Source: an uncultured Thermodesulfobacteriota bacterium (GTDB lineage: Bacteria; Desulfobacterota; RBG-13-43-22). Taken from it: 64,000 bases of DNA. The stretch spans positions 9,043 through 73,042 of the forward strand of contig CAZVHO010000006.1 in the NCBI GenBank assembly GCA_964627515.1, in the 5' to 3' direction. The notes beneath the pieces were generated by a model. It was not told the origin of the DNA, searched no databases, and worked only from the letters and a program-made list of their open reading frames with translations. The position numbers and the translations under genes are program-made. Below are positions 1 through 64,000 of this stretch, piece after piece (the stretch's first letter is position 1; each line of letters starts with the position of its first letter).

Positions 1-233
1 GGCCCTTCGACAATGACGTCTTTTAACTGTTTTTGTCCGTTTAGAACGTGCTGAATATTGTATTTGGTTACCAATCCAAGCAGTACATCCACATTGCTTA
101 AACCCAGGTCGGCATCAAAGACCAACACTTCTTCTCCGAGTTGTCTCAGGGCAATGGCCAGGCTGGTGGCCACATTGGTTTTCCCAACCCCTCCTTTTCC
201 ACTGGTAATGGCGATGGTCCGAATAGGTTTCAT
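1..233 (-). CDS. flhG: MinD/ParA-type ATPase FlhG (flagellar number/placement regulator), N-terminal part; gene continues beyond the left edge
   Basis: Not in the ORF track because it is truncated. Manual minus-strand translation from ATG at 233-231 gives MKPIRTIAITSGKGGVGKTNVATSLAIALRQLGEEVLVFDADLGLSNVDVLLGLVTKYNIQHVLNGQKQLKDVIVEG. It has a deviant Walker A (SGKGGVGKT) and lies directly after flhF. Confidence 0.85.
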   Translation of the reverse strand, partial: MKPIRTIAITSGKGGVGKTNVATSLAIALRQLGEEVLVFDADLGLSNVDVLLGLVTKYNIQHVLNGQKQLKDVIVEG

Positions 234-251
234 ACCGCTTTCCTTGTATCC

Positions 252-1388
252 TTAATGGGTTGGATGGTTTTCGTTAAAATGGTCGGCCTTGGGCTGATTT
301 AAGATTAAGTCCACCAATTGATCATTATTATAAAACGCGATATCGTTGGGTACTTTTTGGCCCGTTGTCAAATAAGCAATGGGTTTTTTGGCCTGGATGG
401 AAAAATTATAAATGGGTCCGAATCCGACGGCCTCATCCATTTTGGTGAAGGCTACACAGTGAACAGGAAATTTCTGGTAACTTAAATAGGATTCGGACAT
501 AAAATCCTCACTGCTGCTGCCGCTGATCAAAAGATGGGTTTCCAGGGGCAGCCCCATTTCATAGATCCCTTTCAATTCATCCGCATAGGAATGGTCTTTG
601 GGGTTTCGGCCGGTGGTGTCAATCAAAATAAGGTCCCGGTCATTCAATTTATGGATCCCCCTACGCACCTCTTCCGGAGAAGAGGCGACGATTAAAGGAA
701 CCCCCAGGATTCTGGAGTAGATCCGAATCTGTTCAATGGCCCCGATGCGAAAGGTATCCAGACTGATGAAACCGACCTTTTTGTTCCGTTTAATAGCCTG
801 ACCGCATAACTTGGCCGCCGTAGTCGTCTTCCCCACTCCGGTAGAACCTATTAAAACAATCGCCTTCTGGTCGGACCAATCCCAGCTCATCTGGAGTTCA
901 TTGAGGATCAATCCGGGAAGGTCATTCAGACCATCGGCCTTTTCCGTCAATTGCAGGGCCAGATCTTCCCGGATATGCCGGTTGCGGAGATAATGATAGA
1001 TCCTTTTTTTGGCTTCCGGCAAAGAAACCTCATACCCTTTTCCTTTCAATTCCTCCAGGCATTGCCGCAATTTTGCAATTTCTTTCAAAACGGGTTCATT
1101 GTCGGGATCAGGATTGGGGGTTCTGGAACCGGAATGATAAGAAGAAAGGGAAACCTTGTCGGGTTCGAATTCCGGGCTCTCTTCCTTTTTCCAATCCAAT
1201 TTATTTCTGGATGGGCTTAAGGTTTCTTCAGGGTCCGAATCGTATTCAATAGCGGCCACCACTTCCACCTTCGGTTTTAATCCATTGATTTCTTCCGAGG
1301 ATAAAATAACCGCCTCATCCCCCAATTCCTTCTTTACCCGATCCAGGGCCTCTCGAAAACTTGCTGCCTGAAATTTTTTAATCTTCAT
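252..1388 (-). CDS. flhF: Flagellar biosynthesis SRP-like GTPase FlhF
   Basis: 378-aa ORF with GTPase motifs GSTGVGKTTTAAKL, DTTGR and TKMDE. It sits between flhA and flhG. Confidence 0.9.
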   Translation of the reverse strand: MKIKKFQAASFREALDRVKKELGDEAVILSSEEINGLKPKVEVVAAIEYDSDPEETLSPSRNKLDWKKEESPEFEPDKVSLSSYHSGSRTPNPDPDNEPVLKEIAKLRQCLEELKGKGYEVSLPEAKKRIYHYLRNRHIREDLALQLTEKADGLNDLPGLILNELQMSWDWSDQKAIVLIGSTGVGKTTTAAKLCGQAIKRNKKVGFISLDTFRIGAIEQIRIYSRILGVPLIVASSPEEVRRGIHKLNDRDLILIDTTGRNPKDHSYADELKGIYEMGLPLETHLLISGSSSEDFMSESYLSYQKFPVHCVAFTKMDEAVGFGPIYNFSIQAKKPIAYLTTGQKVPNDIAFYNNDQLVDLILNQPKADHFNENHPTH

Positions 1389-3408
1389 ATCGTACCATCC
1401 CTAAGGTATATAATTTTGCCGCCGGAGAGATCTCCGCATTGGACAATACGGCTATCGACGGTAAAAACTTGTCGGCGAATCTTCTCAAGAACCGCCTGAC
1501 ATGGGCCGAACACACCAGAACCGGTTGCGCCTCATATTTTCCCCCTTTCCCCAATATTTTTTCTACGGCCCTTAACAACTTGCTGATGAGGTCCGGACTG
1601 ATACTGCCTCCATTCTCAATGCTTTCAGAAATCGGTCTTTCAAACCTCGGGTCCAGGACCAATATAGGGATACTGCCATCCTGGCCTTCATATTGTTTAG
1701 TCAGGTACCTCGAAAGGCCTTGGCGGACATGTTCGGTCAGTAGATCCACATCCTTAAGGGAAGGAGCATGATCCAGCAAGGTTTCCAGAATAGAGACCAT
1801 ATCCTTTATGGGAACCTGCTCTTTGAGCAAATTTTGTAATACCCGCTGCACCCCCCCCAGGGTCATATGGATCGGGATTAATTCATCGACGATCTTGGGA
1901 TAGGATTTGGCTACCCGGTCCAATATATTCTGGACTTCGTTCCGCGTCAAGAGTTCCCAGCCGTATTTTTTAATTAATTCGGTAAGATGGGTGGCTATTA
2001 CGGTCGATAAATCAACAACCATATAACCGGCCATTTGCGCTTTTTCCATCTCCCGGGCTTCAATCCAAAGGGCGGGTAACCCGAAAGCCGGCTCTTTGGT
2101 CGGGACCCCTTTAATATTTTCAGCCTCTCCCGAACCGACGGCCAGCCAATGATTACTCATAATCTCACCCCGGGTTAATTCGATCCCTTTGATTAACAAA
2201 AGGTATTCATGAGGGCGGAGTTGGAGATTATCTTTAATGTGAATCGGAGGGACCACAAACCCCAGATCGGAGGCCAACTGCCTTCTCATTCCCTTTATCT
2301 TATTGAGGAGTTCTCCGTCGCCTTCCACCAGGGGGATCAGTCCATACCCGATCTCCAGGGTCAGGGGATCCATTTCCAGGAAAGATTCAATTTGAGGCTC
2401 TTCCGTCAAACCTTGCGGTTTCTCCTCCTGGATGGCCTTGGCAGCCGGTTGTTTCAGAAAATAAGCCATACCGCCGGTCAGGGCTGAAATCATCAGAAAA
2501 GGAATATGAGGGAGACCGGGGATAAAGCCGAAAACAAATAATATGCCGGAGGCGGTGGCTAACGTTTTGGGATTGACCAGGAGCTGCCTCGTAAGATCCT
2601 TCCCGAGGTCGGTTTCCGAGCCGGCCCGGCTGACTACGATACCGGCCGCCGCTGATATCAGGAGCGCCGGAATTTGAGAAACCAATCCATCCCCGACTGT
2701 TAAAATAGTATAGGTCTGCGCCGCCTCGACCACCGGAAGCCCTAATTGCAGGACCCCGATAATGAACCCTCCCAGAATGTTAATGCCCGTGATCACCAAT
2801 CCGGCAATGGCATCCCCACGGACAAATTTACTGGCCCCGTCCATGGCCCCGTAAAAATCCGCTTCCTGGGAAATCGTGGACCGCCGCCTTCTGGCTTCGG
2901 CTTCATCGATAAGCCCGCTATTCAGGTCGGCATCAATGGCCATCTGCTTACCCGGCATGGCATCCAAAGTAAAGCGGGCGGCCACTTCGGCGATTCTCCC
3001 GGCCCCCTTGGTGATGACCACAAAATTGATGACCACGATGATGATGAAAATAATTAAACCGACCGCATAATTTCCACTGACCACAAAATTCCCGAATGAT
3101 TTTATAACCTGCCCGGCCGCATCAATCCCTTCATTGCCTCTCAACAAGACCAATTTGGTGGAGGCGATATTTAAGGAAAGACGATAAAGGGTCGTCAACA
3201 ACAAAAGGGACGGAAATATGGAAAAATCCAGGGGTTTATTGACAAAGACCGAAGTGATCATGATGACGACCGAAAGAGCGATCGAAAGAGATAGAAAAAG
3301 ATCCAACAAAAACGGCGGAATCGGGAGGAGCATGAGCCCCAGGACACCCATCATGGCAATCGCCACCCCGATCCCTTCCCTGTTTTTCATCCGGTCCATC
3401 AGAGTCAT
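1378..3408 (-). CDS. flhA: Flagellar type III export gate protein FlhA
   Basis: 676-aa ORF with a polytopic N-domain and a large cytoplasmic domain. Conserved FHIPEP stretch VITKGAGRIAEVAARFTLDAMPGKQMAIDADL. Confidence 0.97.
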   Translation of the reverse strand: MTLMDRMKNREGIGVAIAMMGVLGLMLLPIPPFLLDLFLSLSIALSVVIMITSVFVNKPLDFSIFPSLLLLTTLYRLSLNIASTKLVLLRGNEGIDAAGQVIKSFGNFVVSGNYAVGLIIFIIIVVINFVVITKGAGRIAEVAARFTLDAMPGKQMAIDADLNSGLIDEAEARRRRSTISQEADFYGAMDGASKFVRGDAIAGLVITGINILGGFIIGVLQLGLPVVEAAQTYTILTVGDGLVSQIPALLISAAAGIVVSRAGSETDLGKDLTRQLLVNPKTLATASGILFVFGFIPGLPHIPFLMISALTGGMAYFLKQPAAKAIQEEKPQGLTEEPQIESFLEMDPLTLEIGYGLIPLVEGDGELLNKIKGMRRQLASDLGFVVPPIHIKDNLQLRPHEYLLLIKGIELTRGEIMSNHWLAVGSGEAENIKGVPTKEPAFGLPALWIEAREMEKAQMAGYMVVDLSTVIATHLTELIKKYGWELLTRNEVQNILDRVAKSYPKIVDELIPIHMTLGGVQRVLQNLLKEQVPIKDMVSILETLLDHAPSLKDVDLLTEHVRQGLSRYLTKQYEGQDGSIPILVLDPRFERPISESIENGGSISPDLISKLLRAVEKILGKGGKYEAQPVLVCSAHVRRFLRRFADKFLPSIAVLSNAEISPAAKLYTLGMVRYED

Positions 3409-3457
3409 AGCGCATTCCCGTCTAAGGGCCTTAAACCATGTAAATAAGTCGGTGGCA

Positions 3458-4492
3458 TCAGGCGACCTTCTTCATTTTATAGATGTGGGCGATAATCTTG
3501 GCCACGGCCTTATACAGGTCCGGGGGAATATAGGTATTCAACTCCAATTTAAATAATACCCGGGCCAGGGGTTTGTCTTCCACGATGGGAATGCCGGATT
3601 TACGGCCCAGTTCCTTGATTCTTTGCGCCACCAGATCCGCACCTTTGGCCACTACTTTCGGGGCACCCATTTCCTTTTCCAGGTAGCGCAGGGCAATGGC
3701 CAGATGTTGGGGGTTGGTTATGATCACAGCGGCCTTGGGGACTTCTTCCATCATGCGTCGTCTGGCCATTTCCCGCTGCAAACTGCGGAGGCGGGATTTG
3801 ATCAGGGGGTTCCCTTCCACCTCTTTGGCTTCTTCCTTAATTTCATATTTGCTCATCCGCAGGGATTGATCAAATTTCCGTTTTTGTAAGAAATAATCCA
3901 GGATAGCCAGGACGAGATAAAAGAAGAACCCATAAACAAAAGCCCTCAGGATTAAATGCCCGGCGGTTTTGGCCAATTCCATCATCTCCAAATTCATTAA
4001 CAAGGGGAACAGCTCCAGGCTCTTCCGTATAAAATGATAGATCAGAAAGGCTCCGACCAGAAACTTGACCAGGTTTTTCATGGATTCCGTAAAACCATTG
4101 GTGGAATAAATATTCTTAAAGCCGCTCAGAGGGTTCAGTTTCTTAAATTCCAACTGGAGCGGTTTGAAGACCAGTCCCCCTTGTAAGAGGTTCAGCCCTA
4201 TGGAGGCCACAACGATAACCAGGAAAAAGGGGACCAGGATACGAATCGTTTCGAAGGAGGCCATCCTGAAAACCAGAAAAGGGTCCCTCCCGTATTGTAA
4301 ACTCAACAAAGCGGTCGTGACCCCGCTTATTTTTTCCCAAAAAGGGGTAATCCCGTAATAAAAAACCAGGAGGATCCCGCCCATATTACCGATGGCAATC
4401 AGATCGCGGCTCTTGGGGACTTGTCCTTTTTCACGGGCCTTTTGCCGTTTTCGCGGGGTTGCTTTTTCAGTGCGGTCCTGGTTTTCTGCCAT
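3458..4492 (-). CDS. flhB: Flagellar export switch protein FlhB
   Basis: 344-aa ORF with a 4-TM N-domain. The C-domain carries the autocleavage-site variant NPQH (VIITNPQHLAIALRY) and the tail LYKAVAKIIAHIYKM. Confidence 0.95.
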   Translation of the reverse strand: MAENQDRTEKATPRKRQKAREKGQVPKSRDLIAIGNMGGILLVFYYGITPFWEKISGVTTALLSLQYGRDPFLVFRMASFETIRILVPFFLVIVVASIGLNLLQGGLVFKPLQLEFKKLNPLSGFKNIYSTNGFTESMKNLVKFLVGAFLIYHFIRKSLELFPLLMNLEMMELAKTAGHLILRAFVYGFFFYLVLAILDYFLQKRKFDQSLRMSKYEIKEEAKEVEGNPLIKSRLRSLQREMARRRMMEEVPKAAVIITNPQHLAIALRYLEKEMGAPKVVAKGADLVAQRIKELGRKSGIPIVEDKPLARVLFKLELNTYIPPDLYKAVAKIIAHIYKMKKVA

Positions 4493-4499
4493 GATGCCC

Positions 4500-5261
4500 T
4501 TATCCTTTGGCCATTACAATGATTCGGTTAATCTCTTCATTTAAACCTGAAAACCGGACTTCCAAAAAATGGATCAGGAGGGGGGTGGAAAACAATAAGA
4601 TCAACAGTCCCACAAACAAATGGACGGGCATACTGACGAAAAAGATATTGATCTGGGGAGCGGCTTTATAGATAAAGCCCATCAGGATATTGACAATAAT
4701 CATGCCAACCAGGACCGGAGCGGCAATTTTAAGTCCCATAACAAAAATCTGACCGCTGAGGGAAATCCCATTAGCCCACAGGGTGTCCACCTGAATTTTG
4801 GTGACCGGGATAATTTCATAACTCTTGACGATCATATAGAGCAAATCATGATGAAGATCCAAGGTCAAAAAGAGCAACATGGCTATAAGCCCCAAAAGGG
4901 TCGATATTTCCGTGGACTGCCCTATTTCCGGGTTGAACATGGTGGCCATCGAGATCCCCATGGCATCACTGATCAGCGTCCCGGCCAGCTCCACCCCCCA
5001 AAAAATAAGCCGGACGGCAAAACCGATGGTCAATCCCAACAGGAGCTCCTGAACAATAATGATCGGAAGGTCCGAGGTTTTTATTTCCATGGTAATCACG
5101 GGCGCCAGGACATAGGCCAGGGTAATGATCAATCCAGCTTTAAACTGCCTGGGAACCTGCTTTCCGCTCAAAAAAGGCAGGAAAGATAAGATGACCCCCA
5201 GACGGATGAAGAGAATCAGAAAATTCGAAAAATAATGGGTTAAGTCGCCGAGGTTATTCAA
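4500..5261 (-). CDS. fliR: Flagellar export apparatus protein FliR
   Basis: 253-aa polytopic membrane ORF between fliQ and flhB. Size and position are typical of FliR. Confidence 0.88.
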   Translation of the reverse strand: MNNLGDLTHYFSNFLILFIRLGVILSFLPFLSGKQVPRQFKAGLIITLAYVLAPVITMEIKTSDLPIIIVQELLLGLTIGFAVRLIFWGVELAGTLISDAMGISMATMFNPEIGQSTEISTLLGLIAMLLFLTLDLHHDLLYMIVKSYEIIPVTKIQVDTLWANGISLSGQIFVMGLKIAAPVLVGMIIVNILMGFIYKAAPQINIFFVSMPVHLFVGLLILLFSTPLLIHFLEVRFSGLNEEINRIIVMAKG

Positions 5262-5273
5262 GGAACCGTTCCT

Positions 5274-5543
5274 TTATTTAACATACATCGGGATATTTTC
5301 GATAAGGTTGGTTGTATATTGGGTGACGACCTTGGCCATCCAGGGCAACAGCAGATAAAAACAAAGGAAGACGGCCAGAATTTTAGGAATAAAAGTTAAA
5401 GTAAATTCCTGGATCTGGGTCACGGCCTGCAGAAAGCTGATGATCAAGCCTACCAGTAGACTGACCAGCAGGATCGGTCCGGCGCTCAACAGAATCGTCA
5501 TGAATAAATCCAAAAAAATCTCTTTTAATAATTCCGAGGTCAT
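5274..5543 (-). CDS. fliQ: Flagellar export apparatus protein FliQ
   Basis: The ORF track gives 102 aa. The preferred start is the internal Met ([10 protein letters not shown].., 89 aa), which makes an ATGA overlap with the fliP stop. The product is a two-TM hairpin protein. Confidence 0.88.
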
Positions 5544-6202
5544 TGAAAAGTCCTGACGAGAGAACCGATGATTAAATTCCAACCATCCACCAAAACGAAC
5601 AGCAATAACTTGAAGGGCAGCGATATCATTACCGGGGGAAGCATCATCATACCCATGGATAATAAAATGCTGGCCACCACCATATCAATCAGAAGAAAGG
5701 GGAGAAAAATCAAAAACCCGATTTCAAAAGCCGTCTTTAATTCGCTGATGGCAAAGGCCGGAATCAATATTTTAAGGGAAAGGTCTTCAAATCTGGCCGG
5801 CGCCTTTTCTTTGGAGAGTTTCAGGAAAAGGGCGATGTCCTTTTGGCGGGTCTGTTTAAGCATAAATTTTTTAATAGAAGGCTCGGCCCGCTGAAAGGCC
5901 TCGGTGAAAGAGATTTTTTTCTCGGTGTAGGGTTGAACGGCATCCTTATTAATGGCATTGATGGTTGGAGACATAACAAAAAGGGTCAAAAACAAAGAAA
6001 GGCCGATAATGACCGGATTGGGCGGAATCTGTTGGGCCCCCAATCCCTGACGTAACAGGGAAAGGACCACCACAATGCGGGTAAAGGAGGTCAGCATGAC
6101 CAGGATGCCAGGCAGAAGGGACAGGAGGCTGATAATAAAAAAGATGGACAGGACCGGATTGTTCAAATCGAATACCTTGTTGAGATCTAAAGCGTTATTC
6201 AT
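5540..6202 (-). CDS. fliP: Flagellar export apparatus protein FliP
   Basis: 220-aa ORF with conserved FliP stretches [19 protein letters not shown] and [25 protein letters not shown]. Confidence 0.94.
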
Positions 6203-6506
6203 CGACGGCTTCTTTCAGCCTGCGCAGCTTTTGGATTCTTTCCGAATAAGGCTCTTCCCTTGGCTCCAACACCTCTTTGGCCTCCAAAGTTTTAAGGACT
6301 CTCAATCCGTTCGGCATGATACCCAAGACCAGTATTTCGTTCCCCACCTGAAGGGCGGCCACACCTTTTTTAGCCCCCAGGGATTGATAGGCCACTAAAT
6401 TAATGATATTGGAATGTTTCTGTTTCCGGCGGTACAAAAACCCGAAAACCCCCATCGACAAGATCAGCCCTATCAAAGCTGTAATAAAGGATAGTGATCC
6501 GTCCAT
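6195..6506 (-). CDS. fliO: Small single-TM protein in the FliO position
   Basis: 103 aa with one N-terminal TM. It lies immediately upstream of fliP and overlaps it. The family is poorly conserved, so the call rests on position and size. Confidence 0.6.
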
Positions 6507-6841
6507 TATCTGATCTGTTTGATCCTTTCGGAGGGACTGACGATATCGGTCAGTCTGACCCCGAACTTTTCGTTGACCACCACCACTTCGCCCCGGGCGA
6601 TCAACCGGTTGTTGACATAGATTTCCATGGGTTCCCCGGCCAGTTTTTCCAGTTCGACTACCGACCCCTGCCCTAATTGAAGCAGGTCATTGATTAACAT
6701 CCTGGTCCTGCCCAATTCCACGGAGACCATCAGGGGGATATCTAAGAGGAAATCCAAATCCCGCTGGGTTCCCGAGGGTTTATTTCCACTCAATTCCTCG
6801 AAATTAACTTCTTGCTCTTTCTGTTCCGGTTTTTGCTCCAT
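6506..6841 (-). CDS. fliN: Flagellar C-ring protein FliN
   Basis: 111 aa with a C-terminal SpoA/FliN domain (MEIYVNNRLIARGEVVVVNEKFGVRLTDIV). Confidence 0.9.
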   Translation of the reverse strand: MEQKPEQKEQEVNFEELSGNKPSGTQRDLDFLLDIPLMVSVELGRTRMLINDLLQLGQGSVVELEKLAGEPMEIYVNNRLIARGEVVVVNEKFGVRLTDIVSPSERIKQIR

Positions 6842-6850
6842 AGAGGCTCC

Positions 6851-7828
6851 TTAATTTTTTCTATCCAGGAATCTGGTAATCTTAACGGCCTGATTTCCCC
6901 GGCTGTAACCGGCTGTTCCTTGCATTTTCCGGACCCCCTCCACTCGAACGGCCAAATCATCGGAGATGGAATTTTGCAGGGTAACCACATTACCCACATC
7001 CAGATTGACCAGATCCCGAAGAGATAATTCGGCTTGACCGATTTCCACTTCCAGATTGACATAAGATTCTTTCAAAATTTCACTCAACATTTGGATCCAA
7101 CGTTGATCTTGCGACATGACATCGCTTCGGATACCGGAAAACAACCGGTCCTTGATCGGTTCAACCATCGAATAGGGAATACAAAAAAATACCTTGCCGA
7201 CAAAATTTTCCATTTCGACATGTATTTCTATCTTGATAACCGCTTCCGAAGGGGTAACGATGGTCACAAACTGGGGGTTCATTTCCGAACCGATATGTTC
7301 GGGTTCCATGGGGATAATTCCCTGCCAGGCTGTGGTCAAATCGTTCAAGGCGGTGGTGACGATCTTTTTAATAATCTTTTGCTCGATAGGGGTAAAATAC
7401 CGGCCTTCGCTTTTCACCCAGGGTTTGCTCCCTCCCCCGAAAAAATAATCGACAAAAGCGAAGACCATGGGGGCCTCAATAACAAAAAGGGCAAACCCTT
7501 TCAGAGGTTCCATTTTAAAGATATTTATGCTCGACGGCAGGGGGAGGGTCCTCATGAATTCCCCGAATTTTATCAAGTCATGGCCCTGAATATGGACGTC
7601 GACGAATTTCATAATAATATTGGAAATGGAATTTCGAAAAAACCGCCCAAACCGTTCATTGGCCATTTCCAACCCGGGCATCCGTCCCCGAATGACCCGC
7701 TCATACGCGGTGAAATCAAAATTTCTTACGCTGCCGGGTGTCCCTTTTTTAGGTTCGGTTTCTATTTCTCCCGAATCCATCCCCTTGAGCAGGGCATCCA
7801 CTTCGTCTTGGGAGAGGAGGTTATTCAT
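6851..7828 (-). CDS. fliM: Flagellar C-ring switch protein FliM
   Basis: 325 aa with the N-terminal CheY-P binding motif LSQDEVDALL, a CheC-like middle domain and a SpoA-like C-terminus. Confidence 0.93.
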   Translation of the reverse strand: MNNLLSQDEVDALLKGMDSGEIETEPKKGTPGSVRNFDFTAYERVIRGRMPGLEMANERFGRFFRNSISNIIMKFVDVHIQGHDLIKFGEFMRTLPLPSSINIFKMEPLKGFALFVIEAPMVFAFVDYFFGGGSKPWVKSEGRYFTPIEQKIIKKIVTTALNDLTTAWQGIIPMEPEHIGSEMNPQFVTIVTPSEAVIKIEIHVEMENFVGKVFFCIPYSMVEPIKDRLFSGIRSDVMSQDQRWIQMLSEILKESYVNLEVEIGQAELSLRDLVNLDVGNVVTLQNSISDDLAVRVEGVRKMQGTAGYSRGNQAVKITRFLDRKN

Positions 7829-8340
7829 TGCATCACAAAATCCGTGAAATAGACATTTTTAAAAAGCTCTTTTTCCATAGCCTGATTGGCCCGAAGTAAA
7901 ATCTCATCCTTCAATTGAAATTTCCCTTCCGCCGAAGAAACAGAATCCACCGTTTTGCTGCTCAACAGCATAATGATCAAATCCCTTAATTTCGGGGTTC
8001 TTTCTTTGACCTTGGCATCATCTTTTTCATCCTTCAATTCAAACTGAATCGACACCTTAAGATGTCTTCCCGGGTCGGCCAGATTGAGGATAAAAGGTTC
8101 CATGGAAACGAGGGCCATTTTCTCCGGCCCTTTTTTTTCATCATGAGCGGTTTTGGGGGCTTTGTCTTTTTCATGGGACAGCATGGAATAACCGACATAC
8201 CCCCCACCCCCCAAAAGCAGGACCACACCCCCCACCAGGATCATCATCTTCATCCCCAGGCCTTTTTTGGGGGCGGTCTTTTTCTCCGGAGTCCCATCCC
8301 CCATTTCGTCGATCATGATATCAGCCTTTTCGTTAGCCAT
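7825..8340 (-). CDS. fliL: Flagellar basal-body-associated protein FliL
   Basis: Single TM (MKMMILVGGVVLLLGGGGYV) and the FliL C-domain (FILNLADPGRHLKVSIQFEL). The ORF track starts at TTG 8400. I prefer ATG 8340 (MANEKADIM..) because GAGGGGA lies 8 nt upstream and a promoter-like site overlaps 8397-8411. Confidence 0.75.
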   Translation of the reverse strand: MANEKADIMIDEMGDGTPEKKTAPKKGLGMKMMILVGGVVLLLGGGGYVGYSMLSHEKDKAPKTAHDEKKGPEKMALVSMEPFILNLADPGRHLKVSIQFELKDEKDDAKVKERTPKLRDLIIMLLSSKTVDSVSSAEGKFQLKDEILLRANQAMEKELFKNVYFTDFVMQ

Positions 8341-8396
8341 ATTATATCCCCTCAGTGCAATTTCAGATCCTTCGGTTATCTTGATCTTCTTATCTT

Positions 8397-8411
8397 TCAA
8401 ATATCATGCCG
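8397..8411 (-). promoter_or_regulatory. Candidate sigma-54-type promoter upstream of fliL with non-canonical -12 (CGGCAT-N5-TTGA)
   Basis: The minus strand reads CGGCATGATATTTGA with exact GG-N10 spacing but GA instead of GC at -12. It lies 57 nt upstream of ATG 8340. Confidence 0.3.
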
Positions 8412-8587
8412 AACTAAAAAACAATGAAATATAAGGGAATAATAGAAAGAAAGCACTCGTCAGAGTGGTTTGGGGCGTCAAAGAAGTGACTCGGTGCTGG
8501 TTTTTTAACTGAAGAGAATTTAAGAGGGGAAAGGGATTATAGGAGAATTTATTTCTAACATAGATACTGTTGCGGGTTACAGCGGGG

Positions 8588-8639
8588 CGTTGCTCGTTAC
8601 TGGTTGCTCGTTAAAACGAGCAACCAGTAACGAGCAACG
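8588..8639. repeat. Perfect 23-25 bp inverted repeat (hairpin) built from 7-nt periodic units
   Basis: CGTTGCTCGTTACTGGTTGCTCGTT-AA-AACGAGCAACCAGTAACGAGCAACG. Each arm reads as GTTGCTC/GTTACTG/GTTGCTC. It lies between the flgE stop and the fliL start. No flanking T-tract on either strand. Confidence 0.85.
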
Positions 8640-8687
8640 GAGAAATTTCAAATAGCTTTGTTTGGCTTTTTACGAAGGCATCATCCT

Positions 8688-9986
8688 TTACCTTTTAAGG
8701 TTGATCAACTCCTGCAATAATTCATCCGTCGCAGTAATAATCCGGGAATTGGCCTGGAAGGCCCTTTGGGCCGAGATCAATTTAACAAATTCCTGGGCCA
8801 GGTCCACATTACTCAACTCCAGGGTATTGGATAATACCCGGCCCGTTCCGGAAGTTCCCGGGTTAGCGACTATGGCCTGGCCGGAATTATAAGTCTCTGC
8901 ATAAAGATTTTTCCCTAACTTGGCCAGACTGGTGGGGTCTATGAATCGGGCCAGGGCCACCTGTCCAACGATCCGGGATTGGCCATTGGTAAAGCTGGCC
9001 GTAACAACCCCGTCCTGAGCGATGCTGATGTTGGAAACCGCACCGGCCCCATAGCCGTCCTGGATTAGTTGGGTGACACTGAAGGAGGACGAAAATTGGG
9101 TCGTACCGTCGAAGCCGGTCCCGGCCGGGGTTTCCCCGGTTCCCGTACCATAGTTGAAGGCGACGGATTGCGGCGTAACCACACTGGCGCCGAAGTTAAA
9201 GGCTATGGGTGTTCCGCTGCCATCATCAACCAGGGACCCATCGGTACCAAAGGTCAGGCTTTGCGTTCCGGCCTGGACCAGCAAGCTGGAGTCGGCCGGG
9301 TCCTGGTGGACATAATTGACTGTCCAGGCCCCGGCTGCAGTCTTACTGAAATACAGGGTTACATCATGGGCTCCCCCCAGGGAATCATAGACCTTGATTG
9401 TAGTGGAATGGTTATAATTGGCCGGATCATTGGCAATTCCATCCCCATTCCCATCCAGGGTGAAGGCCGCGGTTGGGACGGTTGAAGAGGCGTCCAGATT
9501 GACACTGATCGTGGCTGTGGCCGTTGCATTAGCTGCACTTTGCTGACTGGAAAAATTCAAATTTCCGGTGGTTCCCAGAACATTCCCGCTGCTATCGACC
9601 ATAAAACCTTGTAAAAGGTAGCCGTCCGAATTGACCACATTTCCGTTCTTGTCCAAGGAGAACTGACCGGCCCGGGTGTAAAAATTGGAGCTCCCGTTAT
9701 TGACCATAAAAAAACCGTCGCCATCCACGGCCAGATCCAGGACACTGGTGGTCGTCTCAAAAGACCCTTGGGAAAACTGGGGCGAAACCTTGTTGACCGT
9801 CACCCCACGGCCCACCTGGGAAGATCCGGCTACCCCGGTCATGGTTTGGCTTAAAACATCCCCGAAGTTGACCCGGGAGCCTTTAAACCCGACCGTATTC
9901 AAATTGGCGATATTGTCCCCCACAACGGCCAGGGCCGTGCTGTTGGCACTCATGCCGCTGATCCCGGTATAAAGAGATGTCAACAT
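8688..9986 (-). CDS. flgE: Flagellar hook protein FlgE
   Basis: 432 aa with the N-terminal rod/hook motif MLTSLYTGISGMSANSTALAVVGDNIANLNTVGFK and the C-terminal SNVDLAQEFVKLISAQRAFQANSRIITATDELLQELINL. Confidence 0.93.
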   Translation of the reverse strand: MLTSLYTGISGMSANSTALAVVGDNIANLNTVGFKGSRVNFGDVLSQTMTGVAGSSQVGRGVTVNKVSPQFSQGSFETTTSVLDLAVDGDGFFMVNNGSSNFYTRAGQFSLDKNGNVVNSDGYLLQGFMVDSSGNVLGTTGNLNFSSQQSAANATATATISVNLDASSTVPTAAFTLDGNGDGIANDPANYNHSTTIKVYDSLGGAHDVTLYFSKTAAGAWTVNYVHQDPADSSLLVQAGTQSLTFGTDGSLVDDGSGTPIAFNFGASVVTPQSVAFNYGTGTGETPAGTGFDGTTQFSSSFSVTQLIQDGYGAGAVSNISIAQDGVVTASFTNGQSRIVGQVALARFIDPTSLAKLGKNLYAETYNSGQAIVANPGTSGTGRVLSNTLELSNVDLAQEFVKLISAQRAFQANSRIITATDELLQELINLKR

Positions 9987-10000
9987 ATTTCCAACCTCCT

Positions 10001-10381
10001 TTAAGATATTTTAGTGATATCGGTAAATAAAACCGTTTTATTCGTGTCAAGAGTTAACGTGGTACTGGTCCCATTGATACTGATCTCTTTTACTTTTCCC
10101 GAAGATCCATCCTGAAGGGTGACCGTTTTCCCGATAAGATTGACCAGCATGCCATTCTGGATGGAATTTTGGGAGGTCACCAAATTGTTAAGATTCGTAT
10201 TGACATTATAAAGTTGTTCTAAAGAACTGAATTGGGCCAATTGGGCAGTAAAGGCTGTTGCGTCCATGGGGTTTAAAGGATCTTGATTCCGCAACTGGGT
10301 TGTAAAAAGCTGTAAGAAGGTATTTTTATCCAAAGTACCGGTATTTCCTGCCGTGGTGCTTCCTGTAGCTGCAATCGTCAT
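10001..10381 (-). CDS. flgD: Hook capping/assembly protein FlgD (short form)
   Basis: 126 aa with the FlgD N-motif FLQLFTTQLRNQDPLNPMD. It sits between fliK and flgE. Confidence 0.85.
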   Translation of the reverse strand: MTIAATGSTTAGNTGTLDKNTFLQLFTTQLRNQDPLNPMDATAFTAQLAQFSSLEQLYNVNTNLNNLVTSQNSIQNGMLVNLIGKTVTLQDGSSGKVKEISINGTSTTLTLDTNKTVLFTDITKIS

Positions 10382-10391
10382 AGGGTCTCCT

Positions 10392-12167
10392 TCAAATGAT
10401 AATATGGATCAAATGGTTATTGTCGATAAGGGGACCTCCGGTGCCATCCAAGGCCCCCGGTGATTGAACCCGGTATTCGGTTTGGGTGGGTTGGTTCTGA
10501 TTTTGTTCTCTTCCCTGGTTTTTTAATGAAACGGAGAATTCCCCTATCTGCAATCCTTCTTTCCCCAATTCCGAGAGAAGCTGGGGAAGGTTGTTTTCGA
10601 TCAATTCTTTTCCGATCGAATCGTTGACCATGATCTGGGCATGGAGATGATGATCCGTCATTTTCAACTCGATGTTCAATTTTCCCAGACCTTCCGGCTC
10701 AAGAAAGACCTCCAGGGAAGAGGGACCATGTCTCTTTATCGTGAAGATCTGCTCTTGGGGAAGGACCATTTCCTGGGATCTCTGGAGGTGTGCCGCGGAT
10801 GGTAATTTATGAGCCGAGTTATTTTCCGGGTTAATCGAATTTCCAGGAGAACCACTGGTTTCAAAAAGTTGGGGTTGACCGGCCTCCACCTTTCCCATGG
10901 TCTCCTGGTTTTTGATCAAATCCTTTTTCTCCAGGCCTTCTTGAGCAGGGGCCATTTGCCTATCTTCATTGACCCTATACAGGGAGGAAATCTTGGTTCC
11001 GGCAGTATAATCTCCTTCCTCTTTTGCGTTATCTGTAGCGGGACTTAAATCAAAGGGATCGATTAAAAAGCGTTTTTTTTCTTCTGATTCCCCGGCCTTG
11101 ACGAAAACGCTATCCTTGAGAGAATCAACGGAAAACAACCTTTTCTGCCTCTCTTGGGACACAAGAGGGACGATATTTATATCGGCTTTGCTGCCTTCTT
11201 TATTAACAACGGGGGCGTTCGGAACAATCTCCTCCGTCGATCCCGGATCAATGGAGTCCGCCAAAGCAGAGTTTTTTCTCATCTCATCTCCGGCTTTGAT
11301 AATAATTCCATCACCGAAAGATTCAACGGGAAACAACCCTTTTTGTCTCTCTTGCGGCAGGAGAGGGACCCTATTTACCCCGGCATTGATGCCTTCTTTA
11401 TTAACAGCAGGGGCGTCCGGAACAATCCCATTCGTCGATCCCGGATCAATGGAGTCCGTTAAAACAGGGTTTTTTCTCCCCCCATCTCCCGCTTTGATAA
11501 AACTTCCATCCCGGAGAGATTCATCGAGAATCAACCCTTTTTGCTTCTCTTGCGGCATGAGAGGGACCACACTTACACCGGCCTTGATGCCTTCTTTATT
11601 AACAGCAGGCGCGTTCGGAATAATCCCATTCGTCGATCCCGGATCAATGGAGTCCGTTAAAACAGGGTTTTTTCTCCCCTCATCTCCGGCCTTGGTAAAA
11701 CTTCCATCCCGGAGAGATTCATCGGGAAACAAACCATTTTGCTTCTCCTGCGGCAGGAGAGGGTCCCAATTTAAACCGGCTTTGATGCCTTCCTTATTAA
11801 CAGCGGGGACGTTATCACCTCCAGCCTCTATTTTAAGTTCTTCTTGGGATTCTGACTTTCCCAACAAACCATCGACAGGATAAAAAAAGGGATCGAAAGC
11901 CTGGGTGACAGCGACCTGGCCCGAAGTCGGTAAAGGGAGGGCTTCCTTCGTTTCTTTTGATTCTTTTCCGGGTTCTTTTGAACCACCCGGTGCTCCTTGG
12001 CTTCCCTCCGAGCTCTGCCCCGTGCTATTGAGAAGCTTTGAAAGAACCGCCATTAAGAAATTTGAATTCTGGCCGTCCGTAGGGACGATTGGCGTTGAGT
12101 TGACCGAACCGGGGTTCCCTTTGTCTATCAGATAACTTCCCAAATCCATAACATTAACAGCCGCCAT
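10392..12167 (-). CDS. fliK: Hook-length control protein FliK with an internally repeated ruler region
   Basis: The C-terminal Flg_hook-like domain (LEVFLEPEGLGKLNIELKMTDHHLHAQIMVNDSIGKELIENNLPQLLSELGKEGLQIGEFSV) and the position before flgD support the call. The track start is TTG 12203. ATG 12167 (MAAVNVMDLG) is equally possible, so the start is uncertain. Confidence 0.75.
   Translation of the reverse strand: MAAVNVMDLGSYLIDKGNPGSVNSTPIVPTDGQNSNFLMAVLSKLLNSTGQSSEGSQGAPGGSKEPGKESKETKEALPLPTSGQVAVTQAFDPFFYPVDGLLGKSESQEELKIEAGGDNVPAVNKEGIKAGLNWDPLLPQEKQNGLFPDESLRDGSFTKAGDEGRKNPVLTDSIDPGSTNGIIPNAPAVNKEGIKAGVSVVPLMPQEKQKGLILDESLRDGSFIKAGDGGRKNPVLTDSIDPGSTNGIVPDAPAVNKEGINAGVNRVPLLPQERQKGLFPVESFGDGIIIKAGDEMRKNSALADSIDPGSTEEIVPNAPVVNKEGSKADINIVPLVSQERQKRLFSVDSLKDSVFVKAGESEEKKRFLIDPFDLSPATDNAKEEGDYTAGTKISSLYRVNEDRQMAPAQEGLEKKDLIKNQETMGKVEAGQPQLFETSGSPGNSINPENNSAHKLPSAAHLQRSQEMVLPQEQIFTIKRHGPSSLEVFLEPEGLGKLNIELKMTDHHLHAQIMVNDSIGKELIENNLPQLLSELGKEGLQIGEFSVSLKNQGREQNQNQPTQTEYRVQSPGALDGTGGPLIDNNHLIHIII
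11043..11813 (-). repeat. Four tandem 198-bp (66-aa) coding repeats inside fliK
   Basis: The unit N/D-xPAVNKEGIKAG..PL.PQEKQKGLF.DESLRDGSF.KAGD.GRKNPVLTDSIDPGSTNGI.P occurs at aa 131-196, 197-262 and 263-328. A diverged, shorter fourth copy follows. The periodicity is also visible in the antisense ORF 11098-11883. Confidence 0.9.
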
Positions 12168-12300
12168 AATCCCGATTCCTATTACTCTCTCTTTAAGAAG
12201 CAAGCCTTCTTTGTATTAAATCTTCAGGCACCAGTTGGCGCCACAACACATTAAAACATTGTATCAATTTAGCCTTTTGAAAAAACGTCAATTTCCTTTC

Positions 12301-12380
12301 CGTCATTCCCGTGAAAACGGGAATCCAGGTTCTTTTCGGCTCAGTATGACACCTGGATTCCCGTTTTCACGGGAATGACG
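12301..12380. repeat. Perfect 30-nt inverted pair of the GTCATTCCCGNGNNNNCGGGAATCCAGG palindromic repeat family
   Basis: CGTCATTCCCGTGAAAACGGGAATCCAGGT (12301-12330) pairs with its exact reverse complement at 12351-12380, separated by a 20-nt spacer. Each arm contains its own small hairpin. Confidence 0.9.
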
Positions 12381-12559
12381 GGGCAAGTGGGTCAGAATTT
12401 TCAAGTAAAAGCTTCTAATTTTTCAAGGGGCTAAAGTGTTACAAAATATTTTTTAGTGGCTACGGGCGATGGGCAATAGGTTAAAAGGTTTTCCGGATTT
12501 TTCTTTTCCTATAGCCTCGTGCCTAAAGCCTGAATTTTTCTATTTTCGAACTAAGAATA

Positions 12560-12574
12560 TCAATTCCCGTGCCA
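12560..12574 (-). promoter_or_regulatory. Candidate sigma-54-type promoter upstream of fliK with non-canonical -12 (TGGCAC-N5-TTGA)
   Basis: The minus strand reads TGGCACGGGAATTGA with exact spacing. It lies about 390 nt upstream of fliK. The intervening leader contains the inverted repeat insertion at 12301-12380. Confidence 0.3.
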
Positions 12575-12777
12575 ATCGTTCAAACGGTTCCTTTTGACGG
12601 GATAAATCCGGATCTTTATTTTCAATAATTAAATAAATATCGATAACAATATGAAAATATTTAAAAATTAACAGCTACAACGATTAATTAAACGGTAAGA
12701 CTCAGGAAAGGTTGAGGAGAATAGGGAAAAAATTTAAAACCCGTTTGGGAAATGGAGGGTTTAGACAGGAAAAGTTT

Positions 12778-13251
12778 TCATTTGATGGGAAGTTTTTTCT
12801 CGGTCCTGGAAATCCCTTCAGTAAATTCGGCAACTTTTTTGGGTTCCATCGTAGCTAATAAGGCCCCGGCTTTTTTGGTATTCATTTTGAAGAGTATTTG
12901 AATGGCCAGGGACTTTTCGAGGCCGGCCAGTCTGACAGCCCCTTCTTCCGGAGGCATGGCTTCAAATGTTTTCACCAGATGCCCTATCCGTTCCGAACGA
13001 GACTCTTCCAATTTCTTTATTCCCTCTTCGACCTGGCTCAGTAACTGGTTCAGCTTTTGTATCTTGGCATCGACCTCTTTTTCGATATTCTTTATTCGTT
13101 CTTCTTCTTTTTTGAGCCGTCCCTCTTTCTCGGTCAACTCTTGGCGTTTCTGTTCAACAGATTTGGCTGAATCCTCCAGCCCATAGGCGGTCGAATGTAT
13201 TGAGACCAGCAGCCCCATCCCCATTAATAAGACAAATCGCATCCAGCTCAT
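12778..13251 (-). CDS. MotE/MgtE-N-like flagellar accessory protein (secreted or membrane-anchored, coiled coil)
   Basis: 157 aa with an N-terminal hydrophobic segment and a K/E-rich coiled coil. The C-terminal AVRLAGLEKSLAIQILFKMNTKKAGALLATMEPKKVAEF resembles the MgtE-N/MotE fold. It occupies the fliJ-fliK slot as in other fla operons. Assignment is by resemblance and position. Confidence 0.5.
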   Translation of the reverse strand: MSWMRFVLLMGMGLLVSIHSTAYGLEDSAKSVEQKRQELTEKEGRLKKEEERIKNIEKEVDAKIQKLNQLLSQVEEGIKKLEESRSERIGHLVKTFEAMPPEEGAVRLAGLEKSLAIQILFKMNTKKAGALLATMEPKKVAEFTEGISRTEKKLPIK

Positions 13252-13694
13252 TTTCGTGACCTTTTCACCAGGCTTAAATAATCCAGGGACTTTTGCTCCC
13301 CAAGGTCCCCTTCCCTTTTTTCCTGGAAAACCATTTTATTTTTAAATACTTCGAAGGCCTTCATTTTTTTATAGGCTTCCAGAAGGACGGCTTGTTTTTC
13401 ATTTAACTCACGGTTGATACAGTCTATTTCTTTGTTTTTCCATTCGATCTTGGCAAGCAGAAAAGAAGAAATCCCATAGAGATAATCCACATCCTGTTGG
13501 TTAACAACCCATCGATTCTTAAGCCCTTCCTCAAAGCGACCGATGTTATCTTGAAGTTGATCGTCCAATTTGGTCAATCGGGTCTTTTCCTGGGTTAATC
13601 GGCTCTGGATTTGATGGCATTGTAACTCGATGACCTCCTTTTGGTGATCGAGCAATTCCCCGATTCTGGAAACCGTTTTAAGGCGTTGGCTCAT
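13248..13694 (-). CDS. fliJ: Flagellar export chaperone/stalk protein FliJ
   Basis: 148-aa all-coiled-coil ORF directly after fliI, overlapping the next gene by 4 nt. Confidence 0.7.
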   Translation of the reverse strand: MSQRLKTVSRIGELLDHQKEVIELQCHQIQSRLTQEKTRLTKLDDQLQDNIGRFEEGLKNRWVVNQQDVDYLYGISSFLLAKIEWKNKEIDCINRELNEKQAVLLEAYKKMKAFEVFKNKMVFQEKREGDLGEQKSLDYLSLVKRSRK

Positions 13695-13705
13695 GGGTTT
13701 CCAGC

Positions 13706-15025
13706 CTAAATTTCTTCAGGGGTATCAAACAGGCAGTAAAGCCCTTGCAGGCAATCGGAAAAATCTCTCTTTTCATCCATCTTCTGACGTAAGTATGCCT
13801 TCATTTTTTCGATCATGGCAATGGCATAATCGACCTGCTGATTCGACCCTTCTTTGTACATCCCGAGATTGATCATGTCTTCGAGCTTTTTATAGCGGGC
13901 CAGAGTCTCCACAAATTTACCGGCATATTCTTTATGCTTGGGATCGACGATGTCGGGCATTATTCGACTGATGGAATGGAGGACATCGATGGCAGGATAA
14001 TGGTTCTCCATGGCCAGATCCCTGGAAAGGACAATATGGCCGTCAAGGATGGCTCGGGCAGCATCTGTAACCGGCTCGGTCAGGTCATCCCCCTCCACCA
14101 GGACGGTATATAAACCGGTGATGCTTCCCTTCCCCCCGTCGTTACCTACCCTCTCCAGGAGTTTGGGAAGTAGGGCAAAGACCGAAGGCGTATATCCTTT
14201 GGTTGTGGGTGGTTCTCCTATGGCCAGTCCGACCTCCCGTTGGGCCATGGCTATCCGGGTCAAAGAGTCCATGAGGAGAAGGACGTCACGCCCCTGTTCT
14301 CTAAAATATTCGCCAATGGCCGTAGCCGCAAAAGCAGCCCGTACTTTGGCCAGAGGAGGTTGTTCGGCAGTTGAAACAACAACAATCGATCGCTCCAATC
14401 CTTTTTCCCCAAGGTCTTTTTCTATGAATTCCCTAACTTCTCTGCCCCGTTCTCCGATCAGGGCAATGACATTAAGGTCGGCTTCCGTATATTTGGAAAT
14501 CATGCCGAGCAGAACACTTTTCCCTACCCCGCTTCCGGCCATAATCCCCACCCTTTGGCCTTTGCCGCAAGTCATTAACCCGTTGATGGCCCGGATCCCC
14601 AAATCAATCGGCTCGCAGATTCTTTGCCTTTGAAGCGGATTGGGGGGAGAAGAAAATAAAGGAAACTCTTTCCCCCGTATGGGTCCTTTCCCATCCAAAG
14701 GTTCCCCGTGCTCGTTAACAATCCGGCCGATCAACTCGTTTCCCACCCGGATGGAGACCTTCTCTCCAGCCGGGAAAACCCGACTTCCCGGTCGGAGGCC
14801 GGAAAGTTCACTGGAAGCCATAAGCAATGTCTTTCCGTCTTGAAATCCAACTACTTCAGCTTCCAGAGGATTTCCGTGATCCCCATAAATCTTGCAGGCT
14901 TCCCCGACCTGAACCTTTAAACCCAAGGCCTTGATCAGGATCCCTGTTACTTCATTTATCCGACCGAAGACCCTTAACGGTTCGGATTGATTGACCGCTT
15001 CAAGATAAGGGTTTAAATCAGGCAT
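13706..15025 (-). CDS. fliI: Flagellum-specific ATPase FliI
   Basis: 439 aa with Walker A GSGVGKS, Walker B VLLLMDSLTR and overall F1-beta-like organisation. Confidence 0.97.
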   Translation of the reverse strand: MPDLNPYLEAVNQSEPLRVFGRINEVTGILIKALGLKVQVGEACKIYGDHGNPLEAEVVGFQDGKTLLMASSELSGLRPGSRVFPAGEKVSIRVGNELIGRIVNEHGEPLDGKGPIRGKEFPLFSSPPNPLQRQRICEPIDLGIRAINGLMTCGKGQRVGIMAGSGVGKSVLLGMISKYTEADLNVIALIGERGREVREFIEKDLGEKGLERSIVVVSTAEQPPLAKVRAAFAATAIGEYFREQGRDVLLLMDSLTRIAMAQREVGLAIGEPPTTKGYTPSVFALLPKLLERVGNDGGKGSITGLYTVLVEGDDLTEPVTDAARAILDGHIVLSRDLAMENHYPAIDVLHSISRIMPDIVDPKHKEYAGKFVETLARYKKLEDMINLGMYKEGSNQQVDYAIAMIEKMKAYLRQKMDEKRDFSDCLQGLYCLFDTPEEI

Positions 15026-15632
15026 TTCCTAAATGGTTCCTCAGTTCGTCGATAATATTAGAAAGTTGGAAATCGAGGTCTGTCTGGATTTCCTCGGAAG
15101 GACTGCAGACAATTGCTCCGCCTTCCGGGACATTATTATCGAGTTTAAAAATGAGGTCGGAAGATAATTCCAGGAATTCTGTTTTTTTCTCTATAAACAG
15201 CTCATAGAGAGAACGGTTTAATTTGATCGTAATCGGATCGGTTCGGCTTATTTTATTGATTGCCTCCTTGACCATTTTCTCAATGATCTCCGGTTGCAGG
15301 GAGAGTTCTTCTTTTAAAATTTTTCGGGCCATGGCTACGGCCAGTAAAACGACCTGGGGTTCCAGCTCAGACAACTGTTTTTCTTTTAACGTATTAATTT
15401 TTTTAAATAAATTTTCAAGGTCGGTAATTAATAGACTGGCTTTTTGTTTCCCCATTTCGTATCCGGCTTTTTCTCCGGAGGCATATCCTTTCTCAAAGGC
15501 TTGCCGTTCAATTTCTTCGGGATTGATCTTTACCGGATGGGCCTTTCCCGCCTTATCTTGGGAAAGGCCCTCCAAATAAGGCATGGAATAAGAGTCTACT
15601 GAACATTTCTTGATGACCTTGGTCCTAAACAA
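15018..15632 (-). CDS. fliH: Flagellar export ATPase regulator FliH
   Basis: 204 aa between fliG and fliI, overlapping both. It has a charged coiled-coil middle region. Confidence 0.75.
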   Translation of the reverse strand: MFRTKVIKKCSVDSYSMPYLEGLSQDKAGKAHPVKINPEEIERQAFEKGYASGEKAGYEMGKQKASLLITDLENLFKKINTLKEKQLSELEPQVVLLAVAMARKILKEELSLQPEIIEKMVKEAINKISRTDPITIKLNRSLYELFIEKKTEFLELSSDLIFKLDNNVPEGGAIVCSPSEEIQTDLDFQLSNIIDELRNHLGNA

Positions 15633-16608
15633 TGAGTTCTTCCCCCCCCCGTCCGGCGATCATAATCTTTCCTTCGGTCTCCAGTTTACGGGCGATCTTG
15701 ACGATGTTCTGTTGGGCCTTCTCCACTTCCGAAACCTTAGCCGGTCCTTTCAATTCCATTTCCTCCTTAAGGATTTGAGCCGCCCTCTGGGACATATTTT
15801 TTAAGATTTTTTCTTTTAAACTGCTGGAGGCCGTCTTCAAGGCCAGGGACAGATCTTCCGTTCGGATTTCCTTGAGAATCATTTGGATCCCCTTATCATC
15901 AACCTGGACCAGATCGTCAAAAACAAACATCAATTGACGGATGGAATCAGCCAGTTTTTGATTTTCCTTTTCCATCTTTTCCAGGATCATCTGTTCAGTG
16001 GAGCGGTCGCTGTGATTTAAAATCTCAGCCACGGTCTTGATCCCCCCGATTTTCCGCCCTTTGGACTTTTTCATCTCCAGTTGCCCTTTTAACACCTCTT
16101 CCAGTTCGCTGATGGCGCTCTCGGGAATATTTTCAGTGGTGGCGATCCTTCGGGCCACATCGTCTTTCAAGTGATCCGGCATTAAGGACAAAACCTCCGC
16201 GGCCTGAGCGGAATCCAGTAAAGACAAAATCAGGGCCATGGTTTGAGGGTGTTCGGCTATCAGAAAATTAGCCAGGGTCTTGGGAGCCATCCACTTCAGG
16301 GCATCTAATGAAGTCTCCTTGGCGGCCAGTTCCAAAATCTTGCCGGCATTTTCCTCACCCAACCCCTTCTTCAAGACCTTTTTGACAAAATCTCCACCGG
16401 TAAGAGGCATGTCCCCGTTGTTTATTCTCCCGTTCACTTCCTGGATGATCTCATCCACATCCTGTTTTTTGATCGTTTTTAATCGGGTGATGCAGGTGCT
16501 GATCATGCCCACCTGATGTACTTCCAGATTTTTCATGATCTCGGCAGCGGCTTCCTCTCCGATAGATAATAAAAAAATGGCCGCTTTTTCAATACCGCTG
16601 TAAGCCAC
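15625..16608 (-). CDS. fliG: Flagellar rotor/switch protein FliG
   Basis: 327 aa with EHPQTMALILS and the MFVFDDL torque-helix region (IRQLMFVFDDLVQ). Confidence 0.95.
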   Translation of the reverse strand: MAYSGIEKAAIFLLSIGEEAAAEIMKNLEVHQVGMISTCITRLKTIKKQDVDEIIQEVNGRINNGDMPLTGGDFVKKVLKKGLGEENAGKILELAAKETSLDALKWMAPKTLANFLIAEHPQTMALILSLLDSAQAAEVLSLMPDHLKDDVARRIATTENIPESAISELEEVLKGQLEMKKSKGRKIGGIKTVAEILNHSDRSTEQMILEKMEKENQKLADSIRQLMFVFDDLVQVDDKGIQMILKEIRTEDLSLALKTASSSLKEKILKNMSQRAAQILKEEMELKGPAKVSEVEKAQQNIVKIARKLETEGKIMIAGRGGEELIV

Positions 16609-16611
16609 CGG

Positions 16612-18150
16612 TTATTCCTCCGTCCAACCTTTAATGAGGGAAGCGGCTTGATCCGGATTTTTCTTGGCCCAATCGCGGACATCCTCTTCCATGGTTAAGG
16701 CTTTGGGTTTAGGGGAATCCATCCTCCTTTCAATCTCGGCCACGGTTTGGGGAAGGGCTAAAGAGCGGCCCCTGGAATCGGGGGTGGAAGGAACCAGCAA
16801 TACCCTGGTCAACGGCTTCAGGATAAACAGGAAGATCAGAAGAAAAGCCAGCACCGGTCCGGCATATCTGGCCCCGGAAAGGAGGATGGGCCAATAATCC
16901 CTGGCGGGTTCAGGCAAATCTTCCATTGATGCCACTTCAAAAGGCATGTTGACTACCCGGACCTCGTCACCCCTTTCCTGGGAAAAACCAACGGCCTTTT
17001 TAATCAGATCTTCATAGCGCTTGATCTCTTCTTCAGTCCTTGCCGTATATTTTTTTATTTTACTCCCTTGAGGGGCCGCGTACGACCCATCGACCACCAC
17101 GGCCACAGAAATTTTTTTCAATTCCTGGGACGGACTGATCACCCGACTAACGGTTTTACTGAGTTCATAATTAACCACTTCGTTCTGTTTTTGAACAGAT
17201 CCCCCGGAGGAAGTTGTTTGAGGGGGCTTTTTATTGGGAAGGTTGGATGTCGCTCCAGGGACCCCCCCGGAAAGGCCGGAGATCGATTTTTCCTGATTCT
17301 TTTGTTCGCTCCGGACCACCTGGCCGTTGGGGTCAAATTTTTCTTCGGTTTTTTCCGTTCGTGTAAAATCAAGGGTGGCAAAAACCTTGGCTTTGACCTT
17401 ATCTCTGCCGGTGATCGGTTCCAGGATATGGACCACGTGTGACTCAAGTTCTTTCTCATAATTGCGTTGCAATTCCAATTGGTTATTACTAAGCTGCAAA
17501 GTGTCGCCCTGGGTCGGACGGGTCAGCATGCCGCCCTGATTATCAATGACGGTTATTCCCTGGGGCATTAACCCTTCCACACTGCTGGAGATGAGATGCA
17601 CAATCCCTTGTACCTGATTCTGTGATAAGGCCCTTCCCGGCCTCAACTTTACCATGACCGAGGCGCTGGGTTTGGATTCCCTTTCCATAAAAAGATTTTT
17701 TTCCGGTACTGCCAAATGGACCCGGCAGCTCTCTATTTCCGGAAGGGCTTGGATGGTCCGGGAAAGTTCCCCTTGTAACGCCCTGCGATAATTTAGTTTC
17801 TGGACAAAGTCCGAGGTCCCGAAATTGGTTTTATCAAAAATTTCAAAGCCTATCCCTCCCCCCTGAGGCAGGCCTTGGGCGGCCAATTGAAGTCTGGCCT
17901 CATAAACTTTTTCAACCGGGACCAGAATCCCTCCCCCCGCGACCTGATAAGGCACCTTGAGTTCCTTTAATTTTTGGATAATCTGTCCGGAATCTGCTTC
18001 ACTGATATTGGAGAAAAGGATCTGGTAGTTGGATTTCTGCGACCAGGAGAAGACAAATATCAAGCTGGCCACCCCTACTCCGATTAAAACCAAAAGGCTT
18101 ATTTTCTTTTTTATCGGCCAATTGGTTATGGTCTCTATTAAATTTTCCAC
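16612..18150 (-). CDS. fliF: Flagellar MS-ring protein FliF
   Basis: 512 aa with a GTG start preceded by AGGGGA. Two TM segments flank the ring-building domains (ILFSNISEADSGQIIQKLKELKVPYQV). Confidence 0.93.
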   Translation of the reverse strand: MENLIETITNWPIKKKISLLVLIGVGVASLIFVFSWSQKSNYQILFSNISEADSGQIIQKLKELKVPYQVAGGGILVPVEKVYEARLQLAAQGLPQGGGIGFEIFDKTNFGTSDFVQKLNYRRALQGELSRTIQALPEIESCRVHLAVPEKNLFMERESKPSASVMVKLRPGRALSQNQVQGIVHLISSSVEGLMPQGITVIDNQGGMLTRPTQGDTLQLSNNQLELQRNYEKELESHVVHILEPITGRDKVKAKVFATLDFTRTEKTEEKFDPNGQVVRSEQKNQEKSISGLSGGVPGATSNLPNKKPPQTTSSGGSVQKQNEVVNYELSKTVSRVISPSQELKKISVAVVVDGSYAAPQGSKIKKYTARTEEEIKRYEDLIKKAVGFSQERGDEVRVVNMPFEVASMEDLPEPARDYWPILLSGARYAGPVLAFLLIFLFILKPLTRVLLVPSTPDSRGRSLALPQTVAEIERRMDSPKPKALTMEEDVRDWAKKNPDQAASLIKGWTEE

Positions 18151-18159
18151 CTTTATCCC

Positions 18160-18266
18160 CTATTGTCGAACTAAGCTTTTATGCTCACTGGAGCGCCATG
18201 AAACATGAAAATATCTTCAAGGTACAGGGTTTTTATGCTTGAAACTTGCATCTTGCATCTTGAAAC
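18160..18266 (-). repeat. Composite intergenic element copy E1 (fliE-fliF spacer)
   Basis: The minus strand reads three parts in order. First, heptamers GTTTCAAGATGCAAGATGCAAGTTTCA (18266-18240). Second, the core ATTTTCATGTTTCATGGCGC (18212-18193). Third, the box TTAGTTCGACAATAG (18174-18160), 9 nt before the fliF GTG. Confidence 0.7.
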
Positions 18267-18276
18267 TTTATTTGAA

Positions 18277-18567
18277 TTAAATTTGTAACCGCATCATCTC
18301 GTCATAGGCACTAATCAACTTGTTTCGGACTTCAATCATAAGCTGAAAGGATACATCGGCTTTTTCCATGGCAATGACCGCGCTGGAGATATCGCCGCCA
18401 TTGGAAAGTTCCTGAATGGCTTTTTCGGCCTCATTTTGGACAGAATTGACCTTAGTGACCGCATCTTTTAAAATGGCCTCAAAGCCTTCTCCCCCTTCTT
18501 TTGGGGTTGATTTCCCCTGGATGCCGTTGGGGACGACAACAGAGGGTATTCCTGCGAGTTCATCCAT
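18277..18567 (-). CDS. fliE: Flagellar hook-basal body protein FliE
   Basis: 96 aa with the C-terminal FQLMIEVRNKLISAYDEMMRLQI. It follows flgC. Confidence 0.85.
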   Translation of the reverse strand: MDELAGIPSVVVPNGIQGKSTPKEGGEGFEAILKDAVTKVNSVQNEAEKAIQELSNGGDISSAVIAMEKADVSFQLMIEVRNKLISAYDEMMRLQI

Positions 18568-18989
18568 TAGAATCTCCCTATTTCTAAGGCCTTAAGAAAC
18601 ATAGTCTTCGACATATTGAAAGTGGTTACATTGGCCTCATAGGCCCGAACCGCCATCATCATGTTGACCATTTCTTCCATGATATTGATATTCGGAACAT
18701 TGACAAAACCCTCCTTATCCGCATCGGGATGACCGGGATCGTATATTTTTTTGAATGGCTCCTGGCTATCGACTATCTGAACCAGTTTAACCCCTTCCAA
18801 AGTTGAAGGATTCTCCGAATCGATCGGAAGGGTGGAAAAAACGCATTCTTTTTTTTTGTACGGCCCCCCGGCTTCGGTCTGTGTGGAATTAATATTGGCC
18901 ATGTTGGATGCAATGGTATTCATTCGGCCCCGTTGAGCATCCAAGGCCGAGGCGCTTACTTTAAATATGGCAAAGCTGTCCATAATCAT
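18567..18989 (-). CDS. flgC: Flagellar proximal rod protein FlgC
   Basis: 140 aa with ASNMANINSTQT and the C-terminal AVRAYEANVTTFNMSKTMFLKALEIGR. Confidence 0.93.
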   Translation of the reverse strand: MIMDSFAIFKVSASALDAQRGRMNTIASNMANINSTQTEAGGPYKKKECVFSTLPIDSENPSTLEGVKLVQIVDSQEPFKKIYDPGHPDADKEGFVNVPNINIMEEMVNMMMAVRAYEANVTTFNMSKTMFLKALEIGRF

Positions 18990-19369
18990 CTCCCTTTTAT
19001 AGCATTCTTAAACATCTGTAATTTTTTTGACAGCAGCTTGGCCCCGGCTTCATATAAAAGAGAATTCTCGGTCATATGGGCTAATTCCATATCCAGGGCG
19101 ACGTTGTTTCCATCCTCCCAGGAAGCCCGCTCCACCGCGGTCATCCCGCCGGTTTCTCTTAAATTGTTAGGGCCCTGTTTATGCATGGTGCTGGTTCTGG
19201 TCAAGCCGAGAGAAGGGCCGAGAGAGGGGTTAGTCATGGACTCTTTAAAGGACACATCCTTGGCTTTATATCCCGGGGTATCGATATTGGCTATATTGGA
19301 GGCCAAGATCTTGTGTCGAAAAGCACTGGTTTTTATGATCTGTTCTAACACTTGAAATCCGAAATCCAT
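18986..19369 (-). CDS. flgB: Flagellar proximal rod protein FlgB
   Basis: 127 aa with RHKILASNIANIDTPGYKAKDVSF. It is the first gene of the flgBC-fliE unit. Confidence 0.9.
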   Translation of the reverse strand: MDFGFQVLEQIIKTSAFRHKILASNIANIDTPGYKAKDVSFKESMTNPSLGPSLGLTRTSTMHKQGPNNLRETGGMTAVERASWEDGNNVALDMELAHMTENSLLYEAGAKLLSKKLQMFKNAIKGR

Positions 19370-19397
19370 TGTTGTTTTCCTTTAATTTGAAAAAAAA

Positions 19398-19498
19398 GTT
19401 TCAAGATGCAAGATGCAAGTTTCATGACGGACTTTTAATAAGTCCATCCAGTATGACAAAATATATAAATCATCCTCATTTTCATGTTTCGTGGTGCC
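19398..19498 (+). repeat. Composite intergenic element copy E6, inverted relative to E1
   Basis: The plus strand reads GTTTCAAGATGCAAGATGCAAGTTTCA (19398-19424). This is the exact reverse complement of 18240-18266. It is followed by the core ATTTTCATGTTTCGTGGTGCC (19478-19498). Confidence 0.7.
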
Positions 19499-19533
19499 GG
19501 ACCAGGCGGGCATGAGGCTTTAATATATTTATA

Positions 19534-19548
19534 TCAAAATTCATGCCA
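19534..19548 (-). promoter_or_regulatory. Candidate sigma-54-type promoter upstream of flgB with non-canonical -12 (TGGCAT-N5-TTGA)
   Basis: The minus strand reads TGGCATGAATTTTGA with exact spacing, 165 nt upstream of the flgB ATG. Confidence 0.3.
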
Positions 19549-19592
19549 TTTTTTTATAGAACCGGTTTTGGGTTTTTGAAGCACACCACGGT

Positions 19593-20894
19593 TTATTCCT
19601 GTTGGGAAGCCGGAAAAAAATTCCCATATTCATGGAGTTTATTCCTGATAGTCCTGACGCTGACGCCAAGGATACGGGCGGCCTTGGTCTTGTTGCCATT
19701 GACTTCTTTTAAAGTTTTCAGGATCATGTCTTTTTCGAAATCCTTAATTTTTCCTTGAGAAGGTAAACCCGGAGGACACTTTTCTTCGATCATAAAATCC
19801 ATCAGATCAACGAAATCGTCCTTGCACAGGTGAACGGAACGGTGGACCGTATTTTGAAGCTCCCGGATATTTCCCCGCCAGGCCCTTCCGATTAAAAAAT
19901 CCATGGCCTGAGGGGTAAACCCTTGGATATTTTTACCAAGGACCTTGGAAAACTCTTTTAAAAAATGATGGCCCAATAAAGAAATATCTTCGGGGCGTTC
20001 CCGTAAAGGGGGGATTTGGATTGGAAAGACATTGAGCCGATAAAAGAGGTCCTCCCGGAATCGGCCGTCCAGAGATTCTTGGTATAAATCCCGGTTGGTG
20101 GTCGCTATCACCCGGATATCGATAGGAATGGATAGGTTTCCGCCCACCCGGTTTATTTCTCTTTCCTGCAAAACCCGTAACAATTTGGCCTGGAGATTAA
20201 GGGACATTTCTCCGATCTCATCCAGAAGGATGGTGCCGTTGTTGGCGAACTCGAATTTCCCTATTTTTTTCTCCGTGGCCCCGGTAAAGGCCCCCTTTTC
20301 ATGACCGAATAATTCGGACTCCATCAGGCTGTCGGGGATGGCGGCACAATTGATGGCGACCAAAGGTTTTTTGTTCCGGCCGCTTTTTTTGTGGATGATC
20401 CCGGCCAAGAGTTCCTTCCCGGTCCCGCTCTCTCCATAAATTAAAACCGAGGTATCGCTTGGGGCCACTTCTTCGGCAATCTTCAAGACCCGCATCATTT
20501 TTGGATTATCGGTCAGCAGGGTTTTTTCCTGATGAAGCCTTTCCATGAGGGATCGTATTTTGTTCATCAGGGTTTCAAAGGAAAAAGGCTTCAATAAATA
20601 ATCCGAGGCCCCTTCCTTCATCACCTCTACGGCATCTTGAATGGTACCGAATCCTGTAATGACCAAAATAGGGATATTGCCGATCTTACGTCTAATCTCC
20701 TTTAACAAAGAAAGGCCGTCCATCCTGGGCATTTTCATGTCCGTGACGATCATGGAAAAATGGGCCTGATCCAATTTGTGCAGGGCCTCTTGTCCGTCAC
20801 CCGCCAGAATGGCTTGAAAACCGACCCTTGATATGGCTTCTTTCAAGGCCGTCCGCATTTGATGATCGTCATCAACAACGAGAATTGGATTCAT
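19593..20894 (-). CDS. Sigma-54-dependent response regulator (NtrC family; FlrC/FleR-like by context)
   Basis: 433 aa. REC domain (MIVTDMKMPRMDG), AAA+ domain with GESGTGKE and the GAFTGA loop, and a C-terminal Fis-type HTH (AARILGVSVRTIRNKL). It sits between the kinase gene and flgB. Confidence 0.9.
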   Translation of the reverse strand: MNPILVVDDDHQMRTALKEAISRVGFQAILAGDGQEALHKLDQAHFSMIVTDMKMPRMDGLSLLKEIRRKIGNIPILVITGFGTIQDAVEVMKEGASDYLLKPFSFETLMNKIRSLMERLHQEKTLLTDNPKMMRVLKIAEEVAPSDTSVLIYGESGTGKELLAGIIHKKSGRNKKPLVAINCAAIPDSLMESELFGHEKGAFTGATEKKIGKFEFANNGTILLDEIGEMSLNLQAKLLRVLQEREINRVGGNLSIPIDIRVIATTNRDLYQESLDGRFREDLFYRLNVFPIQIPPLRERPEDISLLGHHFLKEFSKVLGKNIQGFTPQAMDFLIGRAWRGNIRELQNTVHRSVHLCKDDFVDLMDFMIEEKCPPGLPSQGKIKDFEKDMILKTLKEVNGNKTKAARILGVSVRTIRNKLHEYGNFFPASQQE

Positions 20895-20939
20895 AGCGGG
20901 TCTCTTTCCTTGTCCATTTTTTTTCGCTAATCCTTTGGG

Positions 20940-22115
20940 TTATGAGAGCAAACCCTCACCAGGCGTATTGAATTTGGGAAAAATAAGTTGAAAACAGGTT
21001 CCTTCCCCTTCTTCACTTTGAACTTTGATGGTCCCGCCGTGGGCCTGCATAATATTGGCGGCTATGGACAGTCCCAATCCGGAGCCTTTCTCCTTCAAAC
21101 TGAAAAAGGGGTCAAAAATCCTTTCCATAAATTCAGAAGGGATTCCCGGGCCATGATCTTTTATTTCAAGGACCGTCTCTTCCTCATTTCCTTTTTTAAG
21201 AAAAAGTTCAACGGCCCCTTCTTCCGGGGCGACCTCGACGGCATTCAAGAGGATATTTAAAAGCACTTGTTTAATGAGTTCCCTGTCACCCCAAAGCCGC
21301 CGATGTCCATTTAATTGTTTCCCTAATCGAATCCTTTTGATTTCGACCAAAGGCCGGAGCATAAAAAACAACTCCTCCAGGGTCTTTTCAAAATCGATCC
21401 AGTCAAAGCAAGGTTTTTGAGGGATGGCAAAATAGTGCATATTGGTCAGGACATGATTCAGACTGGTAATCCCCTGGGATATGCCTTTGGCCAGTTCGGC
21501 ATGAACCGAATGCTCCAGATCACCGGCCAACATAGAGGCATAGAGTTCCATACTGCAAAGCGGATTTCGTATTTCATGAACCAGCTTGGCCGCCATTTCA
21601 CCCATAGCGATCAATCGCTTATTCCTTTCCTTCTGGATTTCCAGCTCTTTTAAAAGGGAAATATCCTTAATAAGGACCACATACCCCCTGACCAATCCAT
21701 CCGAATCCTTTATCGGAGAACGGGAAAAGATAACCTGACACCTTTTTTTATTGGTGACCAGAAAAGTGGTTGTCCCTTCCTCCAGAATGATGATATCCAG
21801 GTCATGAAAAGACCAGCCAATTATTCCAGGGGATTCCATACCCAGCATTTCTTCGGCCGCCCTATTGATCATGGTTACCCGTTCCTTGGGATCTAAGACA
21901 ATGATCGCTTCTCCCAGGCTTTGCAGGATGCCGTTCAAAAAATCTTTGGCTTCTTCGGCTCTATTTAAGGCCGTTGAAAGTTGCTGATTGGTTTCCTCCA
22001 AAACACCGGTCAAATAATGGACTTCTTCCTGAAGTTTTTGGTAATAGGCTTCCAGACTCTTGGAGGCCGCGGTAAAATCGGAAAAGGCCGTTTGAAGGTG
22101 GCAGGCTTCGATCAT
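20940..22115 (-). CDS. Soluble PAS-domain sensor histidine kinase (FlrB/FleS-like by context)
   Basis: 391 aa with no TM segment. Coiled coil plus PAS, the H-box VHEIRNPL, and HATPase motifs DHGPGIP and GSGLGLSIA. Confidence 0.85.
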   Translation of the reverse strand: MIEACHLQTAFSDFTAASKSLEAYYQKLQEEVHYLTGVLEETNQQLSTALNRAEEAKDFLNGILQSLGEAIIVLDPKERVTMINRAAEEMLGMESPGIIGWSFHDLDIIILEEGTTTFLVTNKKRCQVIFSRSPIKDSDGLVRGYVVLIKDISLLKELEIQKERNKRLIAMGEMAAKLVHEIRNPLCSMELYASMLAGDLEHSVHAELAKGISQGITSLNHVLTNMHYFAIPQKPCFDWIDFEKTLEELFFMLRPLVEIKRIRLGKQLNGHRRLWGDRELIKQVLLNILLNAVEVAPEEGAVELFLKKGNEEETVLEIKDHGPGIPSEFMERIFDPFFSLKEKGSGLGLSIAANIMQAHGGTIKVQSEEGEGTCFQLIFPKFNTPGEGLLS

Positions 22116-23917
22116 TAATAATGTTCTCCCATCTTTCTCTGCACTTCTTTTTCCCGAAGGCTGGCCCTGGCTAATTTACTCAAAATGGAATTACTGGCCT
22201 TAATCCTACCCAACATCCTTTCGGCTTCTTCACCGGGCGACAGGGTGCCGGCCCGGTATAAGGCCCATTCATTTAAGGGGTCCTTTTCCAGGGCCTTTTG
22301 GTAATAGGTCAGGGCCTCTTTCTTTTTCCCTTGACCGTACAGCAAATCCGCTAACTGGATATAAATATTGGCATTACCATCCAGTCTACGGAGGTTTTTT
22401 TCAAAAACGGCTAAGGCCTTAGTAACATCCTTGGCCGAGGAAAGGGTATCTTCAAACAAAGGCAGGTCTTGGGATTCCATCTTTTTTAAAGACAAAATGC
22501 GTTCAGAGGCCGCCCGGTATTCCATTCGGGCGTGAAGTATCCGGGCTTCCAAACGGAGGATTTGGTCTCCCGTAACTTTATGGTTCCTTAAAGCCTTGAG
22601 ACCCTCCAGGGCCAAATCCTGGTTTCCGGCCTCAACGTAATATTGAACCAGGGCGATCAGGCTTTGAATCTTGACCTTCTCTGCGCCGTTTTTCGCCAAC
22701 CACTGGAGAAGCTCAAGTTTTCCGGTCCCCTTCAACGATTCAGCCATGACCAGAAGAAAAGGTTCCCGGGAGGTCTGCAACAGCTTCTTGCCAATGGAAG
22801 CCCAAAGAGAGGCTATTTGGTTGGGGTCTTTATCCTTGATCTTTAAAAAAAATCCTTCTAATTCCGTTAAAGTCTCTTTATTGAGGGAAGATCGCAGGCC
22901 CAAAGCCTTGATCCACCCGCCGGCCTGTTCAAACCTTTCCCCCTGCATATCCAGCTTGGCCAGTTTGATTAATACCTCCTCACTTTTTTTACCGTTGGGA
23001 TACTTCCATCGATATTCTTGCAGGGTCTGTCGGGCTTCAAGGTTTTTCCCGGCTCCGGACTGGGCCTCGGCCAGATGGAAAAGGGCTTCTTGCCCAAGCT
23101 TTGGATCCGAAGAAGTCAAAGCGGATTTAAGATATTTTTGAGCTTCATCAAATTTCCGGGCTTCCAAGGCAACCCGGCCCAGGGCAACTTCGGATTTATT
23201 TTTAAAAACAGGGTCCTTCAATGATAAGACAAGATATTGAAGGGATTCCTGGTCTCTACCCATTTGATGAAGGTTTTCTCCATAATAAAAAAGGGCCTCT
23301 CCGGATTGCATTAAATATTTCTTACCCATCGAAACGCCTTCGGAATAGGCGGCATCGGCTTCCTTTAATCGCCCCAGCCGGTGGAGGATATTGGCCCTTC
23401 CGAAGATCGCATCCTGGCCTTTTCCCGCCTTCTCATAATTTTCCAGGGATTCCGGCAAAAGACCAAGGGCCGAGAGAGTCTGGGCTGCCCCCAGGTGGGC
23501 TTTTCCCAGATATTTGGATTGATTAAATTGGGTCAGAAAGATCTTGTAAACCGTTTTGGCTTCATAATAATTTTTAATCCGATGATAACCTTCGGCCCTT
23601 TCCAGCAGGGCCAGTTCCTTCAATTCTCCTTGAGGGGCCAAGAGATAAGCCATCCGATAATGCTCTATGGCTTCTAAAGGCTTTTGGACCTTTTCCAAGG
23701 CCCTTCCGTAACAAAAATGGTAATAACCCCGGGTTTCTGAAGCAGGGCGATAGGCGGCCAGGAATTGAATGGCCTCGGCCGGGCGATTGGCCTTAATCAA
23801 GGCCCAGGATTTTTGTAACCCCGGGTCGATAATCCCCTCCTCGAGAGACCGGGCCGGAAGAGAAGCCGGTATCGAAAAGATCAGGGTTATCAGGATGAAA
23901 ACAAGGTGCTTCCTCAT
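22115..23917 (-). CDS. Secreted TPR-repeat protein
   Basis: 600 aa with the signal peptide MRKHLVFILITLIFSIPASLPA and TPR-like A/Y/L-rich units throughout. Its stop overlaps the kinase start (ATGA-type junction at 22115). Confidence 0.8.
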   Translation of the reverse strand: MRKHLVFILITLIFSIPASLPARSLEEGIIDPGLQKSWALIKANRPAEAIQFLAAYRPASETRGYYHFCYGRALEKVQKPLEAIEHYRMAYLLAPQGELKELALLERAEGYHRIKNYYEAKTVYKIFLTQFNQSKYLGKAHLGAAQTLSALGLLPESLENYEKAGKGQDAIFGRANILHRLGRLKEADAAYSEGVSMGKKYLMQSGEALFYYGENLHQMGRDQESLQYLVLSLKDPVFKNKSEVALGRVALEARKFDEAQKYLKSALTSSDPKLGQEALFHLAEAQSGAGKNLEARQTLQEYRWKYPNGKKSEEVLIKLAKLDMQGERFEQAGGWIKALGLRSSLNKETLTELEGFFLKIKDKDPNQIASLWASIGKKLLQTSREPFLLVMAESLKGTGKLELLQWLAKNGAEKVKIQSLIALVQYYVEAGNQDLALEGLKALRNHKVTGDQILRLEARILHARMEYRAASERILSLKKMESQDLPLFEDTLSSAKDVTKALAVFEKNLRRLDGNANIYIQLADLLYGQGKKKEALTYYQKALEKDPLNEWALYRAGTLSPGEEAERMLGRIKASNSILSKLARASLREKEVQRKMGEHY

Positions 23918-23931
23918 GCTTTATCCAGAAA

Positions 23932-23946
23932 GCAACAACTATGCCA
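23932..23946 (-). promoter_or_regulatory. Canonical sigma-54 promoter motif (TGGCAT-N5-TTGC) abutting the TPR gene start
   Basis: The minus strand reads TGGCATAGTTGTTGC. The -12 C lies only 15 nt before the ATG at 23917, so the predicted transcript would have a leader of about 3 nt. Confidence 0.4.
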
Positions 23947-24140
23947 TGGGATTCAACTGGAAAATGGAAGGGTGGGAAGAGCCGACTTGGGGTGGCTGGG
24001 TCTTTCCAATTGCCGTGTTTATTAATATTTTATTGTTTTTTCTCCAAACCCGGTTTGTTTTAAGCCTTCCTTAAAGAACCGAAGAATTGTCAAGATAATG
24101 ACACCGGGTAAGAGGCGGCCAAGAAAACAACTATGGCAGG

Positions 24141-24318
24141 TCTGGATTCCCTCCTGCGCGGGAATGACGATTTTTTACGTGACCATCAATGATGACGGAT
24201 TCGTAAAAAGTCGCCGAAACCCGCATTGCGTCATTCTGGCGAAAGCCGGAATCCAGGTATTCAACCAATTCTGGACCCCGGCGCCTGTCCCGGACCTGAT
24301 CCGGGGTTCGCCGGGGTG
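24141..24318. repeat. Cluster of palindromic repeat units (GTCATTCCC..GGAATCCAGG family plus a CCGGGGT variant)
   Basis: TCTGGATTCCCTCCTGCGCGGGAATGACG (24141-24169, inverted) and GCGTCATTCTGGCGAAAGCCGGAATCCAGGT (24229-24259). These are followed by CTGGACCCCGGCGCCTGTCCCGGACCTGATCCGGGGTTCGCCGGGGTGACG. ORF 24098-24319 is the translation of these repeats. Confidence 0.8.
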
Positions 24319-24346
24319 ACGACCTCGGAAATTTTTTACTTGTTCA

Positions 24347-25756
24347 TCAAAGATCGAGCTCTAATTTTTTAATCTTCTCCAATAAGGTGGTTCTCTTTAA
24401 ACCTAAGAGCTCGGCGGCCTTGCTTTTAACGCCCTGGGATTTTCGTAAGGCCTGACCGATCAAGTTCCTTTCTACCTCTTCCACCAAAGTATTCAGATTA
24501 ACCCCCTTCTCGGTGAGTATAACCTCACGGTGTGATTCATCCGGTCCCGTTTGGCTTTCGGAAACCTCTTTTCGGGGAACAGTCTGGAATTCTTGAAATC
24601 TTTGAGGGAGATCTTTTGCAGTAATCAGACTGTCATCGTTTAAGATGACCATCCTCTCGATCAGATTCTCCATTTCACGAACATTCCCGGGCCAGGGGTA
24701 TTTTAGAAAAAGCTCCGTCACCTCCTGATCGATCCGGATAGGTTCTCTTTTTCTTTTTCGTGAAAAATAATTAATGAAATAATCGGTCAAAACCGGGATA
24801 TCTTCCGGCCTTTCCCTCAAGGGAGGAATGCGGAGGGGAATTACGTTTAAGCGATAAAAGAGATCTTCGCGAAAATTACCGGCTTTGGTTTCCCTTTCCA
24901 GATTTTTATTGGTGGCTGCCAAAATCCGAACATCGACCTTAATGGTTTTGGATCCACCGACCCGTTCAAACTCTCTTTCCTGGAGCACCCGGAGGAGCTT
25001 GACCTGGAAGGAGGGATGGAGTTCCCCAATCTCATCCAGCAGGATGGTCCCTCCGTTGGCCCGTTCAAATCTTCCGATACGGGTATTGATGGCCCCGGTA
25101 AAGGCCCCCCGTTCATGTCCGAAGAGTTCCGATTCCAGAAGATCTTTGGGTATGGCCGCACAATTAAAGGGGACAAAGGGATTCTGGCCCCTGAGACTGT
25201 TATAGTGAATGGTCTTGGCGATCAGTTCCTTCCCGGTTCCGCTTTCTCCCTCAATTAATATAGTCGCATCAGTATCGGAAATTTTTTTTATCAGCCCATA
25301 AACCTTCTGCATTTGCGGTGAATTTCCAATCAGGCCCTGATAATCATACCGTTGCTTCAACTGTTTTTTCAGGGAAAAGTTCTCTTTTTTTAGTTTTGAA
25401 AAATCGAGGGCTCTTTGAACGACCAACCAAAGTTCTTCTAAGACAAAAGGCTTGGTAATATAATCGAAGGCCCCTAATTTTATGGCCTCCACCGCTGTGG
25501 CAATGGCCCCGAATCCGGTGATGATAATCGCGGGGATATTGATATTGAGGGAGGATATTTTTTTCAAGACCTCCATTCCCCCCATGCCCGGCAGGACCAA
25601 ATCCACCAAATAGAGATCTATTCCTTTTTCCTGAATCAACTCGATGCCTATCTCGCCATCTTCGGCTACCGAGACCTCAAAGCCTTTTAAATGTAAAAAT
25701 TCTTCCAAAATACTCCGGACCGCTGGATCATCATCAATCACTAAGATATGGGGCAT
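24347..25756 (-). CDS. Sigma-54-dependent response regulator (NtrC/AtoC family), orphan (no adjacent kinase)
   Basis: 469 aa with REC (LYLVDLVLPGMGG), GESGTGKE, GAFTGA and a C-terminal HTH (AAELLGLKRTTLLEKIKKL). Confidence 0.9.
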   Translation of the reverse strand: MPHILVIDDDPAVRSILEEFLHLKGFEVSVAEDGEIGIELIQEKGIDLYLVDLVLPGMGGMEVLKKISSLNINIPAIIITGFGAIATAVEAIKLGAFDYITKPFVLEELWLVVQRALDFSKLKKENFSLKKQLKQRYDYQGLIGNSPQMQKVYGLIKKISDTDATILIEGESGTGKELIAKTIHYNSLRGQNPFVPFNCAAIPKDLLESELFGHERGAFTGAINTRIGRFERANGGTILLDEIGELHPSFQVKLLRVLQEREFERVGGSKTIKVDVRILAATNKNLERETKAGNFREDLFYRLNVIPLRIPPLRERPEDIPVLTDYFINYFSRKRKREPIRIDQEVTELFLKYPWPGNVREMENLIERMVILNDDSLITAKDLPQRFQEFQTVPRKEVSESQTGPDESHREVILTEKGVNLNTLVEEVERNLIGQALRKSQGVKSKAAELLGLKRTTLLEKIKKLELDL

Positions 25757-25806
25757 GGTTTTCTTTTTTCCATTTCCAGATTATTTTGGTTTTGGGCCTG
25801 AAACTT

Positions 25807-25834
25807 ATTTTCGCACAACTATTTATTATGTCAA
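25807..25834 (-). promoter_or_regulatory. Candidate sigma-70 promoter with extended -10 for the orphan regulator gene
   Basis: The minus strand reads TTGACA-N16-(TGC)GAAAAT. It lies about 45 nt upstream of ATG 25756. Confidence 0.35.
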
Positions 25835-25886
25835 GAAAAAGGTGTATTAGAAACGACTTAATTGGAAAGGAGGCCGGAATGGGGTA

Positions 25887-26414
25887 CTATCGGGGTTCTT
25901 TTAAGACATAGGGATACCAATCTTCTTGCCTTAATCGGTCTACCTTAAGGACCATGACCTCGTTGGTATCGGATTTAACAGCCAGTTTCCTCCCCTTGGC
26001 CCCCCCCACATCTTCTGAAATAACGGGGATACCTTGCCGGGTCAGAATCGTTTTGGCCATTAATACATTTTGTCTCCCCAAGGTGTTATCCGAAGAGGAC
26101 CAGGGATCTGCGCCTCCGAATATCTGGGCCTCCAGAAAGGATTTTTCCGATCCATCTACCGTCATCAGTTTGATCAGGGTCAGAACAGCGACATTACCAT
26201 ATTGGACTGTGGCCTTTTCCGGTTTGGAAATCCTCGGATAAAGGAAGTGGGATAGGCCTCCAGACCGTTTTTGGCGGTCCCAGAGGTAAACCGTGACGGC
26301 GGAACCCATAACCGTATAAATCAGGGTGGGCTCCCGGCTTAAAAAAATATAACCGGGTTTCAAAAAATATTGAACACGTTCGATTTCCTGGTTTTTGGGG
26401 TCTCCCAAAGACAT
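25887..26414 (-). CDS. CheD-family protein lacking the nucleophile Cys (predicted inactive deamidase paralog)
   Basis: 175 aa that aligns by eye with the CheD at 28211-28690. The motif reads MGSAVTVYLWDRQKRSGGLSHFLYP where the other copy has LGSCIGVAIYDPVAGVGGLLHYMLP. Confidence 0.8.
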   Translation of the reverse strand: MSLGDPKNQEIERVQYFLKPGYIFLSREPTLIYTVMGSAVTVYLWDRQKRSGGLSHFLYPRISKPEKATVQYGNVAVLTLIKLMTVDGSEKSFLEAQIFGGADPWSSSDNTLGRQNVLMAKTILTRQGIPVISEDVGGAKGRKLAVKSDTNEVMVLKVDRLRQEDWYPYVLKEPR

Positions 26415-26440
26415 CGACGCAAATATTCCCGGCTACACTC

Positions 26441-26950
26441 TCATTGATGGGGATCGAATTGAATTTGAAGAGTGATGAATTGTCCATCGGCCGAAAAATA
26501 CAGAACAAGATCTGAAGGCTTATCCGGTGGAGCTTCGTCTGGAAAAGATATTTTTTGAATGGAAGGCGCACCCAAGGTGTAGACAGCCGTTTTATCGAGG
26601 ACGGAAAATAGATTGCCGCAAATCATATTCGTCAATTCACAGGCCATATCCAAAACCTGAGACTCACTCACCTCTTCCTCAAATCCCAGAAAATTCATAG
26701 CCAGCGTTTCGCCAAGATCATAGGGGAGGACGAGTTGCAACTGTCCGGTCTGGGCCCCGGAAAAATGGATTTCACTTTTTAAAAACCAGGGCCCCTGGGG
26801 CTGCGGAAGGTAACTGGTCTCCTGTTCCGGTTCGGGCAAGATCTCCGGAGACATCGGGTTCTCCTCTACCGGCTCTAAAAAGGTAAAAAACATAGTTTCA
26901 AAGATATTGAGGACAGCGGAAACGGCGGCCTTTCGCATGGCGTCAGACAT
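26441..26950 (-). CDS. cheX: CheX/CheC-family CheY-P phosphatase-like protein
   Basis: 169 aa with the N-terminal AVLNIFETMFF and the CELTNMICGNLFSVL motif typical of CheX-like proteins. It overlaps the cheY stop. Confidence 0.7.
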   Translation of the reverse strand: MSDAMRKAAVSAVLNIFETMFFTFLEPVEENPMSPEILPEPEQETSYLPQPQGPWFLKSEIHFSGAQTGQLQLVLPYDLGETLAMNFLGFEEEVSESQVLDMACELTNMICGNLFSVLDKTAVYTLGAPSIQKISFPDEAPPDKPSDLVLYFSADGQFITLQIQFDPHQ

Positions 26951-27329
26951 AGGGTTTCTCCATGATACGAGTCAAAACATCTCGTAACGTTTCGGGATGG
27001 AAAGGTTTTTGGATATAATCTTTGACCCCCAGGGCAAATAATTCCTGCAGACGGGTTTCACTGCCCTCGGTCGTAATCAGCACCACGGGAATACCTTCAT
27101 AGTGTTGGTCGCCTTTTAGTTTTTGGACCAATTCCAATCCGCTCATCACCGGCATATTCAGGTCCGTCAGGATCAAATCAATCCAATGACCAGACAGGAC
27201 AGTCAAGGCCTCAGCGCCGTTACCGGCTTCCAAACATTCCCCCAAGTCAAAACCGGAAAGCGTCAGGGCCTTTAAAATAACCTTCCGCATAGTCTGGGAA
27301 TCATCAACAATCAAAACATTATATGCCAT
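26943..27329 (-). CDS. cheY: Single-domain chemotaxis response regulator CheY
   Basis: 128-aa REC-only protein with DD at the N-terminus, LILTDLNMPVMSG and a conserved KPF. Confidence 0.9.
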   Translation of the reverse strand: MAYNVLIVDDSQTMRKVILKALTLSGFDLGECLEAGNGAEALTVLSGHWIDLILTDLNMPVMSGLELVQKLKGDQHYEGIPVVLITTEGSETRLQELFALGVKDYIQKPFHPETLRDVLTRIMEKPYV

Positions 27330-27365
27330 GGTTGGTCCCTCATCAATGATCCGGTGGTCTCAAGC

Positions 27366-28214
27366 TTATTGCACCTGGATCATGGCTTCCACTTTTTGGA
27401 TCTGATCCCCCAGTTGGGCCATAAATCGTTCAATATCCTTTTCATCTAATCCAAAATGATGCATGACTTGATTGAAACCGGTATAGGATAATCCATCGAC
27501 TCCTCCACCGATACCGGTCAGCATGGCGATCAAGTCACACAAATAAATCTGGTAAACCAGTTCCTGTTCGGAATGGGCTGATAACGGGGTATGATGGTAC
27601 CGGATGGCCTGGATAATTCCCTGGGGGAAGTTCCATTCTTCGGTAATCAAAGCGCTCAGCTCGGCATGGTCGATGCCCAAAACATCTTTTTCTGCTGTCA
27701 GGAAGGAAATCCCTTTCGCTCGAACCTGTTCCTTTATGGCTTCAAATTGCTCTTCGACATAAGAATGCAACAATACCTTGCCGATATCATGGATCAGGGC
27801 GGCCGTAAATAATAAGGGGCTCTGGTCTTTCTTTAATCGTTTAGAGATGATTTGAGATAAAAGGGCCGTACTGACCGAATGCTTCCATAATGCACCGGCC
27901 TCTAAATCATAGCCGGAAACGGCCTTCCCCAAGGTCGAACCGGCCACCGTGGCCATGATGATCTCAAAAAGCTGGTTGAACCCCAAAAACATCAAGGCCT
28001 CTTGCAGAGATCCAACCGGATGGCGCAGACCGAACTGGGCCGAATTACAAATTTTCAAGACATTGGCGGTTATGACCTGATCGTATTGAATCGTTTCAAC
28101 GACCTCTTGAACGGAAGACTTAGGATTGTTGATCAAATCCAAAGCCTTATTGACAACCGCCGGGAAAGGGGGCAGTTGGCGGGTGGATTTAATAATGGCC
28201 TCGACGAAACTCAT
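27366..28214 (-). CDS. HDOD-domain protein
   Basis: 282 aa with the HDOD-type N-terminus (LPPFPAVVNKALDLINNPKSS) and the HD-like AALIHDIGKVLL. It is embedded in the che operon. Confidence 0.8.
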   Translation of the reverse strand: MSFVEAIIKSTRQLPPFPAVVNKALDLINNPKSSVQEVVETIQYDQVITANVLKICNSAQFGLRHPVGSLQEALMFLGFNQLFEIIMATVAGSTLGKAVSGYDLEAGALWKHSVSTALLSQIISKRLKKDQSPLLFTAALIHDIGKVLLHSYVEEQFEAIKEQVRAKGISFLTAEKDVLGIDHAELSALITEEWNFPQGIIQAIRYHHTPLSAHSEQELVYQIYLCDLIAMLTGIGGGVDGLSYTGFNQVMHHFGLDEKDIERFMAQLGDQIQKVEAMIQVQ

Positions 28215-28690
28215 AGTTCTTTTTCTCCCTCCCCGGAATAGCGAAGAAAGACTTTTCCGGTAGCCAGATCCATCCGTACGGTCCGGGACACCTGTCCCCC
28301 CACATCCTCGGCCTTGATCAGGACATTATTTTTCCAAAGGATCTTTCGCAGGGCCATATAGTTTCTTTTTCCGATATTAAAAAATCCGGAATCATCCAGG
28401 ATTTGAGACCCGCCAGCCACCTTGACGATAATCCGGCTTTTAGATGCGCCCACTCGATAGGCCTCTTTAAAAAGCATTGGTATTCCGGTATCAGCAAACA
28501 TAAAAGGATTTTTTTGGGCCTTCTGGAGGTCGATCTGTGATTCCGGCAGCATGTAGTGGAGAAGCCCCCCGACTCCCGCCACAGGGTCGTAAATAGCGAC
28601 CCCGATGCAAGACCCCAGGGAATAGGTAATTAATCCGGATTGCTGGTCCCGGCTGACCCCCATATCGGCAATTCCAACGATTATTTTCAT
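28211..28690 (-). CDS. cheD: Chemoreceptor glutamine deamidase CheD (catalytic Cys present)
   Basis: 159 aa with YSLGSCIGVAIYDPVAGVGGLLHYMLP. It overlaps the cheR stop. Confidence 0.9.
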   Translation of the reverse strand: MKIIVGIADMGVSRDQQSGLITYSLGSCIGVAIYDPVAGVGGLLHYMLPESQIDLQKAQKNPFMFADTGIPMLFKEAYRVGASKSRIIVKVAGGSQILDDSGFFNIGKRNYMALRKILWKNNVLIKAEDVGGQVSRTVRMDLATGKVFLRYSGEGEKEL

Positions 28691-29538
28691 ATTTTTTTAT
28701 AAATAGCCGGTTTCACATAGTGAAAAGGATGTTCAATGCCGGTCAGACTTTCCGAGTGTCCGATGAAAAGGACCCCCCCTTTTTCCAGGTTGTCATAAAA
28801 CCGGTTAACCAACTGGGTCCTGGTTTCTTTGTCGAAATAAATCATCACATTTCGACAAAAAATACAATCAAAGGATTCATTGAATGAAAAAGAATCCATC
28901 AGGTTCAGCCGCTGAAATTTGACCGTGGATTTTACAATGGATTTAACTTTTACGTGGTTCCGCCACTGGTTTTCCCCGCGGAGAAAATATTTTTTCAACA
29001 AATCGATGGAGAGGGACTGCATCTTGTTTTTAAGATAAATCCCGGATTGGGCCACCGCCACCACCTTGGTAGAGATATCGGTGGCCAGGATCTTCAAATC
29101 CCAACCCGATCCGGCTGGCAATGATTCTAACAAAGTTATGGCAATGGTATAGGGCTCTTCGCCGGTAGAACACCCGGCGCTCCAGATCCGCAACTTCTTC
29201 GGGTTGTTACCCTTTTCCCCCTTTAAAGAAGGAATGATTTCATTTTTAAGATAATCGAAGTGCTGATTTTCCCTGAAAAAATGGGTGAAATTGGTGGAGA
29301 TGGAATCCAGCAACTGGATCATTTCCTCCCCGGATGGGTCGTTGATGACATAGTCATAATATTCGCGAAAGGATTGGAAATTGCCGTTTCGTATCCTTTT
29401 TCCCAATCGGGCCTTGACCAGCTCTTTTTTTCCGTCATGAAGATTAATTCCGGATTGGTCATAAACCAGACGGCTGATCTTGACGAAATCGGCCTCGGTA
29501 AATTCAAGGGGCTGATACATGGAATAATTCAAGGACAT
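28687..29538 (-). CDS. cheR: Chemotaxis methyltransferase CheR
   Basis: 283 aa with the CheR N-helical domain plus a SAM-MTase fold (RIWSAGCSTGEEPYTIA). Confidence 0.93.
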   Translation of the reverse strand: MSLNYSMYQPLEFTEADFVKISRLVYDQSGINLHDGKKELVKARLGKRIRNGNFQSFREYYDYVINDPSGEEMIQLLDSISTNFTHFFRENQHFDYLKNEIIPSLKGEKGNNPKKLRIWSAGCSTGEEPYTIAITLLESLPAGSGWDLKILATDISTKVVAVAQSGIYLKNKMQSLSIDLLKKYFLRGENQWRNHVKVKSIVKSTVKFQRLNLMDSFSFNESFDCIFCRNVMIYFDKETRTQLVNRFYDNLEKGGVLFIGHSESLTGIEHPFHYVKPAIYKKI

Positions 29539-29547
29539 AGGAGATCC

Positions 29548-31185
29548 TTAAAACTCCTGAAAATCTTCTTCCGTTAAGGGAATAATTTTCTCCGGGGATA
29601 TTTCTTCCCCTTTTGAAGGGGTCTGATGTCCCGAGACCCTTTTTACGGGGATGGAGTATGGGATTCTCCTGGCCCCGGGGAGATTCCTTTCCTTCCCCTT
29701 ATGACCGTTATGCCTGATCTTAAACACGGACATGATGGCCGCCAACTCCTCGGCACTGGCCGCATTGGTTTGAGTCCCGGAATTCATTTCCGCTACGGCT
29801 CTATTGATCTGCTCGATTCCTTGGGACTGTTCTTTGGAGGCTGAAGCAATTTCACCCACTAAATCAACGGCCTTGGACGTGTTATCGGCCACCTGTTTGA
29901 AATCCTGATCAGTGGAAGTCACCAACACGGCACCGCTTTTTATTTTCTTGACAATATCCTCGATCAGGTTGGAGGTATTTTTGGCCGCCTCGGCGGCCCG
30001 CATAGCCAAGTTTCGGACCTCATCGGCCACCACGGCAAATCCTGCACCGGCCACACCGGCCCGGGCCGCCTCGACTGCGGCATTCAAAGCCAGCAGATTG
30101 GTCTGGAAAGCAATCTCATCAATGGTCTTGATGATCTTCTGGGAATGCTCACTGGCGACCACAATTTCCTTTATCGATCCACTGAGTTCGTCCATGGAGA
30201 TTTGGGTTTTGGCCATCTTTTCTTTGGCTAATGACATGAGGCGGTCGGCCTCAGCGGCATTTCCGGCATTTTGTTTCGTCATGGAAGACAACTCCTCCAG
30301 GGAAGAGGAGGTTTCCTCAATGGAGGCGGCCTGTTGAGAAGCTGCACTGGAAAGGGTTTGGGACATGGCCGTTGATTGGCTGACCATTTCTCCAAGTTTA
30401 TGCCGCATGGCATTGACCGATTGGGCCAATGCACCGATTTCATCCTTGGAAATCAGGGTTATTTCCTGGGTCAGATCTCCATCAGCGACTTTTTTAATGA
30501 CCTCCATGGCCTGTTTGATCGGATTGGTTATAATTTTAGCCATATAAATTCCGATCACCAGGGAAAGGAAAATAGCCGCCACCATAACAAAAATCAGGAT
30601 GGTTTTGACTAATTGAGAACTGGTAACCGTTGCGCCATACTGGTCCTTGCTTAATCGATTTTCCAATTCCATCAAATTTTTTACATGCCTATTTAAAATT
30701 TGAAATTTTTCATCAACCGAGCCCATAAAAACCGTAGCGGTATTTAAATCGGCCATGGACATATCAATGGCATTTAAGGCGACTTTCTTATATTCCATGA
30801 AGCTCGGTGTAATGGTCTGGAGGAGTTTTTGTTCTTCCTGGGAAAACCCTTTGGCCCCGACCATTTTTTGGAACGATTCCCATTCCTGATTAATCACTTT
30901 AATTTCTTCGGTTCTGAGCTGATCAATCTTTTTCTCATCATAATTGGCATGGGCCCAGTTAATGATTTTATAAATATTAAAATTGATTTCAGTCAGGGCA
31001 GTCAGGATCTTTGAAGTCCATTGATAGCTCTGGAATCGTTGATTAAAAAAGGAATCCATCGCCTCCTGCTGAATCTGAATCCCGCGATAGGAGACCGCAC
31101 CTAAAATAATCAACAACAGTAACACCAGGACCGGCCCGGCCAAGGATTTATTGATCATTCTTAAATTTCCCAGAATCTTTTTCAT
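29548..31185 (-). CDS. Methyl-accepting chemotaxis protein (TM - helical periplasmic domain - TM - HAMP - MA domain)
   Basis: Highly conserved signalling hairpin [40 protein letters not shown]. The start was moved to MKKILGNL (ATG 31185), which has AGAGGAG 6 nt upstream. Confidence 0.93.
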   Translation of the reverse strand: MKKILGNLRMINKSLAGPVLVLLLLIILGAVSYRGIQIQQEAMDSFFNQRFQSYQWTSKILTALTEINFNIYKIINWAHANYDEKKIDQLRTEEIKVINQEWESFQKMVGAKGFSQEEQKLLQTITPSFMEYKKVALNAIDMSMADLNTATVFMGSVDEKFQILNRHVKNLMELENRLSKDQYGATVTSSQLVKTILIFVMVAAIFLSLVIGIYMAKIITNPIKQAMEVIKKVADGDLTQEITLISKDEIGALAQSVNAMRHKLGEMVSQSTAMSQTLSSAASQQAASIEETSSSLEELSSMTKQNAGNAAEADRLMSLAKEKMAKTQISMDELSGSIKEIVVASEHSQKIIKTIDEIAFQTNLLALNAAVEAARAGVAGAGFAVVADEVRNLAMRAAEAAKNTSNLIEDIVKKIKSGAVLVTSTDQDFKQVADNTSKAVDLVGEIASASKEQSQGIEQINRAVAEMNSGTQTNAASAEELAAIMSVFKIRHNGHKGKERNLPGARRIPYSIPVKRVSGHQTPSKGEEISPEKIIPLTEEDFQEF

Positions 31186-31284
31186 GGTTGCTCCTCTTAT
31201 CGTCAAGGATTGGGTTGATAATACTTCGGATGGTATCCGGGGGCCGAATAGGGATTGGCTATTGGTCCCCGGACGTAAAATGCT

Positions 31285-31737
31285 CTATTTATAGATACCG
31301 CAACAAAAGATAAGGTCATCCACCTTTTTAACAAAAGTGGTCTTGTCATCCATTTTTTTGGTAACCGGGTTCGTCCATTTATAATCCACCCAGCCGCTGC
31401 CTTTTGATTTGGCCAACTCCAGCCCATCCTTGACAAAAAGTTTGCCGTCGGCATCTTTTAATCCACTAACGTCTTTGCCGATCAATTTTTGATTGGTCCC
31501 ATGGGCCAAAACCATCCCGTTTAAATCCCAGATAAAAATATACAACTCCCCCTTAACAAACTGCCCTTTAGGATTACTGAATTCGGCCAGGGCCTTATCT
31601 TTCCCATTAGCCTTGTAAAATTGAATACCTTTTTCGATCAGCGTTTTGGCTTCGTCGGCATTCCCGGCAGCCGAAGCGAACCCGATTAAACCTGTTAAAA
31701 AAAGACCCGCAATCAAGACCACAATCCATTTTTTCAT
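31285..31737 (-). CDS. Stand-alone secreted single-Cache (sCache_2-like) domain protein
   Basis: The start was moved to MKKWIVVLIAGLFLTGLIGFASAAG (GGGAGGA RBS); the track's longer ORF would overlap the HTH gene. Cache-like LYIFIWDLNGMVLAHG..GKD..DADGKLF..GSGWVDYKWTNPVT. The C-terminus is FCCGIYK. It is a paralog of 46344-46805. Confidence 0.7.
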   Translation of the reverse strand: MKKWIVVLIAGLFLTGLIGFASAAGNADEAKTLIEKGIQFYKANGKDKALAEFSNPKGQFVKGELYIFIWDLNGMVLAHGTNQKLIGKDVSGLKDADGKLFVKDGLELAKSKGSGWVDYKWTNPVTKKMDDKTTFVKKVDDLIFCCGIYK

Positions 31738-31792
31738 CCTTTTCCTCCCTTTTTCTGGTTGATGAACCCGGTCAGGCCGGGGTAATACCTTT

Positions 31793-31975
31793 TTAGGCAG
31801 TCTTTTTTGTTTTTTTGGCGGAATCGATGATCCGGATGATTTCATCCATATCAAATCTCCAGGATTTGCCGACCCTGAAACCGGGAATTTCCCCGCTCAT
31901 TGCCAACTTATAAATAGTTGATTCCGTCAATTTTAAATATTGTCCGACTTCTTTCGCTGTCACAATAGTGGCCAT
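31793..31975 (-). CDS. Small excisionase/MerR-like helix-turn-helix DNA-binding protein
   Basis: 60 aa: MATIVTAKEVGQYLKLTESTIYKLAMSGEIPGFRVGKSWRFDMDEIIRII. This fits the HTH_17/excisionase-family pattern. It lies between cheW and the Cache gene. Confidence 0.65.
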   Translation of the reverse strand: MATIVTAKEVGQYLKLTESTIYKLAMSGEIPGFRVGKSWRFDMDEIIRIIDSAKKTKKTA

Positions 31976-32013
31976 AACGATTCCTTTTGATTTTTCGATT
32001 TCCGGCCCCTTGC

Positions 32014-32526
32014 TCAGGCCGCTTTTTCCATCTCAATCATTTCTTCATCGCCGAAGACTTTGTCGATATCCAGAAGGATCTTGACCGCTCCTCCGGTTTT
32101 GGCCATACCGAGAATATAACCCGTATCCATTTGCGTCCCGAAAGCCGGCGTATCCTCTATTTCCCCGTTCTTAATGTTCAAGACCTCGGAAACGGAATCG
32201 ACCACCACTCCCATCAAAACATGTCCTGCGCCGTCTTTAATTTCGACGACGATGATGCAGGTCCGTTCCGTATAATCCATCTCGTCCATATCGAACTTCA
32301 GCCTGAGATCCGCCACAGGAATAACTTTTCCCCGAAGGTTTATCACGCCTTTAACATAAGACGGCGTTTTGGGGACCGGAGTAATAGGCATCATCCCGAT
32401 GATCTCCTTGACCTTCAGGATAACAATCCCATATTCCTCACCAGCCAGAGAAAAGGTCAGATATTTCCCTTCGCGATCCAAGGAAGTTTTTTGACTCTTA
32501 TCCACTGATTCTACGATCTCTGCCAT
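32014..32526 (-). CDS. cheW: Chemotaxis coupling protein CheW
   Basis: 170 aa CheW-like domain (YLTFSLAGEEYGIVILKVKEII..INLRGKVIPV.DLR). Confidence 0.93.
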   Translation of the reverse strand: MAEIVESVDKSQKTSLDREGKYLTFSLAGEEYGIVILKVKEIIGMMPITPVPKTPSYVKGVINLRGKVIPVADLRLKFDMDEMDYTERTCIIVVEIKDGAGHVLMGVVVDSVSEVLNIKNGEIEDTPAFGTQMDTGYILGMAKTGGAVKILLDIDKVFGDEEMIEMEKAA

Positions 32527-32596
32527 TGTTCATACCTCCCTTTAAGAGTCCAAATGGACTTTCCCCCTCGAGGTGAGGAGTTATTAATTATCTCTA

Positions 32597-32623
32597 TTAT
32601 CGGTTCTGGAAAAAAAAACTTTA
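32597..32623 (-). promoter_or_regulatory. Sigma-28 (FliA) promoter upstream of cheW
   Basis: The minus strand reads TAAAGTTT-N11-ACCGATAA (TAAAGTTTTTTTTTCCAGAACCGATAA). The -10 lies about 70 nt upstream of the cheW ATG. Confidence 0.7.
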
Positions 32624-32837
32624 ATGTGAACAACAGGTCTGAACCCTATAAAAGAATAAAAATCAAAAAAAACGGTCCAAATCACTTAAAACTCTTGAAA
32701 CGCCCAATCTTCCGAGGAGTGTCCTTTGATCCGACATTTTCAACTTTGGCGGCCGGTGTTTTTTTCCTCTGGACTTTGGACCCTGATTGGAAAGGTTTAT
32801 TCAGGGACAGGAAAAACATGATGATTATGTAAAAACC

Positions 32838-32867
32838 CGTCATTCCCGCGCAGGCGGGAATCCAGGC
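32838..32867. repeat. Single copy of the GTCATTCCCGCGCAGGCGGGAATCCAGG palindromic repeat, just downstream of cheB
   Basis: CGTCATTCCCGCGCAGGCGGGAATCCAGGC gives an 8-bp stem with a 4-nt loop. On the minus strand a TTTTT run follows 6 nt after the stem, so it may act as a terminator for cheAB. Confidence 0.8.
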
Positions 32868-32880
32868 TAATCATAACGGG

Positions 32881-36170
<3,290 letters not shown>

Positions 36171-36584
36171 ACGGTAATCCTTTCCTTGATTTTTCCAAAG
36201 GATTGTTGAAAAAAATTATCCTGAGAACAGGGAATCAGCATTTCTAATAGGTTTGGTTTGCTTTGTTGCAATAAATATACCGATAACTAATTGGCTTGAA
36301 ATTCTGCGGAATTGACCAAAAACGCAGTGTGACCGCACCAAATAACAAATTGATAAGTCAATATTTCGACGAAATCTGAGGACTCTTGACACTACCCCGG
36401 AGGATGCTGATAGATAACGAAGTAGGCGACAAAAAACAGCTTCCAGGGGTCGGGGATCAGGAGGCGGGGGGCTGAGGTCTGGAAAAGGAGCACCAGGAAC
36501 CACGAAAATATCGAATGTCGAAGTAAGGTTGGTTTTAAACCCGCCCCTACGGAGCCCCAACAGAGGCCAAGGGTGGTTAATAAT

Positions 36585-36677
36585 CTATTTTCGAACTAAA
36601 CCCCCATACCCTTTTGGGCATCACGAAACATGAAGATGGTTTTACTCCGAACTCCGAACTTTAAACTCCGAACTCTG
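36585..36677 (-). repeat. Composite intergenic element copy E2 (motB-cheA spacer)
   Basis: The minus strand reads heptamers GTTCGGA/GTTTAAA/GTTCGGA/GTTCGGA (36677-36644). The core ATCTTCATGTTTCGTGATGCC follows (36637-36617). The box TTAGTTCGAAAATAG is at 36599-36585. Confidence 0.7.
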
Positions 36678-36684
36678 TTTTCTT

Positions 36685-37413
36685 TTAAACACTGGAATGC
36701 TCGTCCTTAAGCCGGATCTCCACTCTCCTATTTTGGGCCCTTTGTTCAGTCGTAAAATTCGGGGACAACGGCCTTTGTTCGCCATTCCCTTTAATGGTAA
36801 AACGGTCGGGCTCTAATCCATGCAGGGCAATCAGGTATTTTAAGACACTGGTGGCCCGGGCTACCGACAACTCCCAATTGGAAGGAAACCGCCGGTTATT
36901 AATGGGCAGATCATCGGTATGGCCGTCGATCTCCACCCGGAAAGAGGGATACCTTTTGATCACATCGGCAATGGTATCTAAAATCGGTCCGGAGGATTTC
37001 AGAATATCCGCCTCTCCGGTCAGAAAGGTTACGTTTTCTTTCATGGTGATCAGTATCTCTTGATTCATAACTTGGATCATCACCTGATCATCCAGGCTCA
37101 ATCCGGCTACGGTCGCCTTCATATCTTTTTGAATATCTTCGAGTTTTTTGTTCGTCGGCTGGTTCGTTTCAGGCAGGGGAAGCGCTGCCAAGACTGGAGG
37201 ATTCCCCGCTTTGGGTTTGGGGGCCTCTTTTTTCCCGGCGGTCACCTTGGTCATGGCAAAGATGATAATAAAGAAGACCAACAGTAAAGACAGTAAATCG
37301 CTCAATGTAATCAACCAGTTATGGTCCACGTCCATCGAGTCGGCCGAGGCCGAAATCATTTTTTGATAGCGTCCCTCCCGGGCTGTTATTATTTTATCCG
37401 GCATCCCGCTCAT
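36685..37413 (-). CDS. motB: Flagellar stator protein MotB
   Basis: 242 aa. The N-terminal TM carries the conserved Asp (WLITLSDLLSLLLVFF). The C-terminal OmpA-like peptidoglycan-binding domain has NRRVEI. Confidence 0.9.
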   Translation of the reverse strand: MSGMPDKIITAREGRYQKMISASADSMDVDHNWLITLSDLLSLLLVFFIIIFAMTKVTAGKKEAPKPKAGNPPVLAALPLPETNQPTNKKLEDIQKDMKATVAGLSLDDQVMIQVMNQEILITMKENVTFLTGEADILKSSGPILDTIADVIKRYPSFRVEIDGHTDDLPINNRRFPSNWELSVARATSVLKYLIALHGLEPDRFTIKGNGEQRPLSPNFTTEQRAQNRRVEIRLKDEHSSV

Positions 37414-37468
37414 GATATGGTCCCCCTCTTCTCTTAAAAACTATCCAAGGCAATTTGAAATTTTTCGG

Positions 37469-38257
37469 TTATACCTCACTCCAGGACAGCTTCTTCCCTA
37501 AAGGAATGGCCTGGGGTGCGAGCAAGCCGCTGACACCAGCCAACTTTTCCTCGATTTTTAGAGGATGTTCCCTTTCATTAATGGCGGTCAGACCTTCAAT
37601 GGTCATGGTCATTAAGGATTCGCTGAGGATGGCCTTTTCTTTTAACTTGGAGGAAAGGGGAAGCATGATCAGATTGGCGATAATTACCCCATAAAAAGTG
37701 GACATGAGGGCCACGGCCATCATGGGGGTCATGGTTTCCACCGACTGAAAATGATCAAACATCTTGATCAAGCTGATAATCGTTCCGGCCAGACCCAGGG
37801 CCGGGGTAAGCCTGGCCAAGGTTTTTAGAATGTTTTGACTCAAATTATAATTAACCAGCCGGATAGCCATCTCTCTTTCCAAAATATTTTTTATTTCTTC
37901 AATGGGATGCTGGTTGATCATTAAATGGATGCCCAGTCTCAAAAAATCGTCTTTGATTTCTTCCAGACGGTGCTCCAATTCGCGAATATTCCCTTTTCGA
38001 TAAATCCCGGCTAAAGTTAAGATACTCTTGAGCAGGGAGGCCCGGTCCTGGCGATCTTGAAAGGCTTCTTTGAGATGGATAAAGACGGCCTTAATCCTTT
38101 TGGTCGGAAACCCGACCAACAGACCGATCACGGTTCCGCTCCCGATGATCAACAAGGCATCGAGATTAAAAAACATTTCCAGTCCGGCATTTCGGATGAT
38201 CGGCAGCATAAAGAAAAAGATTCCAGCAGAGACAGTTAAGGTAATGAGCAGGTTCAT
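37469..38257 (-). CDS. motA: Flagellar stator protein MotA
   Basis: 262 aa MotA/TolQ/ExbB-type 4-TM protein (LAGTIISLIKMF, ALMSTFYGVIIANL). Confidence 0.9.
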   Translation of the reverse strand: MNLLITLTVSAGIFFFMLPIIRNAGLEMFFNLDALLIIGSGTVIGLLVGFPTKRIKAVFIHLKEAFQDRQDRASLLKSILTLAGIYRKGNIRELEHRLEEIKDDFLRLGIHLMINQHPIEEIKNILEREMAIRLVNYNLSQNILKTLARLTPALGLAGTIISLIKMFDHFQSVETMTPMMAVALMSTFYGVIIANLIMLPLSSKLKEKAILSESLMTMTIEGLTAINEREHPLKIEEKLAGVSGLLAPQAIPLGKKLSWSEV

Positions 38258-38317
38258 TTTATTCCTCCTGAACGGTTAAGGTTGCTTGAAACAATACCGG
38301 GTCAGACTTTTGATAAA

Positions 38318-38332
38318 GCAATCCTTATGCCA
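38318..38332 (-). promoter_or_regulatory. Canonical sigma-54 promoter upstream of motA
   Basis: The minus strand reads TGGCATAAGGATTGC (TGGCAT-N5-TTGC) with exact spacing, 61-75 nt upstream of the motA ATG. Confidence 0.55.
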
Positions 38333-38513
38333 AGATAGTCCTATGAAAGCTTTCAGCGATCGGGGATCAGCTTTCAGGAAAAACACTTAATAAAAGCCAG
38401 CTATAGAATAATTATCTGCGGGTATCGGCAATAATCTGCGTCCAAATTTAAACCGATTTGAAGCGGAAAGGCCCAGGGAAAAGACGGAAAAATTTTCCCC
38501 ATCAGGAAAAAAT

Positions 38514-38804
38514 TTAGGGGGGGTTGTGGCCGGTTGAGTCCAGGACTTTGTTGTTCATTTTATAAATGAAGACCAGGATCTCGGCTACTGCTTTGTAGAG
38601 GGCAGGCGGGATCTCCTCATAAAGATCCAGAGTGGAAAGAATTTCCAGCAAATGAGGATCTTCCTTTAACGGGATATTATGTTCTTTGGCGGTTTGAATG
38701 ATTTTTTCAGCCAGCCAGCCGCTCCCTTTGGCTACGAGACGTGGGGCGGCGTCTTTTTCGCGTCGATATTGTAAGGCGGCGGCTTTTTTGGTATCGTTAT
38801 TCAT
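38514..38804 (-). CDS. Free-standing FlhB C-terminal-domain-like protein (YlqH/FhlB-domain type)
   Basis: 96 aa. AAALQYRREKDAAPRLVAKGSGWLAEKIIQTAKEHNIPLKEDPHLLEIL..IPPALYKAVAEILVFIYKM aligns by eye with the FlhB post-cleavage segment LAIALRYLEKEMGAPKVVAKGADLVAQRIKELGRKSGIPIVEDKPLARVL..IPPDLYKAVAKIIAHIYKM. There is no NPxH site and no TM domain. Confidence 0.8.
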   Translation of the reverse strand: MNNDTKKAAALQYRREKDAAPRLVAKGSGWLAEKIIQTAKEHNIPLKEDPHLLEILSTLDLYEEIPPALYKAVAEILVFIYKMNNKVLDSTGHNPP

Positions 38805-38833
38805 CGGCCTGTAAAACTCTAATGCCTCCTGGA

Positions 38834-39080
38834 GGCACCATGAATCATGAAAATAGACCAGTCAAGGGCTTATTTAGGCACGGGTCAGGCACAAAGCCTG
38901 ACACACGGATTAACCATTTAGTTTCTCAAGAAAAGGGGTTTCCCTTTTCTTGAGACAAGCTTCCGCCGAAGGGCGGATGTTGGTCATCCCTCAATCCAGA
39001 CTTACCGGGATTGAGGGATACCCCATTGCTTTAACCGTGTAATCCGTGAAATCCGTGCCAAAAATTTATTTTCGCACTAA
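38834..39080 (-). repeat. Composite element copy E3 with four inserted perfect hairpins
   Basis: On the minus strand the spacer reads, in order: box TTAGTGCGAAAATAA (39080-39066, overlapping the upstream stop); heptamers CACGGAT-type (39059-39035); a 12-bp stem (38986-38997/39008-39019); a 5-bp stem (38964-38976); a 14-bp stem (38924-38937/38942-38955); a 7-bp stem (38884-38901); and the core CTATTTTCATGATTCATGGTGCC (38856-38834). Confidence 0.6.
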
Positions 39081-40405
39081 ACCCTGATGCTCACAATCGT
39101 CTCATCCGTCTCGATTCGGTTGATGGGGTCCTCCATCTCTTCCGATTCCCTGAGGAAAGTATAGTTTTTCAGGTTCAATCCGGCCCGATTAAAATTTTCC
39201 TTTAACTCTCCAAGACAGGAATGAATTATGGTATTCAGTCCGGGGTGCCTTACCTTAAAGGTCAGGGAAAAATCCCTGTCCTGCATAAAGATGAAGGCCG
39301 AAACCGGTCCCAGTTTTTCCAGTTCAAGATGAATGCCACAGGAATAAGAGGTCCCTCCTGACAGGGCCGTTCTCCTTTTAAAAATTAATTCTCCCCTTTT
39401 TAATTCGGCCCATTGAACCGGCAAAAAGGTATAAAAAGAGTCAGATATTTTTGAAAGGAGTTGGAAGGTCTCAATATCTTTTAAGAGGGTTTCTACCCCT
39501 CCTAAGGTCTTCTCATAGGGATGGACTGTTCCCTGTCGGCCTCTTTCCGCCTCCCCCACGGTTTTTTGTTCAAGAATTTCTTGAAGTTGTAATAAAAACC
39601 CTTTAATATCTTTATTTATTTTATTTTCAATTTGAAAAACATCTTTTTCCCCAAGGGCGCCGGATTTGGCCATGGCCTTCAATTTGGCTTCCAAAACAAT
39701 CCCGGAATTTTCTAAGGTATTTTTGAGTTGTCCGAAAGCCAGACCATCCATAGAGACCAGTAATTTTTCCTGAAGGTTTTGTAATAAAGGGGGGCTGCTT
39801 ATTTCTTCCTGAACCTGGTGGAATAATTGGGTTAACTTTTCCGCCACATCCAGACCCGGCCCTTTCAAAGAGGTCTGCAGAACTTGTTGAATTTCATCCC
39901 GCAGGCTTTTCGGAAGCACCTTGATATCCGAAGGCAGGGTCTTGAAAAGAGATCCTAAAAGGTCCCTTTGCTTCCCGGCGGGAACGGATTCGGGAGGTTG
40001 ACCCCCCTCAGCCCTGGCGTTGAACAAGTTGATGATTCTATCCGCTGCCTTCCTGGTTAGATCTTCTATTCTTTCATTCTCAACACCCGGAAATGATCTG
40101 GACCGTATTTCTTCTCCCGCCCCGGTTTTATTATCCAGTAATTGAAGTCTTAACTCGCCGGCTGCCCCTTTCCAGTCTAAGACCTTTAAAGAAAGGGTAT
40201 CATTTTTTTCAAAGGCCAAATTCGTACGGGCAGGTAAATAGCCGCCTTTAACCTTAAGGGTAAGACCTCCGGACGGGAAAAGATCGACCACCAGGGCCTC
40301 GATGATCTCACCTATTCGAAGAGGGATCTCTCTTCCAACAGGTTTTATGAGGGTAAGTATTGGTCCGGCCGATGGAGTTTCCTGAATACGAATCATTCCA
40401 ACCAT
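39077..40405 (-). CDS. FliK-like protein (second hook-length-control paralog; C-terminal Flg_hook-like domain)
   Basis: 442 aa. The C-terminal IHLELEKLGPVSAFIFMQDRDFSLTFKVRHPGLNTIIHSCLGELKENFNRAGLNLKNYTF follows the same pattern as the FliK C-domain at 10392-12167. It is paired with the FlhB-CTD-like gene. Assignment is by pattern, not by search. Confidence 0.5.
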   Translation of the reverse strand: MVGMIRIQETPSAGPILTLIKPVGREIPLRIGEIIEALVVDLFPSGGLTLKVKGGYLPARTNLAFEKNDTLSLKVLDWKGAAGELRLQLLDNKTGAGEEIRSRSFPGVENERIEDLTRKAADRIINLFNARAEGGQPPESVPAGKQRDLLGSLFKTLPSDIKVLPKSLRDEIQQVLQTSLKGPGLDVAEKLTQLFHQVQEEISSPPLLQNLQEKLLVSMDGLAFGQLKNTLENSGIVLEAKLKAMAKSGALGEKDVFQIENKINKDIKGFLLQLQEILEQKTVGEAERGRQGTVHPYEKTLGGVETLLKDIETFQLLSKISDSFYTFLPVQWAELKRGELIFKRRTALSGGTSYSCGIHLELEKLGPVSAFIFMQDRDFSLTFKVRHPGLNTIIHSCLGELKENFNRAGLNLKNYTFLRESEEMEDPINRIETDETIVSIRV

Positions 40406-40655
40406 TCCCCTGAAGGATCGTCATTAATCTGCCACTTCTAATTTATCGGTATAAAAAGGATAAAACTGAAACTTCAATTTTTTCTTGCCTTTATTTCTCT
40501 CAACATGGTATCCTTTCCCAAGGTGAGCAAGGACTATAGATCCAAATACCGGGTTTGAGACTAAGCCCCGGGGCGTCTGGAAAATCCTGTTTATCGGGAG
40601 CGCCGTCTCAATTATAGCATTGCTCGCCATTTCTATTTTTTAAGGAGGCATAAGA

Positions 40656-41144
40656 ATGGCCAATCGTCAATCCGTCATTCAAACCAATAAGGGGACCATC
40701 CGCTTAGAGTTGTTGGAAGCCGATGCACCGAAGACCACTGAAAATTTTATCAAACTGGCTGAAAAAGGCTATTATGACGGGGTCATCTTCCACCGGGTCA
40801 TCAATGGATTTATGATTCAGGGGGGGGATCCCACCGGTACAGGTCGCGGAGGCCAGTCGGCCTGGGGGGGCCGCTTTAATGATGAGGTCAATCCGGCCTC
40901 GGACCTTTACCGTCAGGGCTACCGGGCCGGAACCGTGGCCATGGCCAATGCCGGACCCAATACCAATGGGTCCCAGTTTTTTATCATGCATGTGGATTAT
41001 GCCCTGCCCCCGAACTATTCCATTTTCGGGCGGGTCATAGAAGGCCAGGATGTGGTCAACGCCATTGCCTCCAGTCCAACCGATTCCCATGATCGCCCTC
41101 TTTCCCAGGCGATCATGGAAAAAGTAATTATCGAACAGCAATAA
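40656..41144 (+). CDS. ppiB: Cyclophilin-type peptidyl-prolyl cis-trans isomerase
   Basis: 162 aa with [15 protein letters not shown] and [29 protein letters not shown]. Confidence 0.95.
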
Positions 41145-41145
41145 T

Positions 41146-42933
41146 ATGCCTACACGTCAAGACCTGCGCAATTTGGCCATTATCGCCCATGTTGACCATG
41201 GCAAGACTACCCTGGTGGACGCCATGCTCTGGCAGAGCGGTGTCTTCAGGGAAAACCAGCAAGTGGTCGAGCGGGTCATGGACAGCATGGACCTGGAACG
41301 GGAAAAGGGCATTACCATCATGGCCAAGAATACGGCCATCGTCTATAAAGGGGTCAAGATCAATATCGTCGATACCCCTGGCCATGCCGATTTCGGCGGA
41401 GAAGTGGAACGGACTCTAAATATGGTGGACGGGGTCATGCTTTTGGTGGATGCCACCGAAGGCCCCTTACCTCAAACACGATTCGTCCTGGGCAAGGCCC
41501 TGGAGCGCCGGCTCCCTCCCATCGTGGTGATCAATAAAATTGACCGTCCGGACCGCCGGATCAAGGAAGTCCTGGATGAGGTCTACGATCTTTTTATCGA
41601 CCTGGAGGCTACTGAAGACCAGCTCGATTTTCCGGTCCTTTACACCAATGCCCGGGCCGGTATCGCCCTGACAGACCCCGAGGGTAAGGGCCAGGGACTC
41701 GCTCCCCTTTTTGATGCCATTTTAGAGGCCATCCCGGCCCCGGCCTGCGACCCGGAAGCCCCTTTGCAGTTCCTGGTGACCAACCTGGATTACAGTGATT
41801 ATGTGGGCCGGATCGCCGTGGGTAAGATCGTCAGCGGTAAGTTAAAACAGAGGCAGGAGGTGGCCCTGCTCAAGGGCGGGGAAATGACCGCCAAGGCCAT
41901 CCTCAGCCAGGTTTATACCTATGAAGGACTCAACCGGGTGGAACGGGATCTCATCGAGGCCGGGGATATCGCTGCCGTGGCCGGTGTGCCCGATGTCTTT
42001 ATCGGCGACACCCTGGGCGATCCCGAAGATCCCCGGCCTTTGCCGAGTATCACCGTGGAAGAGCCGACCCTGTCCATGGTCTTTTCCGTCAACACCTCTC
42101 CTTTGGCTGGCAAGGAAGGCCGGCTCTTGACCTCCCGCCATATCAAGGATAGGCTGGATAAAGAGTTGCTCTATAATGTCAGCATCGGCGTTGAACAGGC
42201 CGAACACCGGGATTCCTTTAAGGTCAGCGCCCGGGGTGAGCTGCAGTTGGCCGTGCTGGTGGAGATGATGCGCCGGGAAGGTTTTGAGATTTCTCTTTCC
42301 AAGCCCAAGATCATCACCCGTGAAATGGACGGCAAGCTCATGGAACCTTTGGAACTGTCAGTAGTGGATATCCCGGAAGGCTACGTCGGGGTGGTCAGCG
42401 AAAAACTCAGCGCCCGGCGGGGAAAAATGACCAAGATGATCAACCACGGCTCCGGCCGGGTGCGGCTGGAATTTGAAATCCCCTCCCGGGGGCTGATCGG
42501 CCTCCGCAGCCAGTTTCTGACCGACACCCGGGGCACCGGGCTTTTCAACACCATGATCATCGGCCACACCCCTCATGCCGGGGCCATCCCGGCCCGGCCC
42601 AATGGGGTCCTGGTTTCCGATAGGCCGGGCAAGGCCGTGGCCTATGCCATTTTTCACCTCCAGCCCAGAGGCATCATCTTTGTCAACCCGGGGGATCCGG
42701 TCTATCCCGGCCTGGTCGTTGGTGAAAATTCCCGTCCGGAAGACCTGTGGGTCAACATCACCAAGGAAAAAAAACTGACCAACATCCGGGCCGCCAATGC
42801 CGATGAAGCCCTGCGTTTAGTGCCCCCCCGTCGTTTTACCCTCGAGCAGGCCATGGAGTACATCAACGACGACGAACAGGTGGAAGTAACCCCCCTCTCC
42901 ATCCGCTTGCGCAAAGCGAAGACCACCCGATAA
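41146..42933 (+). CDS. typA: Translational GTPase TypA/BipA
   Basis: 595 aa with G1 [10 protein letters not shown]3 DTPGHADF and G4 NKID, plus the BipA-type C-terminal domain. Confidence 0.97.
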
Positions 42934-43230
42934 AAAAAATCGTAACATTTTAACACTTTGAAAAAAATCTAATTGGTCTAAAAAACGATTTGGTAAATCC
43001 CCCCTGTCCCCTCTTTTTCTAAGGGGGGAACTTATTCCACTGGACTCCTCACTTTGTAAAAGGGAGGTGGGGAGGGATTTTTAAAAGATTTGAAAAAGAA
43101 TGTTGAGTGGGTGTAGTGAAACGGAACCCACCAGCGGGTAGCTCGGGCCAACCTGAATACAAAATAAATTTTCCTTCCTTCGAGTAATCTGTTAAGATGC
43201 CTGCAAATTTGATTTTGGAGGGATCGCTGA

Positions 43231-44346
43231 ATGATCAGCAAAAATCAAGTGATCGAAAAGGCTTATGAATTGGGTTTCGGGGATATCGGTTTTACCACGG
43301 CCGATCCTTTTGAAACTCAAAAAGAAATTCTACGGGAGCGCTACGAGGCCTATGAATGGGCCTTTAAAATGGGGCTGGACCTGATGACCGGCACGGACCC
43401 CAGGAAAATCCTCCCCCAGGCCAAGACCATTATTGTCCTCATGGAAGTCTATTTTCACCAGGCCTTTCCCAAATCCCTGGAACAACATTTCGGTCGCTGT
43501 TATCTGGATGATGACCGGGTTACCAAAGACCGTCTGGCCAAACGGGTCAAGGCTTTTCGTTCCTATCTGACCGAAAACGGAATCGAGTCCAAGGTGCCCT
43601 TTTACCTGCCCCACCGGATCGCAGCGGCCCGGGCCGGCCTGGGGACCTTTGGGAAGAATTGCCTTTTTTATTCCAATAAGGTGGCCGGTCAGGGTTCCTG
43701 GGTCTTACCGATTACTGTGGTGGTGGACCGGGAATTTGCCCCGGATGAGTCTACAATGGAAATCGGCTGCCCGGATTGGTGCCGGAACGCCTGCCTGACC
43801 GCCTGCCCGACCGGTGCCTTGAAAGGCCCCCGTCACATTGATCCCCGGAAATGTATTTCCTTCCTCACCTATTATGGCCAGGGGATTACCCCCCTGGAAC
43901 TGCGGGAACCCATGGGTTTGTGGGTTTACGGCTGTGATCGCTGCCAGAATGTCTGTCCTCGTAACGCCCCCTGGCTGGCCAAAGAACTGCCGATGAATCC
44001 AAATGTCACGCCCATGGTCGATGATTTTAAACTCGCCAGGTTACTGCACATGGACCCCCAACATTTCAACACGCGCATCTTTCCCCACATGTTCTATATG
44101 TCCGAGAAAGATCTCTGGCGCTGGAAGATGAATGTGGCCCGGGCCATGGGAAACACCTTGGACCAACAATATATCCCGGAGCTGGCTAAGGCCTTTCAGG
44201 AAAATGCAGACGAACGGGTCCTGGGCATGATTGCCTGGGCCTTGGGCCGCATCGGCGGCCCGTCGGCTAAAAAGGCCCTGAACGATGCCTTGCCCAAGAG
44301 TGAAGGTCTGGTCCGCCGGGAAATAGAGCTTGCTTTGGGAAAATAA
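43231..44346 (+). CDS. queG: Epoxyqueuosine reductase QueG
   Basis: 371 aa with two 4Fe-4S Cys clusters (CPDWCRNACLTACP, CDRCQNVCP) and a C-terminal HEAT-like repeat (RVLGMIAWALGRIGG). Confidence 0.85.
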   Translation: MISKNQVIEKAYELGFGDIGFTTADPFETQKEILRERYEAYEWAFKMGLDLMTGTDPRKILPQAKTIIVLMEVYFHQAFPKSLEQHFGRCYLDDDRVTKDRLAKRVKAFRSYLTENGIESKVPFYLPHRIAAARAGLGTFGKNCLFYSNKVAGQGSWVLPITVVVDREFAPDESTMEIGCPDWCRNACLTACPTGALKGPRHIDPRKCISFLTYYGQGITPLELREPMGLWVYGCDRCQNVCPRNAPWLAKELPMNPNVTPMVDDFKLARLLHMDPQHFNTRIFPHMFYMSEKDLWRWKMNVARAMGNTLDQQYIPELAKAFQENADERVLGMIAWALGRIGGPSAKKALNDALPKSEGLVRREIELALGK

Positions 44347-44356
44347 GGAGGAACTT

Positions 44357-45061
44357 ATGCCGAAAAAGAAAATCAACACCTTTCCTTCCTGTGCCTCCTG
44401 TGAAACGGCCATCCCCCAAAAAATCTGCTTTTCTTCTAAAGGAATCGGCGCCAAAGGCTGTCCGACCCTGGTGAAGAAAGAGGTGCTACGCGAGGCCAAC
44501 CGGGAATACGAAGACCCTCAAACCAAAGAGTTTGCCCGTCAGGCCTCCATTCAGGAAAGTGAATGTTATGCCAACCGGCATCAACGGCCCTATGTCATGC
44601 AGCCCACCAAGACCCGGATCGTGGAAATCTGCGAATTTGCCCGGAAGATGGGCTACAAGCGCCTGGGGTTGGCCTTTTGTATCGGCCTGGCCCAGGAAGC
44701 AATGACGGTGACGGAAGTCTTTAAGGCTCATGGGTTTGTGATGGTTTCAGTGGCCTGCAAAGCCGGCCGAACTCTCAAAGAAAAAATAGGCATCAAAGAA
44801 GAGGAAAAAATCTATCAGGGCACGGAGGAGGCCATGTGCAACCCCGTCTATCAGGCCAGGCTTCTGAATCAAAGTGCAACGGAATTTAATGTCCTTTTGG
44901 GACTATGCGTCGGCCACGATTCCCTGTTTTTCAAATATGCCCAGGCCCCGACCACTGTCCTGGCCGTCAAGGACCGGGTGACCGGACACAATCCCCTGGC
45001 TGCCATTTATCTGTCGGAATCCTATTACCGGAAGATTTTCGACCCTGTTATCAATAAATAA
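44357..45061 (+). CDS. DUF1847-family Cys-rich metal-binding protein
   Basis: The start was moved to MPKKKINTF (AAGGAGG RBS). N-terminal Cys motif CASCETAIPQKIC..GCP, then LLGLCVGHDSLFFKY. This fits my recollection of DUF1847. Confidence 0.65.
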   Translation: MPKKKINTFPSCASCETAIPQKICFSSKGIGAKGCPTLVKKEVLREANREYEDPQTKEFARQASIQESECYANRHQRPYVMQPTKTRIVEICEFARKMGYKRLGLAFCIGLAQEAMTVTEVFKAHGFVMVSVACKAGRTLKEKIGIKEEEKIYQGTEEAMCNPVYQARLLNQSATEFNVLLGLCVGHDSLFFKYAQAPTTVLAVKDRVTGHNPLAAIYLSESYYRKIFDPVINK

Positions 45062-45104
45062 TGAACAAAGAAATTATCGATTCAATATTAACGGGAGCCA
45101 AATA

Positions 45105-46313
45105 ATGATCAAAAAATGGATTGTTATCGGATTGATCCTTCTATTCGCTGCGGGCCTGGCCCACAGCCGCTCAGGACCCCCCCAAAAAAGCAGGACCCCT
45201 AAAAAAACCGCCTCCCGGACTAAAACAATCAAAGCCGCAGCAGTCCCGGAGACCCCCTATAAAGCCTTTTTGGTCATGGATGCCAGGAACGGCAAAATCA
45301 TCGAAGAAGAAAATAGCCATCTCAAGCGCGCGCCGGCCAGTGTGGTCAAGCTCATGGTGGCTTTTATCGTACTGGAAAAGCTGGCTAAGGAGGAAGTGAA
45401 ATTATCGGATCCCATCCCCGTTTCCAGGGAAGGTTCCAAGATGGGGGGAAGCCAGGTATACCTGAAAGAAGGTGAAAGCTTTACCCTGGAAGAAATGATG
45501 AAAGCCCTCATGGTGGCCTCGGCCAACGATGCCGCCTATGCCATTGCCGAACATCTGGCCGGGTCCAAGGATGCCTTTGTTCAATTGATGAATCAGAAGG
45601 CCACGGCCTTGAATATGGCCGATACGGAGTTCCATTCCGTTCATGGACTCCCGCCCTCCAAAGGGGATTCGGAGGATCTTAGTTCCTGTAACGATTTGGC
45701 CATTCTGGCCCGGGCGCTTTTGAAGTATCCGAAAATTCTGGAATGGACTTCCATCAAAACAGAAGGGTTCAGAAACGGGCAATTAGTCATGAATAATCAC
45801 AACAAACTCCTTTTCAGGATGCCGGAAGTAGACGGGTTGAAGACCGGCTATTACCGTGAAACCGGGTTTAATGTGGTGGTCACGGCGGCTAAATCGGATT
45901 TAAGAATCATCGTTGTGGTCCTGGGAAGCGACAGGGCCAGAACCAGGGACAATATTGCCCTGGAAAAATTAAAAAAGGCCTTCTCCCAATATAAAAAGTT
46001 GGACTTGGTCAAAAAAGGAGCGGTAATCGATAAGGATATCATCCTGCCGGATGGTGAAATCGGAAAGATCAAAGGGGTGGCCGGGGCGAATTTATCCTAT
46101 TCGGTCCCCATTGATAATAAGGGGACCGTCACCAGGGAACCCCTGGTACCGGGGAAGGTACCAGGGGAGATCAAATTGGGTCAGAAACTCGGCGACCTGG
46201 TCATTAAGGTCGATAATGAGGTGGTAGGCAAAGTGGATATTGTTTCCCCTCTGGCGGTGCCTGAAGCCAATCTGCTTAAAAAGCTTGCCCGAAAAATGGG
46301 GATTAACCTTTAA
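45105..46313 (+). CDS. D-alanyl-D-alanine carboxypeptidase (low-MW PBP, S11 family)
   Basis: 402 aa with a signal peptide and the motifs SxxK (ASVVK), SxN (SAND) and KTG (LKTG). Confidence 0.9.
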   Translation: MIKKWIVIGLILLFAAGLAHSRSGPPQKSRTPKKTASRTKTIKAAAVPETPYKAFLVMDARNGKIIEEENSHLKRAPASVVKLMVAFIVLEKLAKEEVKLSDPIPVSREGSKMGGSQVYLKEGESFTLEEMMKALMVASANDAAYAIAEHLAGSKDAFVQLMNQKATALNMADTEFHSVHGLPPSKGDSEDLSSCNDLAILARALLKYPKILEWTSIKTEGFRNGQLVMNNHNKLLFRMPEVDGLKTGYYRETGFNVVVTAAKSDLRIIVVVLGSDRARTRDNIALEKLKKAFSQYKKLDLVKKGAVIDKDIILPDGEIGKIKGVAGANLSYSVPIDNKGTVTREPLVPGKVPGEIKLGQKLGDLVIKVDNEVVGKVDIVSPLAVPEANLLKKLARKMGINL

Positions 46314-46343
46314 TAACGCCTTAAAAATCAACGAAAGTACATT

Positions 46344-46805
46344 TTATTTTTTGTAAATACCGCAGCAGAAAATAAGATCCCCAACTTTTTCACAGTGCAT
46401 GGATTTAGGTTCAATTTTCTTAGATACCGGGTTGGTGAACTTGTAGTCCTGCCAGAATTTCCCCTTGGACTTGGCCAGTTCCACCCTTTCTTTGACAAAA
46501 GGGACCCCGTCGGAATCCTTCATATCGATCAGGTCCTTGCCGACCATCTTGGCATTGGCCCCGTGGGCTACGCACTTTCCATTGATGTCATAAACCGTTA
46601 CATAGAGGTCCCGGTCGGTAAACTGCCCCTGGCGATTGCCGATCTCGGCAAAGGCCTTATCTTTTCCGTTAGCCTTAAAAAAAGCAATCGACTTCTTGAC
46701 CATGGCCTCGGCCTCGGCCGCCGTCCCATGATCTGCGGCATATACGAACCCTCCCATCATAAACCCTAACAGGCCAATCAACATAACCACCAAAACCTTT
46801 TTCAT
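46344..46805 (-). CDS. Stand-alone secreted single-Cache (sCache_2-like) domain protein, paralog of 31285-31737
   Basis: The start was moved to MKKVLVVMLIGLLGFMMGGFVYA (GGAGGAG RBS). It shares KANGKDKA, AHG, GKD, ELAKSKG, DYK.TNPV.KK and the C-terminal DLIFCCGIYK with the other copy. Confidence 0.7.
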   Translation of the reverse strand: MKKVLVVMLIGLLGFMMGGFVYAADHGTAAEAEAMVKKSIAFFKANGKDKAFAEIGNRQGQFTDRDLYVTVYDINGKCVAHGANAKMVGKDLIDMKDSDGVPFVKERVELAKSKGKFWQDYKFTNPVSKKIEPKSMHCEKVGDLIFCCGIYKK

Positions 46806-46862
46806 CTTGTCTCCTCCCCTTATCATTTTTTTTCTATCCGGATTATTTCCGGTCTTAATCAT

Positions 46863-46889
46863 TTATCGGTCTGTCAGTAAAAAACTTTA
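46863..46889 (-). promoter_or_regulatory. Sigma-28 (FliA) promoter upstream of the second Cache gene
   Basis: The minus strand reads TAAAGTTT-N11-ACCGATAA (TAAAGTTTTTTACTGACAGACCGATAA). It overlaps the stop codon of the upstream OYE gene. The -10 lies about 58 nt before ATG 46805. Confidence 0.7.
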
Positions 46890-48029
46890 ATCGCTTCCCG
46901 GTTTTTCGCCGATCCGCTCTAAAAATTGTTTTTGCCGTGATTTATTCCACTGGGAACAGAAGACCGGTTTGCCTTTCATGACCCGTTTCATACACAAGGT
47001 GCAGGTATGTTCGCAGGAGACAAAAGGCTCCTGGACCAACCCCTGGGCCTTCTTGGGCCAGAGTGGATCGGCCAACAAAACCCTGGCCAAACCGATCAGG
47101 TCAGCCTGTTGGTCTTCTATGATACAGTTGGCGGTAGCCGGGGTCTGGATCCGGCCGGCGGTAATGACCGGAATCCGGGAAAGGGCTGCTTTGATCCGGG
47201 AGGCAAAAGGGACCATATAGCCTTCCTTCTTTTCTTCCTTGAGATATTCGGGAGAAAAAAAGGAGTCATAGGTGCCGGCCATGACCGAGAGATAGGCCAG
47301 CCCGCGCTTTTCCAATTCCAGGGCATAGGGGATCGTTTCTTCCAGATGAAGACCGTCCGGCAGCCATTCGTCAGCCAGAAAACGGTAACCTACCGGGAAA
47401 TCCGGCCCTACGGCCTTAAGTACCGCATCAACCACCTGCAAGGGGAAACGCATCCGGTTTTCCAGAGAACCGCCGTATTGATCGGTCCTTTTATTGGTTC
47501 GGGAAGACAAAAACTGGACCATCAGATAACCGGTCCCGCCATGGAGTTCGACACCGTCGAAGCCGGCCTCCTGCACTCTTTTGGCGCCGGCGACATAGGC
47601 GGCGATGACATGCTCGATATCCTCCCCCGTCATTTCCCTGGGGGTGACCTTAGAGGTTTCAATAGGCGATGGAGCGATTTTATCCGACCCATAGGCATAA
47701 CGACCGGCATGGTTGATCTGAAGAAAGGCCAGGGTACCCTGTTGATGGATGGTTTTGGCCAGGCCCGACAAACCGAAGAGAAACCGCTCTTCATCGATGC
47801 GCATCGTAAAAGGAGAACCCAGCCCAAGGGGATCGACAGCCACGTTTTCCACAACGACCAGCGAAACCCCGGAAGCGGCCATTTCCTGGTAATGATCCAG
47901 GATCAGGGAATTGACCGTACCGTCCGGATTGGCATAACCCAGGAACAGAGGAGCCATGGTAATCCGGTTTTTCAAGGTCAGGCCTTTGATCTGAATCGGG
48001 GATAAGAGGAAGGGATAATTAGTGCTCAT
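46887..48029 (-). CDS. Old-Yellow-Enzyme family NADH:flavin oxidoreductase with a C-terminal Cys cluster
   Basis: 380 aa with LKNRITMAPL and LQINHAGR, an OYE/TIM-barrel pattern. The C-terminal CEHTCTLCMKRVMKGKPVFC resembles the 4Fe-4S site of 2,4-dienoyl-CoA-reductase-type enzymes. Confidence 0.85.
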   Translation of the reverse strand: MSTNYPFLLSPIQIKGLTLKNRITMAPLFLGYANPDGTVNSLILDHYQEMAASGVSLVVVENVAVDPLGLGSPFTMRIDEERFLFGLSGLAKTIHQQGTLAFLQINHAGRYAYGSDKIAPSPIETSKVTPREMTGEDIEHVIAAYVAGAKRVQEAGFDGVELHGGTGYLMVQFLSSRTNKRTDQYGGSLENRMRFPLQVVDAVLKAVGPDFPVGYRFLADEWLPDGLHLEETIPYALELEKRGLAYLSVMAGTYDSFFSPEYLKEEKKEGYMVPFASRIKAALSRIPVITAGRIQTPATANCIIEDQQADLIGLARVLLADPLWPKKAQGLVQEPFVSCEHTCTLCMKRVMKGKPVFCSQWNKSRQKQFLERIGEKPGSD

Positions 48030-48117
48030 AGGAAACTCCTTTCAGTTTTTGTTATCCGACAGGATTTATATAGATAATTCTGAAAATCCTGTACTAAACA
48101 TATTTAAATTTTAAACT

Positions 48118-49092
48118 TCAGGAAACCTTGATGCCTGTAATCTGGTCCATGGAAAAATCAATGAGGATTTCCCGTTGCTCTCTGTCTTGTAAAAAAACCT
48201 GGGGGGAAGAAACGACCTTTCCGATAACGGCAGCTTCGATTTTCCGTTCTTTAAACAAGGTGCACACCTTCGTCGAATTTCCCGCTGGGACGGAAAGGAT
48301 AAAGCTGAAGCTCTGAAAGGCCAGCAGCCAGTCGCTTAAATCGATCCCCGAAGGTCGGGGGATGGAAGGCAAATCGATGATGGCCCCTTTCCCGGAATTC
48401 TCCATCATGATCGCCGTGGTCCCCAGAATTCCGGCATTACTGATGTCTTTAGCTGCACAGGCCAACGTCTTTTCGGCGATCAGCGGCAGAACCTCCAGGC
48501 GATAGAGGATGTCTTCCGAAGTTTTCCCTGAATTGGCATCCCAACTGACGACCGACCGGCAGCCCCTTTGCCCCTGAAGATCCACCGCCAGGATCAGATC
48601 GTCACCGGTTTGGGCCAGATGGCTGCGTAATACTTTTTGGGCATGCCCCAGGATGGCCACGGAAAGGGCCGGGGCCTGATCCGGGGCATCGGGATGTAAA
48701 TGTCCGCCCACCATAGGTACGCGAAGTTTTTGACAGCCCTTCCTGATCCCTTCGATGACTTCAGTCCGTCGAATCCCGTCCCCGTAGGCCAGAACATTAA
48801 CCAGGGCAATGGGCCGGCCGCCCATGGAATAGATGTCGTTGACGCTGACCATGACCGCCGCCTTTCCGGCGGCATAGGGTTCGTTGATCAGGAGTTGGGG
48901 CATGATCCCATCGGCGGCCAGTAGCAAATATTCACCCTTCCAGGGGATCACCGCTGCATCATCCCCATAATTGGGCAACTGGGGACCGAAAGAGGATTCC
49001 ATAACCAGCTTTTCAAAAACCTCCCGGATGGGTTGTTTTCTGGTTAAGCCGGGATAGTTTTTAATTCGGGTGATTAATGCGGAAAGGTCCAT
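48118..49092 (-). CDS. AIR-synthase-related (PurM/ThiL/HypE/SelD superfamily) protein of unknown specificity
   Basis: 324 aa with YGDDAAVIPW..LLLAADGI..NDIYSMGG and a later MVGGHL motif, characteristic of the superfamily. No subfamily could be assigned by eye. Confidence 0.65.
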   Translation of the reverse strand: MDLSALITRIKNYPGLTRKQPIREVFEKLVMESSFGPQLPNYGDDAAVIPWKGEYLLLAADGIMPQLLINEPYAAGKAAVMVSVNDIYSMGGRPIALVNVLAYGDGIRRTEVIEGIRKGCQKLRVPMVGGHLHPDAPDQAPALSVAILGHAQKVLRSHLAQTGDDLILAVDLQGQRGCRSVVSWDANSGKTSEDILYRLEVLPLIAEKTLACAAKDISNAGILGTTAIMMENSGKGAIIDLPSIPRPSGIDLSDWLLAFQSFSFILSVPAGNSTKVCTLFKERKIEAAVIGKVVSSPQVFLQDREQREILIDFSMDQITGIKVS

Positions 49093-49184
49093 AATGTATT
49101 ATAACAAAATGGAACGGAGTAGTCGAGTCCATAAGATATCCCGAATGCATTTCCGAAGAATCGGTTTTAATGGAGCACCCGGCC

Positions 49185-50807
49185 CTAAAATTCTTTAAAG
49201 TCCCAATCTCCCATGGGGATGACTTGCTCCGGGTTAACTTCTTTCGTCTTCTTCGGCTCCCCCCTCAATGTTTTCCCTTTAAGGGTCTCATGATGAGATA
49301 AAATCTTTGTCTGATGGCCGATGGCTCCGTTTTGCCGTAATCCCTTGGACCGTAGTACTTCGATCCCACCTCCATTTTGACTTCCGTTAACCACGGCCGC
49401 CAGATCCTTTACAAAAGACTTCATCTGTTCTGCCTGGGCATTCATCTCCTCCGAGGCCGAAGCCGATTCTTCCGCATTGGCGGCATTCATCTGGATCACC
49501 TTGTCCATCTCGGCCACCGCCTTGTTTATCTGGTCGATTCCCTGGGCCTGTTCCTGAGAAGCCGCTGTAATTTCTCCCACCAGATCCCCGACTTTTTTCG
49601 ATCCTGTGGCTACTTTGATAAAAGCCTCATTGGTCTTCGATACAATATCAGAACCCGTTTGAATCTTCTTCACCGACCCTTCAATCAGGTTGGCCGTATT
49701 TTTAGCGGCCTCGGCAGCCCTCAGGGCTAAACTCCGCACCTCATCAGCCACCACCGCGAATCCGGCACCGGCCTCTCCGGCCCGAGCGGCCTCGACTGCG
49801 GCATTGAGGGCCAGCAGATTCGTCTGAAAGGCAATCTCGTCAATCGTCCTGATGATCTTGGCCGTTTCTTCACTGGCCGCTGAAATCGCCTTCATGGACC
49901 CGGTCAATTCGGCCATCGAGTGATTGGCTTCATCCACCACCCGGCTTGTATCGGCCATTAAGCTGTTCGCCTGCCGGGCATTTTCGGCATTGTGTTTGGT
50001 CATGGAAGCCAGCTCTTCAATGGATGAGGAGGTTTCCTCCAGACCGGCGGCCTGCTCAGAAGCCCCTTCGGCCAAAGACTGACTGGAGGAAGCAACCTGG
50101 GAAGAGGCGGAAGCCACCTGATCCGCGCCATCGGTAAGCCCATCGATGACCCGATATATGGGCCTGGAAATCGACTTGCCCATCAGATAGGAAAAAATCA
50201 AACCGCCAAAAGTAATCCCGGCCATAACACCGATGATGATGTAAAGGATCCGTGAAACTTCCGCCTGCACATCATCGAGGTAGATCCCGCTCCCGATGAT
50301 CCACCCCCATTCCGGAAGGGCTTTCACATAGGAGATCTTCGGAACCGGCCTTGAAAAACCGGGTTTGGGCCAAAAATAATCCACAAAACCCCGCCCTTCC
50401 TTCTTACAGACCTCCACAAAGGCGACAAACAGTCTTTTCCCATTAGGGTCTTTTTCTTCGGACAGATTCTTTCCATCCAATTCTGGCTTATAGGGATGCA
50501 TTACCATGCGCGGTTCCAGATCATTGATCCAGAAATAGTCCTCTTTATTATATCGGAGGGTTTTAACCGCTTCCTTGGCCCTTTTCTGGGCTTCATCCAA
50601 TGGCAGGGCGGAGGCCTTGGCCTGCTTGGCATAATAATCCAGGATACCCCAGGCCGTCTCCACCAGATGCCTGGTTTTTTCGTATTTTGCATCATAGAGG
50701 CTGTTCCTGACCTGTGGAATGATCCAGGCAAAAACCAGCGAAAAGCCTATGATAATGCCGATACACAACAATAAAATTTTTGTGGAAAGTTTAATCCTGT
50801 TTAACAT
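49185..50807 (-). CDS. Methyl-accepting chemotaxis protein with a periplasmic sCache_2 domain
   Basis: 540 aa. Cache region [58 protein letters not shown], then HAMP and the MA hairpin [40 protein letters not shown]. Confidence 0.93.
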
Positions 50808-51036
50808 TTTAGCCTCCTTTCTTCAGCCCGAACCGGCCGGACCGGATAAAACACTTTGATTTTTTAAAAAGCTGGGAATTTTGATAAATTCATCAATTAG
50901 GTTTTCCCGCGATTGCCCCAATCTGATCCGGGGTTCAGGGAAATGACGGCATTAGAAACATTTGGAAAGGGGAGCGAGAGATACTACCCAAGTGTCTTAC
51001 GAAAAGGAAAAATAGCTAAAGCTGTCAATACTCATA

Positions 51037-51064
51037 TTTTCGGCACGTTGAAAAAAAAACTTTA
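51037..51064 (-). promoter_or_regulatory. Probable sigma-28 promoter upstream of the Cache-MCP gene
   Basis: The minus strand reads TAAAGTTT-N12-GCCGAAAA (TAAAGTTTTTTTTTCAACGTGCCGAAAA). The spacer is one nt longer than in the other two sites and the -10 has one mismatch. It lies about 230 nt upstream of ATG 50807. Confidence 0.5.
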
Positions 51065-51084
51065 AAGGAATTTTTTGACCGGAA

Positions 51085-51795
51085 TCATCCGAGCTGAAAA
51101 TAAACCCGCCTGACTTCATCATTATTTAACAGATCCCGGCTGTTCCCTTCCAGCCCTACCCTGCCGTGCTCCAGGATATAAACCCGCTCCACCAGGTCGA
51201 GGGTCAGGCTGGCATCCTGCTCAACGATCAAAACCGTCAAGCCCCTCCTCCAGATGGTTTTGATCCCTTCGACCAGCAGGTTTTTCACCAGGGGGGAGAG
51301 GCCCACCGAAGGTTCGTCGAGCAAAAGGAGGCGGGGACTGCTCATCAGGGAGCGGCCGATGGCCACCATCTGCTGCTCGCCCCCGCTGAGGGTCCCGGCT
51401 AATTGACGTTTTCTTTCCCTTAGAACAGGGAAAAGGCTAAAGACATTTTCCAGGTCGGCTCGAATTTTTTCTTTGTCTTTGCGGAGGAAGGCCCCCATCT
51501 CCAGGTTTTCGGTCACCGTGAAGTCGAAAAAGAGCTGCCTCCGCTCCGGGCAATGGATAATTCCTTTCCGGACGATCTCATGAGGGGGATGACGGTCGAT
51601 CCGGTCTCCCTCAAAAAGAATCTCTCCTTCCACTGAAACCAAGGCCGAGATGGCCCGCAATAAGGTCGTTTTCCCTGCGCCGTTGGGGCCGACTACGCCC
51701 ACGATCTCTTTCTCATCCAGGCTCAAGCTCAACCCGTTGAGGGCCATGGCCTTCCCGTAAAGGACTCGAAGCGATTTGACCTCCAGCAGATGCAC
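51085..51795 (-). CDS. livF: Branched-chain amino acid ABC transporter ATP-binding protein LivF
   Basis: Walker A GPNGAGKTT and signature LSGGEQQ. The start was moved to GTG 51795 (VHLLEVKSL), which has a GGAGAG RBS and avoids overlap with livG. Confidence 0.88.
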   Translation of the reverse strand: MHLLEVKSLRVLYGKAMALNGLSLSLDEKEIVGVVGPNGAGKTTLLRAISALVSVEGEILFEGDRIDRHPPHEIVRKGIIHCPERRQLFFDFTVTENLEMGAFLRKDKEKIRADLENVFSLFPVLRERKRQLAGTLSGGEQQMVAIGRSLMSSPRLLLLDEPSVGLSPLVKNLLVEGIKTIWRRGLTVLIVEQDASLTLDLVERVYILEHGRVGLEGNSRDLLNNDEVRRVYFQLG

Positions 51796-51796
51796 C

Positions 51797-52534
51797 TTAT
51801 TCTCTCCTTTCCCCCAGGTAGGCATTGACCACTTTGGGGTTGTTGATGATCTCATCAGGGGGTCCTTCGGCAATCTTAACCCCGAAGACAATGACCACCA
51901 CCCGTTCGACCAGCTTCAGCAAGTCCCGAAGGCGATGCTCGATGATCACCATGGCCTGGCCTTTTTTGTGCATGTGCAGAATGGCCGAGGAGAGGATGAC
52001 CGCGTCCTCCAGGTCCAGTCCGGAAAAAGGTTCATCGAGAAGCAGGATGTCGGGTTGGGTGGCCATGGCCCGGGCGATGTCCAGCAGGCGCAGCTCGCCA
52101 AAAGCCAGATTCTTGACCTTCTCGTTACAACGGTCCCCCAGCCCCATCTCTTCCAGGTAGGACATGGCTGTTTTCCAGGGCTTCTCTCCCCGGACTCGCT
52201 GGTTCGCGGCCCGCTGGGAGAAGCAGGGTATCATCACATTCTCGATGACGGACATTTCTTTAAACAGGTCCACTAATTGGAAGGTTCGGGCCATGCCCCG
52301 GTTGACGATCTGAAAGGGCTTCAGGGTGGTGATGTTCTCCTTTTTAAACCAGACCCCCCCGGAATCGGGGCGGATAAATCCGGTAATCAGGTTGAAGAGG
52401 GTCGTCTTCCCGGCCCCATTAGGACCGATGACTCCCAGCAGATCCCCGGGGTTTACCTTCAGATCAAAGCCGGTGATGGCCTGCAGGCCGCCGAAGGCTT
52501 TTGACAGATGACGAATCTCTAAGATGGGCTCCAT
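51797..52534 (-). CDS. livG: Branched-chain amino acid ABC transporter ATP-binding protein LivG
   Basis: 245 aa with Walker A GPNGAGKTT and the LivG-type layout. Confidence 0.9.
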   Translation of the reverse strand: MEPILEIRHLSKAFGGLQAITGFDLKVNPGDLLGVIGPNGAGKTTLFNLITGFIRPDSGGVWFKKENITTLKPFQIVNRGMARTFQLVDLFKEMSVIENVMIPCFSQRAANQRVRGEKPWKTAMSYLEEMGLGDRCNEKVKNLAFGELRLLDIARAMATQPDILLLDEPFSGLDLEDAVILSSAILHMHKKGQAMVIIEHRLRDLLKLVERVVVIVFGVKIAEGPPDEIINNPKVVNAYLGERRE

Positions 52535-52552
52535 GATGGTTTCCTTTTTTTC

Positions 52553-53515
52553 TTATCGTTCTTGCCCAATGATCCGTCGGAAGGTCTGAGAAAAAATTTC
52601 CAGCAGACCCTTGGGGGCAAAAAAGATAACCAGGACCACGGCGCCGCTGTAAATGAGCAGGCGCATCTCTCCCAGAAAGCGGAGCGATTCATTAGTCAGG
52701 CTCAAAAGGTAGGCCCCGATGACCGGCCCGATGATCGAGCCCATGCCCCCCACGACGGCCATCATGAGTATTAGCCCGGAAAGAGAATCGTGGGCCATCT
52801 CCGGCCCGACGTGCATCTGCACATGGGCGTACATGGCCCCGGCCACCCCGGCGATGGCGGCGCTGATGATAAAGGCCGTCACCTTGTAATAGGTGGTATT
52901 GATCCCCGACCCTTCACTGGCTATTTCGTTTTCCCCGATGGAACGAAGGATCAGCCCGAAGGAGAATTTGGCAATCAAATAGAGAAGGAAGATGACCGCC
53001 AGCATGAACAGGGCGGAAAAATAATAGTTTCCCAGGGGGGAATCGGTAAGGGGTGCGATTCCCGAAAGGCCTTCCTCCCCGCCCAGAAACTTGGAGCTGA
53101 TCATGCACCATTTATAAAGAAGGGCTCCGAAGCAGAAAGTCACAGCGGCGAAATAGGGGCCTTTCAGCCTCAGGGTCACAGCACCGACGATCAACCCGAA
53201 CAGCCCGGCAATAATCCCGCCCATGGGCAGGGTCAGCCAGGGTCCCCATCCCAGGTTCAGGTTCAGCACCGCCCCCAAGTAGCCGGAGCTGGCGATAAAG
53301 AAGGCGTGACCGAAATTAATGTTTCCGGTGAAGCCGGAAAGGAGGTCCCAACTGCAAGCCAGGATGACGTAATAATGGCAGAGGAAGAGGATCTCCAGAT
53401 AATACAGGTCATCCATCATCAGAGGGGCCAGCAGGACTATGAGCCCGAAGGCGGCCAGACCCAGAAGCTTTTTGTAAATCGATTTCAGACCGAATAATGC
53501 CTCGTAGTGCGTCAT
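52553..53515 (-). CDS. livM: Branched-chain amino acid ABC transporter permease LivM
   Basis: 320-aa polytopic permease between livH and livG. Confidence 0.88.
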   Translation of the reverse strand: MTHYEALFGLKSIYKKLLGLAAFGLIVLLAPLMMDDLYYLEILFLCHYYVILACSWDLLSGFTGNINFGHAFFIASSGYLGAVLNLNLGWGPWLTLPMGGIIAGLFGLIVGAVTLRLKGPYFAAVTFCFGALLYKWCMISSKFLGGEEGLSGIAPLTDSPLGNYYFSALFMLAVIFLLYLIAKFSFGLILRSIGENEIASEGSGINTTYYKVTAFIISAAIAGVAGAMYAHVQMHVGPEMAHDSLSGLILMMAVVGGMGSIIGPVIGAYLLSLTNESLRFLGEMRLLIYSGAVVLVIFFAPKGLLEIFSQTFRRIIGQER

Positions 53516-53584
53516 GAGACCTTGTTCTCCTTACGACATCGCAGGAAGGATTAAACATCACTTCATGATTCGAAATTAGATGTT

Positions 53585-53690
53585 CATATTTTCCTGACTA
53601 AGCCTTCATCCCCGTCAGAAACGGGCACCGACGAAGGATAAAAATGGGTTTTTCTATGACCTTGAACCTTGCGCCTTGGACCTTGGACCG
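53585..53690 (-). repeat. Degenerate composite element copy E7 (livH-livM spacer)
   Basis: The minus strand reads heptamers CGGTCCA/AGGTCCA/AGGCGCA/AGGTTCA/AGGTC (53690-53658), then a GGTGCC hairpin (CCCGT-TTCTG-ACGGG), then the box-like TTAGTCAGGAAAATATG (53601-53585). Confidence 0.45.
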
Positions 53691-53693
53691 TAT

Positions 53694-54560
53694 TCAACCC
53701 CGGGAGGACTTCCTGCCGGTCAATCCGGTGGGCCGGAAAATCAGGACCAGGATGATGGCCAGGAGGTAGACCATATCCGAATAGTTGGCCGAGAGGAGTA
53801 TGCTCACCATGGTCTCCGAATACCCCAAAAGCAGGCTGGTCAGGATCGCCCCCTCAATACTCCCCAGGCCCCCGATGATGACGATGGCGAAGGCCTTGAA
53901 CAAAGGGAAGGCCCACATGGTGGGAACGGCTTCCAGGATGGGGGCGATAAAAACCCCGGCCACGGCGGCCAGCCCGGCGGAAATCCCCATGGCCATCAGA
54001 TAGACCCGCTCATACTGGATCCCGACCAGGATAGCCGCATCCTTGTTCTGGGCCACGGCGGAGATGGATTTCCCCGTCTTGGTCTTCTTGATGAAAAACC
54101 AAAAGAGGATCACCAGGGCGGCCCCGACAAAAAAGGTGATCAGCTTCTGAAAGGAGACGAACACCCCGCCCAGGACAATCTCTCCGGTCAGGAAACTCGG
54201 AACGGATTTTCCGTAGGATCCGTAAATGCCGAACATGAGCTCCTGAATAAAGAGGGCGAGCGCCAGGGTCAGGATGAGGACATAGGCGTGGCGGTCCCGC
54301 ATGGGGCGGATGGCGAAACGGTCGATGGCCATGCCGATGAGGGCCACGACAGCCACGGCCATCAGGGCCGACAGGAGTACATGGATATGAAGGAGCGTCA
54401 TGAAGGTGTAGGCCAGGTAGGCCCCCAGCATGTAAAAAGCGCCATGGGAGAGATTGATGATCCCGGCCACCCCGAAGATCAAGGTGAACCCCACGGCGAT
54501 CAGGCTGTAAATCGCCCCCCAGATGGTACCCAGAATAAGGATACTCAAAAACGTGGTCAT
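53694..54560 (-). CDS. livH: Branched-chain amino acid ABC transporter permease LivH
   Basis: The start was moved to MTTFLSILILGTIWGAIYSLIAVGF (ATG 54560, GGAG RBS). Typical LivH N-terminus. Confidence 0.88.
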   Translation of the reverse strand: MTTFLSILILGTIWGAIYSLIAVGFTLIFGVAGIINLSHGAFYMLGAYLAYTFMTLLHIHVLLSALMAVAVVALIGMAIDRFAIRPMRDRHAYVLILTLALALFIQELMFGIYGSYGKSVPSFLTGEIVLGGVFVSFQKLITFFVGAALVILFWFFIKKTKTGKSISAVAQNKDAAILVGIQYERVYLMAMGISAGLAAVAGVFIAPILEAVPTMWAFPLFKAFAIVIIGGLGSIEGAILTSLLLGYSETMVSILLSANYSDMVYLLAIILVLIFRPTGLTGRKSSRG

Positions 54561-54688
54561 CGCGTCACTCCGCCCCCGATCCGATTCCAGCCCCGGCCCG
54601 GGCAGACCGCCTTCGGGGGCTTGGCTGAAGGAACAGGCATCAGGAAGGATCAATGCCCGTCAGGGCATTGATCCCGTTCAAAGACTCT

Positions 54689-55921
54689 TTATGGTTTCCA
54701 CCAGGTCGGCTTTATGTAATCCCCGGTCTTGAATTTCTCAGGGTAGAAGACGACCTGTTTGCCCCCGGCCTGCCACTGGACGAAGGGCATGACGTACCTG
54801 CCCTCCAGGAGGTCATGGGTTTGTTTGTCAAACCCGGTCTGCGGGTGGAGGACGCCCTTGTAGGAGATATTCTCCAGGCCGGCAACGATGTCGTCGGACT
54901 TGACCGATTTTTTTTGTTTTATTACTTCGGAGATCAGGTAGACCGCGTCAAAGGTAAATCCGCTGACGTACATGGGATTGGAACCAAACTTTTTCACGTA
55001 GTCGTCCCAGAAGGGGATGGTGCGATCGGTCAGGGGGGCCCGGGCGATCATATTATAGGTCGATTCGTACAAAGAGGCGCCGCCGGTCATTCCCCAGAAC
55101 TTGGAATCCATGCTGCCCACGTTGGCCCCTCCCATAAGGGCAGGCTTGTTGTCCTGCCAGGCCTTGACCAGGGGGATGCTGGCCCCGTGGCTGACGAGCT
55201 CGAAAATCCACTGGGTTCCCAGGCCCTTGATCTTGGAAAAGATGGGGGAGAAGTCCTTGAGTTCCACGTCAAACCGTTCGTAGAGGACGACCTCCAGACC
55301 ATCCTTTTCCAGGTCTTTCTTCAGGTCCTTGCCGTAGTCTTCGGTCCACTTGGCATTTTCCGCCAGGATGGCGAATTTTTTACAGCCCAGTTTGCCATGG
55401 GCGAATTCCTTAAGGAATTTGTGGGCCACAAGCTCCATCCGATCCGAATTGATCATGTGGCGGAAGAAGTATTTGTTCTTCTGATAGTCTTTTTTAACGT
55501 TGTTGGTCAGGTCCGTGGAGGCGGTTCCCGTGGAGATGAGGACGATCTTGTAGCTGCCCAGGAAAGGTTGGATGGCCAGGGCGACGCCGCTGTTATATTC
55601 CCCCACCAGCACGTCGACCTTGTCTTCCATGACTAATTTTTTCATGGCCGTAATGCCTTTTTCCGGCTTTGATTCCGTATCCCCGACAATGATTTCGATC
55701 TTTTTCCCGTGGATACCGCCGGCGGCGTTAATCTCCTCCGCCGCCAATTTGGCGGCATTGATGATCCCCTGCCCCACGACCATCTGTACCGGAGCCAGCA
55801 CGCCGAAACGAACGGTGTCGATTTTTGCAAAATCCCGGTTGACAGCACCTGACGGCGTAACGGCCCATAAAAGACCCAAGAAGGCCATGCCCACTACCCA
55901 GAGCGTTTTTACCTTAAACAT
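54689..55921 (-). CDS. Periplasmic Leu/Ile/Val-type (type I) substrate-binding protein
   Basis: The start was moved to MFKVKTLWVVGMAFLGLLWAVTPSGA (ATG 55921, AAGGAGG RBS). It is the first gene of the liv-type operon. Confidence 0.85.
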   Translation of the reverse strand: MFKVKTLWVVGMAFLGLLWAVTPSGAVNRDFAKIDTVRFGVLAPVQMVVGQGIINAAKLAAEEINAAGGIHGKKIEIIVGDTESKPEKGITAMKKLVMEDKVDVLVGEYNSGVALAIQPFLGSYKIVLISTGTASTDLTNNVKKDYQKNKYFFRHMINSDRMELVAHKFLKEFAHGKLGCKKFAILAENAKWTEDYGKDLKKDLEKDGLEVVLYERFDVELKDFSPIFSKIKGLGTQWIFELVSHGASIPLVKAWQDNKPALMGGANVGSMDSKFWGMTGGASLYESTYNMIARAPLTDRTIPFWDDYVKKFGSNPMYVSGFTFDAVYLISEVIKQKKSVKSDDIVAGLENISYKGVLHPQTGFDKQTHDLLEGRYVMPFVQWQAGGKQVVFYPEKFKTGDYIKPTWWKP

Positions 55922-56251
55922 TATTTCCTCCTTTTCGGTTGAATTTGGCAGAATCATAAAACCCGTGGTTCTCTTCCCTTTAAATCGGAAATAGTTGAAA
56001 CCCGAGGAAGGTATTCGGGGAGGTGCCCGACCTGGAAAATTCAGCGCGCAATGCTTCATTCCATAATCCGGTTGTCTTTGGTCCATATTTTTGGATACCG
56101 TTTTAGATGGCTCGGAGGAATGTTAATCTATTCCCTCATATTCCGGAAATGTCAAGTTCTTTTTAGGCGAATCGAGAGCCCTTCTGAGGTCTTGCAACCG
56201 GGGGAACTCACGGGCCGGGAATATACCCTCTGGGGAATAAAATGGGGGGCG

Positions 56252-56722
56252 TTATTTGAATCTATCGTGGGAATAGGGCAGTTTGGCGTTGAGTTGGAAA
56301 GCGATCTCCTCCGGCAACCTAAGCTTCCTGATCATCCGCAGACCCGGCCGCCACTGATAGTGATTCAGATCGATCGTTCCATCCTCCCCGAAGGAGACGC
56401 CTTCATTTTCCAACAAAGCCCGTTGCAGTTCCCCGCTGCCGACCTTGTAGGTTGAAAGCCCGCCATAATAATTGATTACCCGCTGCCAGGGCACCATTCG
56501 CCCACAGGAGTATAGGATACGCCCCACTTGTCGTGCGGCCCGCGGGGTATCGGCCAGAGCGGCCACTTGCCCATAGGTCAGGACGTGTCCCGGCGGGATG
56601 GCCCGCACAATCTCCAGCACCCGCTGCAGAAAAAAACTTTTGGGTTGTCTCGGATGATTTATTTTCAGGGAACGCCTGACCCGGTCATTCTTTTGAATGG
56701 AAAAAGACGGGTTCTTTTTCAT
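56252..56722 (-). CDS. Alkyltransferase-like (ATL) DNA-damage-binding protein (MGMT fold, active-site Cys replaced by Trp)
   Basis: 156 aa. IPPGHVLTYGQVA..RAARQVG is an MGMT-type HTH. The PCHRV position reads VPWQRV. Confidence 0.75.
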   Translation of the reverse strand: MKKNPSFSIQKNDRVRRSLKINHPRQPKSFFLQRVLEIVRAIPPGHVLTYGQVAALADTPRAARQVGRILYSCGRMVPWQRVINYYGGLSTYKVGSGELQRALLENEGVSFGEDGTIDLNHYQWRPGLRMIRKLRLPEEIAFQLNAKLPYSHDRFK

Positions 56723-56769
56723 GGCAATCCAATTAAACCAATACCCGGGTCCGTACGAACCGGGTATTA

Positions 56770-57084
56770 TCAGTTTTGCTTGGCGGAAACATCGAGAATT
56801 TTCACGGACCCCTCAAATGTTTTCCATCCATGAAAAGCGCCGGAAGGAATGAAATAAGCATCCATGGGTTTGAGAATCCGACGGTCATCACCAACGAACA
56901 TTTCTATTTCGCCTTCGGTAACGATTCCGCATTGTTCAAACGGGTGTTGATGACCGGAATCCTCTTTGCCTGGTCCGATTTCCATCAAAGCCATGATCAA
57001 CCGGTTTCCGATTTCGGCCCTGCTTTGAATACCCGGTCTAAATTCCTGCAAACTCAGGCTGTTAACCTTACCCCAAAAGCTCAT
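56770..57084 (-). CDS. Cupin-domain protein
   Basis: 104 aa with GHQHPFEQCGIVTEGE and IPSGAFHGW, a two-motif cupin pattern. Confidence 0.7.
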   Translation of the reverse strand: MSFWGKVNSLSLQEFRPGIQSRAEIGNRLIMALMEIGPGKEDSGHQHPFEQCGIVTEGEIEMFVGDDRRILKPMDAYFIPSGAFHGWKTFEGSVKILDVSAKQN

Positions 57085-57305
57085 GATGTTTCCCTCCTTA
57101 TTTTAGGGACGTCCCCTTTTCCCATTTTAACGCATTTAAAATAGGTTTTCGATTATATCAGAAGAAGACTCCTGTTATCCACATCAATTCAAAGAAATAT
57201 TTGGCTCTTCCGAAAATATCAAAAAATTGGTATACTCCCCGGAATGTGGAATGCACACCGCATCCGGTTGCATGATGGCTGTTCAAATCATTAAAGGGAT
57301 AGAAA

Positions 57306-58823
57306 ATGGAAGATGAAACATTAACCCGCAGAGGGTTTATGCTGCAACTGTCTGCCGCCGGCCTTTCGCTGGCAGCCGGTGGCCTTGCCGGCGCCTGTTC
57401 AACCAAGGAATCCCCGGTCCCCTCGGTAAGGGTCGCCGATGTTGTCCGGCAGGTTTCCGGATCTCAAGGTGATCCCCCCAATATCATCATAATCAATGCC
57501 GATGACCTGGGATATGGCGACCTGGGATGCTATGGCAGCCGGGCCATCCGAACGCCCAATATGGACAACCTGGCCAAAGAAGGGGTCCACTTCACGGATT
57601 TTCATGCCTGCGATTCCGTATGCACCCCCTCCAGAGCCGGCCTGCTGACCGGAAGATATCCCAGACGGATGGATCTCTTGTTCCCCCTCCACCCGGAGGA
57701 TCTCCCGCTGACTAAAAAGTTCCTGCTATCCATCGGCAATTTGGCAGGTCGTCTGGGATTGTTGGATATCGCCTCTGAAAAAGGGGGTTGGGGCCTGCCG
57801 GTCCAGGAAATCACCTTGGCTGCAGCCCTCAAACTCCGGGGCTATCGCACCGGCATGGTGGGCAAGTGGCACCTGGGGGATTTTGCCGTGAATCCGGCCT
57901 ATAACCCGGTCAATCATGGATTTGAGGTTTTCTTCGGTGTACCCTACAGCAACGACATGTCACCCTTCCCCCTGTACCGCAATACAAAGGAAGTCGAGGC
58001 CCATATTACCGATCAGTCAAAGCTCACCGGCCTTTACACGGAGGAAGCCCTCCGTTTTATCCAATCCGCCCCAAAAGGGCCTTTTTTTCTTTATCTGGCC
58101 CACACCTTTCCCCATCGACCCCTTTATGCTTCGAAGGCTTTCCGGGATCGATCCCAGGGCGGACTCTTCGGGGATGCGGTGGAAGAGATTGACTGGAGTG
58201 TCGGTCGAATTTTAGGCGCCCTGAAAGCCGGCGGACAGGCAGACAATACCCTGATCATAATCACCAGCGATAACGGCCCCTGGTATGAAGGAAGTCCCGG
58301 TCCTTTCAGAGGCCGAAAGGGGCAGAGCTATGAAGGGGGTCATCGGGTGCCGTTCATAGCCCGCTGGCCGGGACATATCCCCCCCGGCCGAACCTGTCAT
58401 GAACCGGCCATGAATATCGATCTTTTTCCCACTTGCCTGTCCCTGGCCGGGTTGTCTCTCCCGTCCGATCGTCTTATCGACGGGCGGGATATTACCGCCT
58501 TGCTGACTCAACCCAATGTCAGGTCGCCCCACGAATCCTTATATTTCTACCATCATGGTCAACTGGAGGGAATTAGGACCGGAAACTGGAAATATTTCCG
58601 CTCTCTCAATCATTATGTCTGGCCCATGCCGGTCAACAAAAAACTCGGCACCCTCACCAATCACACCAACGGACCACTGCCCCTTTTATTCAACCTGGAA
58701 ACCGATCCCGGTGAAGCCTATAACCTCCTGACCCGGCACCCTGAACTGGGCAAAAAACTGGCCGATAAGATGGTCCAATGGGAACGAAAAATGGCGGAAA
58801 ATCCCTTTGGATCGATTAAATGA
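57306..58823 (+). CDS. Cys-type sulfatase with a twin-arginine signal peptide (possible lipoprotein)
   Basis: 505 aa. Tat motif TRRGFML, and LAGAC before the mature part. Sulfatase signature CTPSRAGLLTGR (formylglycine site). Confidence 0.92.
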   Translation: MEDETLTRRGFMLQLSAAGLSLAAGGLAGACSTKESPVPSVRVADVVRQVSGSQGDPPNIIIINADDLGYGDLGCYGSRAIRTPNMDNLAKEGVHFTDFHACDSVCTPSRAGLLTGRYPRRMDLLFPLHPEDLPLTKKFLLSIGNLAGRLGLLDIASEKGGWGLPVQEITLAAALKLRGYRTGMVGKWHLGDFAVNPAYNPVNHGFEVFFGVPYSNDMSPFPLYRNTKEVEAHITDQSKLTGLYTEEALRFIQSAPKGPFFLYLAHTFPHRPLYASKAFRDRSQGGLFGDAVEEIDWSVGRILGALKAGGQADNTLIIITSDNGPWYEGSPGPFRGRKGQSYEGGHRVPFIARWPGHIPPGRTCHEPAMNIDLFPTCLSLAGLSLPSDRLIDGRDITALLTQPNVRSPHESLYFYHHGQLEGIRTGNWKYFRSLNHYVWPMPVNKKLGTLTNHTNGPLPLLFNLETDPGEAYNLLTRHPELGKKLADKMVQWERKMAENPFGSIK

Positions 58824-58855
58824 ACACGAGTTATTTTTATAAAAGTCGGCCATGA

Positions 58856-60118
58856 ATGATGGATGCCCATAGACTCCAAAACCAGAAAACCCTGAACCAT
58901 ATCCTGGTCAAACCTGCCGGGCCTGACTGTAATATGAGCTGCCGCTATTGTTTCTACAGCGGGAAAAAAGAGCTCTTTGCCCCATCGGACACCCACCGCA
59001 TGGAGGAAACGGTTTTGGAAGCGGTAATCAGGGATCTGATGCAGCAGGGACCAAGAGAGGTTTCCATCAGTTGGCAGGGCGGTGAGCCCACTCTCATGGG
59101 GTTACCCTTTTTCAGGAAAGCCATGGAGTTTGAGAAGCAATACGGTCAGGGGAAGGTGGCGGCCAACGGGCTTCAGACCAACGGGCTCCTGATCGACAGA
59201 GAGTGGACGGCCTTTTTGAAAGAGTACCATTTTCTGGTGGGTCTATCTTTGGACGGACCCGAACCCATCCATGATCATTACCGGCGGTTGAGAGGAGGAC
59301 AGGGATCCTTTCGCCAGGTATGCGAGGCGGCCAAGCGGATGCTGGACGTGGGCGTGGAGGTGAATGCCCTCTCGGTGGTCAATGACTATTCCGTCCATTT
59401 TCCGGAAGAGATCTACGGATTTATTAAATCCCTGGGTCTTTCTTACATGCAGTTTATTCCCTGCTTTGAACACGGCCCCGATCACCCCCGGCAGCCGGCC
59501 CGATTTTCCGTCTCTTCCGGGCCCTATGGGACCTTTCTCTGTCGGCTGTTTGATTTATGGTTATCGGATTTTGCAGATGGCCGCCCTGCCACCTCCATTC
59601 GGTTTTTTGAATCCCTCTTGTTCAGCTATGCCGGAATGAGACCCCTGGAATGCACCCTCCTCTCCGAGTGTGGCACTTACCTGGTGGTGGAACATGACGG
59701 CCAGGTCTTCTGCTGCGATTTTTTCGTTTCCCCTGAGCATCGACTCGGGACCATCCGGGAAAGTCGTCTGGGGGACCTGATGAATTCGGAAAAGCAAAAT
59801 GCCTTCAGTCGCCTCAAATCGACGCTGCCTGGGGAATGCCGGCAATGCCGGTGGCTATGGTTGTGCCGCGGTGGCTGTGTTAAAGACCGACTGCGAGGTC
59901 CGGATCCGATAGGACTCAACCATTTCTGTGAGGCCTATAAGACGTTTTTCTCCTACGCCGATGCCCATTTTAAAAAACTGGTAGCGGACTGGTGGAAAAA
60001 GCAGCCAATCCGGGATGAAAAGGCCGACCCGGCCAGGAGAAAGATGGGACGTAATGCTCCCTGCCCCTGCGGCAGCGGTCGAAAATACAAAAAATGCTGC
60101 GGTTTTTCGTCCGGATAA
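58856..60118 (+). CDS. Anaerobic sulfatase-maturating enzyme (radical SAM/SPASM) with a C-terminal SEC-C metal-binding tail
   Basis: 420 aa. Radical-SAM CNMSCRYC, SPASM-type Cys clusters (CGTYLVVEHDGQVFCCDF, CRQCRWLWLCRGGC) and the tail NAPCPCGSGRKYKKCCG. Confidence 0.88.
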   Translation: MMDAHRLQNQKTLNHILVKPAGPDCNMSCRYCFYSGKKELFAPSDTHRMEETVLEAVIRDLMQQGPREVSISWQGGEPTLMGLPFFRKAMEFEKQYGQGKVAANGLQTNGLLIDREWTAFLKEYHFLVGLSLDGPEPIHDHYRRLRGGQGSFRQVCEAAKRMLDVGVEVNALSVVNDYSVHFPEEIYGFIKSLGLSYMQFIPCFEHGPDHPRQPARFSVSSGPYGTFLCRLFDLWLSDFADGRPATSIRFFESLLFSYAGMRPLECTLLSECGTYLVVEHDGQVFCCDFFVSPEHRLGTIRESRLGDLMNSEKQNAFSRLKSTLPGECRQCRWLWLCRGGCVKDRLRGPDPIGLNHFCEAYKTFFSYADAHFKKLVADWWKKQPIRDEKADPARRKMGRNAPCPCGSGRKYKKCCGFSSG

Positions 60119-60224
60119 TCCTCCTGCTGGCTTCGTCCCCACGGCCCTTCTCGGTGATTGACAATTCGGCTGGTCAAAGCCCTTCTCCCCCACCCTATTT
60201 TTCTAAATAATAATCCTGTTTCCA

Positions 60225-60253
60225 TTGACACGCGAAGTCGTTTGTTTTATTCT
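60225..60253 (+). promoter_or_regulatory. Candidate sigma-70 promoter for the molybdoenzyme genes
   Basis: TTGACA-N17-TATTCT, about 95 nt upstream of ATG 60346. Confidence 0.35.
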
Positions 60254-60345
60254 TTCGCCACGAATCAGGAAGATCTTATTATAATTCGAATTAATTTGAC
60301 ATCAATAACTATCTTTTGAAGAGGGAAGGGAATCCGGAGGATTAG

Positions 60346-62547
60346 ATGGTAGTCGACACAAACCATGAAGAAAAAATCATCCGCAGTATCTGCAGCAGCC
60401 ACTGCGGCGGCACCTGTGAGATGAAAGTACATGTAAGAGGAAACCGGATCGTACGGATAGAGCCCGATGACGGAGAGAATAGACCTCGTTTATGTGCACG
60501 GGGACACGCCTACCGTCAACGGGTCTATGCCCCCGACCGGCTTCTTTACCCGCTCAAACGGACGGGAGTTAGAGGTGCCGGCGAGTTTACCAGGATTTCC
60601 TGGGACGAAGCCCTGGAAACCATAGCCGGGGAAATGAATCGGATCAAGGCCAGGTACGGCAATGCCGCTATACTCCACTTCTGTTCCATGTGCGATCCCC
60701 ATACCCTGCATCATGTGGGGGCTTTTCATCGGCTGCTCTGCCAATTCGGAGGGTATACCGCTCCCTGGGGTTTCATCTCCCATGAAGGCGCCACCTTTTC
60801 CGCCGGTGTGACTTACGGGTTGCGGCGCAAATTTTCCCAGACGGAACACGCGCCTGAAGAATATCTGAATTCACGACTCATCATCATGTGGGGCTGGAAC
60901 CCGGTGACCACTGAACAGGGGACCAATGTTTCTTTAATTCTGGCCCGGGCCAAGGAAGGGGGTTCTAAAATTATCTGCGTGGATCCCCGATATACGGACT
61001 CGGCGGCCACTTTTGCCGACCAGTGGATTCCCATACGACCGGGCACCGACGCGGCCGTCCTGATTGCCATGGCTTATGTCATCATCACTGAAAAGCTACA
61101 GGACCAGGACTTCATCGAGGCCTATACCGTAGGGTTTGAACCCTTCAAAGACTATGTACTGGGCCTCGAAGACGGCCTGGCCAAGACCCCGGAATGGGCC
61201 GAGACCATCAGCGCCATCCCGGCAACGACAATCACCGACCTGGCCCGCGCCTATGCCGGTAACAAACCGGCGGCCCTGGTTACCAGCATTTCCGCCGGAC
61301 GTACGGCCTACGGCGAGCAGTATCATCGGGCCGCGGCCGCCCTTGAGGCCATTACGGGCAACTGGCTGTTCCAGAACTGGCAATCGACCCCCTCCAGTAG
61401 CCCAAAACTCAACCCTCATATCTCCAGCCCGCCGAATCAGGTGGAAATCGGGGCGCCGCCGCGCCGGAATGCTCTCCCTTACCGCGGTGCGAGTGTCAAC
61501 TCCAGTGCCCGGGTCAATGTGAGTCTGTTTGCCGATGCCATCCTGAAAGGTAAAGCCGGCGGTTATCCGAATGACTATAAGATGGTTTGGCTGTCCAATA
61601 CCAATTACCTCAATCAACTCGGGGAGGTCAACAAGACCGTCAGGGCTTTTCAACAATTGGAATTCATTCTGGTCACCGAGCAGTTTATGACGGCCACGGC
61701 CAAACTGGCCGATATTGTTTTACCGGTCTGTACCTTCCTGGAACGAAATGATATCCTGGCACCCAGGGGGAGCGGCATTTATGCTATCCTGAACAAAGCC
61801 ATTGAACCCCTGGGGGAATCCAAATCGCAGATGGAAATCTGCGGGGCCCTGGCCTTGAAACTCGGTATTTCCGACTACGGAGATAAACCGGATGAGGAGA
61901 TGGTCAAGAACATCGTAACAAAACTATCTGAAGAAATGGACTTACCGGACTATGATTCCCTGAGAAAACAAGGCTTCACCAAGGCCAAGCCCCATAAACC
62001 GGAAGGGGCCGGCCGGCCGGAAAGCGAAAAACCGCACCCGCTTCCATTCCGTACGCCATCGGGGAAAATAGAAATCCGCTCTGAAATAGCAGCCAGGATA
62101 AACGATCCTTTGATTCCGGCCATTCCTACCTATATGGAGACCTGGGAGAGTCTGAATGATCCGCTGGCCGGGAAATATCCCCTGCAGCTCATTACCCCCC
62201 ATTTGAAACGGCGGGCTCACAGCCAGTTCGATAATCTGCCGTGGCTCCGGGAGCTGCAAACCCAGGCGATTACGGTCAATACCGTCGACGCCGATTCCCG
62301 AGGGATCCGGTCGGGAGATCTGGTCCGGGTTTTCAACGATCGGGGTGAGGTCAGGATTCCCGCCAAGGTGACCGAGAGGATTATGCCCGGGGTGGTCGCC
62401 CTTCCTCAGGGCGCCTGGTATAGTCCCGATGAAAACGGAATCGACTATGGGGGCTGTGCCAATGTCCTGACCAAAAACCAAATTTCACCGGGTGGCGCCT
62501 TCACTCCCCATACGGCCCTGGTGCAAATAGAAAAGGTGGGCCAATAA
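60346..62547 (+). CDS. DMSO-reductase-family molybdopterin oxidoreductase catalytic subunit, with no Tat signal (predicted cytoplasmic)
   Basis: 733 aa. The N-terminal FS0 motif CSSHCGGTCEMKVHV..LCARG is DmsA-like (C-x3-C-x3-C). No RR leader precedes it. RBS GGAGG. Confidence 0.9.
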   Translation: MVVDTNHEEKIIRSICSSHCGGTCEMKVHVRGNRIVRIEPDDGENRPRLCARGHAYRQRVYAPDRLLYPLKRTGVRGAGEFTRISWDEALETIAGEMNRIKARYGNAAILHFCSMCDPHTLHHVGAFHRLLCQFGGYTAPWGFISHEGATFSAGVTYGLRRKFSQTEHAPEEYLNSRLIIMWGWNPVTTEQGTNVSLILARAKEGGSKIICVDPRYTDSAATFADQWIPIRPGTDAAVLIAMAYVIITEKLQDQDFIEAYTVGFEPFKDYVLGLEDGLAKTPEWAETISAIPATTITDLARAYAGNKPAALVTSISAGRTAYGEQYHRAAAALEAITGNWLFQNWQSTPSSSPKLNPHISSPPNQVEIGAPPRRNALPYRGASVNSSARVNVSLFADAILKGKAGGYPNDYKMVWLSNTNYLNQLGEVNKTVRAFQQLEFILVTEQFMTATAKLADIVLPVCTFLERNDILAPRGSGIYAILNKAIEPLGESKSQMEICGALALKLGISDYGDKPDEEMVKNIVTKLSEEMDLPDYDSLRKQGFTKAKPHKPEGAGRPESEKPHPLPFRTPSGKIEIRSEIAARINDPLIPAIPTYMETWESLNDPLAGKYPLQLITPHLKRRAHSQFDNLPWLRELQTQAITVNTVDADSRGIRSGDLVRVFNDRGEVRIPAKVTERIMPGVVALPQGAWYSPDENGIDYGGCANVLTKNQISPGGAFTPHTALVQIEKVGQ

Positions 62548-62550
62548 GCT

Positions 62551-63162
62551 ATGCAATACGGAATATATATCAATGAAAATCGGTGTATGGGCTGTTTCGC
62601 CTGTGTCGTGGCCTGCAAGGACTGGCATGATGTTCCCGCCGGACCGGCGAGCTTTCTCAGGGTGAAAACTATCGAAAAAGGTAAGTATCCGGATCTGTTT
62701 GTGGCTTTTCTGCCGGTGACCTGCAATCATTGTCTCAACCCGGCCTGTGTTGCAGTCTGCCCGGTGGAGGCCATTAGCAAACGGCAGGAAGACGGTATTG
62801 TGACCGTGGACAGAGAAGCCTGCCTGGGCAAGGATCAATGCGGTCTGTGTCTCCAGGCCTGTCCTTATGACGCCCCGCAATTCGGGGAGGAAGCCAATGC
62901 CCGAATGCAGAAGTGTGACTTGTGCCTGGACCGGTTGGCCGAGGGAAAGAAACCGATATGTGTTATGAGTTGCCCCATGCAGGTCATAGACATCGGTCCC
63001 TTGGATGAGTTGCGGACACAATACGGCGATGTCCGGGAAACGGAGAGTTTCACCTACTCTGAAGAACTCGTCCCCTCGGTACTATTCAAACCCAAGAGGG
63101 ATGAAAGGAATCTTGCCATACGGAAGATTGAAGTTACTCCAAGGGCCGGAACTGCGGGTTAG
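62551..63162 (+). CDS. 4Fe-4S ferredoxin-type electron-transfer subunit (DmsB-like)
   Basis: 203 aa with four Cys clusters (CMGCFACVVAC, CNHCLNPACVAVCP, CGLCLQACP, CDLCLDR..CVMSCP). Confidence 0.9.
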   Translation: MQYGIYINENRCMGCFACVVACKDWHDVPAGPASFLRVKTIEKGKYPDLFVAFLPVTCNHCLNPACVAVCPVEAISKRQEDGIVTVDREACLGKDQCGLCLQACPYDAPQFGEEANARMQKCDLCLDRLAEGKKPICVMSCPMQVIDIGPLDELRTQYGDVRETESFTYSEELVPSVLFKPKRDERNLAIRKIEVTPRAGTAG

Positions 63163-63252
63163 CAGCCAGGGAGTTTTCTCCATTCATTCCGGTCTGTGAC
63201 AAGACAGCAAAAATGGGTCGGATGGATGAAAAACTCTTTTGGAGGAGATATC

Positions 63253-64000
63253 ATGACCGAAAAAAATACAGAACTCTCGTCCCATTGCATCTTCTTCATC
63301 AAGCAGCCCATTCTGGATGTCAATCGGAGTATTTGGGGATACGAACTGCAGGGCGGGGAATTAAAGGATGGAATCTATGAGGTCTTTCCCCAGCAGGATA
63401 GCGCCTCCGGCCTGTCTTCCAGCACTTATCTGGGCCTGCAGGAGGCCATGGAACGGGGTAAGCAGATCATGGTCGGTTTTGACGAGGCCGGCATCCTGAC
63501 CGGGATACCCCACGCCCTGCCGCCCGCCAGCGGGGTGGTGCGGGTGCTCCCCGGCGAAACTTACGACCCCGGACTGGCACCTGCTCTGGAGAGGCTGCGA
63601 AACGATGGCTATCAAACCGCTCTGGAATTCATACCCGGAAGATCCATCCCGGATGAGCTATACAGTCTGGCCGATATCGTCTCCATTGATCTCTCCCTGG
63701 GAAAGCCGGATCAATCCTGGTTGGTTCGAAAAACACCCCGTCCCCCCAGGATGCTGGCCCGGGGTGTCAAGACCCAGGACCAATTCCAATCGGCCAGGGA
63801 CCTGGGCTTTGCCTTGTTTCAAGGTCCCTTCTTCAAAGAGCCGGAGTATGTGCGGAATCGCCAGCTCGGCTCCAACGAGGTGGCCCGGTTGAACCTGTTG
63901 CGTCTTCTTGAAGCCGAAGACGCGGATGTCAATGTCCTGGCCGGGGCCATTCGCTCCGACGTCTCCGTCAGCTTCCGTCTCCTCTCCTACCTGAACAGCG
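63253..64000 (+). CDS. EAL-like plus HDOD domain signalling protein, N-terminal part; runs off the right edge
   Basis: Not in the ORF track because it has no stop in the window. Manual translation from ATG 63253 (GGAGGAG RBS) gives MTEKNTELSSHCIFFIKQPILDVNRSIWGYEL..LARGVKTQDQFQSARDLGFALFQGPFFKEP..VARLNLLRLLEAEDADV, with no stop to position 64000. Confidence 0.8.
   Translation, partial: MTEKNTELSSHCIFFIKQPILDVNRSIWGYELQGGELKDGIYEVFPQQDSASGLSSSTYLGLQEAMERGKQIMVGFDEAGILTGIPHALPPASGVVRVLPGETYDPGLAPALERLRNDGYQTALEFIPGRSIPDELYSLADIVSIDLSLGKPDQSWLVRKTPRPPRMLARGVKTQDQFQSARDLGFALFQGPFFKEPEYVRNRQLGSNEVARLNLLRLLEAEDADVNVLAGAIRSDVSVSFRLLSYLNS

Follow-up and report, generated by a model that had tools for sequence, protein, structure and literature searches.

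A motif between motB and cheA is probably one copy of a genome-wide family of small, REP/BIME-like repeats in an uncultured Thermodesulfobacteriota bacterium

The motif located between motB and cheA is probably not a regulatory site of the motility genes, but a member of a new family of small repeats spread genome-wide, which are non-coding, non-autonomous, mobile or recombining and of the REP/BIME kind. Its scattering over the genome and over several other anaerobes, together with its fast turnover, argues against a motility-gene switch. The window (i.e., the whole stretch of 64,000 nucleotides that was analysed) holds five clear copies and a degenerate one (Table 1), five of the six being co-oriented with their operons and one being inverted relative to the surrounding genes. 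The original prediction had described a recurrent intergenic architecture made of tandem heptamers, a conserved core and a box, and the recurrence is real and far above chance: the box TTAGTTCGAMAATAG is found exactly at 12540, 18160 and 36585 (minus strand) and with two mismatches at 39066, for a chance expectation of 0.19, and the core TTCATGWTTCRTGRYGC is found exactly at 18193, 36618 and 38835 (minus strand) and at 19481 (plus strand), amounting to 10 matches versus 1.4 expected when up to three mismatches are allowed. The equal core-to-box distance was also confirmed, the two best copies having the same length (55 nt). What did not stand is the division into parts, placed at the wrong points, the core and the box being portions of one and the same element; nor do all the copies lie on the minus strand, given that the one at 19398-19498 is on the plus strand, antisense to the flanking genes.

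Across 45 distinct copies, core, hairpin and box align as a single unit of 55-65 nt, which extends to approximately 90 to 335 nt when its variable module is included. The full element is composed, in this order, of TWCGAAAATAR (the left end), the variable module, ATTTTCATGWTTCGTGGYGCC, a short covarying hairpin and GGCATGRGGGYTTAR (the right end). As the module there may be heptamers in tandem, palindromes (GTAG-type or G/C-rich) or almost nothing, and it is enclosed by pairing of the left end with the beginning of the core. ATTTTCATGWTTCGTGGYGCC is a conserved 21-nt segment whose 3' end in the family consensus is the GTGG at the hairpin foot, the hairpin that comes after it is short, GC-rich and free in sequence, and the right-end hairpin lies about 13 nt from the element end. 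The element is positioned directly 3' of a TTTAR pentamer, frequently the stop codon of a gene, and its own 3' end is TTTAR as well; since the pentamer both precedes and ends each element, copies stack head to tail. In the five positions (-5 to -1) before 46 left ends, T, T, T, A and R appear 30, 39, 41, 36 and 38 times, respectively, and there is no conservation beyond -5, and at the right boundary 29 of 56 units run into unrelated DNA after TTAR. Of 31 array starts, 8 have a TAR that terminates an ORF of 80 codons or more, and in six others an ORF ends at most 39 nt upstream. Because the conservation stops sharply after TTAR and resumes at TWCGAAAATAR, the box is to be read as a junction (element-element or target-element), in which the TTAG that closes one element, or that belongs to the native target, is joined to the TTCGAAAATAG that opens the next one, and not as a unit in itself.

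Clusters are head-to-tail arrays of two or three units, and in one array another repeat module is nested within a core. The sequences between units, from 3 nt to more than 250 nt long, recur at several loci and across species, unlike the unique spacers of constant length that lie between the identical repeats of a CRISPR array, which was discarded for this reason. Integron attC-like arrays were discarded on the same grounds, the AAC/GTT ends being lacking as well.

Table 1. Copies and fragments of the repeat in the window
Feature	Position	Strand	Location	Detection or remark
Element B1 (the finding)	36596..36684	-	between motB and cheA	nhmmer 36639-36585, E 8e-14; CM 58.5 bits
Element B2, decayed	36487..36595	-		sequence and profile HMM
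Element A, 106 nt	18171..18276	-	between fliE and fliF	TRF, nhmmer, CM
Lone left-end remnant TTCGACAATAG	18160..18170	-	after element A	also in relative, without the rest of the element
Element C	19386..19523	+	flgB leader, antisense to genes	inverted repeat I2, nhmmer, CM
Element D	38819..39076	-	between fliK-like and flhB-like genes	nhmmer, CM
Element E	53598..53693	-	between two liv-type permease genes (BPD_transp_2 both sides)	nhmmer E 9e-7; CM 32.6 bits
Element F	12216..12550	-	fliK leader	CM 16 bits, weak
Core fragment ATCTTCCTGATTCGTGGCG	60256..60274	-	between radical-SAM and molybdopterin oxidoreductase genes, both +; antisense to both	CM 15 bits, E 0.8

The copy that motivated the analysis, B1, starts directly after the motB stop codon (TTTAA, 36689-36685). 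Its left end, AAGAAAACAGAG, is degenerate and is followed by heptamers of the GTTCGGA type (36675-36644); the core then reads ATCTTCATGTTTCGTGATGCC, the hairpin TGCCC-aaaa-GGGTA and, last, the right end TGGGGGTTTAG. The left end of B2, TTCGAAAATAG (36595-36585), is the 3' part of the predicted box. Further inside, B2 has a module that resembles a REP and contains GTAGGGGCGGGTTTAAAACC (36550-36531), then a sequence similar to a junction, TTACTTCGACATTCG (36526-36512), and finally a core that is degenerate (ATATTTTCGTGGTTCCTGGTGCTCC, 36511-36487). Element A is inserted directly after the fliE stop codon (ATT TAA, 18281-18277). Its left end, TTCAAATAAAG, is degenerate; CAAGATG heptamers lead from it to the core at 18213-18193, which is followed by a GCTC-cagt-GAGC hairpin and by CATAAAAGCTTAG as the right end. 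The TTAG of element A plus the remnant TTCGACAATAG form the box at that site, and next come a GGGGA ribosome-binding site and the GTG with which fliF starts (18150). Element C follows TTTAA (19381-19385) and has TTTGAAAAAAAG as its left end; a spacer separates its CAAGATG heptamers (19398-19424) from the core (19476-19498), behind which there are a hairpin and, as right end, CATGAGGCTTTAA. The target of element D, TTTAG (39081-39077), includes a stop codon (TAG, 39079-39077) and is followed by the left end TGCGAAAATAA (39076-39066) and a CACGGAT repeat of period 9 (39057-39035). Three hairpins stand between this repeat and the core (38856-38834), and the element closes with a GCCTCC/GGAGGC hairpin and with CATTAG, a right end that is shortened. 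Element E lies after a TGA stop codon (GTTGA, 53698-53694). Its left end is truncated, its heptamers are of the AAGGTCC type (53689-53658) and its core, CATTTTTATCCTTCGTCGGTGCC, is degenerate; the hairpin is CCCGT-ttctg-ACGGG, and the right end GATGAAGGCTTAG has a left-end-like TCAGGAAAATA (53597-53587) directly after it. In element F, whose left end is TTCGAAAATAG (12550-12540), the variable part is long and includes both a hairpin of AGGCTTT-type heptamers and a palindrome, GTCATTCCCG...CGGGAATCCAGG (12381-12300); a degenerate core and hairpin (12257-12225) and the right end GATTTAA come next. Period-7 arrays were verified at 18245-62, 19402-19, 36644-75 and 53658-89, whereas the repeat at 39059-39035, to which the same period had been attributed, has a period of 9. 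The degenerate box proposed at 8403 is detected neither by the HMM nor by the covariance model. ORFs running through an element, for example 36216-36560, are probably spurious.

Where close relatives differ by an insertion, a deletion or the replacement of a module, the difference falls mainly at these elements. In a relative with 94-97% DNA identity, the element is missing or bears different modules at the same sites, and six of the seven breaks of colinearity over approximately 45 kb coincide with element sites. Between fliE and fliF the window has 106 nt between a native ATTTAR and TTCGAYAATAG, all of them absent in the close relative L200, since the ATTTAG there directly precedes TTCGATAATAG; in more distant relatives, fliE ends in a native ATTTAA or GTTTAA and the spacers are unrelated. 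The empty site of L200 nevertheless has a lone left-end remnant, and a deletion there, instead of an insertion in the window, may account for the difference. In the flgB leader, L200 keeps both ends of element C without some 93 nt (heptamers and core), and in the fliK leader its promoter and left end are those of the window, with heptamers of the CAAAGCT type and a core of its own. Between motB and cheA, the close relatives L201 and L202 have a different upstream module and share the degenerate core of B2 and everything downstream (approximately 97% identity), and at the site of element D (fliK2-flhB2) L201 has the same left end followed by CAGGGAT/CGGGGGT heptamers, its own core and a different hairpin. 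A heptamer array differs by exactly one 7-nt unit between two species whose flanks are 94% identical, and the contig of a relative (MotB identity 95%) terminates within the repeat.

The distribution does not support a tie to motility operons either. As a profile scan of related genomes had been expected to reveal, further copies exist: the unit is multicopy in at least six Thermodesulfobacteriota-like MAGs, with at least 5-14 loci in each (19-mer scan, one genome per species). Rich in the element are CAVYLJ01, CAWIRY01, JACQYK01, JAFGSM01, JAZDOU01 and CAZSTT01, as well as two closed chromosomes of Dehalococcoidia, OZ244722 and OZ240223. At least 104 stretches contain a 19-mer match on that same basis of one genome per species, the copies per genome being lower bounds, and the profile HMM identifies at least 113 units among the matches listed. 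The unit also exists in Dehalococcoidia, Firmicutes and Latescibacterota, where it has right-end variants of its own, and the 21-nt segment is conserved across phyla. On viral contigs there are only chance 19-mer matches, on plasmids none, and no match to the core sequence was found in the full text of papers. The neighbours are unrelated housekeeping genes (AMP-ligases, sulfatases, dehydrogenases, radical-SAM enzymes and kinases, among others), and with respect to the flanking ORFs 26 units are co-directional sense, 16 co-directional antisense, 16 divergent and 15 convergent.

Could the motif nevertheless be a cis-regulatory element of a flagellar and chemotaxis regulon, be it a promoter, the operator of a regulator, a leader or an attenuator? 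Most copies of the window do lie in spacers of flagellar and che operons, which is the tie that the original prediction implied. Moreover, the left end of element F comes directly after a sigma-54-like promoter (TGGCACGGGAATTGAT, 12574-12559, plus ATTCTTAG), and the left-end GAAAAT resembles the -10 of a conserved sigma-70-type promoter at 25805. However, no units were found in 80 flagellar loci of relatives (443 kb), nor in L001-L003, and the fliE-fliF, flgB-leader and motB-cheA copies are missing in the 94-97% identical relative, with its motility genes intact. The copies elsewhere are mostly beside non-motility genes and in both orientations, and even in the window one is in the liv operon, one fragment is beside redox enzyme genes and one copy is inverted. 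No consistent -35 or -24/-12 partner is found at a fixed distance either (sequences read by eye). A regulon element is, on these grounds, highly improbable. The individual promoter classes were discarded as well: there is no GG-N10-GC pair of a sigma-54 flagellar promoter within the units (sigma-54-like sites are outside them, at 12559, 19533, 23931, 38317 and 39323), no consistent TAAA partner for a sigma-28 promoter (TAAA-N15-GCCGATAA; sequences read by eye) and, regarding sigma-70 for core or box, the only box-like site with a proper -35 is 25805. This last one, taken before for a box standing alone, is the -10 region of an ordinary sigma-70-type promoter, TTGACA-N16-(TGC)GAAAAT, conserved upstream of a sigma-54 activator gene in two relatives without elements, and not a copy. 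As for protein sites, a CsrA-type GGA is present in only some heptamer types, and the core was discarded as an IHF site, its match to WATCAANNNNTTR being weak by eye.

The core ATG had also been seen to open mini-frames, from which translated leader peptides (MFHGAPVSIKA and others) coupling or attenuating the downstream translation could be imagined, and in two copies of the window the frame does end at the junction TAG. However, frame and stop codon vary among the 45 units, and the frame is not kept because the length differences of the hairpin are not multiples of three; its codons change as paired bases and not at synonymous sites, and there are copies antisense to genes. There is no ribosome-binding site, just as the missing Shine-Dalgarno sequence had indicated, and the probability of such peptides is practically nil.

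The hairpin itself does what had been foreseen from a handful of copies, namely, to change its sequence keeping the pairing, both in the window and across the 45 units, in which compensatory changes are present. In its inner helix, 82% of the cells pair, versus 43-52% when the partner columns are slid, and one of the pairs appears as CG 21, GC 12, AU 3 and UA 2 times (45 units); RNAalifold on a MAFFT alignment recovered just four hairpin pairs, and the structure was then supplied by hand. Stem length goes from 2 to 8 pairs, with 5 as the median, the loops are mostly of 3-4 nt and the arms are the least conserved part of the unit. GTGG is present in 35 of 45 units, plus two with GGTGG, and in 38 of 42 it lies 0-1 nt away from where the pairing starts; among the five clear copies of the window, only the one at 19476-19498 has it, the others showing ATGG, GTGA or GTCGG. 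In 53 of 62 units, folding favours the forward strand over its reverse complement (38 versus 18 G-U pairs), an asymmetry that counts as approximately one observation because it is largely derived from the shared conserved sequence.

A strong conservation flanking a covarying helix of free sequence is also what would be expected if the unit were an RNA structure maintained by selection for what it does in the transcript, and multicopy because many operons use it, for instance for intercistronic processing or stability, for the binding of a protein or as a new catalytic motif, self-cleaving or other. The strand preference of the folding, the persistence of the 21-nt segment across phyla, the co-orientation of the window copies with their operons and a duplex between the flgB leader and the fliE-fliF spacer calculated at -84 kcal/mol (-36 +/- 5 for shuffled sequences) speak in the same direction. 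However, a substrate of single-stranded DNA transposition accounts for asymmetry and covariation equally well, the bias towards the sense strand is not significant (the 26 versus 16 cases of co-directional genes) and divergent and convergent locations are equally frequent. Furthermore, copies are missing or replaced at orthologous sites of near-identical relatives with no compensating feature, and the conserved segment can be interrupted by other repeats. Rfam 15 gave no match at gathering score in the window and none on any unit at E<=1 in seven unit-rich loci. Altogether, a dedicated RNA module is unlikely.

The comparison with mobile elements is more favourable, although not for all classes. 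A classical MITE with terminal inverted repeats and a DDE transposase, such as a miniature Tn3-family derivative, would be suggested by the complementarity of the outer 8 bp (CTATTTTC/GAAAATAG), and the arms read outward from the hairpin (GGGGCA...ACGAAAATAG and GGGGCACC...ATGAAAATAG) may resemble the terminal repeats of Tn3, gamma-delta and Tn21 (GGGG ... ACGAAAA). Nonetheless, the supposed tips would be the hairpin arms, the leftmost copy of an array starts at TWCGAAAATAR without the tip half, and the conservation stops at TTAR and not at an inverted-repeat tip. The true ends, TWCGAAAATAR and ...YTTAR, are not inverted repeats of each other, and the flanking pentamers match no better than chance, against the expectation of a fresh 5-bp duplication: the A/G choice in the left TTTAR shows no correlation with that in the right one (8 same, 11 different; sequences read by eye) and the elements have no matching target duplication. 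No transposase was found near any copy examined. Because the supposed tips are variable and the 5-bp duplication is lacking, the Tn3-family resemblance was judged unlikely, and a MITE origin can be considered very unlikely in general.

The absence of any known class, as it had been put, holds in that no curated RNA family matches, but the exclusion of REP/BIME was too strong. REPs are recognized by the tetranucleotide GT[AG]G, at 0-2 nt from the hairpin foot on its 5' side (PMC6006769), and the GTGG of most units is precisely at that place. Like REPs, their clusters (BIMEs) and REPINs, for which RAYT (TnpA-REP) enzymes of the HUH type provide the mobility, the units are short, multicopy, extragenic hairpins, often just past gene ends, in mosaic clusters with other motifs, among them GTAG-type palindromes (GTAGGGGCGGG...) within the same arrays. 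There are differences too. REPs measure 20-40 bp and predominate as head-to-head or tail-to-tail dimers, head-to-tail being rare (PMC3733652), whereas the units described here are longer (55-65 nt) and arranged head to tail. The REP search rule demands a basal stem of 7-20 fully paired nt with a loop of 2-5 nt (PMC6006769), in contrast to the median of 5 pairs here, and REPs are described as species-specific (PMC3733652, PMC6006769), unlike the 21-nt segment. In addition, a REP is a conserved hairpin, and here some 20 nt are conserved on each side of a hairpin of free sequence, an arrangement of conserved single-stranded segments that is also typical of functional RNA. Repeats of the REP kind would be expected to flank a RAYT gene in their own genome; no RAYT gene is found beside the copies in the loci examined.

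Elements of the IS200/IS605 family insert 3' of a specific short sequence (TTAC for IS608) without target duplication, lack long terminal inverted repeats, have a foot tetranucleotide at their end hairpins and fold in a strand-specific manner (PMC6006769). Much of this is reminiscent, also with regard to their transposase-less derivatives (palindrome-associated transposable elements), of the insertion directly 3' of TTTAR and the other features of the repeat. Unlike IS608 or ISDra2, for which this has not been described, the target here is the same pentamer as the last bases of the element itself, which would explain the tandem stacking, and the left-end structure is an exchangeable module and not a fixed hairpin.

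The family is probably moved by a single-strand HUH-type transposase. The elements would spread as single-stranded DNA by means of a trans-acting HUH (Y1) enzyme of the IS200/IS605 or RAYT type, for which the hairpin with its GTGG foot would be the recognition site and TTAR the point behind which it cleaves. Tandem arrays would then accumulate, the own end of the element recreating the target, modules would be swapped by recombination or gene conversion between conserved segments, and heptamer arrays would lengthen and shorten by slippage. Regarding the enzyme, the loci examined contain no transposase linked to the elements: clustering of ORFs gave no recurring protein family within 1.5 kb of the units and no multicopy ORF among the loci, and tblastn with approximate RAYT-like and IS608-like queries found no RAYT in approximately 0.7 Mb of loci. 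The sole IS200-like TnpA in that search (L084, 7318-7776) has end hairpins unrelated to the elements. Nor was an orientation bias with respect to the local GC skew seen, as would be expected for IS608-type elements, in what is a weak test.

Other modular repeats offer parallels. The BOX elements of Streptococcus pneumoniae (boxA-boxB(n)-boxC) and the mycobacterial MIRUs are intergenic repeats with a variable number of internal modules, located inside operons and near or overlapping stop and start codons, and they are not known to have a dedicated transposase. They have no sequence relation to the present family, in which the variable module changes in kind and not just in copy number, and the in-frame mini-ORFs of the MIRU type are not conserved in it. 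The STRR repeats of heterocystous cyanobacteria are a family of tandem heptanucleotide repeats, whose arrays are described alone and for which regulator binding has been proposed. In Geobacter metallireducens, multicopy intergenic repeats are known with the sequences GGGACCG (49 places), MTYCTGA (16) and the octamer GTTGCTYN (48), also described as arrays alone and proposed to be binding sites of regulators (PMC2700814). Both families are similar to the present one in having four to five tandem 7-nt units of several types, in being intergenic and in having sometimes a partner on the opposite strand. The window also contains a CGTTGCT palindrome (8588-8639), which resembles the octamer of G. 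metallireducens. In contrast to those repeats, the arrays reported here are one of several interchangeable fillers in a larger element with conserved ends.

A broader interpretation, doubtful for the moment, is that of a so far undescribed, cross-phylum family of HUH-driven, TTTAR-targeted miniature elements that would land in many cases precisely on stop codons, recreate their target, stack on themselves and carry exchangeable, non-coding cassettes, which may be the 7-nt tandem arrays of many sequence types and the palindromes. The 7-nt arrays might in that case be made by the transposition or replication machinery itself and not by ordinary slippage. The same interpretation has its alternative: the 21-nt segment and the hairpin could be a new functional RNA motif common to Thermodesulfobacteriota, Chloroflexota and Firmicutes.

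Under the preferred explanation, that of a repeat family, an effect on the transcripts would be a side effect. Since the copies of the window are located within operons, they are transcribed, and their hairpins probably affect the processing or stability of the mRNA. For that same location, some copies may have been co-opted for mRNA processing, the best candidate being the inverted pair around flgB-flgC-fliE, which could form a long RNA duplex. For the annotation of the window, a false lead is removed, and the motif is not to be read as a control element of flagella or chemotaxis. Beyond it, the family ties the unexplained tandem-heptamer repeats of Geobacter to a larger element, and, through its precise boundaries and TTTAR target, it makes the spreading and stacking of small hairpin repeats accessible to testing. 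Within this uncultured lineage, the repeat is the chief source of structural change among closely related genomes, and it breaks metagenome assemblies.

Most genes of the window are encoded on the minus strand, in a flagellar and chemotaxis cluster (flhA...fliK, fliF, flgBC-fliE, sigma-54 activators, cheA, motAB), with liv-type transporter genes and redox genes at the right-hand end. The original prediction of a recurrent motif proved largely real: within the window, the box TTAGTTCGAMAATAG has three exact occurrences and one with two mismatches (0.19 expected by chance), while the core TTCATGWTTCRTGRYGC occurs four times exactly, once on the plus strand, and ten times when degenerate copies are included, against 1.4 expected. 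The heptamer period was thought to be kept in all copies, and Tandem Repeats Finder reports period-7 arrays adjoining four of them, but one array of period 9. The proposed division into heptamers, core and box, in turn, has to be redrawn, as the alignment of the contexts joins core, hairpin and box into one unit of 55-65 nt, consisting of (CT)ATTTTCATGWTTCGTGGYGCC, a hairpin and GGCATGRGGGYTTARTWCGAAAATAR. As had been suggested, the stem changes while pairing is kept: covariation in the inner helix is seen across 45 distinct units (at one pair, CG 21, GC 12, AU 3 and UA 2), the outer ATTTTC/GAAAAT pairing is almost invariant (two changes from A-U to G-C), and overall 82% of cells pair, versus 43-52% with the partner columns slid. 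The mini-frames read from the ATG of the core were not upheld. No Rfam model matches the window at gathering score or fits any unit at E<=1 in seven unit-rich loci, in agreement with the earlier failure to assign a known RNA class, and the core has no match in the searchable literature.

The source organism groups, from its MotB homologues, with uncultured Thermodesulfobacteriota ("Deltaproteobacteria bacterium" MAGs), and the expected further copies do exist. A scan with a 19-nt core pattern, one genome per species, returned at least 104 stretches; about half of those listed are single chance matches and the remainder come from about 23 genomes with the whole unit, six MAGs having 5-14 separate loci each among the matches listed. 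Units with lineage-specific right halves are found in three Dehalococcoidia genomes (two of them closed chromosomes), two Firmicutes and one Latescibacterota MAG, among others, and the core-pattern search gave only chance matches in viral contigs and none in plasmids.

The edges of the element were defined by aligning the copies of one MAG with their flanks and profiling all ends. After ...GGCATGRGGGYTTAR, 29 of 56 units continue into unrelated DNA and the other 27 into TWCGAAAATA. Upstream of the 46 left ends with no preceding unit, positions -5 to -1 read T, T, T, A and R (in 30, 39, 41, 36 and 38 cases, respectively), with no conservation beyond. The element is thus TWCGAAAATAR, a variable module, a 21-nt conserved segment, the hairpin and GGCATGRGGGYTTAR, placed directly 3' of TTTAR. 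Since these are its edges, the box, formerly also seen as occurring alone, is the junction of TTAG with TTCGAAAATAG, and its occurrence at 25805 belongs to a conserved sigma-70-type promoter. The choice of A or G in the left pentamer shows no correlation with that in the right one (8 same, 11 different, as read from aligned sequences), which disfavours a fresh target duplication. At 8 of 31 array starts, an ORF of 80 codons or more has TAR as its stop, and at six further ones a long ORF ends no more than 39 nt upstream; the stop-codon placement is repeated in the window at fliE, motB and the fliK-like gene, and at the liv permease gene with a TGA stop (GTTGA instead of TTTAR). Elements stack head to tail in arrays of two or three, and one repeat was found inserted inside a core. 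The variable modules belong to recurring families, common to several species and partly to several phyla: AGTTCGGAGTTAAGAGTTCGGAGTTCGGAG; GGTTCAAGG/GGATTC imperfect hairpins; GAATTCA/GGAGTCA arrays; and CCCTTCCCTCCCC...GGGGAGGGTGAGGG, GTAGGGGCGGG and CTGGATTCCGGC...GGAATGAC palindromes.

Placement in flagellar and che leaders had suggested a link to motility, but the units are not tied to it. Their neighbours include AMP-dependent ligases, TPR proteins, sulfatases, two-component systems, dehydrogenases, ABC transporters and radical-SAM enzymes; in relatives with about 68% MotB identity, gene order is preserved but no unit is present, and none occurs in 80 metagenomic FliF loci (443 kb, up to 79% identity). 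By crude ORF calls, 26 units are sense and 16 antisense between co-directional genes, 16 lie in divergent spacers and 15 in convergent ones.

Turnover is rapid even between close relatives. GCA_016219225.1 (loci L200 and L201) spans most of the cluster at 94-97% DNA identity, and six of its seven colinearity breaks with the window fall at element sites. At fliE-fliF, L200 reads ATTTAG followed by TTCGATAATAG-GGGGATAAAGGTG, and the window carries 106 nt more, exactly between the pentamer and TTCGACAATAG; in more distant relatives the end of fliE is a native ATTTAA/GTTTAA and the spacers beyond it are unrelated. In the flgB leader, both ends of the inverted element are present in the relative, without the heptamers and core. 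Between motB and cheA, the flanks, decayed core included, are about 97% identical, whereas the interior is a CAAG-type heptamer hairpin in the relative and a GTTCGGA array, a full unit and a GTAG-type palindrome in the window; a second relative (95% MotB identity) has the same CAAG array, inside which its contig ends. At fliK2-flhB2 and in the fliK leader, the elements of the two genomes share their left end and differ in heptamers, hairpins and length. Elsewhere, two species with 94% identical flanks differ in the same array by exactly one 7-nt unit and diverge completely from the hairpin apex onward, and in another orthologous pair one species has a full array where the other has a single heptamer module. 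Functional RNAs, too, typically have conserved single strands on either side of a covarying helix; nonetheless, such a role for the unit is less likely, because the orientation counts show no sense bias and copies are lost without replacement in a near-identical relative.

The seventh break is a 33-codon deletion within the sigma-54 activator gene of the close relative. It takes out, between two FER motifs, 33 residues, the Walker B region (GGTILLDEIGEL) among them, and is either genuine and inactivating or an artefact of assembly. The promoter upstream of this gene in the window, base-for-base conserved in two relatives without elements (L001, L002), probably serves to express the regulator at the head of the flagellar hierarchy. 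The window also has five matches to a sigma-54-type promoter (TGGCAY-N5-TTGMW; 0.15 expected), two with TTGAT rather than TTGCW at -12. In the motB-cheA spacer (about 515 nt), the first 200 nt or so after motB are repeat modules and the remainder matches the close relative at about 97% identity; the ORF at 36216-36560 has no Pfam match and begins within decayed repeat modules, and is therefore probably not a gene.

Other repeats lie nearby (see table). Between bipA and the next gene, about 220 nt of the window match up with only 47 nt in L201, which makes this a further insertion/deletion hotspot, built of a different repeat family. The inverted repeat bracketing flgB-flgC-fliE, both arms of which are missing from the 94-97% identical relative, would allow the leader and the fliE-fliF spacer to pair in the flgB...fliF transcript (predicted -84 kcal/mol versus -36 +/- 5 for shuffled sequences), and could be a substrate for RNase III or for DNA inversion. 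The palindrome downstream of flgE resembles the GTTGCTYN repeat family of Geobacter metallireducens (PMC2700814). The GTCATTCC(C/G)G...CGGGAATCCAGG palindromes also fill elements in other genomes (loci L012, L040, L051 and L083), and L200 too gives repeated matches at the 198-bp-repeat region.

Coordinates of the features in the window and, where a locus is named, in other genomes
Feature	Position	Strand	Description
Palindrome of 7-nt units	8588-8639		Perfect, 25 bp (CGTTGCT CGTTACT GGTTGCT CGTT + complement); downstream of flgE; no core nearby
Tandem repeat	11118-11813		3.5 copies of 198 bp (66 codons), 85% matching; within 603-aa fliK-like gene
Separate palindromic family	12300-12381, 24142-24258, 32819-32867; L200 15520-15600		GTCATTCC(C/G)G...CGGGAATCCAGG
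Sigma-54-type match	12559-12574	-	Upstream of fliK operon
Sigma-54-type match	19533-19548	-	Upstream of flgB operon
Sigma-54-type match	23931-23946	-	Upstream of 600-aa TPR-protein gene (22115-23917)
Sigma-54-type match	38317-38332	-	Upstream of motA operon
Sigma-54-type match	39323-39338	-	Inside fliK-like ORF
Inverted repeat	18240-18273, 19391-19424		34 nt, 97%; plus inverted cores 18213-18193 and 19476-19498
Sigma-54 activator gene	24347-25756; L200 2692-4002		Shortened in L200
Sigma-70-type promoter	25805-25845	-	TTGACA-N16-(TGC)GAAAAT; upstream of activator gene
ORF	36216-36560	-	114 aa, TTG start
Array	39057-39035		Period 9
Palindromic module	~43000-43076		G/C-rich (CCCCCTGTCCCCTC ... 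GGGAGGTGGGGAGGG); between bipA and next gene
IS200-type TnpA gene	L084 7318-7776		152 aa, HUH motif HVHIL; own end hairpins CCCCCGGCTTTGCCGGGGG and CCTCCGGCTCTGCCGGAGG
c-di-GMP-I-GGC riboswitch match	L021 5348-5440		70.7 bits (gathering score 59); element-rich MAG locus

As for the mechanism, most units have GTGG at 0-1 nt from the foot of the hairpin; a GTGG-type tetranucleotide in that position is a criterion for REP sequences, and it resembles the guide tetranucleotide of IS200/IS605 ends (PMC6006769). Folding favours the forward strand over its complement in 53 of 62 units. Together with target-specific insertion without duplication, these features point to an HUH (Y1) enzyme that transposes the elements as single strands, and the tandem arrays would be accounted for by an element whose end is its own target. 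No HUH enzyme could be linked to the elements among ORFs near units, multicopy ORFs of the loci or tblastn searches of the loci with approximate queries, and orientation showed no bias relative to local GC skew, in what is a weak test. The TnpA gene of L084, which adjoins a CTCAGCC/ATCAGCT heptamer hairpin, bears no sequence relationship to the element.

The family is nearest in kind to REP/BIME elements and IS200/IS605-derived miniature elements, to BOX-type modular repeats and to the tandem heptanucleotides described from Geobacter metallireducens (PMC2700814). It departs from several of the rules for REPs and from all of those for MITEs; its stems are shorter than those of canonical REPs, and its arrays run head to tail, unlike the mainly head-to-head arrangement of REPs (PMC3733652). 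With no known parent transposon, it is filed under the general kind of interspersed mosaic hairpin repeats: a multicopy, orientation-free family with sharp ends, located 3' of TTTAR with no matching duplication, stacking head to tail and subject to rapid gain, loss and exchange of modules.
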